This document shows positions 1 to 64,000 of a stretch of DNA of 64,000 nucleotides, in pieces; positions within the stretch are counted from its first letter, which is position 1, and each line of letters opens with the position of its first letter. Origin of the DNA: Candidatus Latescibacterota bacterium (GTDB taxonomy: Bacteria; Latescibacterota; UBA2968; GCA-2709665). Under the pieces are notes generated by a model. The model was not told where the DNA came from and ran no database searches. It saw nothing but the letters and a program-made list of their open reading frames with translations. The stretch covers positions 416,001-480,000 of the forward strand of contig CBDDDZ010000002.1 of assembly GCA_965226795.1 (NCBI GenBank). The letters are read 5' to 3'. The position numbers and the translations under genes were made by a program.

Positions 1-2
1 CG

Positions 3-1691
3 GACCGCCCGCCGCCGAACGACGATCGGCTCCGGCGGTCCGCAGAGGAACTGGAAAAAGCCCGGCTCGATAACGCGGCGTTTTCCGTGGAACGCGTGTG
101 CATTCTGCTCACCGATTCCACCGTAACCAGAACCCTTCCGCCGGGGCGTCACCTCGAATTGCTTCGCACGACCCTCAAGCGCTATCGGGAAATGCTACCG
201 CCGTCCGCACTCGTACGGCCAAACTCCGTTATGTCGCGGTTGCTCGAATCCATCCCCGATAGCCTCCTTTCACGCTTGCGCGACGACGTTCACTACAGGG
301 AACTCTATGTCCGCAAACTGGCAGGCTCCGCCGATGTTCCCGTGGACTATAATTCCGAGGTCGTCAAGACAATCCGTTATTTCCAGACTACGGCCCGGAA
401 GGCGTTTAAGGTCTGGCTTTCACGCTCACCCCTCTATGTCCCGATGATTCGAAAGGCCCTGCGTGAAGCGGGTCTGCCGGAGGACCTGGTTTATAAGGCG
501 ATGATCGAAAGTGGCTTCAACCCGAGAGCCTTTTCGCGGGCCAGGGCCGCTGGAATCTGGCAGTTCGTGAGAGGCACGGCGCGGCTTTACGGTCTCAAAA
601 ACAACAGCTGGATCGATGAACGCCGGGACCCGGAAAAATCGACGCGTGCGGCAATCCAGCATATCCATCACCTCTACGAGTTGTTCGACGACTGGCGCCT
701 TGTGATTGCCGCGTACAACTGCGGGCAGGGTCGTCTCCAACGCATTATTCAGCGTTCAGGTACAAACGATTTCTGGAAGTTGCGGGGGCTTCCCCGGGAA
801 ACAGGCAGACATGTTCCCCGATTTATGGCGGCCCTGATAATTTCCAGAGATCCGGAGTGGTTCGGTTTTGGAGACGTGGTCTATAGAGCGCCGCAAGAAT
901 TCGATGTGGTGCCCATATCGGAATGCGTCGACCTTCGGGTGGCCGCCGATTGCGCGGGTACAACCTACGAACGCATGCGAAGCCTCAATCCCGAACTTCG
1001 CCTGGGTTACACCCCGCCGCCCGTGCGCGGACCCTATTCCTTGAGAATTCCGGCCGGTACTGCCGATAGATTCAAAGTCAACTATGCCCGAATCCCCGCC
1101 AGCCGAAAACGACAAATGGTTGAATACCTGGTGCGCCCCGGCGACACGCCTTCCGGCATTGCAAGGCAGATGGGTGTTTCCACCCGCGTCGTTCTCGAGG
1201 CCAACAACATATTGAATCCCAAACGCGTACGCGCAGGCAGACGGCTGAAGATCCCAATCCATCCGAATGCCAAACCCAAAAGAGCCGGCAGAGCGCCTGA
1301 GCGCGTCGCCGCGACGCCCGATCCGGACACGAACCGGAAAGTCGCGTACCGGGTAAAGAAGGGGGACACCCTGTGGGGAATCGGACTTCGGTATGGGGTC
1401 ACCCCGAATCAGATCCGGAAATGGAACAAGCTCAAGAAGCATATCACGCCCGGCGACCGTCTGGAAATCTGGAGGCCGGAGGCTTCCCAGGTTGTCCTGG
1501 CCGATCGTTCGGACCTGCGTCGCGGCGATTTCTACATTGTGCAGTCTGGGGATACGCTCTGGGACATCGCCCGCAGTTTTCGCATACGCGTAAACGACCT
1601 CAAGAAATGGAACCGTATCCGGAAACCAGGAAGCCTGAGGGTGGGCGCCCGGCTCCTGTTACGTCCGTCCGGTTTCCAGGCGGTCGACTGA
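3..1691 (+). CDS. mltD: MltD-like lytic transglycosylase (SLT domain + 3 LysM domains), 5'-truncated by window edge
   Basis: Frame is open from position 3. SLT motifs MIESGFNP, AAGIWQF and AAYNCG, and three LysM repeats (YLVRPGDT, YRVKKGDTLWGI, YIVQSGDTLWDIA). Confidence 0.85.
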   Translation, partial: DRPPPNDDRLRRSAEELEKARLDNAAFSVERVCILLTDSTVTRTLPPGRHLELLRTTLKRYREMLPPSALVRPNSVMSRLLESIPDSLLSRLRDDVHYRELYVRKLAGSADVPVDYNSEVVKTIRYFQTTARKAFKVWLSRSPLYVPMIRKALREAGLPEDLVYKAMIESGFNPRAFSRARAAGIWQFVRGTARLYGLKNNSWIDERRDPEKSTRAAIQHIHHLYELFDDWRLVIAAYNCGQGRLQRIIQRSGTNDFWKLRGLPRETGRHVPRFMAALIISRDPEWFGFGDVVYRAPQEFDVVPISECVDLRVAADCAGTTYERMRSLNPELRLGYTPPPVRGPYSLRIPAGTADRFKVNYARIPASRKRQMVEYLVRPGDTPSGIARQMGVSTRVVLEANNILNPKRVRAGRRLKIPIHPNAKPKRAGRAPERVAATPDPDTNRKVAYRVKKGDTLWGIGLRYGVTPNQIRKWNKLKKHITPGDRLEIWRPEASQVVLADRSDLRRGDFYIVQSGDTLWDIARSFRIRVNDLKKWNRIRKPGSLRVGARLLLRPSGFQAVD

Positions 1692-1742
1692 GTCAACCAG
1701 AAAGATTATAGTGAAGATGCGCCCACGCCCCATCCGTCGCTC

Positions 1743-2252
1743 ATGAAAATCATTCGAGACCTTCTGCTCATCGTCCTTGCGTTGCTTGTTCAGACCTCCT
1801 GGGCGCATTCGGTCCGAATACTGGGTGTCGGCCCCGACATTGTCATCATCGTGCTGGTTTACCTGGGCATAGGCAGCGGGCAGCTTCAAGGTACCCTGTA
1901 CGGATTCGCGTCGGGCTTCCTTCTGGATGTCTACAGCCCCGAGACGATGGGCATCAACGCGCTGGCAAACAGCGTGGTTGGATTCTCCGTCGGTCATTTC
2001 CGGACGGGCGTCTGCACCGAAGATTTCCGCGTGCAGGCCCTGCTGCTGTTCCTGGCGGTCCTGTTGCACGATCTTATCTATTTTCTGTTCGCTAACGCCC
2101 TCTCGAATCCAGACGCGATTCTCGGTTTGATCGTCCGGGTCGGGATCGGGACGGCATTTTACACCGCAGTGGTTGGAGTCGGCATTTCGTTGGTATTGTG
2201 CATTCGCTTCAACAAGGGAATTTACCTCGATGCGCGACGACTTCATGGATAA
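1743..2252 (+). CDS. mreD: rod shape-determining protein MreD
   Basis: 169 aa hydrophobic protein with GPD...GFASGFLLD...GINAL pattern, directly upstream of PBP2 and RodA. Confidence 0.9.
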   Translation: MKIIRDLLLIVLALLVQTSWAHSVRILGVGPDIVIIVLVYLGIGSGQLQGTLYGFASGFLLDVYSPETMGINALANSVVGFSVGHFRTGVCTEDFRVQALLLFLAVLLHDLIYFLFANALSNPDAILGLIVRVGIGTAFYTAVVGVGISLVLCIRFNKGIYLDARRLHG

Positions 2253-4122
2253 TGGCTTTCGGAAAGCCCGTGCGCGTTCCATGATGACGGTGGTGATTGC
2301 TCTATTCGCCGTTCTATTTGTCGGGCTGTTTCGGTTGCAGATTGCTGACAGCGAACGCTACCGCATCCAATCCAAGAAAAATACGATGCAGGTCGTGCCT
2401 ATCGAAGCCGGCCGGGGTCTTATTCGAGATCGCAACGGCGTTATTCTCGTAGATAATCGCCCTTCGTACACCATCTCGGTGCTGCCGCAGCGACTGCGCC
2501 AAAATACCGGTCCGACCGTTCGCGGGCACGTGGTCAACCGCCTCAGTCAGGTTGCGGGTCTGCCGGTACAACATATCAACCAAATGCTCACGAACCGAAA
2601 CCGTCGCTTTCACGAGCCGGTAAGGCTCAAACGTGACGTTGGATTCAACATCGTGTCTGTCCTGGAAGAAGAACGGTACGATCTGCCGGGCGTGGAAGTA
2701 CAGTTTGAAGTCAGGAGAGGATATCCGAGCTTCAACGGCGGTCTCCCCCTGGCGCCTCATATCGTCGGATATGTCGGCCTGATGGATGCGGAGACATATA
2801 AACGGAAGCGGGAGTTCGGGTACCGTCTGGATGACCAGATCGGGAAACGGGGCGTCGAGCGGCTGTGCGAGCCAGTGCTGAGGGGTCAGGAAGGCGTGAG
2901 ATTCATCGAGGTCAATGCCTTCGGCAGGGAGGTCGGCGGCTTTCCCGAAAAAACTGTCCTGCCCACGCGTGGCAACGACATCCTGCTGACCCTGGACTGG
3001 CGATTGCAACAGGCGGCGGAGCTTGCGTTCGCGGATTCTTTGAGAGGCAGCCTGGTGGCGATGGATCCGAACAACGGGGAGATCCTCGCCATGGTCAGCA
3101 AGCCAGGGTTTCATCCGCGGTCCATCCGCAGCGTGCGCGAATGGCGGACCCTGCAGGCCGACACGTCAAATCCCCTCCTGAACCGAAGCATGAAGGGCGA
3201 ATACCCGCCTGCCTCGGTGTTCAAAATGATCACGGCGATTGCCGGCCTCGAAGTGGGCCTGATCGATTCGGAAACGGCACGTTACCGATCCTGCAGGGGC
3301 AGAATGAAGTTCGGAGACAGGGTTTTCCGGTGCCATAAAGCCTCAGGGTGTGGTCGGCTGTCGCTCCGGGGTGCGCTCATCCGGTCCTGCGACGTCTACT
3401 TTTACCAGTTGGGGCGCAAGGTGGGCATTGCGAACTGGAGTCGCTACACCAGAATGTTCGGATTCGGTCAACCCACAGGGATCGACATCGCTGCCGGTGC
3501 CGACGGCGAGGCCGTCGGCATGGTAACCGACCGTTCATACTATAAGGAACGTTACGGACACTGGGCGGAGGGATACATGCTGAATCTGACAATCGGCCAG
3601 GGAGAAACCTCCGTGACGCCCGTCCAGATAGCCCGTTACATCAGCGCGCTGGCCGTCGGTAAGCTACCCCGACCCCATGTCCTGAAAAGCACGGCGTCTG
3701 AGTCCACGCCGGTTCAGATTTCCGCCCAGACCCTGAAGACGATACGAAGCATCATGCTGGATGTTGTCGAGGATCCTTACGGTACCGGGAAACGCGCCCG
3801 GGTGAAAGGCGTCCGTGTGGCTGGCAAAACCGGAACCGCGCAGAACTCTCACGGCGACGACCACGCCTGGTTCACCGCCCTTGCTCCGGCGCATCATCCT
3901 GAAATCGTGATCGCCGTTGTGGTCGAGAACGCAGGCCATGGCGGCGCGGTGGCCGCCCCGATCGCCGCGCGGGTTCTGGAAACCTATTTCGATCTGGCGC
4001 GGCCCGAACGGAAGGCGGACATCATCGTAGCGGAGCACGTTGACACCGAATCCTCTCCGGAAGCGAACGACTCCAAGCCCGCGCCAGCGGGCAATACAAC
4101 CCCCGCCTTGGTCTTGCGTTAG
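2245..4122 (+). CDS. mrdA: penicillin-binding protein 2
   Basis: RGLIRDRNG dimerisation domain and transpeptidase motifs SVFK, SCD and KTGT. Start chosen at ATG 2245, overlapping the mreD stop. Confidence 0.92.
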   Translation: MDNGFRKARARSMMTVVIALFAVLFVGLFRLQIADSERYRIQSKKNTMQVVPIEAGRGLIRDRNGVILVDNRPSYTISVLPQRLRQNTGPTVRGHVVNRLSQVAGLPVQHINQMLTNRNRRFHEPVRLKRDVGFNIVSVLEEERYDLPGVEVQFEVRRGYPSFNGGLPLAPHIVGYVGLMDAETYKRKREFGYRLDDQIGKRGVERLCEPVLRGQEGVRFIEVNAFGREVGGFPEKTVLPTRGNDILLTLDWRLQQAAELAFADSLRGSLVAMDPNNGEILAMVSKPGFHPRSIRSVREWRTLQADTSNPLLNRSMKGEYPPASVFKMITAIAGLEVGLIDSETARYRSCRGRMKFGDRVFRCHKASGCGRLSLRGALIRSCDVYFYQLGRKVGIANWSRYTRMFGFGQPTGIDIAAGADGEAVGMVTDRSYYKERYGHWAEGYMLNLTIGQGETSVTPVQIARYISALAVGKLPRPHVLKSTASESTPVQISAQTLKTIRSIMLDVVEDPYGTGKRARVKGVRVAGKTGTAQNSHGDDHAWFTALAPAHHPEIVIAVVVENAGHGGAVAAPIAARVLETYFDLARPERKADIIVAEHVDTESSPEANDSKPAPAGNTTPALVLR

Positions 4123-4191
4123 TCAGATCCAATCGACCAAGCTCAAATCCGGATTTCCATTTCCTGACGCACGTTTCACAGGAATCTTCGC

Positions 4192-5412
4192 GTGGTCCTT
4201 TCCCGTTTTTTAAAACAAGAACTCGACCTGCCGCTGCTGCTTGCAGTTGTACTGGCCACCCTGTTCGGGATTGGTGCAATCTACAGCGCCACGTACAACT
4301 GGGAACAGGGCGCTGCCGGCAAGATCTACCAAAGGCAGATCATCTGGAGCGCGTTTGCCCTCGGCGCCCTTCTGTTTACCCTTTTCGTCCCGCCCAAGTT
4401 TTATTATGCCTTTGCCTATATTCTGTACGGCGTCTCCATCTGTCTGCTCGTGCTGGTTCTGTTTTTCGGGGATAAACGCTGGTTCGATCTGGGTCCTTTT
4501 CATATGCAGCCTTCGGAATTGGCTAAAATCGCAACCATTCTGGCTCTGGCAAGATACCTCTCCGCGCGCAACCTGAACCTGGACCGGCCCCGCTCACTGG
4601 TCACATCGTTTCTTCTGGTATCGCTTCCGGCCGTCCTGGTATTCAAGCAGCCCGATCTGGGCACCGCGCTGGTTTTCGTCTCCGTACTTCTGCCTATGTT
4701 CTACTGGGCCGGCATGAAACCCATCGTTCTGTTTTTCCTGATTTCACCTTTTTTTAGTCTGATCTGCGCCTTCCATTACGTGGCGCTCGTTATCCTTGTA
4801 CTGACGATTGGGGGGGTTGTTTTCCTGGTCCGACCAGGTCGATTGATGATTGCCGCCATTGTCGTGGTCAATCTCGCAGTCGCGGTCGGTGCGCCTTATC
4901 TCTGGGAAAACAAGCTGCACGACTATCAGCGCCGGAGGATTCTGACCTTTTTGAATCCGGACATGGACAAACTCGGCTCGGGTTACCAGGTCATGCAATC
5001 CAAGGTGGCAATTGGCTCCGGCGGCCTCAACGGAAAAGGATACCTGCAGGGTACACAGACCAAACTCGCCTTCCTCCCCGAACAACATACAGATTTTGTT
5101 TTTTCCGTGATCGGTGAGGAGTTCGGTTTTGCAGGCGCGATCCTCGTACTCGCCATGTTTTTGCTGATTATCTGGCGCGCCATCCATATCGCCGGTCTGG
5201 TCAAGAGCCGTTTTTCAAGTCTTGTTGCCATTGGTCTGGCTGCCATGCTGACCTTTCACGTTTTCGTGAATATAGGCATGACCGTCGGCGTCGTGCCGGT
5301 TACCGGCCTGCCGCTTCCGTATTTCAGCTACGGGGGCTCGCAGCTCGTGGTCAATCTGATACTCGCAGGCCTGCTGCTCAATATTTATGCTTACCGGCAC
5401 GAATATTATTAA
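4192..5412 (+). CDS. rodA: rod shape-determining SEDS protein RodA
   Basis: QPSELAK, QPDLGT, LPEQHTDFVF and PVTGLPLPYFSYGGS motifs; follows mrdA. Confidence 0.93.
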   Translation: MVLSRFLKQELDLPLLLAVVLATLFGIGAIYSATYNWEQGAAGKIYQRQIIWSAFALGALLFTLFVPPKFYYAFAYILYGVSICLLVLVLFFGDKRWFDLGPFHMQPSELAKIATILALARYLSARNLNLDRPRSLVTSFLLVSLPAVLVFKQPDLGTALVFVSVLLPMFYWAGMKPIVLFFLISPFFSLICAFHYVALVILVLTIGGVVFLVRPGRLMIAAIVVVNLAVAVGAPYLWENKLHDYQRRRILTFLNPDMDKLGSGYQVMQSKVAIGSGGLNGKGYLQGTQTKLAFLPEQHTDFVFSVIGEEFGFAGAILVLAMFLLIIWRAIHIAGLVKSRFSSLVAIGLAAMLTFHVFVNIGMTVGVVPVTGLPLPYFSYGGSQLVVNLILAGLLLNIYAYRHEYY

Positions 5413-5440
5413 AAGACTTCCGGATGAGGTACATCTACGT

Positions 5441-5469
5441 GCAAAAGGCGACCTTCCGGTCGCCTTTTG
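5441..5469. terminator. bidirectional intrinsic terminator
   Basis: CAAAAGGCGACC-TTCC-GGTCGCCTTTTG perfect inverted repeat between convergent rodA and dnaE. Confidence 0.8.
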
Positions 5470-5560
5470 TGTTTCCTTCCATACGTGGGCACGCGCGTCC
5501 AAAATATGAACGGGTCGCCGTGAACGCCGGACGCCAACCGGACCGTCGGATGTTACACTC

Positions 5561-8500
5561 TCATGATTTCTGGGATACCCAGGTGCGCCGTTCTCCCAGA
5601 AACGCGCCAATTTCCGAGATCAACGCGTCAGAGGGCGCCACGGTAAGCGCCCGGGAACGAATGACCTCCGTTCTTCCATCGCCCAACTCAAGGTGCAAAT
5701 AAAGTGTACACCCACCCCGGTGACCCTCCAGCATCGCTTTCAGCTGTTCCAGCGGCTCCGGAACCAGCATCTCCGCGGGCAGCTTTACGTTCAGCGCGTC
5801 CGCAAGCGTCTCTCTGGCGTCCTCCATCGACAGAACCTTCTCCACCCGCAACGATTGTCGACCGTTGCGTCCGGAGAGCCTACCCTGGATTACCACCATC
5901 GCGTCGGTCACAAACGCAGCCTTGACTTTTTCGAATGCATCGGGAAATACAACCAGATCCACGGCGCCATCCGGATCTTCAATGGTGCCGAACGCCATCG
6001 GCCGTCCGTTTCGGTCGGTATGCGACCTTGTTTCGGAAATCACCCCACCCAGTTTCACTTCCGCGCCCTCCGACAGACTACCGATATCCTGCGACGAAAG
6101 AATGCCCAGCGCAACCAGGTCCGCCCGGTACCTTTCCAGCGGATGCCCGGAGAGATAGAACCCAAGTACGTCCTTTTCGTGTGCCAGCCTTTCACGTTCC
6201 GTCCACTCCGGTTCGCCGGGAAGCACGTGGTTGTTGATGACTGCCGTCTGGTCCGCAAGGCCTTCCATGTCGAAGAGCGAAATCTGACGTCGCTGACGGG
6301 CCGCCTGCGCGGACTGACCCGCGTCGAGAGCCCGGTCGAGGCCTACCAGAAGCTGCGCGCGATGTCCGTTCAGACAGTCCATAGCTCCGGCGCGGATCAG
6401 GCTTTCGATGGCCCGGCGGTTGACCGCGCGCAAATCCACGCGTTCGCAGAACTCGAACAGCGAACTGAACGGTCCGTCAGCTTCCCTTGCGGTTACAATG
6501 GCCCCAACGGCGCCCCGCCCCACGTTTCGTACCGCCGCCATTCCAATCAGAATTGACGTTTCTGCAGCCACGAAATCCACGTAGGAAGTATTCACGTCGG
6601 GTGGCAGAACCTCCAGCTTCATTCGCCGGCATTCTTCAATCACGACCACCATTCGCTCTATGTTGCCGATCTCGCCGTTCATGCTGGCGGCCATATATTC
6701 CTGAGGATAATTCGCCTTGAGGTAGGCGTTTCGGTATGCGACAACGGCATATGCCGCCGCGTGCGCTTTAGGAAATGCATACCCTGCGAACACTTCAATA
6801 TCGGCGAAAATCTTCTCGGCGAGATTAAGGTCCACACCGTGTGTTTTGCACCCGTCGATAAACGCGTCTTTCTGCCGCGCCATTTCTTCGGGCTTTTTCT
6901 TGCCCATTGCGTCCCGAAGGATATCGGCCTGGCCGAGGCTGAACCCGGCCAGGACCCGCACAATCTGCATCACCTGCTCCTGGTACACCATGATCCCGTA
7001 GGTATCCTTCAGAATGGGCTCCACCTTCGGATGGGCGTAGACCACGTCTTCCTGTCCATGCTTGCGTGCGATAAAATTCGGGATGTACTGCATCGGCCCC
7101 GGGCGGTAGAGCGCGTTCATCGCGATGATGTCCTCGATACAGTCGGGCTTCAGCTTCATCAGGTATTCCCGCATTCCCGGGCTTTCAAACTGGAACACGC
7201 CCACGGTTTCGCCACGTCCGAACAGATCCAGGGTTTTTCTGTCGTCTTCAGGAATCTTCGTCAGGTCAAACGCCGGTACTTTCGTCTTTATCAGATCCAC
7301 CGTTTCGTCGGCAAGCGAGAGTTCCTTGAGGCCAAGGAAGTCCATTTTCAGAAGCCCGATATCCTGGCAGGTCGGACCGTCGAACTGGGTGGTCACTTTG
7401 CCGTCTTTCGGGGCTTTGTAAAGCGGCACGAAATTCGTGAGATTATCGGGTGCGATAATTACCGCGGCCGCGTGGACGGAGGCGTGCCGCGCCAGCCCCT
7501 CCAGGGCTCGCGCATGCTTGATCAGTTGCGCCTCCGGACCGTCGCCGTCGGCCATTTGTTTCAACTCCGGCACCTGTTGGATCGCTTTGTCCAGCGTTAT
7601 TTTCAAATCGTTGGGAACGAGCTTGGCAATCCGGTCGACCTCGCCGAACGACATGTCATGTACGCGGCCCACGTCCCTGATCACCGCCTTCGCCTTCATT
7701 GTTCCGAACGTGATAATCTGGCAGACATTGTCTTCGCCGTACTTCTCGGTAACGTATCTGATCACCTGGTCGCGTTTCTTGTCCGAAAAATCAATATCGA
7801 TGTCAGGCAGGCTCACACGCTCGGGGTTGAGAAATCGCTCGAACAGCAGATTGTACTTCATCGGATCCACGTCCGTAATCCGCAACGAATACGCCACCAG
7901 GCTCCCCGCGCAGGAGCCCCGCCCCGGCCCCACCGGGATTTCGTGCTCCTTTGCGTAATTGACATAATCCCAGACGATCAGGAAGTATCCGGCGAATCCC
8001 ATGCTTACGATCAGATCCAGTTCGAATTCCAGGCGATCCCGAATATTCTGCGTAATTGGATCGAAACGTCTCTTCAGTCCCTTGCGGGCCAGATGTTTAA
8101 GGTATTCGTCGGCCGACTCAAACCCCTCCGGCAATGGAAACTCCGGCGCAAGGTAGTTTCCGAATGCGAGTTCTATATTGCTTTTTTCAGCAATCTCCAG
8201 TGTCCGCTCCACCGCATGTGGCATATCCGAAAAGAGCGTGTGCATTTCATCCGCAGACTTGAAGTATACGTCTGTCGGATAACACATCCTTCCGGGATCG
8301 TTGAGGGTCTTCCCGGTCTGTAGAGCCACGAGAACGGCGTGGGCTTCGTGATCGTCCGCTCCCAGAAAATGGGAGTCGTTCGTCGCCACGAGCGGTACCC
8401 CCATTTCACCGTGAAGCCGCATCAGTCCGTCGTTGATTCTGGGCTCTCTATCGATGCCATGCCGCTGGATTTCCAGGTAATAGTCGTCGCCGAAAATGTC

Positions 8501-8995
8501 GAGATATTCTTCCACCGCGGACATCGCGGCGGGCACGCCTTCCCGTTCGATCAGATGCGGCACTTCGCCGCTCAGGCATCCCGAAAGGCAGACGAGGCCC
8601 TCCGAGTGTTCGCGCAACAGTTCCTTATCGATCCTGGGATGATAGTAAAATCCTTCCAAGTAACCGGCCGAGACCAGCTTTACGAGGTTGTAATACCCGC
8701 GTTTATTCTTCGCCAGCAACACCAGATGGTTGGATCCGCTGGGGACGCCGCGGGCCGGCTTTTTTTCGAACCGGCTTCCGATCGCACAATAGACCTCGCA
8801 TCCGATAATGGGTTTGACGTCTACCGCTTTCATAGCCCTGTAAAAATCCAAGGCGCCGAAAAGATTGCCGTGGTCTGTAATAGCGGCCGCGCGCATCCCC
8901 CACTCGGCGGCCCGTGCCGCCAATTTGTCAATTTTGCAGGCGCCGTCCAGCAGGCTGTACATGCTGTGGCTATGGAGATGCACGAATTCGGCCAT
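5561..8995 (-). CDS. dnaE: DNA polymerase III alpha subunit
   Basis: PHP start FVHLHSHSMYSLLDGA, GPGRGS, catalytic PDIDIDF, KMDFLGL and C-terminal OB fold; no intein. Start chosen at MAEF. Confidence 0.97.
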   Translation of the reverse strand: MAEFVHLHSHSMYSLLDGACKIDKLAARAAEWGMRAAAITDHGNLFGALDFYRAMKAVDVKPIIGCEVYCAIGSRFEKKPARGVPSGSNHLVLLAKNKRGYYNLVKLVSAGYLEGFYYHPRIDKELLREHSEGLVCLSGCLSGEVPHLIEREGVPAAMSAVEEYLDIFGDDYYLEIQRHGIDREPRINDGLMRLHGEMGVPLVATNDSHFLGADDHEAHAVLVALQTGKTLNDPGRMCYPTDVYFKSADEMHTLFSDMPHAVERTLEIAEKSNIELAFGNYLAPEFPLPEGFESADEYLKHLARKGLKRRFDPITQNIRDRLEFELDLIVSMGFAGYFLIVWDYVNYAKEHEIPVGPGRGSCAGSLVAYSLRITDVDPMKYNLLFERFLNPERVSLPDIDIDFSDKKRDQVIRYVTEKYGEDNVCQIITFGTMKAKAVIRDVGRVHDMSFGEVDRIAKLVPNDLKITLDKAIQQVPELKQMADGDGPEAQLIKHARALEGLARHASVHAAAVIIAPDNLTNFVPLYKAPKDGKVTTQFDGPTCQDIGLLKMDFLGLKELSLADETVDLIKTKVPAFDLTKIPEDDRKTLDLFGRGETVGVFQFESPGMREYLMKLKPDCIEDIIAMNALYRPGPMQYIPNFIARKHGQEDVVYAHPKVEPILKDTYGIMVYQEQVMQIVRVLAGFSLGQADILRDAMGKKKPEEMARQKDAFIDGCKTHGVDLNLAEKIFADIEVFAGYAFPKAHAAAYAVVAYRNAYLKANYPQEYMAASMNGEIGNIERMVVVIEECRRMKLEVLPPDVNTSYVDFVAAETSILIGMAAVRNVGRGAVGAIVTAREADGPFSSLFEFCERVDLRAVNRRAIESLIRAGAMDCLNGHRAQLLVGLDRALDAGQSAQAARQRRQISLFDMEGLADQTAVINNHVLPGEPEWTERERLAHEKDVLGFYLSGHPLERYRADLVALGILSSQDIGSLSEGAEVKLGGVISETRSHTDRNGRPMAFGTIEDPDGAVDLVVFPDAFEKVKAAFVTDAMVVIQGRLSGRNGRQSLRVEKVLSMEDARETLADALNVKLPAEMLVPEPLEQLKAMLEGHRGGCTLYLHLELGDGRTEVIRSRALTVAPSDALISEIGAFLGERRTWVSQKS

Positions 8996-9146
8996 AGAGA
9001 GTTTCTCCGAATGTGCCGGTTGGACAGATTTCATTCAGGGAAAAAGCGCCGCCTGGGAAGGTGGACATCCCGGGGGAAAGCGGGGAATGTTAAAACACGA
9101 GGGCGCGCCGGATGCGCGCGAGCGCCGATATCCCGGCGTCGGAACA

Positions 9147-9175
9147 ATCTTACTTCCGGCTCAACCAAAAGTCAA
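9147..9175 (-). promoter_or_regulatory. sigma70-type promoter for dnaE
   Basis: Minus strand TTGACT-17 bp-TAAGAT upstream of dnaE. Confidence 0.5.
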
Positions 9176-9462
9176 GCGACAGATTGACAGGTTGGCTTGC
9201 CAAAAACCGCCTGGAATAGACTACGGGAACGACGGGCACGAAAGGCAACGGTGTCAGGAAAATGGACCGGCGAAAGCCGGGAACCAGGATCTCTCGCAGC
9301 ACTTGATAGCGAGGATCGCCGCGAACTATACGGACTCTGCGGCGCGGCGGTCCCGGTTTCGGGGAGCGTTTTTCAATTGAACTTCCCTCGCCTTTGCGGT
9401 ACCTTATTTCAAGCCAGAATGAAGTCGCCACGACTCCCGTCACTGATTCAAGAGTCCTGATT

Positions 9463-10743
9463 ATGTCCGAAAATCTGGAAATCCGCCCGCTCCGCCGTCC
9501 CGTCGACGCCGACGTGTCGGTACCCGGATCCAAGTCCTACACCAACCGGGCGCTGTTGATCGCGGCGCTGGCCAACGGCCGGAGCCGGCTAACCGGCGCT
9601 CTTGAAAGCGACGACACCCGGTATATGGCCGGCGCACTTTCGGCCCTCGGCGTCGACATTCGGGTCGAATGCGAAAGCATCTTCAGCATCGACGGCGCGG
9701 GAGGACGTATTCCCGTCTCGAGCGCAAAACTCTTCGTGGGCAACTCAGGCACCACCGCCCGGTTTCTCGCCGCCTACGCGGCGCTGGGTAACGGCAGCTA
9801 CACGCTGGACGGAGCGCCGCGGATGAGAGAGCGGCCAATCCAGGATCTGATCGACGGCCTTCGTCACCTCGGGGTTCGCGCGCGGAGCCTGGCGGGCAAC
9901 GGCTGTCCGCCGGTTGTGGTCGACGGATCCGGCCTCGAGGGCGGGCGCACGCATATGGCGGGAGACCGGAGCAGCCAGTATCTCACGGCCCTCCTGCTGG
10001 TTGCGCCGTACGCGCGGAGGGACGTCGAGATCCGCGTTACCGGCGCACTGGTCTCCAGGCCCTACATCGACATGACCGTTCGTATTATGCGCGACTTCGG
10101 CGTCTGCGTCGACGTGAAGGACGATAACGTCTTCCAGGTGAAAGCCGGGCAGCGTTTCAGGCCCTCCGAATACGCCATCGAACCGGACGCCTCCAACGCG
10201 TCGTATTTCTTCGCTGCGGCGGCGCTAACCGGCGGTCGGATCAAGGTCCGTAACCTTTCCCCGGAATCGGCACAGGGAGACGTGCGTTTCGTGGACGTCC
10301 TGAACCGAATGGGCTGCGCCGTGAGCAACCGGCCGGACGGTATCGAAGTCCGCGGCCCTGAACGGCTCTCCGGCATCGATGTCGACATGAACGCCATGCC
10401 GGACGTGGTTCAGACCCTCTGCGCCCTCGCCCCGTTCGCCTCCGAGCCGGTCACCGTGCGCAACATAGCCAACCTGCGCATCAAGGAAACCGACCGCATC
10501 GCCGCTGTCGTTGCTGAACTGAACAAACTGGGCGTTCGCGCAGACGCCCGGCCCGACGCGCTGACAGTCTATCCTGCCGCGCGCATCCGCCCGGCCGAAC
10601 TCGACACGTATGACGATCACCGCATGGCCATGAGCATGGCGTTGATCGGCCTGAAGGCTCCGGGTATCGCAATACGGGATCCTGCCTGCGTCAATAAGAC
10701 CTTTCCGTCGTATTTCCAATGCCTCGACGCGTTGCGGAGGTAG
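9463..10743 (+). CDS. aroA: 3-phosphoshikimate 1-carboxyvinyltransferase (EPSP synthase)
   Basis: PGSKSYTNR, GNSGTTARF, SSQY, LRIKETDRI and DDHRMAM motifs. Confidence 0.96.
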   Translation: MSENLEIRPLRRPVDADVSVPGSKSYTNRALLIAALANGRSRLTGALESDDTRYMAGALSALGVDIRVECESIFSIDGAGGRIPVSSAKLFVGNSGTTARFLAAYAALGNGSYTLDGAPRMRERPIQDLIDGLRHLGVRARSLAGNGCPPVVVDGSGLEGGRTHMAGDRSSQYLTALLLVAPYARRDVEIRVTGALVSRPYIDMTVRIMRDFGVCVDVKDDNVFQVKAGQRFRPSEYAIEPDASNASYFFAAAALTGGRIKVRNLSPESAQGDVRFVDVLNRMGCAVSNRPDGIEVRGPERLSGIDVDMNAMPDVVQTLCALAPFASEPVTVRNIANLRIKETDRIAAVVAELNKLGVRADARPDALTVYPAARIRPAELDTYDDHRMAMSMALIGLKAPGIAIRDPACVNKTFPSYFQCLDALRR

Positions 10744-10770
10744 CGCCTGCGTACAGGTTTAATCGTACTT

Positions 10771-11634
10771 CTATCGTCGTCGCCGTCGTTCCTTCGCACC
10801 CGCTTTATTCCCGCGACGGGCCCGCTCACTCTCCAGGATCCTTTTCTTGATCGCCTGGAACCCGCGGGAATCCCTTGATAGACCCGCTTTGGGGGGCAGT
10901 CCTCCAATCTGCGCCCGCACGTTCTCGATCCGCTCGCGGCTGGGAGGATGTGTGGAAAACAAGACCTCCAGCCGGCCCGCCTCCTTTTCCTGCATCGCCA
11001 TCAGCTTTTCGAAAAACGTGGCCGTTCCCTCCGGATCGATGCCCGACTTGTAAGTCGCGTCAACGGCAAACCCGTCCGCCTCCCGCTCGGCGTCGCGTCC
11101 GTACTTCAACTGTCCCATACCGGTAGAAATCGCGGCGACCTGCCTGAGCACCCGGCGCTGCACGTCCGCGTCCTCTCCACCCAGGGTTGCGTCGAGAATC
11201 ACGGCCGCGCCGAACTGCCTGCTGATTGCCCGGGCGCCGTGCCTTCCATCCACGTGGCCGATTTCGTGGCCGATAACCCCCGCAAGTTCAGACTCGTTCT
11301 CCGCGGTTGTGATAAGCCCCCGGTTCACGTACAGCCAGCCGCCCGGAAGGGCGAAAGCGTTTACGTCATCCGTATCCACGACCTTGAAATAGTAGGTCAG
11401 ATTCGAGCGGCGAGAATGCCGCCCAAGCCTCCGGCCCAGACTGTCGATGTACGCCGCCACGGCAGGGTCGTTATAGAGCTTGAGATTTCGCTCGACGTCT
11501 CGCGCCGCCTGTCTGCCGATCTCTACTTCCTGCTCCGTACTCAATATATTGAAACGGCCAACCGCCGCGCAGGATGCTATCGATCCCACCAGGCAGACAG
11601 TTACCAACAGCCGCAAGCAAGACATCTTCGACAT
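10771..11634 (-). CDS. M48 family zinc metallopeptidase (BepA/YfgC-like), probable lipoprotein
   Basis: NAFALPGG, HEIGH zinc motif, EREAD and STHP; N-terminal lipobox-like IASC. Confidence 0.88.
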   Translation of the reverse strand: MSKMSCLRLLVTVCLVGSIASCAAVGRFNILSTEQEVEIGRQAARDVERNLKLYNDPAVAAYIDSLGRRLGRHSRRSNLTYYFKVVDTDDVNAFALPGGWLYVNRGLITTAENESELAGVIGHEIGHVDGRHGARAISRQFGAAVILDATLGGEDADVQRRVLRQVAAISTGMGQLKYGRDAEREADGFAVDATYKSGIDPEGTATFFEKLMAMQEKEAGRLEVLFSTHPPSRERIENVRAQIGGLPPKAGLSRDSRGFQAIKKRILESERARRGNKAGAKERRRRR

Positions 11635-11806
11635 TGCCAGAATAGCCTTTCACTACGTTTCGATTGCCGCCGGGCTGTTCCCGGAATCCGAGCGCGCCAG
11701 CAAGAAACACTTGGCACTGCATGTGGACGTCAGTACCTGGCGGACCCTTTCTTCCAGTGCTTACCCGCAGAAGGGCGCCCTCACCCATTCCACGTGATAT
11801 GGACCG

Positions 11807-12736
11807 TTATCTGTCCATATCAATTTGAAGCGTCCCCCGTCTTCCGTCCACGACAGCCGGGAGTCCGATCGGCAGAACGCGACGACCGGATCCGTGCCCA
11901 TACGGGAGCCCACAGAAGACCGGAACGACAACTGAAGTCGAAAAATCACGGAGAACGTCGTCCATGGTGCCCTCCTCTTCCCGTTCCGGTTCGCAGCCTT
12001 CGAACTGCCCGAATACCACACCGGCGACCCGGTCGAAGACACCCGCCATCCGGAGTTGGGTAAGCATGCGGTCCACCCGGTAGGGCGCCTCGTTCACGTC
12101 TTCCAGAAACAGCACTGCACCGTCGGTATCCGGAAAATATCCTGTACCCGCGAGCGATGCGACCACGGACAGGCAGCCACCCAACAGCCTCCCTGCCGCG
12201 GTTTGTCCCCGCAGCGCCACGACACCGGCCATCGCGTCATACCGCCCCGACGTGAGCGCGTTCCACAGAGATGTTTCCGTTGCTTCCGGCATTCCAGACG
12301 GCGAAACGTCTCCGCACAGCGTTACGCCCGAGTAACTCACCATTCCGGTACGGGCGTAGATTCCCAATTGCAGCGCGGTCGTATCGCTGAACCCCACCAG
12401 GGGCTTCGGACATTTCCGGATTGCCTCATAGTCAAGAGACCCCAGCACCCGCGCGGCACCGAAACCACCGCGGGCCGCAAAGATAGCCCTCACCTCGGGG
12501 TCGGCGAACATTGCGTTCAAATCCGTCGCCCTGGCGAGATCGTGTCCCGCCAGGTACCGATCCCGATCGTAGACCGCCGAACCGACCCGCACCCGGTATC
12601 CCCGATTCCGCAGGTATGCCAGGCCCGGCCGCAGACGTTCGCTTTCAAACGATCCCGAGGGCGACACGACCCCGATCAGGTCGCCGCGTCGAATATACGG
12701 TGGAATAACCAAATGACTTTTCCATCTCCAAGTCAC
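11807..12736 (-). CDS. ldcA: LD-carboxypeptidase (peptidase S66)
   Basis: ARGGFGA, GFSDTT nucleophile, LEDVNE and YGHG. Confidence 0.88.
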   Translation of the reverse strand: MTWRWKSHLVIPPYIRRGDLIGVVSPSGSFESERLRPGLAYLRNRGYRVRVGSAVYDRDRYLAGHDLARATDLNAMFADPEVRAIFAARGGFGAARVLGSLDYEAIRKCPKPLVGFSDTTALQLGIYARTGMVSYSGVTLCGDVSPSGMPEATETSLWNALTSGRYDAMAGVVALRGQTAAGRLLGGCLSVVASLAGTGYFPDTDGAVLFLEDVNEAPYRVDRMLTQLRMAGVFDRVAGVVFGQFEGCEPEREEEGTMDDVLRDFSTSVVVPVFCGLPYGHGSGRRVLPIGLPAVVDGRRGTLQIDMDR

Positions 12737-12795
12737 ACGACTGCGGAAGCGCCGTTGTCGTAAGGACGCCGCCGGCGGACAGCGGACACCGGACG

Positions 12796-14160
12796 TCAGG
12801 GCGCGAACGACTTCAATATTCCGGTGGCGAAATCGGTCAGTGTGTCGTCACGCGCTCCCATAATCACCACCCTGTCGCCGGGTCGCGCCTGTTCCGAAAA
12901 CCAGCATGCAATCTCTTCTCTCTCCTGGAAAAACGCCGCACGAATACCACGTTCGCAAATCGCGTCGATCAATTCTCCGGACGAGATATCCCGCACCGCC
13001 GTTCCGCCCGCATAATATATTTCCGGCATCGCAAGCAGATCCTGCTTTTCCATCCCATCCGCAAGAGCGGCTATCAGCCCATCCTTGAGAAACCGCGTTG
13101 GAGCGAATCCGGTTGGCTGGAACATCACCAGCAGCCGCCCCGGCTGTTCCTTGAGTGTCGCGAGAGACGCCGAAATCTTGTCGGGATTGTGCGCGAAGTC
13201 ATCGATCACCGTCACGCCGCCGGCGGTCCCCAGTACCTGCAGGCGCCGCCGGATGCCCGCAAAATCAGCCAGCGCGTCCGCCGATTGTCTGATCGTGACG
13301 CCCAATAACGAGCAGGCGGCCACGGCTGCTGCTGCATTGGAAACATTGTGCCTGCCAGGCACCATCAGGCGAAATCCGACCCCGCTGACTTCAAACGCCA
13401 CGCCATCCGCAAGGGGTTGAATCTTCTCGGCGCAGACCTGCGCACGGTTATTTTTCACGCCAAAACCAATGCCCTCCACGCCAAGGGCCACGGATGACTC
13501 GCAGTCCATATTGATTACCGCAGCCCGGCGGGCCTTTTGCACGAATTCCCGAAACATCCCGAACAAAACCTCGAGCGGCTTGTGGTCCTGCGAAATATTG
13601 GTCAATACCGAAATCGAAGGCTCGTACAAGACAATCGTGCCGTCGCTCTCATCCGCCTCAATCACCGAAAGGCCGGGATCGCCGCAGATTGCGTTGCCCG
13701 TGAGCGATGGCGGCTCATTCAGGAGCGCACCTCCCAGAATCACGGTTGGGTCTCTGTCCGTCCTCTTCAGAATGTGACCGATCATGCCAGCCACAGTGGT
13801 TTTTCCGCTCGTGCCGCCAACGGCGACCCCCTCCGCCCGGTTGAATAGCTCCGCCAGCACCTCCGCGCGCTTCCGAACGGGTATCTTCCGACGCAACGCG
13901 GCGCGCACGTCGGGGATGTGTTCCTCCACCGCTGCGGATACCACCAGTTCGTCCACGGTGTCATCCACACCCGAACCATCCTGGGGGTACAACGCGATGC
14001 CCCGCGCCTTGAGCTGTTCGAAGAGTCTGTGGTTCTGTCCCTGGTCCCGGCTGCGGTCGGACCCGCGTACCGCGTGGCCGTGATGCCACAACACTTGCGC
14101 CAGCGCGCTCATTCCGCTGCCGCCGATCCCGCAGAAAAAGACCGTTTTCCAGGCCGCCAC
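12796..14160 (-). CDS. Mur ligase, MurC/Mpl family (stand-alone MurC-like)
   Basis: GIGGSGMS, GTSGKTT P-loop, EADESDG and DDFAHNP; not in a dcw cluster. Confidence 0.85.
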   Translation of the reverse strand: MAAWKTVFFCGIGGSGMSALAQVLWHHGHAVRGSDRSRDQGQNHRLFEQLKARGIALYPQDGSGVDDTVDELVVSAAVEEHIPDVRAALRRKIPVRKRAEVLAELFNRAEGVAVGGTSGKTTVAGMIGHILKRTDRDPTVILGGALLNEPPSLTGNAICGDPGLSVIEADESDGTIVLYEPSISVLTNISQDHKPLEVLFGMFREFVQKARRAAVINMDCESSVALGVEGIGFGVKNNRAQVCAEKIQPLADGVAFEVSGVGFRLMVPGRHNVSNAAAAVAACSLLGVTIRQSADALADFAGIRRRLQVLGTAGGVTVIDDFAHNPDKISASLATLKEQPGRLLVMFQPTGFAPTRFLKDGLIAALADGMEKQDLLAMPEIYYAGGTAVRDISSGELIDAICERGIRAAFFQEREEIACWFSEQARPGDRVVIMGARDDTLTDFATGILKSFAP

Positions 14161-14209
14161 GTCCTCTCCTTCCGCCGTCTGTCAGAAACGCACACTCGGA
14201 GTTGATTCC

Positions 14210-14238
14210 ATACTAAAGACCCATACCGGTTTTGTCAA
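14210..14238 (-). promoter_or_regulatory. sigma70-type promoter for the Mur ligase operon
   Basis: Minus strand TTGACA-17 bp-TAGTAT. Confidence 0.55.
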
Positions 14239-14486
14239 GCATACAAGAAAAACAAAGGACTCCGGAGAACCGGGCATCGACCATCGGCGTACCCCGGCCA
14301 GCCGGGAACCCGCAGACTGCCCGGCCTGCCGAAGAGATCATTCGAGGCATATGGCCGATATCTTCCGCGAAGCAGAGACCGCGCCCGTCCCGGTTTCTGA
14401 TCTACGGAACGTAGGGCGGTGTACTCGGCAATTTGGAAATCGTCTCAGGCGCCAGTCCCTATATGGGAATCGCGGGGCTTCTTCCA

Positions 14487-14515
14487 TTGACACACGGCCG
14501 GGTGTACAGTATATT
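14487..14515 (+). promoter_or_regulatory. sigma70-type promoter
   Basis: TTGACA-17 bp-TATATT about 60 bp upstream of ATG 14577. Confidence 0.6.
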
Positions 14516-14576
14516 TCCACTTCTGGATCTGCAGCGAATTTCGTATTACAACCTCCTATTATACAAGGAGTTCTAC

Positions 14577-15779
14577 ATGGGCGGCAAGTTTCGTTACGTG
14601 CTGACCGACGTAGATCGCGCCCTCTGGGTCGAGTCCGGATATGTAGATGAGGAAACCCTGTCCATAGGGACAGGATATTCGTGGAGCGTGAAAAAGAAAA
14701 CCCTTCAGGGTGGCCTCCAGGCGGGCATCGACCTTATTGAGGTGGACAACGGCGCATTCTCTTTTTTCATAGTGCCGACACGAGGCATGGGCATCTGGAA
14801 AGGCATCTACCGGGGTATCCCGATCGGATGGGAATCCCCGGCCCGCGACCTGGTTCATCCGGCCCACGTCGACGCCAACGACCGGGGAGGCCTCGGTTGG
14901 CTGAAGGGCTTCAACGAATGGATCGTTCGCTGCGGCCTGGAAAGCAACGGCGCGCCGACGAACGACGTGGTAATAGACAACAACGGAAACGAGGCCACGG
15001 TTTTCCTCCCGCTTCACGGAAAAATCGCAAACATTCCTGCGCGCCACGTCGAGGTGTGCATCGACCTGGCACCCCCACATCGCATCACTGTGATGGGGGT
15101 TGTCGACGAAACCATGATGCTTGGTCCCGCGCTGCGGTTGACCACCTGTATTTCCACGTTACCAGGCGCCAACAGCCTCACTGTTTCGGATAGGATTACC
15201 AACCTCAATAACAACCCCGCCGAAATGCAGATGCTATACCATTGTAACTATGGGCCTCCGCTGTTGGAAGAGGGGAGCGCCCTCGTGGCACCCATCAGAT
15301 CCGTATCCCCGAGAGACGCCAGGGCGCAGAAGGGCGTGGACGCCTATAACAGTTTCGGGGCGCCGGAGCCCGGTTTTGTTGAACAGGTCTATTTTTACGA
15401 GCTGGCAGGAAAGAGGGGAAGCGGGCAGACGGCGGTCCTGCTCAAGAACGCCAAGGGAGACCTTGGATCCAGCCTGCACTGTTCGCTAAACCAGTTGCCC
15501 TGTTTTACGCTCTGGAAGAACACGGCGGCAACCGGTGTCGGATACGTCACCGGTCTGGAACCCGCTACCAACTACCCCAACCCCAAGCCGTTCGAGCGTA
15601 AACATGGCCGCGTCGTCAGGCTCGAAGCCGGTGAGACCCACAGAATGGACCTTACGGTTGCCGTCCACGACAGCAGAAAAAAGGTCCGGAACGTGGAACG
15701 GGCTATCAAGCAGATTCAAAAGAACGTAAAATCCAGCGTTTCCCGGACGCCCCTCAAGAGGTTTTCCGCTGCCGGTTAG
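14577..15779 (+). CDS. aldose 1-epimerase-like protein (DUF4432 family)
   Basis: [22 protein letters not shown] and [18 protein letters not shown] before the ATG. Confidence 0.75.
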
Positions 15780-15877
15780 AGCGACCCGATACCGGCGTTC
15801 AAAAAACGGGCTCGGCGCGCACGTTCGGCACCAGCGCCGACGGTCTCTGCAGGTCGTCAGGTGGAAACACCGAAAGG

Positions 15878-18800
15878 ATGCCATTCGTGAGTTCCACACC
15901 AACTTTCCAGGAACTCATTCTCCGCCTCCAGCGATTCTGGGCGGATAACGGGTGTATCATCTGGCAGCCGCTGAGCGAAAAGGTGGGCGCAGGTACGTTG
16001 AACCCGAGCACCGCACTTCGCGTGCTCGGACCCGAGCCCTGGAAGGTAGCCTACGTTGAACCCAGCTTCCGTCCGGACGACGGCCGATTCGGAGAGAATC
16101 CGAACCGGATGCAGATGCATACGCAGTACCAGGTTGTTCTCAAACCCGAGCCAGGCAACCCCCAGGAACTCTACCTGGACAGCCTGGAAGCGTTGGGTCT
16201 GAATCGCCGGCAACACGACATCCGTTTCGTGGAAGACAACTGGGAATCGCCCGCGCTGGGCGCGTGGGGCCTGGGTTGGGAGGTCTGGCTGGACGGCCTG
16301 GAAATCACCCAGTTCACGTACTTCCAGCAGGCTGGAGGCCTGTCGCTCGATCCCGTGCCCGTGGAAATCACCTACGGCATGGAACGAATTGCCATGTATG
16401 TTCAGGACGTGCGCGAAGTCTGGCAACTCCGCTGGAATGAGCACGTCTCCTACGGGGACATTCTCAGGCAGCAGGAAGTGGAGTATTGCAACTACGAGTT
16501 CTTTTACGCAAACGTCAAGCGCCTGCAGACCATGTTCAATCTCTTCCTCGAGGAAGCCAGAGCCGCAATAGACCGCGATCTCGTCATTCCCGCACATGAC
16601 TACGTGTTACGGTGCTCTCACACGTTCAACCTTCTGGACACCCGGGGGGCCATCGGCGTTACCGAACGTGCGCGGTACTTCGCCCAAATCCGCGATCTGG
16701 CAAGACAGGTCGCCGAAGGCTTTGCCAGACAGCGCGAAGCATCCGGTCACCCCCTTATCACGAAAACCGAGGACGCGGCTGCCCCGCAACCGCGACGGGA
16801 CTTTGAATCTCTGGAGCGGGCCGACCTACTTCTGGAAATCGGATCCGAGGAACTTCCGCCCCACGACGTGCGGTCCGGCATCGAACAACTCGAAAGGCGC
16901 CTGCCCGAGCTTCTTCGGGAACAGAGGCTTGGATACGACGGCGTCGAAATTACGGGCACACCCAGACGGCTGGTCGCCAGCGTCAGGAACCTTGAGGGCC
17001 GGCAGCCGGACCAGGAACGCGAAGTGCGCGGACCGGCTGTCAAGGCCGCCTACGACGGCGAGGGAAAACCCACGCGCGCCCTTGAAGGATTCTGTCGCGG
17101 TCAGGGCATTTCTCCAGGTTCCGTGGAACACAGGAAAGACGACAAAGGCGTTGCATACGTCTACGCCCGGCGCCACGAGCCCGGACTTGAAACGCAGGAA
17201 ATCCTGACGGAACTCCTACCCAAACTGATTGCGGGCCTGAACTTCCCGAAAACGATGCGCTGGGACTCCGACGGATTCGCCTATCCCCGACCTATCCGAT
17301 GGATTGTCGCCCTTTTTGGAAACCAGATTATCCCGTTCCACTTCGCCCGGATCCGGAGTGGACGTACCAGCCACGGATCGAGGCCCGAAGGCGCCCCGCG
17401 CGTTCGGCTGGAATCTGCCGATAGGTATCATCTTCAAATGGAAGCACGCGGCCTGATCGTGAACCGCGGGCGGCGAAGAGAGGCTATCTGGAAACAGGTT
17501 CTCGAACAGGCGCGTCTGGTGGGTGGTAGCGTACAGGAAGATCCGGATCTACTCGACGAGGTTACCGACCTGGTCGAAGCGCCCTGCGCGTTGCGCGGCG
17601 GTTTCGATGAATCCCATCTTGAACTACCGGAGGAGGTCCTGGTCACGGTACTCAAGAAATACCAGCGCTACTTCCCTATAGTTCACCCGCAAACAGGCCG
17701 GCTTATGCCCTATTTCGTGGCCGTATCCAACGGCCGGTCGGCCGATTCCGGCCCCGTCATTCGCGGGAACGAGAATGTCGTTCGCGCCAGATATGCAGAT
17801 GCCGCCTTTTTCTACCGGGAAGATGGCCGAAAGCCCCTGGAAGACTACCTGCCGCGGTTGGATACGCTCACCTACCAGGAAGAGCTGGGCTCCGTGAGGG
17901 ACAAGAGCGAGCGAATCGAGCGACTGCTCACGGTCGTCGCCAACGATCTGGGTCTGACGGCATGCGGTACGAACACGGCGAAAAGAGCGGCCCGTCTTTG
18001 CAAAGCCGACCTGGCCACCGGTATGGTCGTCGAAATGACGGCCCTTCAGGGCGTGATGGGCCGCTACTACGCCTTGTTGTCCAACGAGACCGACGCAGTG
18101 GCCACGGCCATCCAGGAACATTATCTCCCCCGGTTTCCGCGCGATATGCTGCCGGCAAGCGAATCCGGTTTTGCGGTTTCCGTAGCCGACCGGCTGGACA
18201 GCCTGGCCGGCCTGTTCTGCGCTGGAATCAAGCCCCGGTCTACCGCCGATCCCTATGGGCTGCGAAGGGACGCGCTGGGCCTGCTGGCACTGCTTATCGG
18301 GAAACGGTGTCACTTCTCCCTTAAGAAGGGCCTCGAGGCCGCGGCAACGGGGTTGCCGATCCGAATCGATACCGATCGATTGAACGACGCTTACAAGTTC
18401 ATCCTGCGCCGCCTGGGCGTACAACTGAAAGAGGAAGGTTTTCGCCACGACGTGGTCGAGGCCACCCTTGCCGGCGGATGCGACGACCCTTTCGGGCTCC
18501 GCACCATTGTGGAGGGCCTCGATCGGATGGTACGTTCGGAAAACTGGACGGAAACGCTTCATGCATACGCACGGTGCAAGCGGATTGTTCGGATCCTCGA
18601 TGAAATCCATCCATTGAATCCGGACGCGGATCCAATCCCTTCCTCGCGCAGCTTACATCAGAATTGGGGGGACGCCCGCCGCAGCATGGACCGTTCGGAA
18701 GACAAGATCGACACCCTGGAAAAAGTGTTGGCCGACCTGCGCGAACCTATAAACAGCTTCTTCGAGGAAGTGCTGGTGATGGACGAAGATCCCGTGCTTC

Positions 18801-18883
18801 GCCGGGCCCGCCTGGCCCTGGTTCAGCGTATCGTCTCTCTCACGGACGGCATTGCGGACCTGAGCAGGCTGGAGGGGTTCTGA
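15878..18883 (+). CDS. glyQS: fused glycyl-tRNA synthetase alpha+beta (GlyQS)
   Basis: Alpha motifs ([27 protein letters not shown]) continue in frame into beta motifs ([28 protein letters not shown]); 1001 aa. Confidence 0.95.
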
Positions 18884-19030
18884 GGCGGAAACACGTCGCG
18901 CATTCGTCGGATTGATTCGTACCGGAATACCTTCCAACTTACCTTGAATTCGATCGAGCCCACCGTGGCGCGACATCCGGCCTCAAGGGGCACCAACGCC
19001 GACCGACTCTTTAGCTAATTTTTCGTTCTC

Positions 19031-19612
19031 ATGCGCATCATCACGGGCAAACTCAAAGGCCGGACCATTCCGTTTGACGTCAGGAAACACGGCAACGCCC
19101 GCGTAACGCCGGGAAGGATCAAAGAGGCCGCATTCACGATTCTGGGCACCAGACTTGAACATCTTCATTTTCTCGACCTCTTTTCCTGTTCGGGCCAGAT
19201 CGGACTCGAGGCGTACAGCCGCGGCGCCAGGGTGCTTCTGAACGAACCGAATCGTGGCAGGCACGGCTTTATTTTAATGCTGTTGAAGGACTGGGGTTTG
19301 GAAAAACAGATACGCCTGCTGAATCAGCCCGCCGAGAGACTCCTGCCTCTGCTTGAGTCGGAACAACGGCTTTTTGACGTTATATACGCGGATCCGCCGT
19401 ACCTGCAACGACTGGACGACGTTCCGTTCGCCCTCGCCATGCTCATCCGTCTGAGCGGATCCGCCCTCGTTGCTCCATCGGGACATATCCTCATTCAACA
19501 CTTCGCAGGCCTGGAGTTGCCCGCCACCGTCCGGCATCTTTCATTGCGCATGCGTAAGACCTACGGCGTCACTTCGTTATCCATCTACCGAAAGGTGGGC
19601 CGAGGCCAGTAA
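19031..19612 (+). CDS. rsmD: 16S rRNA m2G966 methyltransferase RsmD family
   Basis: MRIITGKLKGR, LDLFSCSGQIGLEA-SRGA and ADPPY. Confidence 0.85.
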   Translation: MRIITGKLKGRTIPFDVRKHGNARVTPGRIKEAAFTILGTRLEHLHFLDLFSCSGQIGLEAYSRGARVLLNEPNRGRHGFILMLLKDWGLEKQIRLLNQPAERLLPLLESEQRLFDVIYADPPYLQRLDDVPFALAMLIRLSGSALVAPSGHILIQHFAGLELPATVRHLSLRMRKTYGVTSLSIYRKVGRGQ

Positions 19613-19633
19613 GCCCCTTTTCGAAATATCCAT

Positions 19634-19662
19634 TTGCTTTTGTACCCTGTTGCGTGTATTCT
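19634..19662 (+). promoter_or_regulatory. candidate sigma70-type promoter for the UGA-containing gene
   Basis: TTGCTT-17 bp-TATTCT about 40 bp upstream of ATG 19701. Confidence 0.4.
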
Positions 19663-19700
19663 TTTAACATCCAACCCCAATTCGGAAAGGAGCCGACCAC

Positions 19701-19979
19701 ATGAATACCATGCACGAGTCCATCGAATTCCGTCCCCGCGGGCGAACGCTTGCCATAGGCGGTATCCCCTGGCTGCCGCGGATTACGGACAAAGCCCGGG
19801 CAATGCTGCGGAACAACATCGGCGACTATATCTACCCCTGACCCGCCGACCAGAAGTTCCTGGAGGAACTCGGCATGCCGGCGGAAAAATTCACGCAAAT
19901 CGTTTCCGAATGTAAACTGGATGAGGAAGTCATCGAACGCGTCCGCCCTTATTACGAAAAGTCACAAAAGGTAAAATAG
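19701..19979 (+). CDS. DUF5069-like protein with in-frame UGA (codon 47), candidate selenoprotein
   Basis: AAAGGAG RBS then MNTMHESIEFRPRGRTLAIGGIPWLPRITDKARAMLRNNIGDYIYP[TGA]PADQKFLEELGMPAEKFTQIVSECKLDEEVIERVRPYYEKSQKVK*. Matches the recalled DUF5069 pattern GG..LPR..DKARA...GEYIYPCP.D, with TGA (19839-19841) at the Cys position. Absent from the ORF track. Confidence 0.75.
19845..19874 (+). promoter_or_regulatory. candidate bacterial SECIS element
   Basis: Upper stem AGTTCC (19855-60)/GGAACT (19865-70) with TGGA loop starting 19 nt after the UGA; lower stem GCCG/CGGC. Confidence 0.6.
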
Positions 19980-19987
19980 GAATATAA

Positions 19988-20014
19988 AAGCCGCCATGCG
20001 CTGCGTGGCGGCTT
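19988..20014. terminator. hairpin terminator after the UGA-containing gene
   Basis: AAGCCGCCATGC-GCT-GCGTGGCGGCTT inverted repeat between convergent genes. Confidence 0.6.
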
Positions 20015-20213
20015 CGCTCGTTTGTCTCCGAAAAATGCTTTCATCTCCCATCTCCCGATTTACGCCCCATAGAATCCGGCCTCCCGTCGCCGGTCGTCAG
20101 ACCCTGTCAAACCAACCTGGCATTCAAGCTCCTCTATATCAATCGACAACCGTTGCATTTCATCCACGCCGTCCTTCATCAGGCGTCCACCCAGATTCCT
20201 TCGCTGCATCGCG

Positions 20214-21158
20214 CTAGCACCTCCCGCCCTCCGGCAGGGCCTGCCGTGCCAGCGCACGAACTTCGCCGGACCCCATACGAAGCAACCCGTCGATTCCGAT
20301 CACGTCGGCCCCTAAGAGCTGCGGACATTCCTGGGCAGCCAAATCGTAAGCTTCCAGGACATCGTAATTTACACCTCTGTATCGGTAGAGATGGCCCAGG
20401 CTCTCCAGCTGTCCGCTTCGTCTGAGCGAATTCGTTACGCCCATCTTGAAATAATACAACTGCCGATCTCTCTTGTCTCCCCACCTCAACGTATCCGGCT
20501 CAGGGATATACGCCATCAACCTGTCCAGTTCCGCCTGGAAGGCCTCGATCTGGCCATCGACCATCTCCAGCAGCCCCCGAAGGACCTCCCTGCGAGCGGC
20601 TTCTTTTTCATCTTGAAGCATATCCTGTAGCACCAGCGCAGCCTTGCCGTAAAACACGTAACGTTCACGCTTCCCCTCTCCGAACAGATCCATTTCAATG
20701 GCTTCGGCTTTGCGCGCCAGCTCCTCCAGGTCAAGGTGGTCATCGCCCACACCGGCGTAGTCGTCATCCGCACGCGCCACCTGAATTCCCACCAGCAACG
20801 CCCGCTCGACAATCTGCATCATGTTTTCCGCCGGATCAAAAGCCCTGAGGTTCCGGGACTGTTCTTCATGGGCGCCCATTCCGCCGGCGCCGTGTGTAAA
20901 CCCCCGACTGACCAGTACCTGTTCCGCCTCTATCCCCAGGCGGACCAACAATTCGCGCAGCACGCCGCCCAATATCGGATGGCTTGCGGCCGGCAGGTAT
21001 TCCTCACGGCCTTCGGTCACCAAATCCGCCACTTCTGCCGCCAGTGCTTCGTCGCCCTCAGGATGCACCTCGCTTCTCAAACCCCTTCCACGTGTCAGGC
21101 TGAAAACAACCACGAGAATCAACAGGACAATCAGAACGACATAGACCATTTGCGGCAT
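20214..21158 (-). CDS. hypothetical membrane-anchored protein
   Basis: 314 aa ORF with GAGGGAG RBS, N-terminal hydrophobic helix and an acidic helical remainder; no family recognised. Confidence 0.7.
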   Translation of the reverse strand: MPQMVYVVLIVLLILVVVFSLTRGRGLRSEVHPEGDEALAAEVADLVTEGREEYLPAASHPILGGVLRELLVRLGIEAEQVLVSRGFTHGAGGMGAHEEQSRNLRAFDPAENMMQIVERALLVGIQVARADDDYAGVGDDHLDLEELARKAEAIEMDLFGEGKRERYVFYGKAALVLQDMLQDEKEAARREVLRGLLEMVDGQIEAFQAELDRLMAYIPEPDTLRWGDKRDRQLYYFKMGVTNSLRRSGQLESLGHLYRYRGVNYDVLEAYDLAAQECPQLLGADVIGIDGLLRMGSGEVRALARQALPEGGRC

Positions 21159-21457
21159 TCTCCCTCTTACTGGTCAACATGACCTTCGGACGCAAAGAAG
21201 CACGAAAATTGTCGTTTTAACCGAAGGGTGATCCTCCAAACGTCCAGCATTCAGCGGTCAGCCCCCTCCCACCGGACCCCAACATTCGGTAAGAAGGTAG
21301 ACGTAGGGCGCTAGACGACCACACCCGGCCCCAACGGGCTTTCGCGCTTTTGCTTTTCTAACTTCCTCCGTCTCACGTCGTGCGTCTTGCCGTGGGTTGA
21401 GTAGGATGGGTGGGCCGACGGCGGACAGCTTGTATTCAAACCTGAATTACGCGGTTG

Positions 21458-23155
21458 CTACGCGCGGAACAGCTCCCCCAGGCGCCGGCCCAGGAACCGT
21501 CCGGCCATAAAGAGGCTGAGCATGAGAAGCAACATTCCCAGCATGCCCATTGCGCTGGCAATATATGGACCATCCGCGATCCTGCCCATCAGTGCGTAGA
21601 TTGCTTTTGTAATGGGGTAATATTGCGCCTTCAGCGCAAGTATCAGGCTATCACTGACCTCAAGCATGGCGAAAGAAAAACAGAGAATGGCCCCGGCGAC
21701 CAGATTGGCCAGAATGAGCGGGAAGGTAATCTGTAAGGTCGTCCGAAAGGGTGAAGCGCCCATATTCCGGGCGGCTTCCTCAAGGGCTACACTCGTTTGC
21801 TGGAATCCGGCGTAAGCCGACCTGACCATATACGGCAGCCGTCTAACCGTGTACGCTATAACAAGCAGTGGCACGGGATTGTGTCTTGCATCCAGAAAGG
21901 TGCCCGAATATCCCGCCAGATATCCGAAGGCCAGCACCGGACCCGGCAGGGCCAGCGGCAACATCGCAACCGCATCAAGCGCCCCCCTGAACGGGACGCG
22001 GGTGCGGGTAAGCAGATAGGCAATGGCTATGCCAAGTATCACGTCGCAGATTGTGCTCAACGTACTCAACATCAGGCTCATTGTAATGCTGGGGCCGGCT
22101 ATCGGATGCCGATAAACCAGCGGATAGTACTTGCCTGTGATTTCCTGGGGCCAGATCGACATAAACCAGCGCTCGGAAATCGAGGTAAGAAAAACGCTTA
22201 CGTGAGGGATCAGCGCAATAACCGTCAACGAAACCATAGTCGCATAGATTAGCGCGGTCATCCTGGTGGATGCACGACGCGTTGCTGACCCCACGTGTCC
22301 ACGCGCCACCATTTCGTACCGTTTATTGCCGAGTAATAGTTTGGACAGGTAGAAAAACAACACGGTCAGCAATACCAGGAATACCACGAGCGCGTATGCC
22401 ATGGGATTTTCATTGATGTCTGAAATGGCGTTGAATATCTCGACCATGACCACCTGCCGATAGTTGAAAATCAGCGGTGTCCCAAGGTCCGTAAACGCCC
22501 ATATGAAGACAATGATCGCGCCGGCAAAATAACCTGGCAACATCAGCGGAAAGGTTACGGTGCGAAACAGCCTGAAACCGCTGGCGCCCATATTGCGGGC
22601 GGCCTCCTCGAGGCTGGGGTCGATATTCGCCAGCGCCGCAGCCACGTTCAGGAACATGATGGGATAAAGGTGCAACACCTGCAGAATGACCACTCCCGTA
22701 AACCCGCCACCGAACCAATCGATCGGTTGATCGATGATTCCCAGTTGGATTAACAGCAGGTTGATGGATCCGAATCGGGCGAACATCTGTTTCATCCCGA
22801 TCGCGCCCACGAACGGCGGCAGGACCATCGGCACCAGGATCAGACCGTTCAGGAGGTTTTTCCCCCTGAAGTCGTACCGTACCAGCAAGAAGGCGATGGG
22901 CAGGCTCAGGAGTGTGGTTGCAATCGTCGTGAACATGCCCAGGCGGAAACTGTTCAGGATCATCTCCCGATAGACCGGATTGCTTGCCATCAGCTCAAAA
23001 AACACGAGCGAGATTTCTCCGTTCACCCACAGGGCCCGCACAAAAGCATACCAGAGCGGATAGAACAGAAAAAAAACAAAAAAGGCAAACAATCCCCCAA
23101 GAAAGAGGATCCTGGACCAGTTCAAGTCGTAACGATTAAGCAGTACTGTTTTCAC
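21458..23155 (-). CDS. ABC transporter permease, FbpB/ThiP-type (duplicated BPD_transp_1)
   Basis: Two EAA loops (LEEAARNMGAS twice) and about 12 TM segments. Confidence 0.9.
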   Translation of the reverse strand: MKTVLLNRYDLNWSRILFLGGLFAFFVFFLFYPLWYAFVRALWVNGEISLVFFELMASNPVYREMILNSFRLGMFTTIATTLLSLPIAFLLVRYDFRGKNLLNGLILVPMVLPPFVGAIGMKQMFARFGSINLLLIQLGIIDQPIDWFGGGFTGVVILQVLHLYPIMFLNVAAALANIDPSLEEAARNMGASGFRLFRTVTFPLMLPGYFAGAIIVFIWAFTDLGTPLIFNYRQVVMVEIFNAISDINENPMAYALVVFLVLLTVLFFYLSKLLLGNKRYEMVARGHVGSATRRASTRMTALIYATMVSLTVIALIPHVSVFLTSISERWFMSIWPQEITGKYYPLVYRHPIAGPSITMSLMLSTLSTICDVILGIAIAYLLTRTRVPFRGALDAVAMLPLALPGPVLAFGYLAGYSGTFLDARHNPVPLLVIAYTVRRLPYMVRSAYAGFQQTSVALEEAARNMGASPFRTTLQITFPLILANLVAGAILCFSFAMLEVSDSLILALKAQYYPITKAIYALMGRIADGPYIASAMGMLGMLLLMLSLFMAGRFLGRRLGELFRA

Positions 23156-24227
23156 CTTCGTCCTGTAGTATGGAAATCGCGTCCTGAGCGAACCGGATGG
23201 TGACCCGATCGCCCGGGAATGCTTTCTGAACCAACGGGTGGCGGTCTAACAGTTTCACCTGCGTCCCGTCGGGCAGGTCCACAACATACTGTTCCATCTC
23301 GCCAAGATAGATCGTGTTCCGGATCGTTCCGGATACGACATGATCTGCTTCGCCCGGCCTCCCCACGAGGAATTCCATGGCTTCGGGCCGAATGGCGCAT
23401 AACACGCGGTCGTCTTTCCGGATGCCGTCGTAACCCGGCCGGCCATAGAGCAACCCCGCAGGCGTCTCTACGCCGACTTTTTCGCCCAATCGCACAACCT
23501 TGCCCGAAAGCAAATTTATTTCACCGATGAAATCCGCGACAAATCGGTTGTTGGGCCGCGAATACAACGTCCGTGGAGCGCCCGATTGCACCACCCGCCC
23601 AGCCTGCATCACGGCGACACGATTGGCCATCGCAAGCGCCTCTTTCTGATCGTGGGTCACATAAATCATGGTGACGCCGAGGTTTCGATGGAGCGCCTGG
23701 ATCTCCTCCCGCATCTCCAGTCGCAAACGGGCATCGAGATTGGAAAGCGGCTCGTCCAGCAACACCACGTCGGGTTCGATCACCAGGGCCCGCGCCAGCG
23801 CCACGCGCTGCTGCTGTCCACCCGACAGCTGGTTGGGGGACCTGTCCCTGTAGGCTTCCATGCGCACCATTTGCAAAGCCAACCGGATCCGTTCAGCGCG
23901 TTTTTGGGGTACAATGTTGCGCATGGAAAGGCCGTATTCCACGTTTTTCCAGACCGTCATGTGCGGCCATAGGGCATAGTTCTGGAAGACCATTCCCGTG
24001 TTCCGCTTTTCGGGCGGTACGTCGGTGACGTCCCGGTCGTCAAAAAACACCCGGCCGTGTTCCGGTCTGTAGAATCCGGCGATCAATCTCAATAACGTGG
24101 TTTTGCCGCATCCTGAGGGTCCCAGCAGAAAGAAAAACTCGCCCTTTTCGATTTCCAGATCGACGCGTTCCACAGCGACGACGCTGCCGAATCGTTTTGA
24201 GACATCCTTCAGGCGAACACGAACCAT
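23136..24227 (-). CDS. ABC transporter ATP-binding protein, FbpC/PotA-type
   Basis: GPSGCGKTT, LSGGQQQRVALARA, DEPLSNLD and a TOBE-like C-terminus. Confidence 0.93.
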   Translation of the reverse strand: MVRVRLKDVSKRFGSVVAVERVDLEIEKGEFFFLLGPSGCGKTTLLRLIAGFYRPEHGRVFFDDRDVTDVPPEKRNTGMVFQNYALWPHMTVWKNVEYGLSMRNIVPQKRAERIRLALQMVRMEAYRDRSPNQLSGGQQQRVALARALVIEPDVVLLDEPLSNLDARLRLEMREEIQALHRNLGVTMIYVTHDQKEALAMANRVAVMQAGRVVQSGAPRTLYSRPNNRFVADFIGEINLLSGKVVRLGEKVGVETPAGLLYGRPGYDGIRKDDRVLCAIRPEAMEFLVGRPGEADHVVSGTIRNTIYLGEMEQYVVDLPDGTQVKLLDRHPLVQKAFPGDRVTIRFAQDAISILQDEGENSTA

Positions 24228-24304
24228 GGTTTGTCCTCAAGTCCGGAATTACTGGAGTCATTCCAATGGAGGACGGTCGCCGCCGGAGCCGAAACCCTTC
24301 TCCC

Positions 24305-25867
24305 TCAGGAACCGGAGTGTCGGCGACGGAACTCCCGCCAATACATGACAGATGCGCACGAAATGATCAACAGCACCAGAATCGGTGTTGGAACAATGAA
24401 GATGTCAAGGGCACTCAGTAGAATCACAACGCCGAGTACCGCGGGTACGAGGTACCGTCGAACCGTTCGGGGCGAGATCTTTTCGAGGTAGAGTACCATG
24501 GCGCCTGCAAGGCTCAGCGGAAACAGAAGTGTCAGCCAGTCCAGAAGACGCGTTTGAATCGGAGGCTGAACATCGCCGTATTTGTTGCGGGCGAATTTCG
24601 TCCATGCCGCCAGGGTTTTGTTGCGCAGTTCCGAGTCCCGCCAACGGGCACCCAGGCGGCCGCAGGCTTCCTCGCTGACGGGTACAGCAGAGAGCCGGCC
24701 AACGCTCCCGGGAGTAATTCCTTCTCTGATTGCCGTTTTCCAGGCGGTTTGAAGCTGTTCGTGGGAATCGATCACCATAACTCCGATCAGATCGTTTAAC
24801 ACGCGCCACCGGGCGGACGCTTTTTCCGAGTCATAGACGAGATCCGATGTCCACTCGAACGGGTTAAGCGAAACGGCGGCTTCATCGCTGTACCGCCGAT
24901 AAAGGTCGGGCAATACCGTAAACCTGTTCAATGCGGTTTCCACTGGGCCACCCGAAACTCCTTTTTTCAGAAACCAGAGTTTCTGGCCCGCATCCGACAT
25001 GACAAACTCGACGAATCTCCGCGCCGCCGGCAGGTTGGGTGCGCCCTTAAGGATGGCCAAACCGTCGGGATTGACGATGGTCAAATTGTCGGGCATCGTG
25101 AATCCAATGTATTCTTCTCCTACGTGGCTTACCTGGGCCCAGGCATAGAAGTCGATGGACAGACCGTAGGCCACCTCGCCAGCGGCAACATCCTTGGGCG
25201 CCTGGGAGCCGCCGGAGGCGAAGTTGCGGACATTGGCCCCCAGCGTGGTAATGACCTCCCAACCCCGCTCCCAACCGTATGCCTGCAGCATCAACTCATA
25301 AGCCATGTGCACGCTGCCACTGCTTCTGGGATCTCCCGACCCCACCCACGAAAACAACCTCGGATCTCCCAGATCGGCCCAGGTTCGGGGTATCGGCAGT
25401 TTCACAAGCTTGAGTACGGCCCGGTTGTACACAATTCCGAAACCCGCCAGGGTGGCGCCGTACCAGCGGTAATCGGGATCGTATAATGGCACGCCGCCGA
25501 TCTTTTGTGGCAAACGATCCAGTAGATCGAACGGAAGGCGATGAGCCGAGCAGAGGCCCAAATCGGCAATTTCCATAAACGGATCCATGCCTCCGCCGAA
25601 GAAAATATCGATACCGATTCCACCCGGCGCCCGTTTGTACTCCGATTTGATATACCTCAGAATCGAACTCGTGCCGCCTCCGACGTTGAGCCATTCCAGG
25701 ACGATCTCCCGGCCGGTCAGCCTGGCATAGTGAGATTTAAACGCCGTCTCGAATTCGTTCTGTACGCCGTCCGGATGTGGCGAAATCAACACCAGCCGAT
25801 CCATCGCGAAAGGAGTGGCGGGATAGAGGGCACAGAAGCAAATCAATGGTAGAATTCGAAACTTCAC
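24305..25867 (-). CDS. extracellular solute-binding protein (Fe3+/AfuA-like) with C-terminal TM extension
   Basis: Signal peptide, LISPH, DIFFGGG, DPRSSGS and PDGLAILKGAPN; hydrophobic C-terminal tail. Start chosen at GTG 25867. Confidence 0.85.
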   Translation of the reverse strand: MKFRILPLICFCALYPATPFAMDRLVLISPHPDGVQNEFETAFKSHYARLTGREIVLEWLNVGGGTSSILRYIKSEYKRAPGGIGIDIFFGGGMDPFMEIADLGLCSAHRLPFDLLDRLPQKIGGVPLYDPDYRWYGATLAGFGIVYNRAVLKLVKLPIPRTWADLGDPRLFSWVGSGDPRSSGSVHMAYELMLQAYGWERGWEVITTLGANVRNFASGGSQAPKDVAAGEVAYGLSIDFYAWAQVSHVGEEYIGFTMPDNLTIVNPDGLAILKGAPNLPAARRFVEFVMSDAGQKLWFLKKGVSGGPVETALNRFTVLPDLYRRYSDEAAVSLNPFEWTSDLVYDSEKASARWRVLNDLIGVMVIDSHEQLQTAWKTAIREGITPGSVGRLSAVPVSEEACGRLGARWRDSELRNKTLAAWTKFARNKYGDVQPPIQTRLLDWLTLLFPLSLAGAMVLYLEKISPRTVRRYLVPAVLGVVILLSALDIFIVPTPILVLLIISCASVMYWREFRRRHSGS

Positions 25868-26044
25868 GGCTGGTCCCCTGGCATCGATTCTGGTGTTAAT
25901 TCCCTTCCTGCAAACCCGGTCGGAATGGTACCGAAGCGCCCCATCCATGTCAATTTCTTTTTATGGTCATCCGGCTTTGCGCAAAATAAAAACGTCTCAG
26001 TCCGCAGGACTGAGACGTGTGTGCCAGGCGATGAGACAGACGAT

Positions 26045-27235
26045 TCAGGGTCCGATATCCTCGACTCTTCCGATCTTGTTTCCGGATGGATCGGTAAACC
26101 AGATCCCGCCGTGCCGATCAACCGTCAGCCGTCCGACGCCTGAGACCGAAGACGGCAACTCAAGAATCCGAACGCTGGACGACTCGGGATCGAATCGCGC
26201 GATATATTTCGACTCATCACTCGCATACCAGATGCGCCCGTTCAGGTCCACGGCCAGGGAGAGTGGATCGGGCCCATCTTCAGGCAAGATATAGCTCACG
26301 AAATTCCCGGTCGCCAGGAGGTCCCACATGTGCAGCTGATAGGAATTCGTGGAAAACCAGATCTGTCCCCCGGCATCCAATACGAACTGTCTTATGGTCA
26401 AATCCTGGACGGGTACCGCAATCTCCACGATCTCTTTCGTTTCCGGATTCATCCGGCCGAATTTCCCGGCGGTGCGTTCCACAAATACCAGCACGCCGTC
26501 ACTATCGATCAGAATCTCGTCCAGACCTGCAGAGGAGGTGAACACAGGATACTCATCGAACGTACCGCGATCGGGATCGAAACGACCAATCTGGTTACCC
26601 GATTCCTGCGGGAACCAGAGATACCCCTTGCGGTCGAAAACGAGACCGCTCGGCCGGCTTCCCGGCGTGGGTACGGAATACATCCGGATTTCTTCGGAAA
26701 TCGGATCGAGCCGGCCGATCGCGTTTGCAACGATATCCGTGAACCAGACAATCCCGCGGCCGTCAACGGCAAGCCGGGCCGGCCGGCCGCCGGGGGTCGG
26801 CAACGGATATTCAGCGAATGTTTCAGTTGACGGATCGAAAAGGCCGATCTGGTTTGCGCCCATCTGCGTGAACCAGACGCGGCCCAGGACGTCCACCACG
26901 ATATCCTGAGGCTGGCTTCCCAGCGTTGGCAACGCATAGACATCCACGGAACCTACAGCGGGTTCCCCATCTATATGAGAATGCATCACCGTATGCTGGG
27001 CTTTGTCGTAAAGGCGCGCGAAGATCAGGAAATCCTGCAGATCGACGGAGCCGTCGCCGTTGAGGTCAAACCGCGTGTCCCCGGTTCCGAATGCCTGCGC
27101 CAGGAGGACAAAATCCCCGAAGTCGATCACGTCGTTATCGTCGAAATCGATGTCGGTAGTGGTCTGCGACAATGCGCTCGATATCAGGATGCCGACCGAA
27201 AACATCCATACCAGGATTTTTGGACGGATACTCAT
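26045..27235 (-). CDS. secreted virginiamycin B lyase (Vgb)-like beta-propeller with N-terminal paired EF-hand/dockerin-like module
   Basis: Signal peptide, DFDDNDVIDFGDF...DLNGDGSVDLQDF, then repeated G.VWFT...N.IG.FDP blades. Confidence 0.8.
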   Translation of the reverse strand: MSIRPKILVWMFSVGILISSALSQTTTDIDFDDNDVIDFGDFVLLAQAFGTGDTRFDLNGDGSVDLQDFLIFARLYDKAQHTVMHSHIDGEPAVGSVDVYALPTLGSQPQDIVVDVLGRVWFTQMGANQIGLFDPSTETFAEYPLPTPGGRPARLAVDGRGIVWFTDIVANAIGRLDPISEEIRMYSVPTPGSRPSGLVFDRKGYLWFPQESGNQIGRFDPDRGTFDEYPVFTSSAGLDEILIDSDGVLVFVERTAGKFGRMNPETKEIVEIAVPVQDLTIRQFVLDAGGQIWFSTNSYQLHMWDLLATGNFVSYILPEDGPDPLSLAVDLNGRIWYASDESKYIARFDPESSSVRILELPSSVSGVGRLTVDRHGGIWFTDPSGNKIGRVEDIGP

Positions 27236-27286
27236 CTGTTGTTCACACTCGAATTCCGCGCGATACGTGGATAAATGACTCCAGAG

Positions 27287-28768
27287 TCAACCGGGTCGGT
27301 TTCCGGCTCGGGCCAGTTCAAAGATTCCCCTGGCGGCTTCCAGGCGCACGCCCGGTTCCGCGTTATTGAGGTATGACCGAAGCGTCTCCAACTGTTTCAA
27401 ATCGCGCGACTGTGCCAATCCTCTCAGAGCCGCTGCCTGAAGGATCGCTTCTTCGCTCTGTTCAAGGATTTCCTTCAACGCCCTGTGCGCCTCCCGGAGC
27501 GTCATCTGTCCAAGCGCTTCAACAATGGTTTCTCTGGTTTCCAGCGACACGTCCTGTTGAAATGCCCACATTAGAACTACGACCGACTCCCCATCGTTGA
27601 TATTACCCAGAGCCTGCACTATCGCCCGCCGAACGGAATATTCCTTGCTGTTGGAGAACGCATTTTTCAGGGCCGGGATCCGCCTTGCATCACCGATGAT
27701 TCCCAGGATCTCAGCCGCCCGCCGTCGAAACGGACTGTGCACACTCTGCAAATCGTCTTCCAGTTCCTCTGAAATCCCGGCCCCGTGGCCGAGCGTTGCC
27801 AGGGACCACGCCGCGCTGAGCCGGAACGGTTGACTCTCGGGGCTGTAAAATGCGGACCGCAGGAGGTCCACGGCCGTTGAATCCTGAATCCACCCCAATC
27901 CCTCCGCGGCCAGCTCCCTGTCGAGCGCGTTTCCCTCCTCCAGCAGCCGCTCCTTGAGATAGGCGCCAATCGAACTTGCGGACAGTCCCCCCAGCGCTTC
28001 GAAACAGCGGATACGCAGGGACTGTTGCCAGGTGCTCTGTTTCGCCACCACCTCCAGGTGGGTCCTTGCTTCCGCCGTCCCGAACGTCTCCAGAGCCTCC
28101 ACCATGACCAGTGCCGTTGAGAGCTGTTTCGTCGAAATCAATGTATCCGCAATTTCGGGCAGGCTTTGCACGTCTGACAGTCCTGCAAGCGCCAACACGG
28201 CGGCGGACCGCACAACCGGATCCTGATCGTCCCGGAACGCCTGCCGCAGCGCCGGGGTGGTATCCCGGCTGCCCAGTTGACCGAGCGCGGCGGCGGCATT
28301 GAAACGGACCATGCTAAACTCGCCATTCCGGAGCGTCTCGGACAGCCACGGAATCATTGTACCGGGATTCAAGCGTTCAAGCGCCGCCGCTACCTCCACT
28401 TTCACGAAAGCGCTCCCGGTTCTTTCGAACAGACCCTGGAGAGCGCCAACGGCCTCCAGAACATCATGCTTACCCATTGCCTCGACCGCTCGCAGGACCA
28501 CGATCTCATCGGGATGGTTCAACAGGCCGGTAACTGCCGCTCCCATGTCCGCGCCGTCCAATTCCCCCAGCGCCGTTACCGCTTCCGCAACGAGGGCGCC
28601 GTCCAGTTCACCGTTGTGAACAAGACCGCGCAATGCGTTTAATGCGTCGTTTTCGGCGAGTTCCACGTCCTGTCGGCTTACGCCGCAACTCCACGCCGCA
28701 ACGCAGAACAGAATCATCCACACACACCGCGAACCCGGCCTCGGCCGCCCCCGTATTGGCTCACACAT
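27287..28768 (-). CDS. HEAT/PBS-lyase repeat protein, probable lipoprotein
   Basis: Repeated VR..AA.ALG units throughout and an AWSC lipobox-like signal. Confidence 0.8.
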   Translation of the reverse strand: MCEPIRGRPRPGSRCVWMILFCVAAWSCGVSRQDVELAENDALNALRGLVHNGELDGALVAEAVTALGELDGADMGAAVTGLLNHPDEIVVLRAVEAMGKHDVLEAVGALQGLFERTGSAFVKVEVAAALERLNPGTMIPWLSETLRNGEFSMVRFNAAAALGQLGSRDTTPALRQAFRDDQDPVVRSAAVLALAGLSDVQSLPEIADTLISTKQLSTALVMVEALETFGTAEARTHLEVVAKQSTWQQSLRIRCFEALGGLSASSIGAYLKERLLEEGNALDRELAAEGLGWIQDSTAVDLLRSAFYSPESQPFRLSAAWSLATLGHGAGISEELEDDLQSVHSPFRRRAAEILGIIGDARRIPALKNAFSNSKEYSVRRAIVQALGNINDGESVVVLMWAFQQDVSLETRETIVEALGQMTLREAHRALKEILEQSEEAILQAAALRGLAQSRDLKQLETLRSYLNNAEPGVRLEAARGIFELARAGNRPG

Positions 28769-28770
28769 CC

Positions 28771-30165
28771 CTATTCCACTCCCACCGTGCAGCGAAACCC
28801 GACATCGGACCGTCTTTCATTGGGTTCTGCCCAACTCGCGCCGGTACATTTCGCCCGTTTTTCGTCGTCAAGCCACGACCCGCCGTATATGGCACGGAGT
28901 TCTCTGTTTTTCCCATACCATCCGTCCACCCACTCCCACACATTACCCACCATATCCTGAACGCCATAAACGTTGGGGGCTCCTTTTGCCACTTCCGCGG
29001 CCCCCGCGTCCCAGGCCAGACCGGTCCGGCCCCTGGAGGGATCGTAACGCTTGCCGTAGGAATAGATATTGCCCGCCTCACCCACACAGGCCGCGACCCA
29101 TTCTTCCGACGTAGGCAGCCTCTTCACGAGTGAGCCGCAGTAGGCCTGCGCCTGTTCGTGCGTTATTCCGGTGGCCGGCATCCTTGCAGCGTCGGAAAAT
29201 TCATCCGGCCTGTAAGACGCGTCGAACGCCCGAAACGCCTCGACGCTGACTTCGTGCGGATCTATATAGAAAGTCCGGAAAGCAGAGGTCTCGATTTTCA
29301 GCATGCCTTTGACCGTTTCAGCAAAAGCAGCTGCTTTCCGCTCCGCCTCGGCCGCCCGGGTCTGTTCTTCCGCAAGTTCGGCATCCCGGGCAGTTTTTGC
29401 CTTTGCTTCAATCTTGGCCATCCGGGCCGCCTCTGCGGCCTTAATCGTGGCCTTGCGGCGGGCGGCTTCCCTGCGGACGCGCGTCTGAACGCTTCGCCGT
29501 GCGTCTGCCTCCGCCTCGGCCAAGCGAATCCGATCGGCGCCCGTCAGCGATCGGGCGCACCGAAATCCGTAATTGATCGATTTCAGTTCGACTTTCGCCC
29601 GCCTCGCGGAACCGCACCGCGTCGACCTGGGACCATCCGTCCACGAACCGCCGTACACCTTCTGCATCTCACCTTCGCCGTCGTCCACCCACTCCCACAC
29701 ATTTCCAGACATGTCGTACAGCCCTACCCCGTTTTTTTCGAAGCTCATCACCGCTTTGGGTCCGTCGGTCCAGGTTCTCCGTCCCACACGCGCCAGATTG
29801 GGGTCGTAATTGTTTCCGTAGGAGTACGCCGATCCCTCCAGGCCGCCGCAGGCCACGACCCATTCCTGGGACGTAGGCAGCCGTTTGCCCTGCGCTTCAC
29901 AGAACGCTTTCGCCTGTGTGAACGGGATTGCGGTGGCAGGTATTTTCGCATCATCGAAATAGGTGTATGCCGGGTGATAGTCGGGATCGAATGCCTTCAT
30001 CTGTTTGACCGTCACCTCGTGCCTGCTCATGTAAAAGCGTTCATGTCCGGTCTGCACCAAAACCATTTCTTCTCCCCGCGACTGAGCAGGAATCGCTGCC
30101 GGGATGAATCCAACCGAAATTGCGATCGCCAGACGTACCGCCCTGTTCCAAAAATATGTCACCAT
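28771..30165 (-). CDS. secreted protein with two FGE-sulfatase (SUMF1) domains joined by a charged helical linker
   Basis: Two copies of RLPTSxEW...DMxGNVWEWV...GGSW...GFRC and an Ala/Glu/Arg-rich linker. Confidence 0.85.
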   Translation of the reverse strand: MVTYFWNRAVRLAIAISVGFIPAAIPAQSRGEEMVLVQTGHERFYMSRHEVTVKQMKAFDPDYHPAYTYFDDAKIPATAIPFTQAKAFCEAQGKRLPTSQEWVVACGGLEGSAYSYGNNYDPNLARVGRRTWTDGPKAVMSFEKNGVGLYDMSGNVWEWVDDGEGEMQKVYGGSWTDGPRSTRCGSARRAKVELKSINYGFRCARSLTGADRIRLAEAEADARRSVQTRVRREAARRKATIKAAEAARMAKIEAKAKTARDAELAEEQTRAAEAERKAAAFAETVKGMLKIETSAFRTFYIDPHEVSVEAFRAFDASYRPDEFSDAARMPATGITHEQAQAYCGSLVKRLPTSEEWVAACVGEAGNIYSYGKRYDPSRGRTGLAWDAGAAEVAKGAPNVYGVQDMVGNVWEWVDGWYGKNRELRAIYGGSWLDDEKRAKCTGASWAEPNERRSDVGFRCTVGVE

Positions 30166-30306
30166 TCTCCCGCCGATGCATCCCGGCTCGCTGCGTTGCC
30201 TTCGCTGGCCGATCTTGCACAGGTCGCCTCGCTCAGGCGCCTTGCGAGCCGGGCGACTCGTCGGCCGAATTTCGGCAATCTATTCCCGGGACAGAACAGC
30301 CGCACC

Positions 30307-31302
30307 TCAAAATTCCCCGAGCAATTCCTGACGTTCGTCGCCTTCGCCCAGAATCAGGCTGATATCCCATTCGGATTGGCCGTTTGCCGGCACCACCCCG
30401 CAGGCTTTCAGCCCCCACGCTGTATCAAGGCGGTCAACCTGCGACGTAGAGGGCTCCAGAGCCACGTGGTGGAGGTTGTTCCAGCCGCCCTCATTTATCC
30501 ACAAGCCCAGATGCGGGAGTTTTTTTGCCGGAAACAGAAAACCGATAAACTCCCCGTTCGGGTAGACCAGCGCGCATCGGCCCTGCTCGAGGCGCGTGGA
30601 AAAAAGCTTCTCGGCCTCTTTGGTACGGCTGGATCGAATCGAAGATCGGTTATAGGCCTTGTCCAGGGTCAGGTCCGTCACTTTGGGCCAGGCATGCCGT
30701 GTCATTGGCGGCCCCAGGCGGTCTTCTGTACTCAGGTACGAAACCACATCCGTGCCGGAAGGCATCAGGATACGCGCGCGGGTTTCCGCTTTGAAAAGTG
30801 GGTGGAACGCATAGACGAACGGCATTTCAAACGGGCTCTCATTCTCGACAGTGTAGGAAAACCGAATGTAGGGTTTTTTGCCGCGCGCCAATGTCTCGAA
30901 GCGGATGTCGCGTTTAAACACATACGGAAGCCGCACGCTTCTGACCCACATCTGCAGGCGACCCGGTTCGACTTCGTACTGCCATGGAAGCGTCCAGACC
31001 TCTCCATGGTCCGGTACCGGCACCCCTTCCCACGGAAAGACAGGATACGGACACCCTTCGACGGTGGGAAAACACTCGTCGGCCCCGTCGCGTTCGTAAT
31101 TCTCGAAGCGATCCCCATAGGTCCGGCTTCGGTAAGGTATATTGGTGCGCGAAAGAAATTCCCGGCCGGTCGTCTTATTGACAAGAGAGGTTATCTTCCC
31201 ACCCAGTTCGGGTACGACAACGAGGGAGAAAAAATCGGTGTCCAGCTTTATTCCCGAGATGTCCGGCGTCAGCTTCACCTCTTCCAGCTTGAATTTAGCC
31301 AT
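30307..31302 (-). CDS. galactose mutarotase-like protein
   Basis: VVPELGGKITSL, GADECFPT, PDHGEVW..PW, YAFHPLF and ALEP. Confidence 0.7.
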   Translation of the reverse strand: MAKFKLEEVKLTPDISGIKLDTDFFSLVVVPELGGKITSLVNKTTGREFLSRTNIPYRSRTYGDRFENYERDGADECFPTVEGCPYPVFPWEGVPVPDHGEVWTLPWQYEVEPGRLQMWVRSVRLPYVFKRDIRFETLARGKKPYIRFSYTVENESPFEMPFVYAFHPLFKAETRARILMPSGTDVVSYLSTEDRLGPPMTRHAWPKVTDLTLDKAYNRSSIRSSRTKEAEKLFSTRLEQGRCALVYPNGEFIGFLFPAKKLPHLGLWINEGGWNNLHHVALEPSTSQVDRLDTAWGLKACGVVPANGQSEWDISLILGEGDERQELLGEF

Positions 31303-31407
31303 ATATTCGTATCCTTTTCTTCTGTATACGGACCGAGCGGCCGGACATTATTCTCGCGAACGCTCTATGCTGACGCATCGCGCAGCAGTACCGTTCCACG
31401 AATCCTC

Positions 31408-32391
31408 CTACGGACCTCGTTCGGGAATTCTCTGTTGAACCAAACGGGAGATTTGTGCAACACCCAGCAGATCGAAATATTCTCGATCGTCGTCTCTGTG
31501 GCGAAATGGAACGTATTCCAGCATCCGGGCCAATACGCTGTTCTGTTTGGCAACTTCCTCCGGGATGGGAATATTGAGTCGTCCCATCACGTTTTTCAAT
31601 CGCACCCTTCCTTTACGGACCCATCCACCGTCGTAAGTGATATCGAGTGATCCCTCCGCCGTGCGAATGATCGGGACCGGATGCTCGGCCATTTTCAAGT
31701 CTTGAAGTGAGGTCTGGTATACTGCAATCCTGTAGGCATTGGGACTCCCATGCGCGTCGTAACCGTCCGGATAAAGCGGTTCCTCGGCCACCATTTTTCC
31801 CAGTTTGGCGTACAGTTCCTCTGTGCCCAGCGCAGTCGCTTCCAGCCTGTAGAGCGATTCCTTGCTCTCGACGTGGAAGAACTCCGCCCTGAGATTCAGA
31901 TGCATACCCTCGAACGGAGACGACCAGCTGAAGCCGTCGAAATTGCCGATCCTGTGGCTGCGCTTTATATAGTAGTGCGCCACACACACGGCGTCCACGT
32001 TCTGCGCCCGGTCGATCACCTCTCCCAGACGCGATCCGTTCCAGCCGCCCTGGTGTCGTACTTCGTATCCCCTGGCGTGAAGCGCCGAGCGGATCGCTTC
32101 GTAAAGCCGAAGTTCGTACCTGCGCGGCATCCGAAATGGGTCCCCTTCCAACTGGCGGCTGAATCCCAACAAGACCCGCCCGGCGTACCGGAGTCCGATA
32201 TCCGGGTCCCTGTCCGACGCCAATACGATGAGACCTATCCGTTTCGGGCGATACCGCGCAAAGGCCGCCGCCGCCGAATTCGTCCCTTTGGCGAAAGACT
32301 CTTTCTTTATCTCCCCGCCCCCGGATGGCGTCGCCCCGATACACAATAGCCCGCACAAAAGCAAAAAGCGCACACACGCCTCACGTTTCAT
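31408..32391 (-). CDS. hypothetical secreted protein
   Basis: 327 aa with a signal-like N-terminus; start overlaps the upstream stop (ATGA). Confidence 0.6.
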   Translation of the reverse strand: MKREACVRFLLLCGLLCIGATPSGGGEIKKESFAKGTNSAAAAFARYRPKRIGLIVLASDRDPDIGLRYAGRVLLGFSRQLEGDPFRMPRRYELRLYEAIRSALHARGYEVRHQGGWNGSRLGEVIDRAQNVDAVCVAHYYIKRSHRIGNFDGFSWSSPFEGMHLNLRAEFFHVESKESLYRLEATALGTEELYAKLGKMVAEEPLYPDGYDAHGSPNAYRIAVYQTSLQDLKMAEHPVPIIRTAEGSLDITYDGGWVRKGRVRLKNVMGRLNIPIPEEVAKQNSVLARMLEYVPFRHRDDDREYFDLLGVAQISRLVQQRIPERGP

Positions 32392-33707
32392 TCGTTGCGA
32401 TTCAACCCGTGCAGCATTTCCAGCGTAGCGGATTTGATCATTCGTTCACAGGCCGACGTAATCATCAGCGTACCGTAATATCGGAACGCGTGGTCGACCT
32501 CGTACCCGCCCTCCGAAAATGCCTCCGCCGTCGGCACGTATCCGATGCATCCGTTGCTATACCCGAGCGTGATCGTCTTTTTGAATGGCGACACCCGATC
32601 CATTTCCAGTTGATAATCCACGAACATCTCGCCCGGGTAGGCTACCAGCGCCGCCTCTCCGATCCGCATGGCCTGAATCTCGAACGCTTCCGGCCGGGGC
32701 TGGCGGTTCTGCGCGGCCACCAGATAGTCCTCCGCCCATGCGATCTGCCCCCGGTACTGACGAATCAGATAGTCGGACGCCTCGGGGTCTTTCTCTGCCT
32801 GGCTCACGCGGGTCTTCTGCTCCTTGAGCGCACGTTCCGCCTCATCCACCGACGGGATTCTGGTGGGCAGATGTATCACCTGTCGCGCTACCCCCAGGCG
32901 ATTCGACCTCAAGGGTTCCGCGCGCCGGGCGGCGGCGACGGCAGCGGCTCCCAGCAATTCGCCCTGCTGTATCGTTGTATGCAACGTGCCGTCCATCGGC
33001 GTACAGTTGATGTCGCCGCAACATCCCTGAGCAAACATCGGTAGCCCACCGTCCAATTCGCGTCGGATAAAGCCTGCCGCATATCCCGGAAATTCCGCGC
33101 TGAACGCCAGGCCCCGCAGGTTGACGGGATGGGCCGCCGTTGTATAAAGAAGACCGAGCGTGGAACCCGAGCGACGGTCGATGCGAAGCACGTCCACCCA
33201 GGGTGCTTCGGGGCCCTGCGGATTGTGTCCGATCGTCATGCGTCCGTTACGACGGGCGCGCCTGTTATGGGCAATCCGGACCGGGGCGCGGCCAGCGCGA
33301 AGAGAAACTGTCTCCAGCCGGTCCGCCGCCATGCGGACGGCGCCCGCGACCTGCCGGCAGAGCACGTCCTCGTATGCCCCATCCCGCTGGCCCATGCTAC
33401 GAAACGACATCACCGTCGGACCGGAATGGGAGTGGGATCCGTTCAACAAAAGGCACCCGCCCGGTATACCCGTCGCGCTTTCCACCAGGTCCCGTATCCG
33501 CGTCACGAGGTCGGGCGCAAATGCGATGAGATCCGACGTGACCATAGCCAGCCGGGTCTGGTCGTCGTCAAGTACCAGAGCGCGTGCGAACAGATCGTCG
33601 TAAACCGTTTCGGCCGGTCCCTTTCTGTTACCGAAGCCACACAACGAAACGCCGATTGGCGGCGTAATATTGACCTCGGCAACGCCGGCCTTCAGTTCGC
33701 CCGTCAC
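32388..33707 (-). CDS. neutral/alkaline ceramidase-like metallohydrolase
   Basis: AGVAEVNITPP, DDLFARALVL, SHSHSGP, AHPV, QGCCGDIN, PGEMF and GYVPT..A...GGYE. Confidence 0.8.
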   Translation of the reverse strand: MTGELKAGVAEVNITPPIGVSLCGFGNRKGPAETVYDDLFARALVLDDDQTRLAMVTSDLIAFAPDLVTRIRDLVESATGIPGGCLLLNGSHSHSGPTVMSFRSMGQRDGAYEDVLCRQVAGAVRMAADRLETVSLRAGRAPVRIAHNRRARRNGRMTIGHNPQGPEAPWVDVLRIDRRSGSTLGLLYTTAAHPVNLRGLAFSAEFPGYAAGFIRRELDGGLPMFAQGCCGDINCTPMDGTLHTTIQQGELLGAAAVAAARRAEPLRSNRLGVARQVIHLPTRIPSVDEAERALKEQKTRVSQAEKDPEASDYLIRQYRGQIAWAEDYLVAAQNRQPRPEAFEIQAMRIGEAALVAYPGEMFVDYQLEMDRVSPFKKTITLGYSNGCIGYVPTAEAFSEGGYEVDHAFRYYGTLMITSACERMIKSATLEMLHGLNRNE

Positions 33708-33769
33708 AGTAATCTCCCAACCCGACGATGCAGACCGCCCATCCCGCGGTGGTCTGGTTTTTTCTCAAC

Positions 33770-34795
33770 CTAAAACTGGCCGTTCCGCGCTTCGTACTTT
33801 GTCGGCTTGCCCAGGGTCGGACCCCCGCGCATCACCCACGCGGCCACCCATTCCATCATTTCCTCGGACGACACCCGGGGCAGGCCCATGAGATCGAATA
33901 ACGCCCCCGCATTGCCCAACAGGGCCGTCTGACTCTCCTCTCCCTCGAAAACAGGCGTCCGCCCCATCAGCGCGCCCAGCTTCAGCGCAACGTCCCGGAC
34001 CTCCAGCAAATCGCACCCGGTAAGGTTGAGCACCCGCGCGGGCCTTTCACAGAGCGGAAAGCTGCGCGCAAGATAGGCGTTCGCATCGCCCTGCCAGATC
34101 TGGTTTACATATCCCATGGTCAGATCGATCGGTTGTCCGCTCCACACCCGCTGCGCGATATCCAGAAACACGCCGTAGCGCAACTCCGTTGCGTAGAACA
34201 GCCGGATGATCGCTAACGGAGTGCCGTTCCGCTCCGCGTAGTAAGCCGCCAGCCGCTCGCCCCCCAGACGGGACTGCGCATACTCTCCGATCGGGTCCAG
34301 CGGCGACAACTCCACCGAGCCGCCCGAATCCGGAGAAACAAACCGGTAGACGTTCCCCGAAGACACATAGACGATTTGGGAATCCGGAAACCGCTGCATC
34401 ACCTTGCCCGGTAGCAGCGCGTTCATTGCCCAGGTCAGTGGCGCATTCCCGGTTGAACCGAATTTGTGGCCGGCAAGCAGGATAATGTGTCCCACGTCCG
34501 GCAGACTGCGCAGCGCATTGTCGTCGATCAGGTCGCACCGTAAGGTCCGTATCCCCCTGGTTTCAAGGTAGTTCCGATCACCTGAATTGGAAAACCGGGA
34601 GACCCCGATGACGCCACTGGCCCCTGAACGCACCAGGAGTTCGCCCAGTGTCAGCCCCATTTTGCCGGCGATGCCCAGTATCATCACCTCGCCGTCGATT
34701 CTGGATAACGCATCCGTTACTTCGGGAATCGGTTCGGTCATCCGATCGACCAGCGCGGTTTCGTTCTCGATAGGTTCAATGGTAAACTTCGACAT
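33770..34795 (-). CDS. NAD-dependent epimerase/dehydratase family protein
   Basis: LGIAGKMG Rossmann motif, SSGNVY and GEYAQSRLGGE. Confidence 0.8.
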   Translation of the reverse strand: MSKFTIEPIENETALVDRMTEPIPEVTDALSRIDGEVMILGIAGKMGLTLGELLVRSGASGVIGVSRFSNSGDRNYLETRGIRTLRCDLIDDNALRSLPDVGHIILLAGHKFGSTGNAPLTWAMNALLPGKVMQRFPDSQIVYVSSGNVYRFVSPDSGGSVELSPLDPIGEYAQSRLGGERLAAYYAERNGTPLAIIRLFYATELRYGVFLDIAQRVWSGQPIDLTMGYVNQIWQGDANAYLARSFPLCERPARVLNLTGCDLLEVRDVALKLGALMGRTPVFEGEESQTALLGNAGALFDLMGLPRVSSEEMMEWVAAWVMRGGPTLGKPTKYEARNGQF

Positions 34796-35097
34796 CTTTT
34801 TCGATGCTCCCTCACTGAGAGGACACCCGTGCACACCCCGACCGACTCATCGATTGGCCACCGGCACGCTCACGGCGTTTTGCCGCCGATGCTGCCAGTC
34901 GACGGCAGCCGCAACACCCATACCTGCGATACGTAATCCTTTACTTCGGCGGCCGGGAATCCATAAGCAGACATTTTAATTAAATGTACTCTGCTATTAA
35001 GATAGCTAAATTTTCGTACGCTAGCCCACAATATAGAGTGTAAGTCCTTCTCACACAACCGAAAATTCGAGTGCGCATACCTGGGAGGCCAAAATAG

Positions 35098-35126
35098 TTG
35101 ACTTTATCCCCGCAGAAACCTACGTT
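35098..35126 (+). promoter_or_regulatory. sigma70-type promoter
   Basis: TTGACT-17 bp-TACGTT in an AT-rich divergent intergenic region. Confidence 0.45.
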
Positions 35127-35224
35127 TAAGGTCCCATTCGCCAATGCCGCCGTTCCTGGAGAGCACGGTCCGGGGCCCGGGTTATTTCAAGATCGCTCTT
35201 TCCTGTGGAGACTGTATTTCGACC

Positions 35225-36985
35225 ATGAGCTTTCTCACCCAATTCTACCGCATTCTGGAGGGAAAACGCCTTCTCATCGCCCTGACCGTGGCATGCGGGC
35301 TTCTCTTCGCCGCGGCCAACCTTCTACCGCCGTTGCTCATCAGAGAACTCATCCGCTGGCTGACGGAAGGCGCCGCCGCCGACCTGTTTCGGATCAGCCT
35401 GTTTCTTGTGGGGGTCTACCTTTTTCGGGGCGCGGCCAGATACGGTTACGGTTTCTTTTCTCATATTGCCGCCTATCGTGTGATGCACGACCTGATGGTG
35501 AAGATATATCGACACCTGCAGAACCAGCCCCATCGCTTTTTCAACACGCAGCAAACCGGCAGCCTCATCTCACGTTCAATCAACGATGTTGAAGCCCTGG
35601 AAGACTTTGTCGCTCACGGCATCCCGGAGACCGCACTGGCCGCGATTATACCCGTTTCGATGACCGTTGTACTGTTCACTCTGAACCCCGAACTCGCGCT
35701 CATCACCCTGATCCCCATTCCGCTGACAGCCCTGCTGGTCTACCGTTACGTCTCCAGAGTGCGCGCCCTCTGGGCCGCCGTGCGCGCGCACCTGGCCGAC
35801 CTGATCGCGCTTGTCCAGGACAGCTTCTCCGGCATTCCGGTGATCAAGTCCTTCGCGCAGGAACACCGGCGCGCCCGCCTTATCGAAGCCCAGAGCCTGA
35901 AATTCAGAGACAGCAGCGTAACAGCCAACCGCATCTCCCTACTACCGGCCGGGATCATCGAGGCCGCGGGGGGAATCGGCATCGTTCTGGTGATCTGGAG
36001 CGGCGGCAAAATGGCACTGGAAGGTGTCATTTCCGTTGCGGACCTCTTTGTCTTTATCGTCTACATGGGGCACATCTACCAGCCTTTTCTCCAACTCGCC
36101 TCGTTTAACGACATTCTGCAGAAAGCCGCAGCCAGCACCGACCGTGTTTTCCAGCTCCTTGCCGTCGAATCGGACATCAAAGATGCACACGACGCCCGAA
36201 CGCCGCAAGCCATGACCTGGAACATCCGTTTCCAGAACGTCACCTTCGGATACGAGCCCGAAAATCCCGTGCTTCACGGGGTCGACTTCCATGCCGACGC
36301 CGGCGAGATTATCGCCCTTGTCGGCCCCACCGGCGCCGGCAAAACCACCGTTGCCAACCTGGTCCCACGCTTTTACGATCCGCAGCGAGGCGGAGTCTTC
36401 ATTGGCGGGCACGACGTCCGCACCCTTCCGCTGGCCTACCTGCGCTCGCAGATCGCTACCGTGTTCCAGGATGTTTTCCTCTTCCACGCCACCGTGCGCG
36501 AGAACCTGCTCTTCGGCCGTCCCGACGCTACGGATCTACAGGTCCGGGCAGCGGCCCGGGCGGCCAACGCGGAAGACTTCATCCTGGATTTGCCGGAAGG
36601 CTACGACACGCTCGTCGGGGAGCGGGGCGTCCGGCTTTCCGGCGGCCAGAAGCAGCGGCTCTCCATCGCCCGCGCCGTGTTGAAAGACGCCCCCATCCTC
36701 ATCCTGGACGAAGCCACCTCCTCGGTGGACGCCGAGACCGAGATCCTCATTCAGGAAGCCATCGCCCGCCTTACGCGCCACCGCACGACCATTGTGATCG
36801 CACACCGGCTTTCCACCGTGCGCAATTCGGACAAGATTCTCGTTTGCAGCGGCGGTCGCGTTGTCGAGTCCGGCACCCACGAGAAGCTGATGGAACAGGA
36901 TGGCCTTTATGCACGCATGGTGCGTACGCAGGAGATCTCCCGTGGGTGGCGTATACCCCAGGCCCGCGAAAACGCCGCCGATTAA
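35225..36985 (+). CDS. ABC exporter, fused permease/ATPase (MsbA/MdlB-like)
   Basis: N-terminal TM domain, GPTGAGKTT, LSGGQKQR, LDEATSSVD and IAHRLST. Confidence 0.92.
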   Translation: MSFLTQFYRILEGKRLLIALTVACGLLFAAANLLPPLLIRELIRWLTEGAAADLFRISLFLVGVYLFRGAARYGYGFFSHIAAYRVMHDLMVKIYRHLQNQPHRFFNTQQTGSLISRSINDVEALEDFVAHGIPETALAAIIPVSMTVVLFTLNPELALITLIPIPLTALLVYRYVSRVRALWAAVRAHLADLIALVQDSFSGIPVIKSFAQEHRRARLIEAQSLKFRDSSVTANRISLLPAGIIEAAGGIGIVLVIWSGGKMALEGVISVADLFVFIVYMGHIYQPFLQLASFNDILQKAAASTDRVFQLLAVESDIKDAHDARTPQAMTWNIRFQNVTFGYEPENPVLHGVDFHADAGEIIALVGPTGAGKTTVANLVPRFYDPQRGGVFIGGHDVRTLPLAYLRSQIATVFQDVFLFHATVRENLLFGRPDATDLQVRAAARAANAEDFILDLPEGYDTLVGERGVRLSGGQKQRLSIARAVLKDAPILILDEATSSVDAETEILIQEAIARLTRHRTTIVIAHRLSTVRNSDKILVCSGGRVVESGTHEKLMEQDGLYARMVRTQEISRGWRIPQARENAAD

Positions 36986-37021
36986 AAACACGGGGCGATC
37001 AGTCGGATCGCCCCGTGTTTT
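36985..37021. terminator. bidirectional intrinsic terminator
   Basis: AAAACACGGGGCGATC-AGTCG-GATCGCCCCGTGTTTT between convergent genes. Confidence 0.85.
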
Positions 37022-37078
37022 GGCCGCAGCAGGTCGCTTGCAGCCTGACTCCGGTCGCCGCTGACCACAGGTTCGCAC

Positions 37079-38077
37079 TCATTTCTCCCATACCGTCACG
37101 TCGACGTATGCCGTTCCCGCTCTGTCTCCGGAGACGCGTTGCCTGTACGTGACGGTTGGGCGGAATCCCGCCTGCGAGAGCGCCGTTGCTTTCGGTTCGA
37201 AACCCGCGTCGCAATAGGCCAGGTACCGATCCGCTTCCGGTAGCGGCAATGCACCTAGCAGGTCGCACGAGCGGTCCCAGAAATCCGGATGGCAGTACAC
37301 GTCCACCACGCAGCTTCCGGGCCAAAGACGGTCGAACGACCACATCGCCAGGCCCGCTACGGCCGTCGTACCCCGCCGCCGCAACACCTTCACACGCGCC
37401 GGCTTGCCACCTGCCCGTCGCGCCACCGCGTCTCGAAGGAACGGCAACAGCGGGCTCTCGGTAGACTGCCGTCCGAAAATCCGCATGCCGGCACACCGCG
37501 TTACCCCCGGAAAATCTCCCGAAAATAGGGCCGTCGACGCAGGCCAGTCCCGCCAGTCCAGCCCCGCCACATCTGTGGGTCCTTTGGAGAAATAATCCGT
37601 CTCGAACTCTTTCTTTGAAGTCGTGTAGTAATCCATATAGCCGCTTTGCGGCTCCAACCCTTCAAATCCGTGCGCCCGATAGATGTGAAACGGATGCGAG
37701 TCATAACCGGTCCCGAGGTAAAGCGCCCGCCCGCCCCTCCCTCTGAAATGATCCATCATCAGGCGCATCAGTTCCATCGCCGCCCGCTTCCGCCTGTCCT
37801 CCGGTTTTGTATACACGTGTCCGAAAATTCCCACCCCCAGAATTTCGACCGTGGTCATATTGGCAATCGGAATCCCGTCGCGATGCAGAATATAAAAGTA
37901 GGCCTCGAGGTCCAGTCGTTCCCGCAGCACCATGCTGTTTCCCCAGCGCCAGATCCCGGCTTTGTGCTCCAGCAGCGCCTCAATGTGTTCTGCCCAGACC
38001 GGGTCCGGCCCCTTCACAACTCCAGCATCCACCGATTCGCCCGACTTGAGTCTGATCGTGCCGATGGGTTCGTACAT
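37079..38077 (-). CDS. GNAT family N-acetyltransferase (probably two GNAT-fold halves)
   Basis: GHVYTKPEDRRKRAA acetyl-CoA motif, ALYLGT and IYRAHGF. Confidence 0.75.
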   Translation of the reverse strand: MYEPIGTIRLKSGESVDAGVVKGPDPVWAEHIEALLEHKAGIWRWGNSMVLRERLDLEAYFYILHRDGIPIANMTTVEILGVGIFGHVYTKPEDRRKRAAMELMRLMMDHFRGRGGRALYLGTGYDSHPFHIYRAHGFEGLEPQSGYMDYYTTSKKEFETDYFSKGPTDVAGLDWRDWPASTALFSGDFPGVTRCAGMRIFGRQSTESPLLPFLRDAVARRAGGKPARVKVLRRRGTTAVAGLAMWSFDRLWPGSCVVDVYCHPDFWDRSCDLLGALPLPEADRYLAYCDAGFEPKATALSQAGFRPTVTYRQRVSGDRAGTAYVDVTVWEK

Positions 38078-38093
38078 AGCATTCCTCGTCGGT

Positions 38094-39241
38094 TTACTTT
38101 GCCCAGTCCGGTAACCCCGTTAACTCGATTCCCAAAGCCGACTCGCCCAGCGTATAAATGGCGCCCGCGACGATCGCGACCCCTATCAGATTCAAAATCA
38201 ACCCCACACGGGCCATATCCGTCATCCGAACGCGGTCCGTTCCGAACACGATCGCATTCGGCGGCGTGGCAACAGGCATCATAAACGCGAACGAACAGGA
38301 GAGGGTGGCAGGGATCATCAACAGAAGCGGATCCACCTGTATAGCGACACCCAGCGCCGCCAGAATGGGGAGGAACATCTCGGCCGTGGCGGTATTCGAC
38401 GTCAACTCGGTCAAAAACGTAATCATCAGGCACAGGATGCCCACCAGCAACATGGGATGGAGCGCACTGAGCCCCGCCAGGCGATGCCCGAACCACATGG
38501 ACAAACCTGAATCCTTGAACCCTGTAGCCAGGGCGAAGCCCCCACCAAAGAGCAGCACGATGTGCCACGGCAACTTCGACACCGTCTTCCGGTCCAGAAT
38601 CTTGGCAGCGGAAGCGCTCCGTGCGGGAACCAGAAAAAGCAGAAGCGCCATTCCCATGGCGACGGTCCCGTCATTCAGAAACGCACCGCCGGGAAACAGC
38701 CCCGACCACCCCGGAATCACCGCATCGCCGATCCGGATCTCGTTCCGGAAGAGCCAGAGAAGCGCCAGCAGCACGAAATCGGCACCATCATCATTGTGGT
38801 CGCCGTATTGGAGATCCACATCGACAAAAACGCCGTCGACACCATGAATCCCAGCAGTATCCGCCGCGGGCGAACACCGCACCACAGGAGCACGCGCAAT
38901 GCGATCCGCCGATGCAGATTCCAGCGCTGCATGGCAAGAGCAACCATAAAGCCGCCGATGAACAGAAAAATTACGTGGTTGAAATAGATGGGCGCGACCT
39001 TCTTGCCGTCCATGATCCCCAGCAGCGGGAACAACACTACCGGGAGCAGCGCCGTAGCCGCGAGCGGCACCGCTTCCGTCATCCACCACACGGCCATCAG
39101 CAGGGCCGCGGCAGCCGTCCTGGTCACAGCCGGCCGCCCCGGCTCCAGATCAAAGAATAAGAGTAGAAGGATCGCCAGAACGGGTCCCGCGATCAGTCCG
39201 ATTTTCTGCATCCTCGTGCCGGATGGTTCCTTCACATCCAT
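38094..39241 (-). pseudogene. SLC13/DASS sodium:dicarboxylate symporter with internal deletion and frameshift
   Basis: N-terminal half (WWMTEAVPL...SMWISNTATTMMMVPI) in one frame abuts the C-terminal half (FVLLALLWLFR...LFGGGFALA...TELTSNTAT...PVATPPNAIVF) in another frame near 38780; the central part is missing. Confidence 0.8.
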
Positions 39242-39321
39242 GTGCCCACCTCCGATCGTCTGCGATTCGCCAACCGCCCAATATATGCACGTCCCGCCTT
39301 CAGAAAAGCGTAAAATGCTCA

Positions 39322-39350
39322 TTGACAACCTGCCGGCCATATCCTACATT
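39322..39350 (+). promoter_or_regulatory. sigma70-type promoter
   Basis: TTGACA-17 bp-TACATT upstream of the Gfo/Idh/MocA pair. Confidence 0.6.
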
Positions 39351-39437
39351 TCACCCTGCTCGATTTCTTTTTTCTCGCGGTCCGGTGCCACAATAACTGT
39401 TGCGTACGCCGGGGTTACGCGAACTTGGAGGCGGTGA

Positions 39438-40511
39438 ATGAAGAACGGGAAATTCGGTTTCGGCATCATTGGCTGCGGCGTGATCGCGCCGACCCATCGC
39501 CTGGCCATTGACGCATGCGACGAGGCCGAACTGGTGGCGGTCTGCGACACCGACGAGAGTCAGATCGGGTCATTTCTTGCCGGCATAGATAGTGGCGCGG
39601 CCGGAATTCGTACCTATTCAGACTATAGAGAACTGGTTCAAGACGGAAACGTAGATATCGTCAGCGTCTGCACGCCCTCCGGTTTGCACCACGAAGGCGT
39701 GACCGCGGCCGCAGGGGCCGGAAAGCATGCGCTGTGCGAGAAGCCCCTCGAGATCGACGCCGGCCGCATGACCGAAATGACGAACGCATGTCGCGAAGCG
39801 GGGGTGAAACTCGGCTGCGTCTTCCAGAGCCGCACCAGTCCGGACATGATCAGAGCCCGTAAAGCCATTCAGGACGGCCTGCTGGGCCAGATGATTCTGG
39901 CCGACGCCTATCTCAAAGACTACCGTTCCCAGGCCTATTACAGGAGCGCGGGCTGGCGGGGCACCTGGACGCTGGACGGCGGCGGCGCCCTCATGAACCA
40001 GGGCGTACACGGCGTGGACCTTCTCCTCTGGCTTATGGGCAGCCCCGTCGAATCCGTATTCGGGCGCGTCGAACATAAAGTGCGCGACATCGAAGTGGAA
40101 GACACGGCCGTGGCCAATCTGAAATTCAAAAACGGCGCGTTCGGCGCGCTCATCGGCACCACCTCGTGCAACCCAGGCGAAGCCCGTCGCATCGAGATGC
40201 ACGGAGACCGCGGCACCATCACGGTAAGCGGGAGTTCGATCTCCCGCTGGGCGAACACGCTCGAAGAAGACGGACGCGCCGAAGACGGCGAGCCGCCAAG
40301 AGAAATCGAAATCCAGGGCGCGGTGGCCGATCCCAAGGCCATCGGTAGCTCTGGCCACGTCTTCCTGGTGGATGACCTCATCCGCGCTATTAAGGAAGAC
40401 CGTGACCCTTACGTGACCGGCGAATCCGCCCGGGGTGCCGTAGACCTGATTCTGGCAATCTACGAATCCGCCCGATCGGGAAGGGAAGTCGAGGTTCGCC
40501 AGGCGGGCTGA
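39438..40511 (+). CDS. Gfo/Idh/MocA family oxidoreductase
   Basis: GIIGCGVIA, CTPSGLH, CEKP and GGGALMNQGVH. Confidence 0.9.
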   Translation: MKNGKFGFGIIGCGVIAPTHRLAIDACDEAELVAVCDTDESQIGSFLAGIDSGAAGIRTYSDYRELVQDGNVDIVSVCTPSGLHHEGVTAAAGAGKHALCEKPLEIDAGRMTEMTNACREAGVKLGCVFQSRTSPDMIRARKAIQDGLLGQMILADAYLKDYRSQAYYRSAGWRGTWTLDGGGALMNQGVHGVDLLLWLMGSPVESVFGRVEHKVRDIEVEDTAVANLKFKNGAFGALIGTTSCNPGEARRIEMHGDRGTITVSGSSISRWANTLEEDGRAEDGEPPREIEIQGAVADPKAIGSSGHVFLVDDLIRAIKEDRDPYVTGESARGAVDLILAIYESARSGREVEVRQAG

Positions 40512-40563
40512 ACCCATCCGATCCAGGCGCGGCATGCCGCGCTCCAACCCCCGAAAAGGAACC

Positions 40564-41631
40564 ATGTACAACATGGCTGAAAATAGCAAACTCGGCTGGG
40601 GCATCATTGGCGCCGGAATGATCGCGGGTCATTTCCGGTCGGGAATCGAAGCCTGCCCAAACGCGGAACTGGTTGCCGTCTGCAATTACAACGAAGATAA
40701 GGGTAGGAAATTCGCGGCCGAGTCCGGCGGCATCAAATTTTATCAAAACCATCAGGACATGGTCGGTGATCCGGACGTGCACATCGCCGGTATCTGCACT
40801 CCCTCCGGCATGCACGCCGACAACGTTATCGCGGCCGCAAGGGCCGGCGTGCATTCCCTGTGTGAGAAACCGCTGGACGTCACGCGCGAGAAAATGAACC
40901 GGATGATCGATGCGTGCCGCGATGCCGACGTGAAACTCGGCTGCATTTTTCAAAGTCGAACCAGCGATGAAGCCATCAGAGTGCGGAACGCCATCAAAGA
41001 CGGCGATTTAGGAAAACTGGTGCTGGCCGACACCCTGATGAAGAACTACCGCTCTCAAGCGTACTATAACAGCGCCGGCTGGCGCGGCACATGGAAGGAC
41101 GACGGCGGCGGCGCGCTGATGAACCAGGGGGTGCACGGCGTGGACCTTCTGCTGTGGCTGATAGACGACGAGGTCGAATCCGTGTTCGCGCGCGCCGAGC
41201 ACAAGGTGCGCGACATCGAAGTCGAAGACACCGCGGTCGCCACCATCAAATACAAGAGCGGGGCGTTCGGAACGCTCATCGGCACCACGTCCTGCAACCC
41301 CGGCGAGGCGTCCCGGATTGAACTACATGGTGAGTCCGGAACCATCACCATGAATGGCACCCGGATCACCCGCTGGGCTACCACCACCGAGGAAGACGGC
41401 CGTGCCGTCGACGCTTTTCCTCCACGGCTAATCGCTGCCGCCGGTAACGTGGGCGCCGCCAGCGCCGTCGCGCCCGGCCACGCCTGGCTCGTGAACGACA
41501 TCACCCGCGCCGTCTTGGAAGACCGCGAACCCTATATTCCGGGCGAGTCCGCCCGAAAATCCGTGGACCTGATCCTGGCCATCTACGAATCTGCCCGGAC
41601 CGGACGGGAGATTGTAATGGACGCATGGTAG
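40564..41631 (+). CDS. Gfo/Idh/MocA family oxidoreductase (tandem paralogue)
   Basis: GIIGAGMIA, CEKP and GGGALMNQGVH; long stretches near-identical to the upstream gene. Confidence 0.9.
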   Translation: MYNMAENSKLGWGIIGAGMIAGHFRSGIEACPNAELVAVCNYNEDKGRKFAAESGGIKFYQNHQDMVGDPDVHIAGICTPSGMHADNVIAAARAGVHSLCEKPLDVTREKMNRMIDACRDADVKLGCIFQSRTSDEAIRVRNAIKDGDLGKLVLADTLMKNYRSQAYYNSAGWRGTWKDDGGGALMNQGVHGVDLLLWLIDDEVESVFARAEHKVRDIEVEDTAVATIKYKSGAFGTLIGTTSCNPGEASRIELHGESGTITMNGTRITRWATTTEEDGRAVDAFPPRLIAAAGNVGAASAVAPGHAWLVNDITRAVLEDREPYIPGESARKSVDLILAIYESARTGREIVMDAW

Positions 41632-41705
41632 ACGCCGCGCCTTGAGGGCGCCGCGAACCTCGGCTCCACGGCATCGGACAAGGGGCGGAAGTCGTTACGC
41701 AAGTT

Positions 41706-41754
41706 ACAAAAGGAACAGCCGGTTGTGAGACCAGAAACCGGCTGTTCCTTTTGT
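41706..41754. terminator. bidirectional intrinsic terminator
   Basis: ACAAAAGGAACAGCCGGTT...AACCGGCTGTTCCTTTTGT, a 19-bp inverted repeat between convergent genes. Confidence 0.85.
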
Positions 41755-41774
41755 TTGGCTGATGTCCGGCGCGT

Positions 41775-42848
41775 TCAGGCGCCGTAACCGCCCACCGTCA
41801 CGACCTTTCCATTTTCAGCGGAGGCATAGATCGCTTCCACCACCTCCACGGCTCTCAGCCCGTCCATTCCCGTGATTCCGGGAGGTTTCCCGTCCATAAT
41901 GGCCTCCACCGTCTCGCTCAAATACACCCGGCCCGAAACACCTCCGTAACCGTCCGCCGCCTGAGAAGCGATCCGCAGCGTCGTCCGCGGTCCCGCTGCG
42001 AAATAGGGATGGTCGCTCACCACAAAGACCTCGTCAGCGGTCCCGCCCCAGGCCGGACTCCACGACGCGGTACCCAGCGTTCCTCGAAGGCCAATGAAAA
42101 GGTCTCTGCCGGCGGGATAGGCTTTCGGTGCGGAGTAACTGATATCCAGCGTCGCTATCGCGCCGTTCCTGAATTTTACAATACCGAAACTGTTATCTTC
42201 GATATCCAGTTGATGTTGCTGGTGGCTCACCATGCCGGTCGCCTGCTGAACCTCGTCCTGCAGGAACCACCGAAACAGATCGATCCAGTGTGTACCCAGA
42301 TTGTGCATCGGGCCGCCGCCCGCAACCGCCCTCAGATTCAGCCAGGGTGAAATCTCGTTTTCCAGGTAACGCAGGGGTGAGCCCGCCGCGCACCGCCCCT
42401 CGAGCGCGACAATCTGCCCCAGCATGCCGCGATCGACGAGTTCCTTGATCTTTCTTGAGGCCGGATGCGCGCGCCAGCAGTAGGGTGAAGACAGCGCCAC
42501 GCCCGCCTCTCCCGTCGCCGCGATCATGCGCCGGATGCCCTCGCACGTATCCGCCATCGGCTTCTCGACAATCACGTGCTTACCGGCCGCCGCCGCCCGT
42601 TCCACTGCCTCCGGGCACTCCGAATGCGGGAGCAGGATCACCACCAGGCCGATGTCCCCCCGCGCCAGAAGCGCGTTGTAATCGTCGTATCCATCAATCC
42701 CGGTCTGCCCGCACACCTGCTTCAGATAGACCGGATCCGCCTCGGCGACAGCCCGCACCTCCGTCTGGACGATGGCTTCAAAATGTGGAAGATAATCCAC
42801 GGAATGAAGGTGGTGGAATCCGATTATCCCAACCCCGAGCCTCTTCAT
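41775..42848 (-). CDS. Gfo/Idh/MocA family oxidoreductase
   Basis: GIIGFHHLH, VEKPMA and GGGPMHNLGTHWID. Confidence 0.85.
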   Translation of the reverse strand: MKRLGVGIIGFHHLHSVDYLPHFEAIVQTEVRAVAEADPVYLKQVCGQTGIDGYDDYNALLARGDIGLVVILLPHSECPEAVERAAAAGKHVIVEKPMADTCEGIRRMIAATGEAGVALSSPYCWRAHPASRKIKELVDRGMLGQIVALEGRCAAGSPLRYLENEISPWLNLRAVAGGGPMHNLGTHWIDLFRWFLQDEVQQATGMVSHQQHQLDIEDNSFGIVKFRNGAIATLDISYSAPKAYPAGRDLFIGLRGTLGTASWSPAWGGTADEVFVVSDHPYFAAGPRTTLRIASQAADGYGGVSGRVYLSETVEAIMDGKPPGITGMDGLRAVEVVEAIYASAENGKVVTVGGYGA

Positions 42849-42911
42849 CGAATCGCATTCTCCGTTTCGGCCGGACGCGCCTTTCTGCCGGCGCTTTCCG
42901 GCGATGTGTGT

Positions 42912-44147
42912 TTACCCACACCAATCCACGATTGCGCACGCGAGCACCTCCGCCCCCGCAGCCAGGTCCTGCACCGGGATCTGCTCCTGGCTGGAGTGTG
43001 CCACGCCCAGCGTTCCCGCGCCGATCACCACTGCGGGTACCCCGATCAGATTCGAATAGAACCACGCATCGCACGACGCCGGCATCGCCCCCACCTCGGT
43101 GGCCTGCCCGCTTGCACGACAGGCCCGTTCCAGCGTCTTCACGATGGGATGATCGGCGGGCACTTCGTTGCAGTCGTGCCGGTACATGAACTCCATATCG
43201 AAATGGCCCGAGAGCCAGTCTCCTCCCTCGGTTTTCAGCGCCTCCTCCATCTCGCGCATCACATCTTCTTTGTTCCGTGTCGGCAGGAATCCGAGGACCC
43301 CCTTGAACGTCGCCTTTCTCGGCGCCATTGCCGGCCAATCCCCGGCCTCCAGTGTTCCAAACGTGATGGGCATGGGGTTTTCATAGGCATCGTAGAGCGG
43401 GTGTCCCCTGGATTCCGCCAACAACCTCCCGTGATATCCCTCCAGAATCTCAATTGCCCGCATGGCCTCCTTCAGCGCGCTTACCGTGCGCCCCGCCTGT
43501 CCGCTGTGGCCCGCCCGCCCGTACACGTTCACCGTGAACCATACAGCGCCGCGGATCGACGGCAGGATCTTCATTTCGGAGGGCTCCAGCACCAGGGCCG
43601 CATCGGCCCGGTCGGCTCCACGCACAAACGCCAGTGTTCCGTTGCCGCCGCATTCCTCCTCAATTACCAGGTGCCCGATCAGATCCCCTTTGAGTTCGAT
43701 CCCCATTTCACTCAGGGCGGCAAGCGCCAGGTAAAACATGGCCGCCTGACCCTTGCAATCACACGCCCCGCGGCCGAAAACGACCCCGTCTTCCACGCGC
43801 CCCTCAAACGGCCGGTCCTGGTCCGACGAGGCCGGCACGACGTCCAGGTGGGTATTCACGATCAACGACCGTCCACCGCCGACTCCTTTTTTTGCGACCC
43901 TGAGATTCGGCCGATCGGCGTAGCTGAGATCCGGCAGCTTGAACGAATAGTCGGGATCCTCCTGAATCGTGTCCGCAACCGGCAACAGTTCCCGCTCGTC
44001 CACCACGTCCGCCATTCGCGCGTGCAACATGCGCATCGCCCGTCCTTCGTCTCCGCGCACGGACGGGATGTGGATCAGATCGCAGAGCAGCCTGACCGCG
44101 TCTTCCTTGTGAGTCTCGATTGCCGCCTTCAATAGCCGATTATCCAA
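42912..44147 (-). CDS. M20 family deacylase (ArgE/DapE-like)
   Basis: NTHLDVVP, GRGACDCKG, EEECGGNG, LEP and AHSSQE. TTG start after AGGGAG. Confidence 0.85.
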   Translation of the reverse strand: MDNRLLKAAIETHKEDAVRLLCDLIHIPSVRGDEGRAMRMLHARMADVVDERELLPVADTIQEDPDYSFKLPDLSYADRPNLRVAKKGVGGGRSLIVNTHLDVVPASSDQDRPFEGRVEDGVVFGRGACDCKGQAAMFYLALAALSEMGIELKGDLIGHLVIEEECGGNGTLAFVRGADRADAALVLEPSEMKILPSIRGAVWFTVNVYGRAGHSGQAGRTVSALKEAMRAIEILEGYHGRLLAESRGHPLYDAYENPMPITFGTLEAGDWPAMAPRKATFKGVLGFLPTRNKEDVMREMEEALKTEGGDWLSGHFDMEFMYRHDCNEVPADHPIVKTLERACRASGQATEVGAMPASCDAWFYSNLIGVPAVVIGAGTLGVAHSSQEQIPVQDLAAGAEVLACAIVDWCG

Positions 44148-44250
44148 GAGCGCACTCCCTGGATCCGGCGCGTATGCACGCCCGTTCCGGATCCTTATGT
44201 TACAGGGACGGTCTGATGGCTCGCCCCGGTTCCGGATTACACCTGCCGGG

Positions 44251-45588
44251 TCACCCGCCGAGTTCCTCCAACGCACGGTCGAGGATGTCTATGCCCATCC
44301 CCGCTTCCTCTTCGGTAATTACCAGCGGAGGCGCGATCCGTACGACATTTCCGTACAACCCGACCTTGCCGAGCAGAAGACCGTACTCCCCCGCCCTCAG
44401 CAGCAGATCGGACGTCAGTTCCGGCGCAGGTGTCTTGTCGTCGCGGTTCATTACGAGTTCCAGCCCGATCACCAGCCCCCGCCCACGCACGTCGCCCAGG
44501 ACCTCGTATTTCGCCTGTAGCGCCTGAAACCGCGCCATCATATAATTGCCCGTACTTTGGGCGTTTTCCGGCAGTCTCTCGTCTTCCATCACGTCCATTA
44601 CAGCATGCGAAGCTGCGCTGGCCAGCGGATTGCCCCCGCAGGTGCTGGACATCTCGCCGACCCCCATGCACTCGAATATCCGGCTCTCGCCGGCGAGCGC
44701 GGAAGCGGGCATCCCGCTGCCGATGCCCTTGCCAAGGCAGACCATGTTCGGACGCAGGTTCTCCCACTCCAGCGCGAACAACTTTCCAGTACGTCCGAAC
44801 GAGGATTGCACCTCGTCCAAAATGAAGACCATCCCCCGGTCCCGCGCCCACCTTTCAAGCCCCTTCAACCAGCCGGCAGGCGGGAAAATGAAACCCGCGC
44901 CTCCCTGGTAGGGCTCGGTTATCACGGCGCCCACGTCGCCCGTGGACGTCGAATCGATAATCCGGTCCAGGTTTTCGAGGCATCGCTGCGCGCATTCCCC
45001 TTCCGTTTCGCTATTGTAAAAATCCCGGTAAAAGTAGGGAAACGGCGCCAGAATTCCGCCCGGCAACTGGGGGCCGAATCCACGCTTTGTCTTCATATTT
45101 CCGGCTACGCTCATCGGTCCGTACGTGCGCCCGTGAAATCCCCCGTAAAATGACAGCACCTCGTGCTTGCCCGTGAATCGCTTGGCAATGCGGATCGCCG
45201 CCTCCGTTGCCTCGGCCCCCGTTGTCAGCAGGAATGTCTGATCGATATTTTCAGGCAGCATATCGGTCAGGCGTTTCGACAGCGTCACCCGCTCCGGCGT
45301 CGGGAACGAATAACAGTTCATCAGGCGTCCGGCCTGTTTCCGGATGCTCTCTACGTGGCGGGGGTGGGAGTGTCCCAGATTGGTCACCAGCACTCCGGAC
45401 GTGAAGTCCAGAAACCGGTTGCCGTCCACGTCCCACACCCAGACACCCTCGCCGTGGTCCCACACCACCGGCACCTGATCGGCCATGCACGGCGGCTCGT
45501 ATTGCCTGGATACGTCCAGCAACGCAGTGGATCTGGGTCCCGGGATCTTTCGCTTTTCCAACGTGATTGCGTTCGCCACATGCGCCAT
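44251..45588 (-). CDS. class III PLP aminotransferase (GabT/ArgD-like)
   Basis: DVDGNRFLDF, TGAEATE, FHGRT, DEVQSSFGRTG and LGKGIGSG. Confidence 0.92.
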   Translation of the reverse strand: MAHVANAITLEKRKIPGPRSTALLDVSRQYEPPCMADQVPVVWDHGEGVWVWDVDGNRFLDFTSGVLVTNLGHSHPRHVESIRKQAGRLMNCYSFPTPERVTLSKRLTDMLPENIDQTFLLTTGAEATEAAIRIAKRFTGKHEVLSFYGGFHGRTYGPMSVAGNMKTKRGFGPQLPGGILAPFPYFYRDFYNSETEGECAQRCLENLDRIIDSTSTGDVGAVITEPYQGGAGFIFPPAGWLKGLERWARDRGMVFILDEVQSSFGRTGKLFALEWENLRPNMVCLGKGIGSGMPASALAGESRIFECMGVGEMSSTCGGNPLASAASHAVMDVMEDERLPENAQSTGNYMMARFQALQAKYEVLGDVRGRGLVIGLELVMNRDDKTPAPELTSDLLLRAGEYGLLLGKVGLYGNVVRIAPPLVITEEEAGMGIDILDRALEELGG

Positions 45589-45623
45589 ATCAGATCTCCT
45601 GACAGGTTGATTCTCTCAACCGC

Positions 45624-46613
45624 CTATGCCAGTTCCTTGTTGATCAGGAACCGCGGCGGCCGCCCTTCTATAAACCGCACAAAGTCCTCCATCACCTTCT
45701 CCCGCATGCTCCAGTTCGCCTCTTCGGAATACCACGCAAGATGGGGCGCCAGAAGGGCATTTTCCAGATTGAATAAATCCATTTCCGGATCGGGTGGCTC
45801 CTGTTCGTACACGTCGATGGCTGCGCCGGCGATCCACCCCTCCCTCAGCGCCCGGGCCAGCGCGTCCGCGTCAACCAGACCGCCCCGAGAGGTATTCACC
45901 AGATAGGCGTGGGGTTTCATCGCCCGGAGTTCCCTTTCCCCGACGAGATGATACGATTCCTCGTCGAGCGACGCGTGAATCGTAATCATATCCGCTTCTT
46001 TCAGAACCGTATCCAGGTCCACCGCCTGCACGCCCAGTTCCTTCTGGCGCTCCTCGGAAAGATACGGATCGCAGACCAGGACATTCACTTCAAATCCGGC
46101 AAGTTTCCGCAGCGTCAGGCTCCCGATTCGGCCGCATCCGACGATGCCCACTGTCTTTCCCTTGACGGAATACACCGGGTATACCTCGTTGAAATCCCAG
46201 ATCCCGTTTCGACTCGACGCCTCCAGAATCTTCCGCCCCACATTCAGCTTGCGCCAACCGGACAGCATCAATGCAATGGCGTGTTCCGCCACCTCATCCG
46301 AACAATAGTCGGGCTCGTAGGCAACCCGGATTCCCTTTGCCGTGGCCGCCGTCACATCCACGTTGTCGTATCCGACGCCGTGCCTGAGAATCAGCTTGCA
46401 CCTGTCCAGTTGGTCGATCACACCGGCGGTCATCTTCACCATATTCACCAGAATCATATCGGCGTCGCCGATCTTTGTGGCCAGTTCCGTCTCCGGCATG
46501 AACTTGAGTTGATGATATTCAAACTTGACATGCCCGTATTTCTTGAGTTCCTCCTCTTCCCACTTCAGGTCGGGCTCGATATAGTCAGTCACCACAATCT
46601 TGATCGGCTCCAT
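45624..46613 (-). CDS. D-isomer-specific 2-hydroxyacid dehydrogenase (SerA/CtBP-like)
   Basis: GVGYDNVD, GCGRIG, VNTSRG, DVYEQEP and PHLAWYS. Confidence 0.9.
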   Translation of the reverse strand: MEPIKIVVTDYIEPDLKWEEEELKKYGHVKFEYHQLKFMPETELATKIGDADMILVNMVKMTAGVIDQLDRCKLILRHGVGYDNVDVTAATAKGIRVAYEPDYCSDEVAEHAIALMLSGWRKLNVGRKILEASSRNGIWDFNEVYPVYSVKGKTVGIVGCGRIGSLTLRKLAGFEVNVLVCDPYLSEERQKELGVQAVDLDTVLKEADMITIHASLDEESYHLVGERELRAMKPHAYLVNTSRGGLVDADALARALREGWIAGAAIDVYEQEPPDPEMDLFNLENALLAPHLAWYSEEANWSMREKVMEDFVRFIEGRPPRFLINKELA

Positions 46614-46643
46614 AGAACACTCCCAAAAATAGAAAATCCTGGT

Positions 46644-47687
46644 TCAACCGTTGAACGGCAGCGCCACGGGGTCGCCCGTCCTCGCCGATTCGTAAATCGC
46701 CAGGATGATTTCGATTGCCCGCTTCGACTCCGGACCATCGATTTTCGGCTCACCGCCTTCATTCAGAATACGAACCATCTCCGCGATCTGTGCCCTGTGT
46801 CCTTCCGTGCCGAAGGTCTTGGAATCAGATGCCGCCCTGGCCACGTCGGTTGTGTCCGCCGCCGTCTCTTCCGCACTCTCGCCCGCGACGTCCCACCTGG
46901 TAATCTGGTCGGCTTCCACCACCACCGTACCCCGGTCTCCGGAGAATTCCATCCGTGCCGGTAAACCGGGATACGCGGCGGAAGACGCTTCAACCACCCC
47001 GAGTGCCCCGTTCTCGAATTCCAGTGTGGCAACGACCGTATCTTCCACCTCGATATCGTGAATCAACGTGCCCATCCTGGCGTAGACGCGCTTTACCGGT
47101 CCCATAATCCACTGGAGCAGATCCACCGTGTGACTGCCCTGAGTCATCAACGCCCCACCGCCCTCCATTTTCCAGTTACCCCGCCAATCGTCCGCATCGT
47201 AGTAGGCCTGGGGCCGGAACCACTTGACATAGGCGTCACCCAGCACCATCCTGCCGAGAGCGCCGGATTGAACCGCGTCATGTACCCTGTTGACCGCCTC
47301 CCCGTACCTCAACTGGAAGACTCCCATCAGCTTCACCCCGGCGTCTTCGGCCGCTCGGATAATGCGATCCATATTCTGAATCGATACATCAAGAGGTTTT
47401 TCCACGATCAGATGCTTGCCCGCCGCCGCCGCATCCGTTACGATAGGAATGCGCACGCCGCTGGGGGTGCAGATGCAGACCACATCCACTTCCGGTCGGC
47501 GGAGAATGGCTTCGTGATCCGTAAACCAGGCCACGCCGTGCGCCTCTCCCGTGGTCCTGGCGCGCGATTCGCTTCGGCTGTATACCGCGACAAGTTGGGC
47601 GCCTTCGGTATCCTGCACCGCGCCAATATGATAGTCCGCCACCACGCCGCATCCGATCATTGCAAAACCGATGGTCCGATCACCCAT
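46644..47687 (-). CDS. Gfo/Idh/MocA family oxidoreductase
   Basis: IGCGVVA, CTPSG, VEKP and GGGALMTQGSH. Confidence 0.9.
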   Translation of the reverse strand: MGDRTIGFAMIGCGVVADYHIGAVQDTEGAQLVAVYSRSESRARTTGEAHGVAWFTDHEAILRRPEVDVVCICTPSGVRIPIVTDAAAAGKHLIVEKPLDVSIQNMDRIIRAAEDAGVKLMGVFQLRYGEAVNRVHDAVQSGALGRMVLGDAYVKWFRPQAYYDADDWRGNWKMEGGGALMTQGSHTVDLLQWIMGPVKRVYARMGTLIHDIEVEDTVVATLEFENGALGVVEASSAAYPGLPARMEFSGDRGTVVVEADQITRWDVAGESAEETAADTTDVARAASDSKTFGTEGHRAQIAEMVRILNEGGEPKIDGPESKRAIEIILAIYESARTGDPVALPFNG

Positions 47688-47906
47688 AAGCGAATCCTCC
47701 CGGTCTGTAGCCTCAACCTAGCGGAAATTTCCGCGGCAGAGGTGCAGACTCCGTGGCGTGCCGTCACTGCCGATTCTTCCAGACTTGCAACAAGGCCGAG
47801 GACGGTGTATCTTTTCCGAGCCTTCCGCACAGGGGCGCCTCGCCTGATTTCGATTTCTTGAATCTGCGTTGCGAAAGACGCCTTTACCCACGGAGGTCAT
47901 GACCAT

Positions 47907-48734
47907 ATGGAATACGTACATCCCGACCTTCTGGCCGGCAAAGTCGCGTGGGTCACGGCTTCCGCTCGGGGCCTGGGCCGGGCGATTTCGGAACGTCTGG
48001 CCCGTTGCGGCGCTTCGGTGGTTGTGCACGGACGATCCGACCGGACGGCGGCGGAGTTCAAGGAAGCCCCGTCTACGACTCACGTAGCCCGGGAAATCGG
48101 GAAAACGGCCAACGCCGTCATCACCGTATTCGCGGACGTCTCGGACCCCGTCCAGGTCAAAGCCGCGGTTGAACGGATCGAAAGCGAACTCGGGCCGATC
48201 GACATTCTGGTCAACAACGCCGGCGGCGATATTGCCGCGGCAGGCGGAAAACCGAAGCCCAACGATACTCTGGGTATCCCGCTGGAGGACATCGAAGCCG
48301 TGTTCAAGAGGAATTTCGCCACAACCCTGCATTGCTGCCGCGCCGTCGTTCCGGGCATGATTCAACGCGGGGGAGGCAGAATCGTCAATGTAGGCTCCGT
48401 GGACAGTTTCACCGGCGAGCCAGGTGGAGGCCCCGTTTACGCCACGGCCAAAGCGGCCCAGACCCACTATACCCGCTGCCTGGCCGCTCAAGTCCGGGAA
48501 CACAACATCACCGTGAACATGGTTGCGCCGGGCGCCTCACCCAGCGGTCGCTTTGTAGCCACGGGACAGGCCGACCCGGAACTTATGAACGCAATGAACC
48601 GGCCTACGCTGATCCGATACGCGTATCCGGATGAGATCGCACGGGCCGTACAGTTCTTCGTTTCGCCCCTGGCAAGCTTCGTGAGCGGCCAGATCCTCCG
48701 TGTCGACGGGGGAGCGCAGCTTTCGCCGGCGTAA
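47907..48734 (+). CDS. SDR family oxidoreductase
   Basis: TASARGLG, NNAG, YATAK catalytic motif and VSGQILRVDGG. Confidence 0.9.
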   Translation: MEYVHPDLLAGKVAWVTASARGLGRAISERLARCGASVVVHGRSDRTAAEFKEAPSTTHVAREIGKTANAVITVFADVSDPVQVKAAVERIESELGPIDILVNNAGGDIAAAGGKPKPNDTLGIPLEDIEAVFKRNFATTLHCCRAVVPGMIQRGGGRIVNVGSVDSFTGEPGGGPVYATAKAAQTHYTRCLAAQVREHNITVNMVAPGASPSGRFVATGQADPELMNAMNRPTLIRYAYPDEIARAVQFFVSPLASFVSGQILRVDGGAQLSPA

Positions 48735-48930
48735 ACCGCTACCGTTCAGGATAACGGCGACGCCCTTCTGCAGCCCGTTGAAAAAGTCCATCCGGGCTGC
48801 GGCCGGCTCTTGTGGCCGAATTACTGCGTTGCGCTCCCTCTCCGAATCCCCCGATTCGACTCGGTCGCGCGCCTTGTCTTCGGTCACAATGGCTCGGCCT
48901 CGCCTGCAGAGCAACTTGATCAACGGACTG

Positions 48931-49527
48931 TCAGCGCCTGTCCAATTCCGCCCGATATTCCTCCGGCGTATCGATATCCCGCAAAACCCCCTCATCCTCG
49001 ACGTCGACTTCGAGCGTATCGTCAGGGTGCCCTCGTATTACGGGTTTCAGCCCGTGTTCTCCCGTCAGGGATTGGATTTCTGAAAAATACCGACCGAGAT
49101 CCACCAGGGCCGGATGCCCTCGTTTGCCCCGGCAGACCGGAACGACAATCCCCTTGTTGCCGTTTTGATACGCCGCCGCCAACCTCCTGACCACGTTCGA
49201 ACGGATGTGCGGCTGATCGCCCAGGGCGATCAGCGCGGCATCGGCCGACTTGATTATCGTGGAAAGCCCGCACAGGATACTTGAAAACATCCCACTGCGG
49301 TAATCGGAATTCACGTGAAACATTACCGGCCGCTCCGCCAGACTCCCACGCACGGTATCCGCCTCGTGGCCAAGCACCACCAGGATACCGTCCAGATCGG
49401 CTTCAAGCAGCGTATCGACCACGGATTGAAGCACCGTTTTTCGGCCGAACGGCAATAGCTGTTTAGGAGACCCCATGCGTGTCGACATACCGGCAGCCGG
49501 CACAAGTGCGCAAATGCGTTTTTTCAT
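48931..49527 (-). CDS. mocA: MocA/YgfJ-like nucleotidyltransferase (molybdenum cofactor cytidylyltransferase family)
   Basis: AAGMSTRMGSPKQLL, GMFSSI, LGDQP, GHP and DIDTPEEY. Confidence 0.75.
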   Translation of the reverse strand: MKKRICALVPAAGMSTRMGSPKQLLPFGRKTVLQSVVDTLLEADLDGILVVLGHEADTVRGSLAERPVMFHVNSDYRSGMFSSILCGLSTIIKSADAALIALGDQPHIRSNVVRRLAAAYQNGNKGIVVPVCRGKRGHPALVDLGRYFSEIQSLTGEHGLKPVIRGHPDDTLEVDVEDEGVLRDIDTPEEYRAELDRR

Positions 49528-49781
49528 TTGGATATCAAGTATAATAAAAAACATCGAGTGAGACCACAAATTCTAACCGGCGATCGGACAACACCGGCGC
49601 AGCCGGCTGCTCTGTATTTAAAAACAATTACTTAATCGTCATAGTTCAAGTCGTGTCACCGGGAGGCGGATCCGGATCCCACACCGGAAAGGGCCGATGT
49701 GCGGACGATTCGCATTTTCCGTGATGTTTCTCATAAGAATATAAATACCAAATAGTTATGTTTCTAAATTTACGCTTTGTC

Positions 49782-49809
49782 TTGACTTTTCTGTATTAAA
49801 TAGTACATT
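49782..49809 (+). promoter_or_regulatory. sigma70-type promoter
   Basis: TTGACT-16 bp-TACATT in an AT-rich divergent region. Confidence 0.45.
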
Positions 49810-49876
49810 ACATCCTTTTGAAATGTTGAGGGGGTCGAATCCCACACATACTCAGCTTCCGGAGAAGTCATTTCAC

Positions 49877-50122
49877 GTGCTCTGTGCAACGTGTGAAAAG
49901 CGTGACGCCACACGGGTCTCCACCCGGGTCCTCAATGGCGAGAAACAGATCACTTATCTTTGTGAGGTCTGCGAAGCGTTGGCCGATGCCGGGTCGAAAC
50001 CTCCCCTTGAGCGCCCCTGCGAGCGCTGCAGGCAAAGAAAGGGTCGGATCAAATTTACGCGCCTCGCGGAACGTTATCGAACCGTAACGTATCTCTGTGA
50101 GACATGCGCGGCGAAGGCTTAG
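49877..50122 (+). CDS. small protein of two McsA-N-terminus-like zinc ribbons
   Basis: CATC...LNGEK...LCEVC and CERC...LCETC, i.e. four CxxC motifs in two repeats. GTG start. Confidence 0.65.
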   Translation: MLCATCEKRDATRVSTRVLNGEKQITYLCEVCEALADAGSKPPLERPCERCRQRKGRIKFTRLAERYRTVTYLCETCAAKA

Positions 50123-50264
50123 CCGGAGCGCTTATACAGGATCCTCGGCCTCCGAAGCGAATGTCGACACGATGTCGGAGGCGGGTGTTCAATCACGAAA
50201 CCCCGCCAACATACGTGCGCAAGCAGCCCTCGGTTGTCGCGCCCATTTGTAACAGGCCACCCAC

Positions 50265-53200
50265 ATGATGGACACCAGCACATTCCTGAATCCCCCGGCG
50301 CCATACCGGATTCTGACTTCCTGGAACTGGAACGGCACCATCGAGGAGGGTGAGATCGTGCGCCAGATCCGGGAGATGAACGATAAGGGTCTGGGTGGAT
50401 TCTGTCTCTCCGCGGGGCCGGGGCTTCGCATTCCATACCTCTCCAAAGTCTGGTTCGATCGTGTTCGGCTGGCGGTGGAAACCGCCCGGGAGTGCGGCCT
50501 CCAGGTCTGGCTGCAGGGCGAATACCCCCATCCCCACAGCATCAGCGGCGGCCAGGTTTCGCTGGGTTATCCGCAGTATCGGGCTCAGCACCTCACCTTT
50601 GATGAAATCACCGTTCAGGGCGGGCAGCAGGTCGACATGGAACTGCCGTGGGGCACGGTATTGCGTGCGCTCTCTGTTCCCCTCAAGCGGGACCGGTGCC
50701 TCTGGGAGAGTGTGGCCGATATCGGGGATTATATCGGCACAAATCAGCGCCATGAGATATACCACGAACACACGGACGACGCGGCATACCATAACAAACG
50801 ATTTCTCGCCCGACACGTCACGCATCGCCTGTTCTGGAAGGCGCCGCCGGGACGCTGGAGAGTGCTCGTCTTCATACAGCGAGAAAGCGACGAGGCGGAA
50901 TCTCATGGAATCCACTTCGATCCGTTCAACGCGGAAGCCGTCGCCTGTTTTCTCGAGACCACCCACGGACGGTACGCAAGCGGGCTGGCAAAAGGTCTTG
51001 GCGGCGTGATCCAGGGCATTTTGACCACCGAGGCGTTTCCCATTCCGGGCAGATGGCACTGGTCTCCGACATTGCCCCGGGTATTTCGGGAGCGCAACCA
51101 GTACGACCTGCTCAACTGCCTCCCCGCGCTGATGACCAATTTCGGCCCGAATACGGAGCGCATTCGGTACGATTACTTCCAGACTTTGAGCGAGATGCTC
51201 AGAGACAACTTCCATAAAGTCTTCGAGACGTGGTGCGCGAAACACAAAGTGCTGCACGCGGCCGACGTCACTGTTTTCAGGAACGCCCACAGGTGCAACG
51301 TTCACATCCCCGGTACGAGCGGCGGGGGTGAAAAGGTGGGAGGGTTCAGAGGCCGGGACGCACATGCCGCCGCTTATCGCCGCAACCCCAGGTTCTCCGT
51401 GTCCGTCCACGACGGGGGCCGCGCCTTCAACACCTGTTTCCAGGATACCGGCTGGTCTCTGACCCTTCAGGATATGAAATGGTCGATCGACCGGATGGGC
51501 GCTCTAGGCGCCAACCTGTTTCACGCACGGGGATTGTCCTATACCCTGGACGGGTTGCGCAAACACCACAATCCGCCCTCGATTTTCCATCAGAATCCCT
51601 ATTGGAAACATTTCCGGCTTCTGGCGGACTACGCCGGCCGCCTCTCATACGTCCTCAGCCAGGGACGTCGACGGGCGAATCTGGCCCTTCTCGATCCGGC
51701 AACGAGTCTCTGGGCGCACCTGGGCAGCCCCGGCCTCGGATGGGAATATATCGGCTACGATGAGGAAGAGGCCAAGCTGACCCAACGGCTCGCTTCAGAT
51801 TGGGCGTACCTGATCGAATCCCTCTGCCAGATGCAGCGAGATTTCGATTCCCTGGATCCGGAAACGTTGGCGGCGGCGCGAATTGCCGGTGACCGGCTGC
51901 AGACTGACGTAGGCAGCTACGAGGTGCTCATCCTGCCGCCCATCACAAACCTGGAGCGAGACGCGTTTGAACGCATCCGGCAGTTTATCAACGCCGGCGG
52001 CAGAGTTATCTGTCTCGGCCTGCTGCCGATTGAAGACATTCAGGAAGGTTCGTCGGTCGTCGAGGCATTCTCCCGGCTTACCGATATGGAACCCGGCAGA
52101 ATGAGGCGCGACTATATCGGCCACGAACTGGGCGTACATCTCATTCAGAGGGGAGACCTCTACTTCATTCGTACGGGAGGGTCCGTCAGAAAAAATCGCG
52201 GCGCGCGTATGCTGGCCGATTTGCTCCACCGCATACTTCCTCCTGACGTGATTGTCGAAACCGACAAAAAGAACGGTTCGGCGATCCTGTCGCAGAGGAG
52301 AGAAACGCCAAAGGAAGATCTGTTCTTCTTCACGAATACCGATCAAAACGCCTTTACATCCCGGATCACATTAAGGGTGCCGTCAAGCCGCCGAAAAGTG
52401 GAACGGTGGGACCTGGAAACCGGCAGGCGGACCTCATTAAGGGCGGACAGGGAAGGTGATAGGATCACGCTAAACCTCGACTTCGAACGGTTGCAATCCC
52501 ACGTTATTGTTGCATCGGAAGACAAACCCCAGTCTCTGAGGGAATTGGAAACGGCGGCGGTTTTGCGTCCCGACGCGGACGGTGGGTGGAAAGTCGATCC
52601 CGAAGACGACAACTGCCTGCGCATGGACAGGTACCAAATGCAACTCGATCCGCAGAACAAAGGAATCGAGCAGGGCTGGCACAAACCCGGCTACAGAGAC
52701 AACCGCTGGACGTCAGTAACCCCCAAACCGATGATTGAACAAATCAAAAGTCTGCCTACTCTTTCCAGCCTGCCCTTCACGTTCAATAGCGGCGGACCGG
52801 GTCAGACCGCCGGTCCGGGCATCAAATTTCCCCTGGTTTGCTGGTTCAGAACCGCATTCTCCGCCGACGTCGTGCCTTCAAAGCTCTCCCTGGTGATGGA
52901 CCGCAGCGCCATTCTGGGCAATTATCAGATCTACCTTAATGGTGTCCGCCTGCCCGGAAAAGCCTTCCGTCCCACGTTCCGATACGACCATAACAACGTC
53001 ACCTGCGCGGTTGTGCGTCGCGTCACAACCGGCAGGAACGTCCTGGCCATCCGTGTGGAACTCGACCACCTCAACCAGGGCCTGGTCGATGCCTTCTACC
53101 TTTTCGGAAAATTCGGTGTCAGGCGGTGGCTCAGCCACTATCTCCGAATGGTCGCTCCGGTCGACCGTGGTTTTCCGGGCGAACTCGACGAGCAGAAAAT

Positions 53201-53507
53201 GCCCTATTATGCGGGAACGGTTGTGTATACAAAAGATATGACGTTTAGCGAGCCCCCCGAGTCCGAACAGTTCGTTTTTTCGCTCGAGGAGGAACTTAAA
53301 GACGTCTCCGATATTGTAGAGGTCGCCATAAACGGCCGCTCCCTCGGTACGAGAGCCTGGGCGCCCTACAAGTGGACGGCCAGAACCGAATGGCTCAGAC
53401 CCGGAAAGAACCGAATCGTCGTCCGGATGACCAACACACTTTCCCGGCTGCTCACCGGCAGTGAATTTGAGACCCGAACCCACTCCCTGAAACCCGTCAA
53501 GCTTTAG
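50265..53507 (+). CDS. large GH106/alpha-L-rhamnosidase-like glycoside hydrolase homologue
   Basis: F.NPP..YR...W.WNG...RQI.EM...G.GGF N-terminus, GW..T..D.K...D....G.N and PPS...QNPYW, plus a C-terminal sugar-binding domain (YYAGTVVY...EVAING...G.RAW.PY). Confidence 0.7.
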   Translation: MMDTSTFLNPPAPYRILTSWNWNGTIEEGEIVRQIREMNDKGLGGFCLSAGPGLRIPYLSKVWFDRVRLAVETARECGLQVWLQGEYPHPHSISGGQVSLGYPQYRAQHLTFDEITVQGGQQVDMELPWGTVLRALSVPLKRDRCLWESVADIGDYIGTNQRHEIYHEHTDDAAYHNKRFLARHVTHRLFWKAPPGRWRVLVFIQRESDEAESHGIHFDPFNAEAVACFLETTHGRYASGLAKGLGGVIQGILTTEAFPIPGRWHWSPTLPRVFRERNQYDLLNCLPALMTNFGPNTERIRYDYFQTLSEMLRDNFHKVFETWCAKHKVLHAADVTVFRNAHRCNVHIPGTSGGGEKVGGFRGRDAHAAAYRRNPRFSVSVHDGGRAFNTCFQDTGWSLTLQDMKWSIDRMGALGANLFHARGLSYTLDGLRKHHNPPSIFHQNPYWKHFRLLADYAGRLSYVLSQGRRRANLALLDPATSLWAHLGSPGLGWEYIGYDEEEAKLTQRLASDWAYLIESLCQMQRDFDSLDPETLAAARIAGDRLQTDVGSYEVLILPPITNLERDAFERIRQFINAGGRVICLGLLPIEDIQEGSSVVEAFSRLTDMEPGRMRRDYIGHELGVHLIQRGDLYFIRTGGSVRKNRGARMLADLLHRILPPDVIVETDKKNGSAILSQRRETPKEDLFFFTNTDQNAFTSRITLRVPSSRRKVERWDLETGRRTSLRADREGDRITLNLDFERLQSHVIVASEDKPQSLRELETAAVLRPDADGGWKVDPEDDNCLRMDRYQMQLDPQNKGIEQGWHKPGYRDNRWTSVTPKPMIEQIKSLPTLSSLPFTFNSGGPGQTAGPGIKFPLVCWFRTAFSADVVPSKLSLVMDRSAILGNYQIYLNGVRLPGKAFRPTFRYDHNNVTCAVVRRVTTGRNVLAIRVELDHLNQGLVDAFYLFGKFGVRRWLSHYLRMVAPVDRGFPGELDEQKMPYYAGTVVYTKDMTFSEPPESEQFVFSLEEELKDVSDIVEVAINGRSLGTRAWAPYKWTARTEWLRPGKNRIVVRMTNTLSRLLTGSEFETRTHSLKPVKL

Positions 53508-53608
53508 GATACTGACGTCAGGCGGCGCAAATCGACTCCGTCACCGGAGGAACGGGATGCGCCATCGGTCTCCATTGCCAGGGTCGGATATCCCGTATCG
53601 CAGAAAAG

Positions 53609-53638
53609 GAAAAGCGGCCTCACGTCGAGGTCGTTTTC
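53609..53638 (+). terminator. probable intrinsic terminator
   Basis: GAAAAGCGGCCTC-ACGTC-GAGGTCGTTTTC downstream of the GH gene. Confidence 0.5.
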
Positions 53639-53890
53639 GTGTTTAAAACAAGAGCGGAAATCGCCGGGAAACCCATGTCGTGCATCCGTTGACCGGGATG
53701 AGCCGATGGCAGGTTTGTCTCAATAAGCGGCGGCCCGTTCCGCCGTTATCCGAATAAAGAAGTGGCATATCTACAGGGCGCCTTCAACCGTTTTAAATTA
53801 GGCAGATGTCATTTCAATTGGAGACGACTATGAAACGGGGATGGATCGCAGCAGGCGTGATAGCCGCGATACTTTCAGGTTCCCGGACCC

Positions 53891-53919
53891 TTGCATTTTA
53901 GAATGGCGGTCTATATATT
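53891..53919 (+). promoter_or_regulatory. sigma70-type promoter
   Basis: TTGCAT-17 bp-TATATT. Confidence 0.45.
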
Positions 53920-54178
53920 TCGAGAGCATGCGGAACAACCGGCCGCACCGTCGCTCTGAGCACTGCCTCAATACTGTTCAGTGGTCCCAGCGGGACAGGT
54001 TCCATGCGCGGGTCCCGCCTACTTCACTTGCAGTGGAGTTCGGGCACGTAGCGCCCACTTTCCCGTAACCGAGAGATGAAACGGCGATCCATTCAGGCCT
54101 TTGCCGGACCCACTCTTTGTAGCCATGCAGTATCTTGAGACAAGAGAAGACGCCTCTCCCAAAAATGGAGAATTCGCG

Positions 54179-54435
54179 ATGGCTGATGTAGAACGGAATA
54201 CGATAGAATTGGGAAAGATCGTCTCGCGTGATCCTGAAATCCACAGCGGAGATCTGGTATTTGCCGGCACGAGGGTTCCGGTAGACTGTCTGGTGGGTTA
54301 TCTTAAAGGGGGCACTCCATCGAAGAGTTCCTCCTGGACTATCCCACGGTCGAGCGCTGGCAGATAGAGCGGTTTCTCGACCTTTCACCTGAGGGTCTGG
54401 AGCACTTGAGAGCACAGAATGCGAGTGCTTCCTGA
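54179..54435 (+). pseudogene. DUF433 family antitoxin, frameshifted
   Basis: IVSRDPEIHSGDLVFAGTRVPV..L..YLKGG, then the expected continuation HSIEEFLLDYPTVERWQI lies in another frame after the G5 run at 54308-54312. Confidence 0.8.
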
Positions 54436-54745
54436 CGAGGATATTCCGATCAGACTCAGGCTCTACTTCCAATCAGAAGTAGAGGTCGAAACGGTGGAGT
54501 ATCGTGGATGGAAGGGTCTTAAAAATGGCGCATTACTGCGTGCCGCCCAACGACATTTCGATGTTCTTGTTACGATGGACGGTAACCTTCCTGATCAACA
54601 ATCTCTTCAACAATTCGACCTGGGCGTGGCTGTCTTGCGTGCATCGAGCAAGACGCTTGAGGGTTTGGTAGCAATGGTACCGGAACTCGAAAGATTGCTA
54701 CCTGAGATCGGGCTTGGACAAGCTTTGCGGATCTATCCCAAATAG
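54419..54745 (+). CDS. DUF5615 family PIN-like toxin (VapC45-like)
   Basis: MRVLPDEDIP...GWKGLKNGALL..A...FDVLVTMD.NL..QQ; overlaps the DUF433 partner. Confidence 0.8.
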   Translation: MRVLPDEDIPIRLRLYFQSEVEVETVEYRGWKGLKNGALLRAAQRHFDVLVTMDGNLPDQQSLQQFDLGVAVLRASSKTLEGLVAMVPELERLLPEIGLGQALRIYPK

Positions 54746-55033
54746 ACTGCGGCCTTAGCCTCTTTGACAAGGCCACCGCCAATTTGCCACAGGCTGACAC
54801 TACGCACGAACACGTCCTCCCGACCCACCCTCCGCACGCAACAACGTCAACAACCCGCATCCCCGCCGGCAACTATACACTCGTCGTCCGGCAAGAACCC
54901 GACCACCTCGGCGTGACTCTATCGATACCTATATCCAACTTGCGATCTTCGCCACCCGGCCGGCAGATGGGTCAGGGCTACGGCTAAGAATCAGACGTCA
55001 ACACCCCAAACTATACCCGGAGGCGTGCAACTC

Positions 55034-55441
55034 ATGAACCCCTGGAAGATCAATCTGGACGACGTGCCTGAAGATCATCAGACGTGGACCTGGAAGACCG
55101 GAAGCTACGAACGCTATCGCCGCCATGTATCCGTCGCCCTGGGAAACACCCCGGAAACGCCCCATCCGTTCGACGTTGAAATGACGCGTCTGCCGCCGGG
55201 GGCGCGGCCATGTCCGGTGCATTCGCATGCCCGCACGTGGGAATTCTTCATTGTCGCCTCCGGCCGCGCCGTGGTCGATCGTGAAGGAGATTCCACCGAA
55301 GCCGTCGCCGGAGACTGCTTCATGCAACCGGCGGGCATCCGGCACCGGATCCGAAATGCCAGCCGATCCGAAGATCTGGTCTTCTACGTTATCGCCAACG
55401 AGCATGGCGAGCCCGATCCGGGCCGGAAATACGAGGTCTGA
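55034..55441 (+). CDS. cupin domain protein
   Basis: PVHSH...WEFFIVASG...GDCFMQPAG..H.I.N cupin motifs. Confidence 0.85.
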   Translation: MNPWKINLDDVPEDHQTWTWKTGSYERYRRHVSVALGNTPETPHPFDVEMTRLPPGARPCPVHSHARTWEFFIVASGRAVVDREGDSTEAVAGDCFMQPAGIRHRIRNASRSEDLVFYVIANEHGEPDPGRKYEV

Positions 55442-55619
55442 TCGACCCGGTACAATGCTCGATCAGCCCGCTGTCGTTTTTCGACGCGAACGCCCCCTTC
55501 CCCCGCGTTCCGCGTATGCACCGTCTGAACGGGACGGTTAGCGCCCGCACCAGAATCGCGGAATCGTCTCTTCCGCTCTCGTCAGATCTTGATTCCTGGA
55601 ATCCGCTCGGGGAGCCAAA

Positions 55620-56507
55620 TTGGGGTTTACGATCTCTCCCGGTGAGGTCTTCGGACTGCTGTGCTCGCTCGTCTGGGCGCTGAACAGCCTGATGGTCCGC
55701 ACTCAGTCACAGGTGATCCCTCCGGTGATGATGAACGGCATCCGGTGCGCCGTGGCCACGGTCATTTTCTGGGCGCTGCTCCCGTTCGGACCGCCGCTTT
55801 CCAGCTACGCCCACGTAACCGGAACGGAGTGGGCGCTGCTGGTGGGTGGGTTGGTGATCGGGATGGCCATCGGCGAGACGATGTACCTGGCGGCAATCAA
55901 GGAGATCGGCGTGTCGCGTGCGATGGCGCTGTCCGGAACCTTCCCGCTCGCCACGTTTTTCTTCGAGTGGGCCCTGCTGCAGAATCCGTTCAGCCGAAGA
56001 TTCTTCCTTGGGATCTGTCTTGTGGCCGTTGGGGTGATTTATCTTTCAAGCCGGGCCCGACAGCCCTCCGGTGAGCGGCCCGTTCGGCTCGCGCTGGGCA
56101 CATCCCTGGCGCTGTTCGCCTGCCTGCTGTGGGGCCTGAGTACGGTGATGCTCAAACCGGCGATCACGCACATGACGTCCGTTCAGGCCAACAGTGTCCG
56201 CGTGCCGATCACGGCCGCGTTGCTCTTCCTGGCCCGGGCATGGACCGGCCCGGTGATGCGCATCCGGGATATCGACCGGCGGGCGCTGTCGATTGTGGCC
56301 GCGAGTGGGATCGTCGGCGTGGGCGCGGGATCCATGCTGTACGTGATGGCGATCAGCCGGATCGGCCCCGCCAAGATGGCCACCCTGGCGTCTGTCTCGC
56401 CCGTTCTGGGGCTGGTGATGGCGGTCATCTTTCTGAAGGAGAAGCTGACCCTGCGGCTGGTGACGGGCGTGGTGTTCTGTGTGGCGGGCGTGTGGATGGT
56501 GCTTTGA
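55620..56507 (+). CDS. DMT/EamA family transporter
   Basis: About 10 TM segments in two EamA repeats, ending in FLKEKL. Confidence 0.85.
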   Translation: MGFTISPGEVFGLLCSLVWALNSLMVRTQSQVIPPVMMNGIRCAVATVIFWALLPFGPPLSSYAHVTGTEWALLVGGLVIGMAIGETMYLAAIKEIGVSRAMALSGTFPLATFFFEWALLQNPFSRRFFLGICLVAVGVIYLSSRARQPSGERPVRLALGTSLALFACLLWGLSTVMLKPAITHMTSVQANSVRVPITAALLFLARAWTGPVMRIRDIDRRALSIVAASGIVGVGAGSMLYVMAISRIGPAKMATLASVSPVLGLVMAVIFLKEKLTLRLVTGVVFCVAGVWMVL

Positions 56508-56572
56508 CGCAAGGGCCCTTCTCGAGACAACACACACTTGTGTGTATAGATGGTGCCAATCGGGCTCCCTGG

Positions 56573-57193
56573 ATGGGGTTCTGCGCCGACGCCGGGCCGG
56601 AGGAGATACGGGCGGCGGTCGATCGGAATGTGGATGTCATTGTCACACACCACGATGCATGGGATTTCATGTTCGAGCAGAGGGAGGAGGTCCGTTCTCT
56701 TTTACAGAAGCACGGACTCACGCACATCTGGGCGCACCTTCCGCTCGACCTGGCGGACTTCGGGACCTCCGCAATGCTGCTGTCGGAGATCGGTTGTAAC
56801 CCTGTGGCCACGCTGGCCGAAAACGCGGGAAGGGTGGGCGAACTATCCGAATCCGCCAGCTTGGCCACGGTGCGCTCAAACCTCACGTCTCTGTTGTGCG
56901 AGGAGCCCTGTAGAGTGCATGACGCGAACCGGTCCGTGCGCAGGGTAGGCACGGTAACGGGTGCGGGATTCTATACGAATTACCTGAGGGAGGCGTTGCA
57001 CTACGATATCGACCTGTACGTCACGGGGGAGACGAGTCTCTTTCTGCTCGAGTACGCGAAATTCCAAAACGTGAACGTGCTGGTGTATTCTCACAACTAT
57101 TCCGAGTTGCCGGGGGTACGTGCCTTCGCCGCGGGAATCGCCGACGCGCTGAACCTCGAGTTGAAGGGCCATCTGGGGGATTCCCACTTTTAG
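56573..57193 (+). CDS. Nif3-like dinuclear metal protein, apparently lacking its N-terminal ~30 aa
   Basis: D...E....A...VDVIVTHH, HLPLD, VTGAG, YVTGE and HNYSE; the usual N-terminal segment is absent. Confidence 0.65.
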   Translation: MGFCADAGPEEIRAAVDRNVDVIVTHHDAWDFMFEQREEVRSLLQKHGLTHIWAHLPLDLADFGTSAMLLSEIGCNPVATLAENAGRVGELSESASLATVRSNLTSLLCEEPCRVHDANRSVRRVGTVTGAGFYTNYLREALHYDIDLYVTGETSLFLLEYAKFQNVNVLVYSHNYSELPGVRAFAAGIADALNLELKGHLGDSHF

Positions 57194-57293
57194 GGACGGT
57201 TTGTAAAGCACAAAGCCGCCGTCGATCCCTCTTGAATAATTGTTTGAATTTGGCGATTTTGTAGGAAATCGAACATCCACGGGAGGAAAGACA

Positions 57294-57488
57294 ATGAAGC
57301 TCTCGTTTGATCTCACCGAATCTCAAAATGAAAAGTTGGATGCAGCTGCAAAACGACTTGGTATCCGCCCGGAAGAACTTGCAAAGGCGGCGTTGGACGA
57401 TTTGCTGGGTGGGCCTGAAGAGGAATTCGAAGCTTCTGTACAGCAGGTATTGAGTAAGAATAAGGAACTCTACAGAAGGCTGAGCTGA
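57294..57488 (+). CDS. RHH-like antitoxin partner of Doc
   Basis: 64 aa ending V..KN.ELY.RL; GGAGG RBS; stop overlaps the doc ATG. Confidence 0.8.
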   Translation: MKLSFDLTESQNEKLDAAAKRLGIRPEELAKAALDDLLGGPEEEFEASVQQVLSKNKELYRRLS

Positions 57489-57874
57489 TGAGATATGTTT
57501 CCCTGGCGGAGGTGGTCGACCTTCACAGGCGTCTAATCGATCAGACTGGCGGAGCATCGGGGTTGCGTGATCTGGGCAGATTGGAATCATCCATCGCGCA
57601 ACCCCGAATGTCTTTCGGCGGGCGGGATCTCTATCCAACGCTGATTGAGAAAGCCGCCGCCCTGAGTTTTGCTTTGATCCAAAACCATCCCTTTGTCGAC
57701 GGGAATAAAAGATTGGGTCACGCAGCGATGGAAGTATTTCTTGTTCTGAATGGGCATGAAATCAAGGCGGATGTGGATGAACAAGAGACCATTATCCTGG
57801 GCGTTGCTTCCGGACAAGTGTCGAGGCAAGGTCTATCGGAATGGTTGACCGACCACGTGTTGAAAATCGGATAA
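57488..57874 (+). CDS. doc: Doc/Fic family toxin (death-on-curing)
   Basis: GLRD...LES...P and HPFVDGNKR Fic/Doc motif. Confidence 0.9.
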   Translation: MRYVSLAEVVDLHRRLIDQTGGASGLRDLGRLESSIAQPRMSFGGRDLYPTLIEKAAALSFALIQNHPFVDGNKRLGHAAMEVFLVLNGHEIKADVDEQETIILGVASGQVSRQGLSEWLTDHVLKIG

Positions 57875-57986
57875 ATGAAGATTGTTTAGCGCCCAAGACA
57901 TCTCTCCCGGGCTATATGGCCATGAGCGTCGGGGAACTTAAATCGTCAATACCCGCCAACCGCGCGTCGACGCTTTCAGGAGAATC

Positions 57987-58016
57987 TACGATGTCGAAAT
58001 CGTCGACTATCACTAA
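57987..58016 (+). pseudogene. higB: C-terminal remnant of HigB toxin
   Basis: YDVEIVDYH* is the typical HigB C-terminus, 20 bp upstream of higA; the rest of the gene is missing. Confidence 0.65.
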
Positions 58017-58036
58017 CTGAAAGAGAGGTGTCGATC

Positions 58037-58351
58037 ATGGTACGTGTGCCAACAGATCGTGTTCCGACTCATCCGGGTACGATGCTGCTGGAGGAGTTTC
58101 TGAATCCTTTGGGTCTAACGTAGCGCGAACTGGCTGCCGCCATAAATGTCCCTTATCAACGGGTCAACGAACTGGTAAACGGTCGACGCGGCGTTACCCC
58201 CAATACGGCTCTGCGCCTGGCGAGATATTTCGATGTATCGCCGGCATTTTGGCTGAATCTCCAACTTCGCTGGGACCTGTATCATACCACCCGATCTGAA
58301 GCTCGGGAAATAGAGGCGATTGAGCCACGGGATATTGGACTTGAAGTATGA
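58037..58351 (+). pseudogene. higA: HigA antitoxin with premature TAG
   Basis: PTHPG.ML.EEFL.PLGLT[TAG]RELA...RVNE.VNGRRGVTP.TALRLA.YF...FWLNLQ; TAG at 58121-58123 replaces the usual Gln (CAG). Confidence 0.85.
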
Positions 58352-58384
58352 AGAACAAACCCACGGAGTGCTGAAGTGCTTTGT

Positions 58385-59110
58385 ATGGCGGCCAAACGTA
58401 TAGATGACATCCATACCGTAGAAGACGCGGAGCTTCTCGATCGTTCCCTGGCTGAAAACGTAGATTGGGAGTCCTTCTACGCGAAGGGCAAGCGGACTCC
58501 GCCTTTTCTGAGGAATGTCCCGGACGAGAATCTGGTCAGATACGTAAAGCGGGGGCGCCTCAGGTCCGGTAACGCTATCGATCTGGGTTGCGGGATCGGC
58601 CGAAACGCGGTCTATCTGGCGAAGGCCGGATACCGTGTTGACGCCATCGATCTGTCGCAGACTGCGATCGGGAGAGGTCGTCGTTTTGCAGAGGAAGGGC
58701 GGGTTTGCGTCAATTCCATCGTCGGGTCGGTCTTTGACGTACCATTGCGCGAGAACCATTGCGACTTTGCTTGCGATTCCGGCCCATTCCATCATTTGCC
58801 GCCACATCGAAGGCCAATCTACCTCGACCGCGTTCGCATGGCGCTGAACCCGAACGGACGCTTCTGGATGACCTGTTTTGACAAGACAGGCGGTCAACCC
58901 GTGGAAGATCGGGAGATATACGAAACGGGAAAGATGCCGCCGGGAATCGGCTACACTGAAGATAGACTTGGAGATATACTGCAACACCATTTCGAGATTC
59001 TTGATTTACGGCCGATGAAGGTTTATCCCGAGGACGCCGAATTATTCGGCATATCGGGTCTTTGGACCGTTCTGATGAAGCCGTCCGCGCCCGGGGAGGG
59101 AGGTCAATGA
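58385..59110 (+). CDS. class I SAM-dependent methyltransferase
   Basis: PDENL, IDLGCGIGRNA.YLA, DLS and DSG.FHHL.PHRR. Confidence 0.85.
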   Translation: MAAKRIDDIHTVEDAELLDRSLAENVDWESFYAKGKRTPPFLRNVPDENLVRYVKRGRLRSGNAIDLGCGIGRNAVYLAKAGYRVDAIDLSQTAIGRGRRFAEEGRVCVNSIVGSVFDVPLRENHCDFACDSGPFHHLPPHRRPIYLDRVRMALNPNGRFWMTCFDKTGGQPVEDREIYETGKMPPGIGYTEDRLGDILQHHFEILDLRPMKVYPEDAELFGISGLWTVLMKPSAPGEGGQ

Positions 59111-59589
59111 AACTCGCGGTCAAGACCCGACACGCGGTTGAGGCGGACGTCCCGGCGCTTGTTGACCTGGCGCGGCGGTCCTGGCTTTCCGGAAACTGTG
59201 AACTCGCCCCGATTCAGGCTGTACGCGATTGGATGGAGGCGGATTTGGAGAGCAAGCGGTATCCGGAGACCTGGCAGAACGTCACGGTCGTGGAGCATCA
59301 GTCTCGAATTGTCGGCCTGACGCATCCCGATGGTCAGGAAGTCGCCGATCTCTGGGTGCATCCGTCCTTTCAGCGGCGCGGGATAGGGAGTACGCTGTTG
59401 CAGAATTGCGAGGACGAGATACGCACCGCGGGTCATGACACCGCCAGACTGCGGTACACGGAGTACAACTTTGCGGCACCTCTCTTCTACCGCGCTCACG
59501 GTTACATTGAGGTAAGCCGATCTCCCGACAGACTCCCATGCGGTCTAGTGCGGGATGTCATCGTTATGGAGAAAACGATCGGAGTTTGA
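59107..59589 (+). CDS. GNAT family N-acetyltransferase
   Basis: LWVHPSFQRRGIGS and N..A..FY..HGY; ATGA overlap with the upstream gene. Confidence 0.85.
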   Translation: MKLAVKTRHAVEADVPALVDLARRSWLSGNCELAPIQAVRDWMEADLESKRYPETWQNVTVVEHQSRIVGLTHPDGQEVADLWVHPSFQRRGIGSTLLQNCEDEIRTAGHDTARLRYTEYNFAAPLFYRAHGYIEVSRSPDRLPCGLVRDVIVMEKTIGV

Positions 59590-59808
59590 AGAATCGCGAC
59601 GCAATGGCACCCACGACGGCGGAACCACGAGTCGGAGAGAACACAGCCGAAGGAACGCGAGATTCAGGTATGCCAGGTCCGGTACCAATTCAAGAGGTAT
59701 TGACATCAGGATAGATCAGTAACCCGAATGGACACGGGTGACCGTAGCGAATTCTTTCGTCGGATTCCGACTATCGGGGAAAGGGCGCGACGTCGACTTC
59801 CGCGACCT

Positions 59809-60193
59809 ATGAAAGTGAAAGCAATCGACTTCGTGATATCGCACGTTTCCGAATACGCGGGAGGCAGTTCGTTTCTATCGCGAAGTCCTGGGGCTCGATC
59901 AGGATTTTATCGACGATGGGGTGATAACGGGTGACGGAACGCAGGAGACGTGGACGGAGTTCGACACGCGTCCCGTAAGCCTCACACTGGTCCGATGGGA
60001 CGAGGAGGCGGGACGACCGGGGATCGCGCTTGCGGTAGACGACGTGGATGAGGCGGTGGAAGAACTGCGCGGGAAGGACGTCGAAATCGTGATGGAGCCG
60101 GCCGATAGCGGAAGCTGCAGGATGGCCTGGATCAAGGATCCATGGGGAAACCTGCTCTGCATCCATCGCCGAAACGACGGCACATGCGGTTAG
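59809..60193 (+). pseudogene. VOC/glyoxalase family protein, frameshifted
   Basis: MKVKAIDFVISHVS in one frame; REAVRFYREVLGL...ALAVDDVDEAV..L..K.V...DPWGN continues in the next frame after about 59851. Confidence 0.75.
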
Positions 60194-60346
60194 CCAAGAG
60201 GCGAAAACCTCGCGACGAACATAGCAGGAACGGACGAAATCCTCGAGAGAAAGGAATTAACGGAAACAGTATACCGGGTGATTGAGAGTCTGCCTGAAAA
60301 GCGTCGACAATTTTCCAGGGATGAATTGCGGAGGGGGATAAATGCG

Positions 60347-61213
60347 ATGGCGAAGCGAAAGTTGCACAATCGCACTGATTCAGGAAGCGGTGAGTCTTCT
60401 CTACGAAAGAGCAACGAGACGACGCTGGAAGATGACGTCACCCGTGGGCTTGGCGAAATCAGGCTCATGCATCCATCCGGCACAGCTCCGATCACGCCAG
60501 CCAGCATGATTTCCGTTGAAGCGATATGCGGCTATAGACATCTGTTCGAGGGGATTGGCATCGACTGGGGAAGCGGCGGGGGCTGCCTGTCCATCGCCGC
60601 TGCACGGATGCCAGGGGTAAACCGGGTTGTCGGGCTCGAGATCAGCGCACCAAATGTATCCGTCGCCCAGAGGAACGCCAGGTTGAACGGCGTTGAAGAC
60701 AAGGTCACGTTCATGCGGTCGGATTCGTACGCGCCGTTTGCGGATGGTGACAGACGTTCCCTCGAAGCCTTGACGGGGCGAGCGGATTTCCTCATCGCAA
60801 ATCCGGACGCGAGCGAAGACGATGACGGATTCGGATACAAACGGACGGTCCTTCGCGGCGCCAGGGAGTATCTGCGTGATGGCGGCCGGGTCTTCCTGAG
60901 CATTTCATATCAGTACGGCCGACCGAGGATCGCAGCTCTGGAGCGTGACGTCCCGGGATTTTTCCACGAAGGTGTCCTGGCGAAAAGCGAGTGCGTTCCC
61001 TTCGACCTTGGGCGGCCCGATCTTCTGAACTGTTTGAAGGTCTATGCACGAGAAGAATCCAGGGGAGGCATGGAATACGCGTTCTGCAATCCCTCACGAC
61101 CCTCCCTGGCCATGAACGCGCGGGCTTCGTTGGCGTTCTACGAACGGACGGGCCGGAGTCCGCTGTCGCAGTGGCAGACGCATCTCTTCAGGTACTTTCC
61201 GGATCGCCTTTAA
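60347..61213 (+). CDS. class I SAM-dependent methyltransferase (PrmC/MTS-like)
   Basis: IDWGSGGGCLSI, GLEIS, A.RNA.LNGV and LIANP. Confidence 0.75.
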   Translation: MAKRKLHNRTDSGSGESSLRKSNETTLEDDVTRGLGEIRLMHPSGTAPITPASMISVEAICGYRHLFEGIGIDWGSGGGCLSIAAARMPGVNRVVGLEISAPNVSVAQRNARLNGVEDKVTFMRSDSYAPFADGDRRSLEALTGRADFLIANPDASEDDDGFGYKRTVLRGAREYLRDGGRVFLSISYQYGRPRIAALERDVPGFFHEGVLAKSECVPFDLGRPDLLNCLKVYAREESRGGMEYAFCNPSRPSLAMNARASLAFYERTGRSPLSQWQTHLFRYFPDRL

Positions 61214-61236
61214 TCGTCACCTGGCAGGAAATCCCG

Positions 61237-61386
61237 ATGGATCCAATCGTCACATCTATGACGACGGACGACTGGGAGACCGTGCGCCGGATTTACGAGG
61301 AAGGGATCGCGACGGGAGAAGCGTCCTTTGAGACCGACACTCCTGTCTGCCCTTCGCATTGGTGCTCACGTCCCATACCTGTGTGA
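61237..61386 (+). pseudogene. 5' fragment of a phosphinothricin/YncA-type GNAT
   Basis: M...DW..V..IY.EGIATG.ASFET..P is typical of the first ~35 aa of Pat/YncA; homology then stops. Confidence 0.65.
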
Positions 61387-61424
61387 ACCGTGGGCACCGC
61401 ACAATCTGACCGTGAAGTGCGACG

Positions 61425-63515
61425 TCAACCGGATGAGGTTTCTTTACCGAAGGCGCTTGCAAAGATCAGAAAGTCGCCAAAGCCAATCGTGCCGTTCCCG
61501 TCCAGATCATATCGTGCGTCGTAGTCTTCATCAGAATGACTCAGACCGAAATGTGCTGCGAAATCTATAAAGTCCGTGAAGGCAACGGTACCGTCGCCAT
61601 CGAAGTCGGGGATAGGGATATCAGCGGTGACATATGGTGACATATCCCAAAGCAGAATCGTACCGTCTCCACTCCCACTGGCCAGGGTGAGTCCATCCGG
61701 GGAGAACGACACGGCCGTGGCAACCTCGGTATGCCCCCTCAGGACGCCTTTCTCCCTATGGCTGACCACATCCCACAAACGTACTATCCCGTCCTCGCTC
61801 GCACTGGCCAGTGTGGACCCATCTGGCGAGAACGACACCGCGAGGACCCTACTCGCATGCCCTGTCAGGGTGGCCTTTTCCCGACGGCTGACCACATCCC
61901 ACAAACGTACCGTCTCGTCCCCACTCCCACTTGCTAAGGTGGACCCATCCGGTGAGAACGACACCGAATAGACCCAGGACGTATGGCCTGTCAGGGTGGC
62001 TTTCTCCTGACCGCTGACCACATCCCACAAACGTACCGTCTTGTCGGCACTCCCACTGACTATGGTGGACCCGCCCGGTGAGAATATCACGGACGCTACT
62101 GACCCTGTATGCCCCGTCAGCGTGGTCTTCTCCTGACTACTGACTACGTCCCACAAACGTACCGTATTGTCAACACCTCCGCTGGCCAGGGTGGATCCAT
62201 CCGGTGAGAACAACACCGAAAAGACCCAGGACGTATGGCCTGTCAGGGTGGTTTTCTCCTGACTGCTGACCACATCCCAAACCCGAATCTCCTGCCTGCT
62301 CACACCGGCCAGGGTAGACCCATCCGGCGAGAACGATACCGAAAAAACACTCCAACTCGTATGCCCAGTCAGAGTATTCTCCTCATGTCTTCCGGCCACG
62401 TCCCACAAACGTACCGTATTGTCAACACCTCCGCTGGCCAGGGTGGCCCCATCCGGCGAGAACGACATCGAAAAGACCCAGGACGTATGTCCTGTCAATG
62501 TGGCTTTTTCCTGACGGCTGACCACGTCCCACAACCGAATCGTACCGTCCCTGCTTCCACTGGCCAAGGCAGATCCGTCAGGCGAAAACGATACCGAATG
62601 GACCCTGCGCGTATGCCCAGTCAGGGTAGCTTTCTCCTGACCGCTGGCAACATCCCATAACCGAATCGTATTGTCATTACTCCCACTGGCCAGGATGGCC
62701 CCACCCGGGGAGAACGACACCGAATAGACCCAATACGGATACAAGGGCAGGGTGGCTTTTTCCTGACGGCTGACCACGTCCCACAGTCGAATCGTACCGT
62801 CCCTGCTTCCACTGGCCAAGGCAGATCCATCCGGGGAGAATGACACCGAAAGGATCTGCTCTTCATGCCCTTTCAGAGTTGCCTTCTCTTGGCCGCTGGC
62901 AACATCCCACAACCGAATCGTATTGTCTTCATTAAGTAGATTCCCACTTCCGCTGGCCACGGTGGCCCCGTCCGGCGAGAACGAAACCGAGTTGACCCAT
63001 GACGTATGCCCTGCCAGTGTGGCTTTCGTCTGACCGCTGGCAACATCCCACAACCGAATCGTATTGTCCCAGCTCCCGCTGGCCAGGGCGGAGCCATCCG
63101 GGGAGAACGATACCGCAGTGACTCTTTCCGTATGCCCTGTCAATGTGGCTTTCGTCTGACCGCTGGCAACATCCCACAACCGAATCGTATTGTCCCAGCT
63201 CCCGCTGGCCAGGGTGGATCCATCCGGGGAGAACGATACCGCAAGGACATACCGCGTGTGCCCCGCGAACAAGGCCACTTCGGCGCCGGTGTGGGCATTG
63301 TACAGCCAGATACCGATGCTGCTTGCCACCGCCAGGCGCGCGCCGTCCGGCGAATAGGCTACCGCTCTGTCATTAAAACTGATATCACCTTTGCCCAGGC
63401 GTACAAGGGCGCCTTCCGGCAGACTGAAGGGGTTTTCCTTCCCGGCGAGGCTGGCCCGCGCGAACAGGACGCCAACCAACAACAGGGCGATGCTGAATGA
63501 ATGGCGCATTCTCAT
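61425..63515 (-). CDS. secreted WD40-repeat protein with C-terminal paired EF-hand/dockerin-like module
   Basis: Signal peptide, LPEGA..RLGKG cap, 13 GH...FSPDG..LASGS.D..IRLWD repeats, then DFDGDGTVAFTDF...YDLDGNGTIGFGDF. Confidence 0.9.
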   Translation of the reverse strand: MRMRHSFSIALLLVGVLFARASLAGKENPFSLPEGALVRLGKGDISFNDRAVAYSPDGARLAVASSIGIWLYNAHTGAEVALFAGHTRYVLAVSFSPDGSTLASGSWDNTIRLWDVASGQTKATLTGHTERVTAVSFSPDGSALASGSWDNTIRLWDVASGQTKATLAGHTSWVNSVSFSPDGATVASGSGNLLNEDNTIRLWDVASGQEKATLKGHEEQILSVSFSPDGSALASGSRDGTIRLWDVVSRQEKATLPLYPYWVYSVSFSPGGAILASGSNDNTIRLWDVASGQEKATLTGHTRRVHSVSFSPDGSALASGSRDGTIRLWDVVSRQEKATLTGHTSWVFSMSFSPDGATLASGGVDNTVRLWDVAGRHEENTLTGHTSWSVFSVSFSPDGSTLAGVSRQEIRVWDVVSSQEKTTLTGHTSWVFSVLFSPDGSTLASGGVDNTVRLWDVVSSQEKTTLTGHTGSVASVIFSPGGSTIVSGSADKTVRLWDVVSGQEKATLTGHTSWVYSVSFSPDGSTLASGSGDETVRLWDVVSRREKATLTGHASRVLAVSFSPDGSTLASASEDGIVRLWDVVSHREKGVLRGHTEVATAVSFSPDGLTLASGSGDGTILLWDMSPYVTADIPIPDFDGDGTVAFTDFIDFAAHFGLSHSDEDYDARYDLDGNGTIGFGDFLIFASAFGKETSSG
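61642..63269 (-). repeat. intragenic tandem ~126-bp WD40 repeats with high nucleotide identity
   Basis: For example, GTGGCTTTCGTCTGACCGCTGGCAACATCCCACAACCGAATCGTATTGTCCCAGCTCCCGCTGGCCAGGG occurs twice, 126 bp apart (about 63018 and 63144). Confidence 0.9.
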
Positions 63516-63595
63516 CCGAGATGCTCTTTCGGTGAAGGCGGCTGGGGCCGCCTATCGTGAAGTCCGCCCTTTCTTCGAAATCCTTCGCCCACTGG

Positions 63596-64000
63596 TCATC
63601 CTGACTCGGCATCCGATTTGTGTACGGCGACGAATTTGTCGATCTGGCGGAAGATCCGGTGCATGGTGGCAACGTCTCGGCGATCCATGGAGAGGCGCCC
63701 GAAGAGGCGGCGGATGGACCGCGGGAAGGCCTTCGGCATGTAGTCGGCGGGGAAGCCCAGCTTGTTCAGCGCGGACGCGATGTGCGTGTAGAGGGATTCC
63801 ATTTCTTCAAAGGACGCCAGGTCCAGTTCCGGAATCTCTCGGGGCCTTGCAGCCGCGCGGAAGAGTTCATAGCCGAAGATGAGAACGGCCTGGGAAAGGT
63901 TCAGGGAGGGATACCGGTGGGCGGTCGGGATATTGGCGATCACGCTGCAGAGTCGCATTTCATCGTTGGTGAGGCCATTTTCTTCGCGGCCGAAAACGAG
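63596..64000 (-). CDS. trmJ: TrmJ/LasT family SPOUT RNA methyltransferase, 5'-truncated by window edge
   Basis: LVFGREENGLTNDE...IPT...YPSLNLSQAV...YEL SPOUT motifs. Confidence 0.85.
   Translation of the reverse strand, partial: LVFGREENGLTNDEMRLCSVIANIPTAHRYPSLNLSQAVLIFGYELFRAAARPREIPELDLASFEEMESLYTHIASALNKLGFPADYMPKAFPRSIRRLFGRLSMDRRDVATMHRIFRQIDKFVAVHKSDAESG

Follow-up and report, generated by a model that had tools for sequence, protein, structure and literature searches.

The stretch of Candidatus Latescibacterota DNA that was analysed (64,000 nucleotides, hereafter the window) carries a short gene of the DUF5069 family, flanked by an RsmD-like methyltransferase gene and a convergent gene (Table 1). 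The 92-codon frame of this gene contains one in-frame TGA, at codon 47 (positions 19839-19841), with 45 sense codons remaining downstream. An initial annotation had proposed that the gene was missed by the ORF caller and that its TGA specifies selenocysteine (Sec). Re-reading of the sequence upheld the frame, the single TGA, the number of codons beyond it, the peptide quoted from it and the ribosome-binding site; the mechanical ORF list does halt at the TGA, giving a 46-amino-acid product. A purine-rich ribosome-binding site is also found upstream of the start codon in the nine orthologous loci displayed. The proposed promoter is less well supported: a consensus scan of positions 19500-20250 yielded no promoter-like site, and a candidate picked by eye (19634-19662) fits 7 of 12 consensus bases. 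The proposed terminator corresponds to a real 12-bp hairpin 3' of the stop codon, but this structure has no U tract on the + strand and the same scanned interval yielded no terminator-like site. It is a possible terminator, likelier for the - strand or for both strands. Contigs assembled from RNA libraries of two of three studies stop at 19965 and 19970, a weak hint of termination at this hairpin.

Table 1. Features at and around the DUF5069 gene of the window.
Feature	Position	Strand	Remarks
RsmD-like methyltransferase gene	19031-19612	+	Upstream neighbour; PF03602, 102 bits; TIGR00095 below cut-off
Shine-Dalgarno sequence AAAGGAG	19686-19692	+	8 nt upstream of ATG; read in the sequence
Short-form DUF5069 gene, 92 aa, predicted Sec at residue 47	19701-19979	+	ATG start, TAG stop; PF16798 match
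Predicted bacterial SECIS	19855-19870	+	6-bp stem; 4-nt UGGA loop (19861-19864); 19 nt past the UGA
12-bp hairpin	19988-20014		3' of the stop codon, between the gene and the convergent gene; z -3.99; 1/200 shuffles as stable
Convergent 314-aa gene	20214-21158	-	N-terminal hydrophobic segment; no Pfam or NCBIfam match above cut-off

The RsmD-like gene adjoins the DUF5069 gene in about 21 of 83 loci, an arrangement local to this order, and is a neighbour lying outside the element. At about 14 loci, almost all within the same genus, the convergent gene is likewise retained next to the DUF5069 gene. Farther upstream (15878-18883), glyQ and glyS, identified from a reading of the sequence, appear to be fused in a single 1001-amino-acid ORF whose stop codon is a TGA. 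Contigs from four of four sequencing runs, belonging to four studies, span codon 47 and show the same TGA with no alternative letter; three of these runs are RNA libraries, the contigs of which are no proof of transcription, and the assembly itself may have been built from run X14. One RNA library (run X1, record 2) yielded a second contig, at about twice the depth of the contig of this genome. It carries a Poribacteria-type copy of the gene that resembles the window gene in DNA only around the UGA and the hairpin (window positions 19818-19869).

As the initial annotation had anticipated, the read-through product, with the TGA taken as Sec and scored as Cys, matches the Pfam DUF5069 profile (PF16798), with 55.6 bits against a cut-off of 27. 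Taken separately, the 5' half scores 24.0 bits and the 3' half 17.4 bits, neither reaching the cut-off, and the two halves match consecutive profile positions, 4-37 and 42-75. The full product spans only positions 4-74/77 of the 133 in the profile. When 1.84 billion representative proteins were searched, 372 matched; the best 150 of these, minus 11 WD40-repeat proteins, were used. Column 47 is covered by 129 of these 139 homologues and holds Cys in 109 of them, placing the UGA at the family's conserved Cys as had been claimed; Ser is found in 12 and A, G, N, T, P or W in the other 8. Among the remaining ten, nine proteins stop exactly at residue 46, as would be expected if gene callers took the UGA for a stop, and the tenth is limited to the 3' part. 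The databases list the Sec gene as a mis-called fragment of 45-90 amino acids, and the proteins printed with Cys are named "DUF5069 domain-containing protein" or "hypothetical protein". In a 92-row alignment, enriched in Cys rows through the selection of rows, Lys31 and Asp50 never vary, and conservation reaches 90% or more at Pro12, Leu25, Arg27, Asp30, Arg33 and column 47. The motif around the Sec reads Y-x-Y/F-P-U-x-x-D, with no CxxU, UxxC or UxxS/T motif.

When codon 47 was read in 106 distinct orthologous loci, it proved to be TGA in 86 and TGC or TGT in 20, and nowhere TAA, TAG or TGG. A full-length orthologue was found in 37 of 41 related genomes, with TGA in 35 and TGC in 2. Two- and three-repeat DUF5069 forms also occur in most of these 41 relatives. 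Within the genome's own phylum, matches at E <= 1e-10 were obtained in 123 of 168 genomes; the match contains a TGA in 104 of them, 15 have a stop-free orthologue and 4 a distant Cys form only. No match for this query was found in nine of ten small families of Latescibacterota outside the genome's own class. The gene is nearly universal among the Poribacteria (the phylum of locus L070), where 145 of 151 sampled genomes match and 140 have a TGA, bringing the TGA form to 244 genomes in two phyla. The initial annotation had named a nonsense mutation or read error confined to one strain as the finding that would go against it; this is countered by the TGA of the 35 orthologues, the two phyla and the agreement of all four runs. 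A plasmid search for the gene gave no match, and a metagenome scan that used a Cys homologue as query gave six loci with neighbours that, by eye, are unrelated.

On a tree built with column 47 set to X (108 rows, 88 columns), the Cys short forms are interleaved with the Sec forms, and the Sec/Cys label needs six changes, at least four of them forced by well-supported branches. The genome counts given above therefore represent few independent events, kin not being independent. Of the TGA genomes tested for selA, 59 of 60 have it; the exception (G018), 80% complete and in 820 contigs, has no match to selA or selB. The gene is also kept in 17 of 20 genomes with a Cys orthologue, the other three (86-93% complete) lacking selB as well. 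Thus, the switch between Sec and Cys is not simply tied to the machinery, and loss of the machinery was rejected as a general cause of the Cys forms.

The genome in question (5.41 Mb, 95.9% complete) contains selA, selB, selC and selD, the four genes that the initial annotation had wanted confirmed, all above curated cut-offs. The first three are clustered on one contig (C5) and selD lies on another (C4). At the default threshold, the only tRNA with a UCA anticodon is one of Sec type, situated beside selB, with the 8-bp acceptor stem and long variable arm that characterise the fold of Sec tRNAs. Both selD (G000:C4:335819) and fdhA, encoding the alpha subunit of formate dehydrogenase (G000:C5:1515570), have an in-frame TGA of their own, followed at a similar distance by a stem with a G-led loop; they are predicted to be further selenoprotein genes with SECIS-type hairpins. 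Elsewhere TGA acts as an ordinary stop codon, as previously stated for the window: glyQS ends in TGA at 18881-18883, and TGA terminates 537 of 1077 long open frames. Since it is the commonest stop after such frames, the genome is not recoded.

A consensus for bacterial SECIS elements specifies a loop of 3-9 nt with a G in the first two loop positions, a spacing of 16-37 nt from the UGA, a stem of 4-16 bp and a folding energy of <= -7.5 kcal/mol (PMC13188914). The hairpin following codon 47, a feature absent from the initial annotation, conforms to this consensus, with a loop of 4 nt with G at loop position 2, a spacing of 19 and a stem of 6 bp. Its calculated energies are -18.7 kcal/mol for 62 nt, -9.2 for 46 nt and -7.2 for the 30-nt core. 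At least five pairs together with a UGGA loop are found at 85 of 86 TGA loci and at none of the 20 Cys loci, in a count that leaves out duplicate loci and two long-form paralogues. In four Poribacteria loci with a one-codon insertion, the hairpin is shifted by 3 nt and intact, with a 7-bp stem. Codon usage across 65 TGA loci bears the mark of the structure. Inside the hairpin, Lys+5 is AAG in 36 of 36 cases, Phe+6 TTC in 63 of 65, Leu+7 CTG in 65 of 65, Glu+8 GAG in 64 of 64 and Glu+9 GAA in 59 of 59. Outside it, invariant residues are encoded more freely (Leu by CTG in 33 of 65, Lys by AAG and Phe by TTC in 44 of 65 each), and all six codons are in use for the upstream invariant Leu. Synonymous choice is frozen only within the hairpin.

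Covariation was scored in 61 distinct TGA rows. Pair 18-31 is G-C in 38 of these and C-G in 23, and the score was reached by 0 of 500 shuffles, all slid controls being lower. The switch from G-C to C-G probably reflects one or few events. No covariation signal was seen in 15 Cys rows (355 of 500 shuffles), where 75% of the cells still pair because the stem overlaps the conserved F-L-E-E codons. Taken as a single sequence, the hairpin has ordinary stability (z -1.38), a search of Rfam gave no match to a SECIS model (only three chance-level matches), and 464 of the 146,598 TGA triplets of the genome satisfy a loosely defined pattern of UGA plus hairpin, 180 of them with open frames. The case therefore rests on the comparison across genomes. 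The genome-wide scan with the loose pattern, considered as a list of the selenoproteome, was dropped as too unspecific. On the 3' side of the hairpin, third-position differences dominate among 15 genomes of the genus (981, versus 244 and 240 at the other two positions) and coding-type conservation persists beyond the TGA.

With high confidence, we regard the UGA at codon 47 as being read as Sec and the gene as an intact one for a 92-residue selenoprotein. In the proposed mechanism, SelB, bound to the hairpin 19 nt past this codon, would bring Sec-tRNA(Sec) to the UGA, and translation would continue to the TAG. It is highly improbable that the UGA is instead read as Trp through genome-wide recoding or as Cys by a UGA-reading tRNA-Cys, or that it is a regulated leaky stop. 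This could be argued from two database proteins, P0002 and P0315, that have Trp at the Sec position (their contigs measuring 652 and 714 nt) and from five weak UCA-anticodon candidates that a relaxed tRNA scan adds. However, P0002 matches TGA locus L077 at every residue except the Trp, which is thus most likely the gene caller's choice of code, and the Trp of both proteins probably arose because their short contigs were translated with UGA=Trp. The absence of TGG from all 106 orthologous loci, the identity of the sole default-threshold UCA tRNA as the Sec tRNA and the use of TGA to end 537 of the 1077 long frames, and glyQS, likewise speak against such a reading. A pseudogene or a sequencing error would account for the stop codon itself and for the database proteins truncated at the same point; this has a negligible chance of being correct given the same TGA in 244 genomes of two phyla, the four concordant runs, the coding-type conservation downstream and the lack of TAA or TAG at any of the 106 loci, and it was considered refuted by conservation.

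What the residue does was approached through structure and gene context. An AlphaFold2 model of the product (mean pLDDT 93.2) consists of four helices and one short hairpin; residue 47 comes immediately before helix 48-57. Within the PDB, the only clear relative by sequence or fold is entry 3OMD, deposited as an uncharacterised protein (Z 12.5, rmsd 2.3 over 85 aligned residues; Foldseek TM 0.78, rmsd 1.6). Fold searches returned no functional relative, the next Z after 3OMD being 4.5, although remote relatives may exist. The neighbouring genes, compared across loci, point to no common pathway. In family f4 they include two unnamed genes and one for a glycosyltransferase; in the loci of this family (L080-L118), many genomes have two conserved genes of about 126 and 344 amino acids, with no Pfam match, immediately upstream and in the same orientation. 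In most Poribacteria loci (L124-L153), the gene sits between a gene for a UPF0182 membrane protein (upstream) and pheA (downstream), all on one strand, an arrangement checked against Pfam on L067 and L070 only. A fusion of glutaredoxin and thioredoxin reductase is encoded directly upstream on the same strand at three close Poribacteria loci only (L067:1750-2976, L068 and L069). It is a possible candidate for the reductant, three loci being too few to use.

DUF5069 itself is a large family (at least 1,515 clusters). Elsewhere in the genome, a three-repeat paralogue of 431 amino acids (G000:C3:216487-217731, - strand; L120:1039-2334) has the Cys motif in its middle repeat alone, suggesting that DUF5069 domains work as an assembly; in the outer two repeats the motif is Ser-Gly-Leu-Asp, and two residues are inserted. 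The three-repeat gene is followed by one of the creatininase family.

Where a Cys or Sec stands at the N-terminus of a helix and basic residues are close by, it is activated as a nucleophile, and most positions held by Cys in some proteins and Sec in others are redox-active. Sec is generally found at positions of catalysis or metal binding; the UGA therefore points to the working residue of DUF5069. From the position at a helix N-terminus and the Cys/Sec alternation, seen against this general knowledge, a redox role with a single Sec was ranked first, metal binding second and a carrier role third. Given Sec at this position, the chances are slightly better than even that Sec47 serves as a redox nucleophile. 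Placed at the start of helix 48-57, within the U-x-x-D motif of a helical fold with invariant Arg27, Asp30 and Lys31, it would make a nucleophilic attack on a substrate that is either oxidised or electrophilic. It would then be recycled by an outside reductant, for example glutathione/glutaredoxin or thioredoxin, as no resolving Cys is conserved: 50 of the 86 Sec forms have no other Cys at all.

Sec recoding would also be compatible with Sec47 being a metal or metalloid ligand, possibly shared between subunits, in a sensor, chaperone or sink for Cu, Hg, As or Fe. The single conserved chalcogen with conserved Asp50, Asp30, Tyr43 and Tyr45 nearby, the tandem repeats of DUF5069 and the three-repeat paralogue with Cys in the middle repeat only are all in keeping with this idea, as is the listing of metal binding among predicted selenoprotein functions (PMC13188914). 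But neither a second Cys nor a His is conserved, the annotated neighbours include no metal-resistance genes and the title of 3OMD mentions no ligand. We put this role at about one chance in four. Still more doubtful is a covalent carrier of sulfur or selenium, or a suicide acceptor of alkyl groups or electrophiles. The small size, the single domain, the one reactive residue and the conserved basic residues of the protein would suit such a task, and DUF5069 is sporadically fused to a methyltransferase, a cupin or a HAD domain; these fusions, however, are rare and mutually unrelated, and no sulfur-transfer genes recur among the neighbours.

We tentatively propose, at somewhat less than an even chance, that DUF5069 represents a new fold for selenium-based catalysis. 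Its short Sec form would be a near-core single-copy enzyme of the Poribacteria and of the large Latescibacterota class to which this genome belongs, catalysing an undescribed one-Sec reaction. Repeated gain of Sec and SECIS is conceivable: in the tree, the C-G form of the hairpin that family f4 carries is placed above branches with Cys.

The mechanism of recoding is the known SelB/SECIS one; what appears new, in the sources covered, is DUF5069 as a selenoprotein family. The initial annotation did not count the family among established selenoproteins, and PF16798/DUF5069 is indeed absent from a 2026 table of 119 families (PMC13188914), which includes the families of Haft and Tolstoy 2025; in NCBIfam 20.0, no family was found up to E 1. 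DUF5069 is not named in the available main text of deep-Sep (PMC12013277), BSepDB (PMC13326102), SelCysML (PMC13745706) and PMC13582414, nor in that of the preprints 10.1101/2022.07.06.499078 and 10.64898/2026.09.15.751765, the latter of which has a figure covering "less-characterized" selenoproteins. A full-text search of the literature, covering few subscription journals, gave nothing on DUF5069, PF16798 or Latescibacterota selenoproteins. For selenoproteins and Poribacteria, it gave work on hydrogenases only and, for 3OMD, unrelated chemistry among the titles listed. It is thus fairly likely that DUF5069 as a selenoprotein family is unreported in print.

The finding would add to the selenium proteins an uncharacterised family with a solved but unexplained structure, and a fold new for Sec; it also makes the function of DUF5069 testable through one substitution. 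The TGA form is near-universal in Poribacteria (140 of 151) despite the mis-called database entries, and this phylum is described as a dominant sponge symbiont lineage (PMC3909097). Because every change to Cys goes with loss of the hairpin, the orthologues of the two kinds form a clean natural series for the upkeep of a SECIS inside coding sequence.

Among known systems, the gene comes closest to those read by SelB with an intragenic SECIS, for which the E. coli formate dehydrogenases are the model (PMC13188914). It shares with them the UGA at a Cys column, the presence of selABCD and the geometry of the hairpin. It differs from known SelB-dependent selenoproteins in belonging to a family outside the 119, in having neither a thioredoxin fold nor a CxxU/UxxC motif and in a hairpin that no Rfam model matches. 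Unlike the thioredoxin-fold selenoproteins, it has the Y-x-Y/F-P-U-x-x-D motif and a model of four helices plus a short hairpin. The 145-amino-acid protein of Leptospirillum rubarum in 3OMD, the only solved member of PF16798, has the same fold and the R-x-x-D-K and Y-x-Y-x-C-x-x-D motifs. Relative to it and to the other long forms of DUF5069 (about 145 amino acids), the window gene replaces the Cys by a predicted Sec codon and, with its 92 codons, stops short of the C-terminal part (profile positions about 78-133). Also close are the Cys-containing short forms of Latescibacterota and Poribacteria (e.g. MEW6750259.1 and MDP6776802.1), which have about 81-95 amino acids and are 53-73% identical, but which, in the 20 loci read at the DNA level, have TGC or TGT at the position of the TGA and have lost the hairpin, several of them with a relaxed F-L-E-E stretch.
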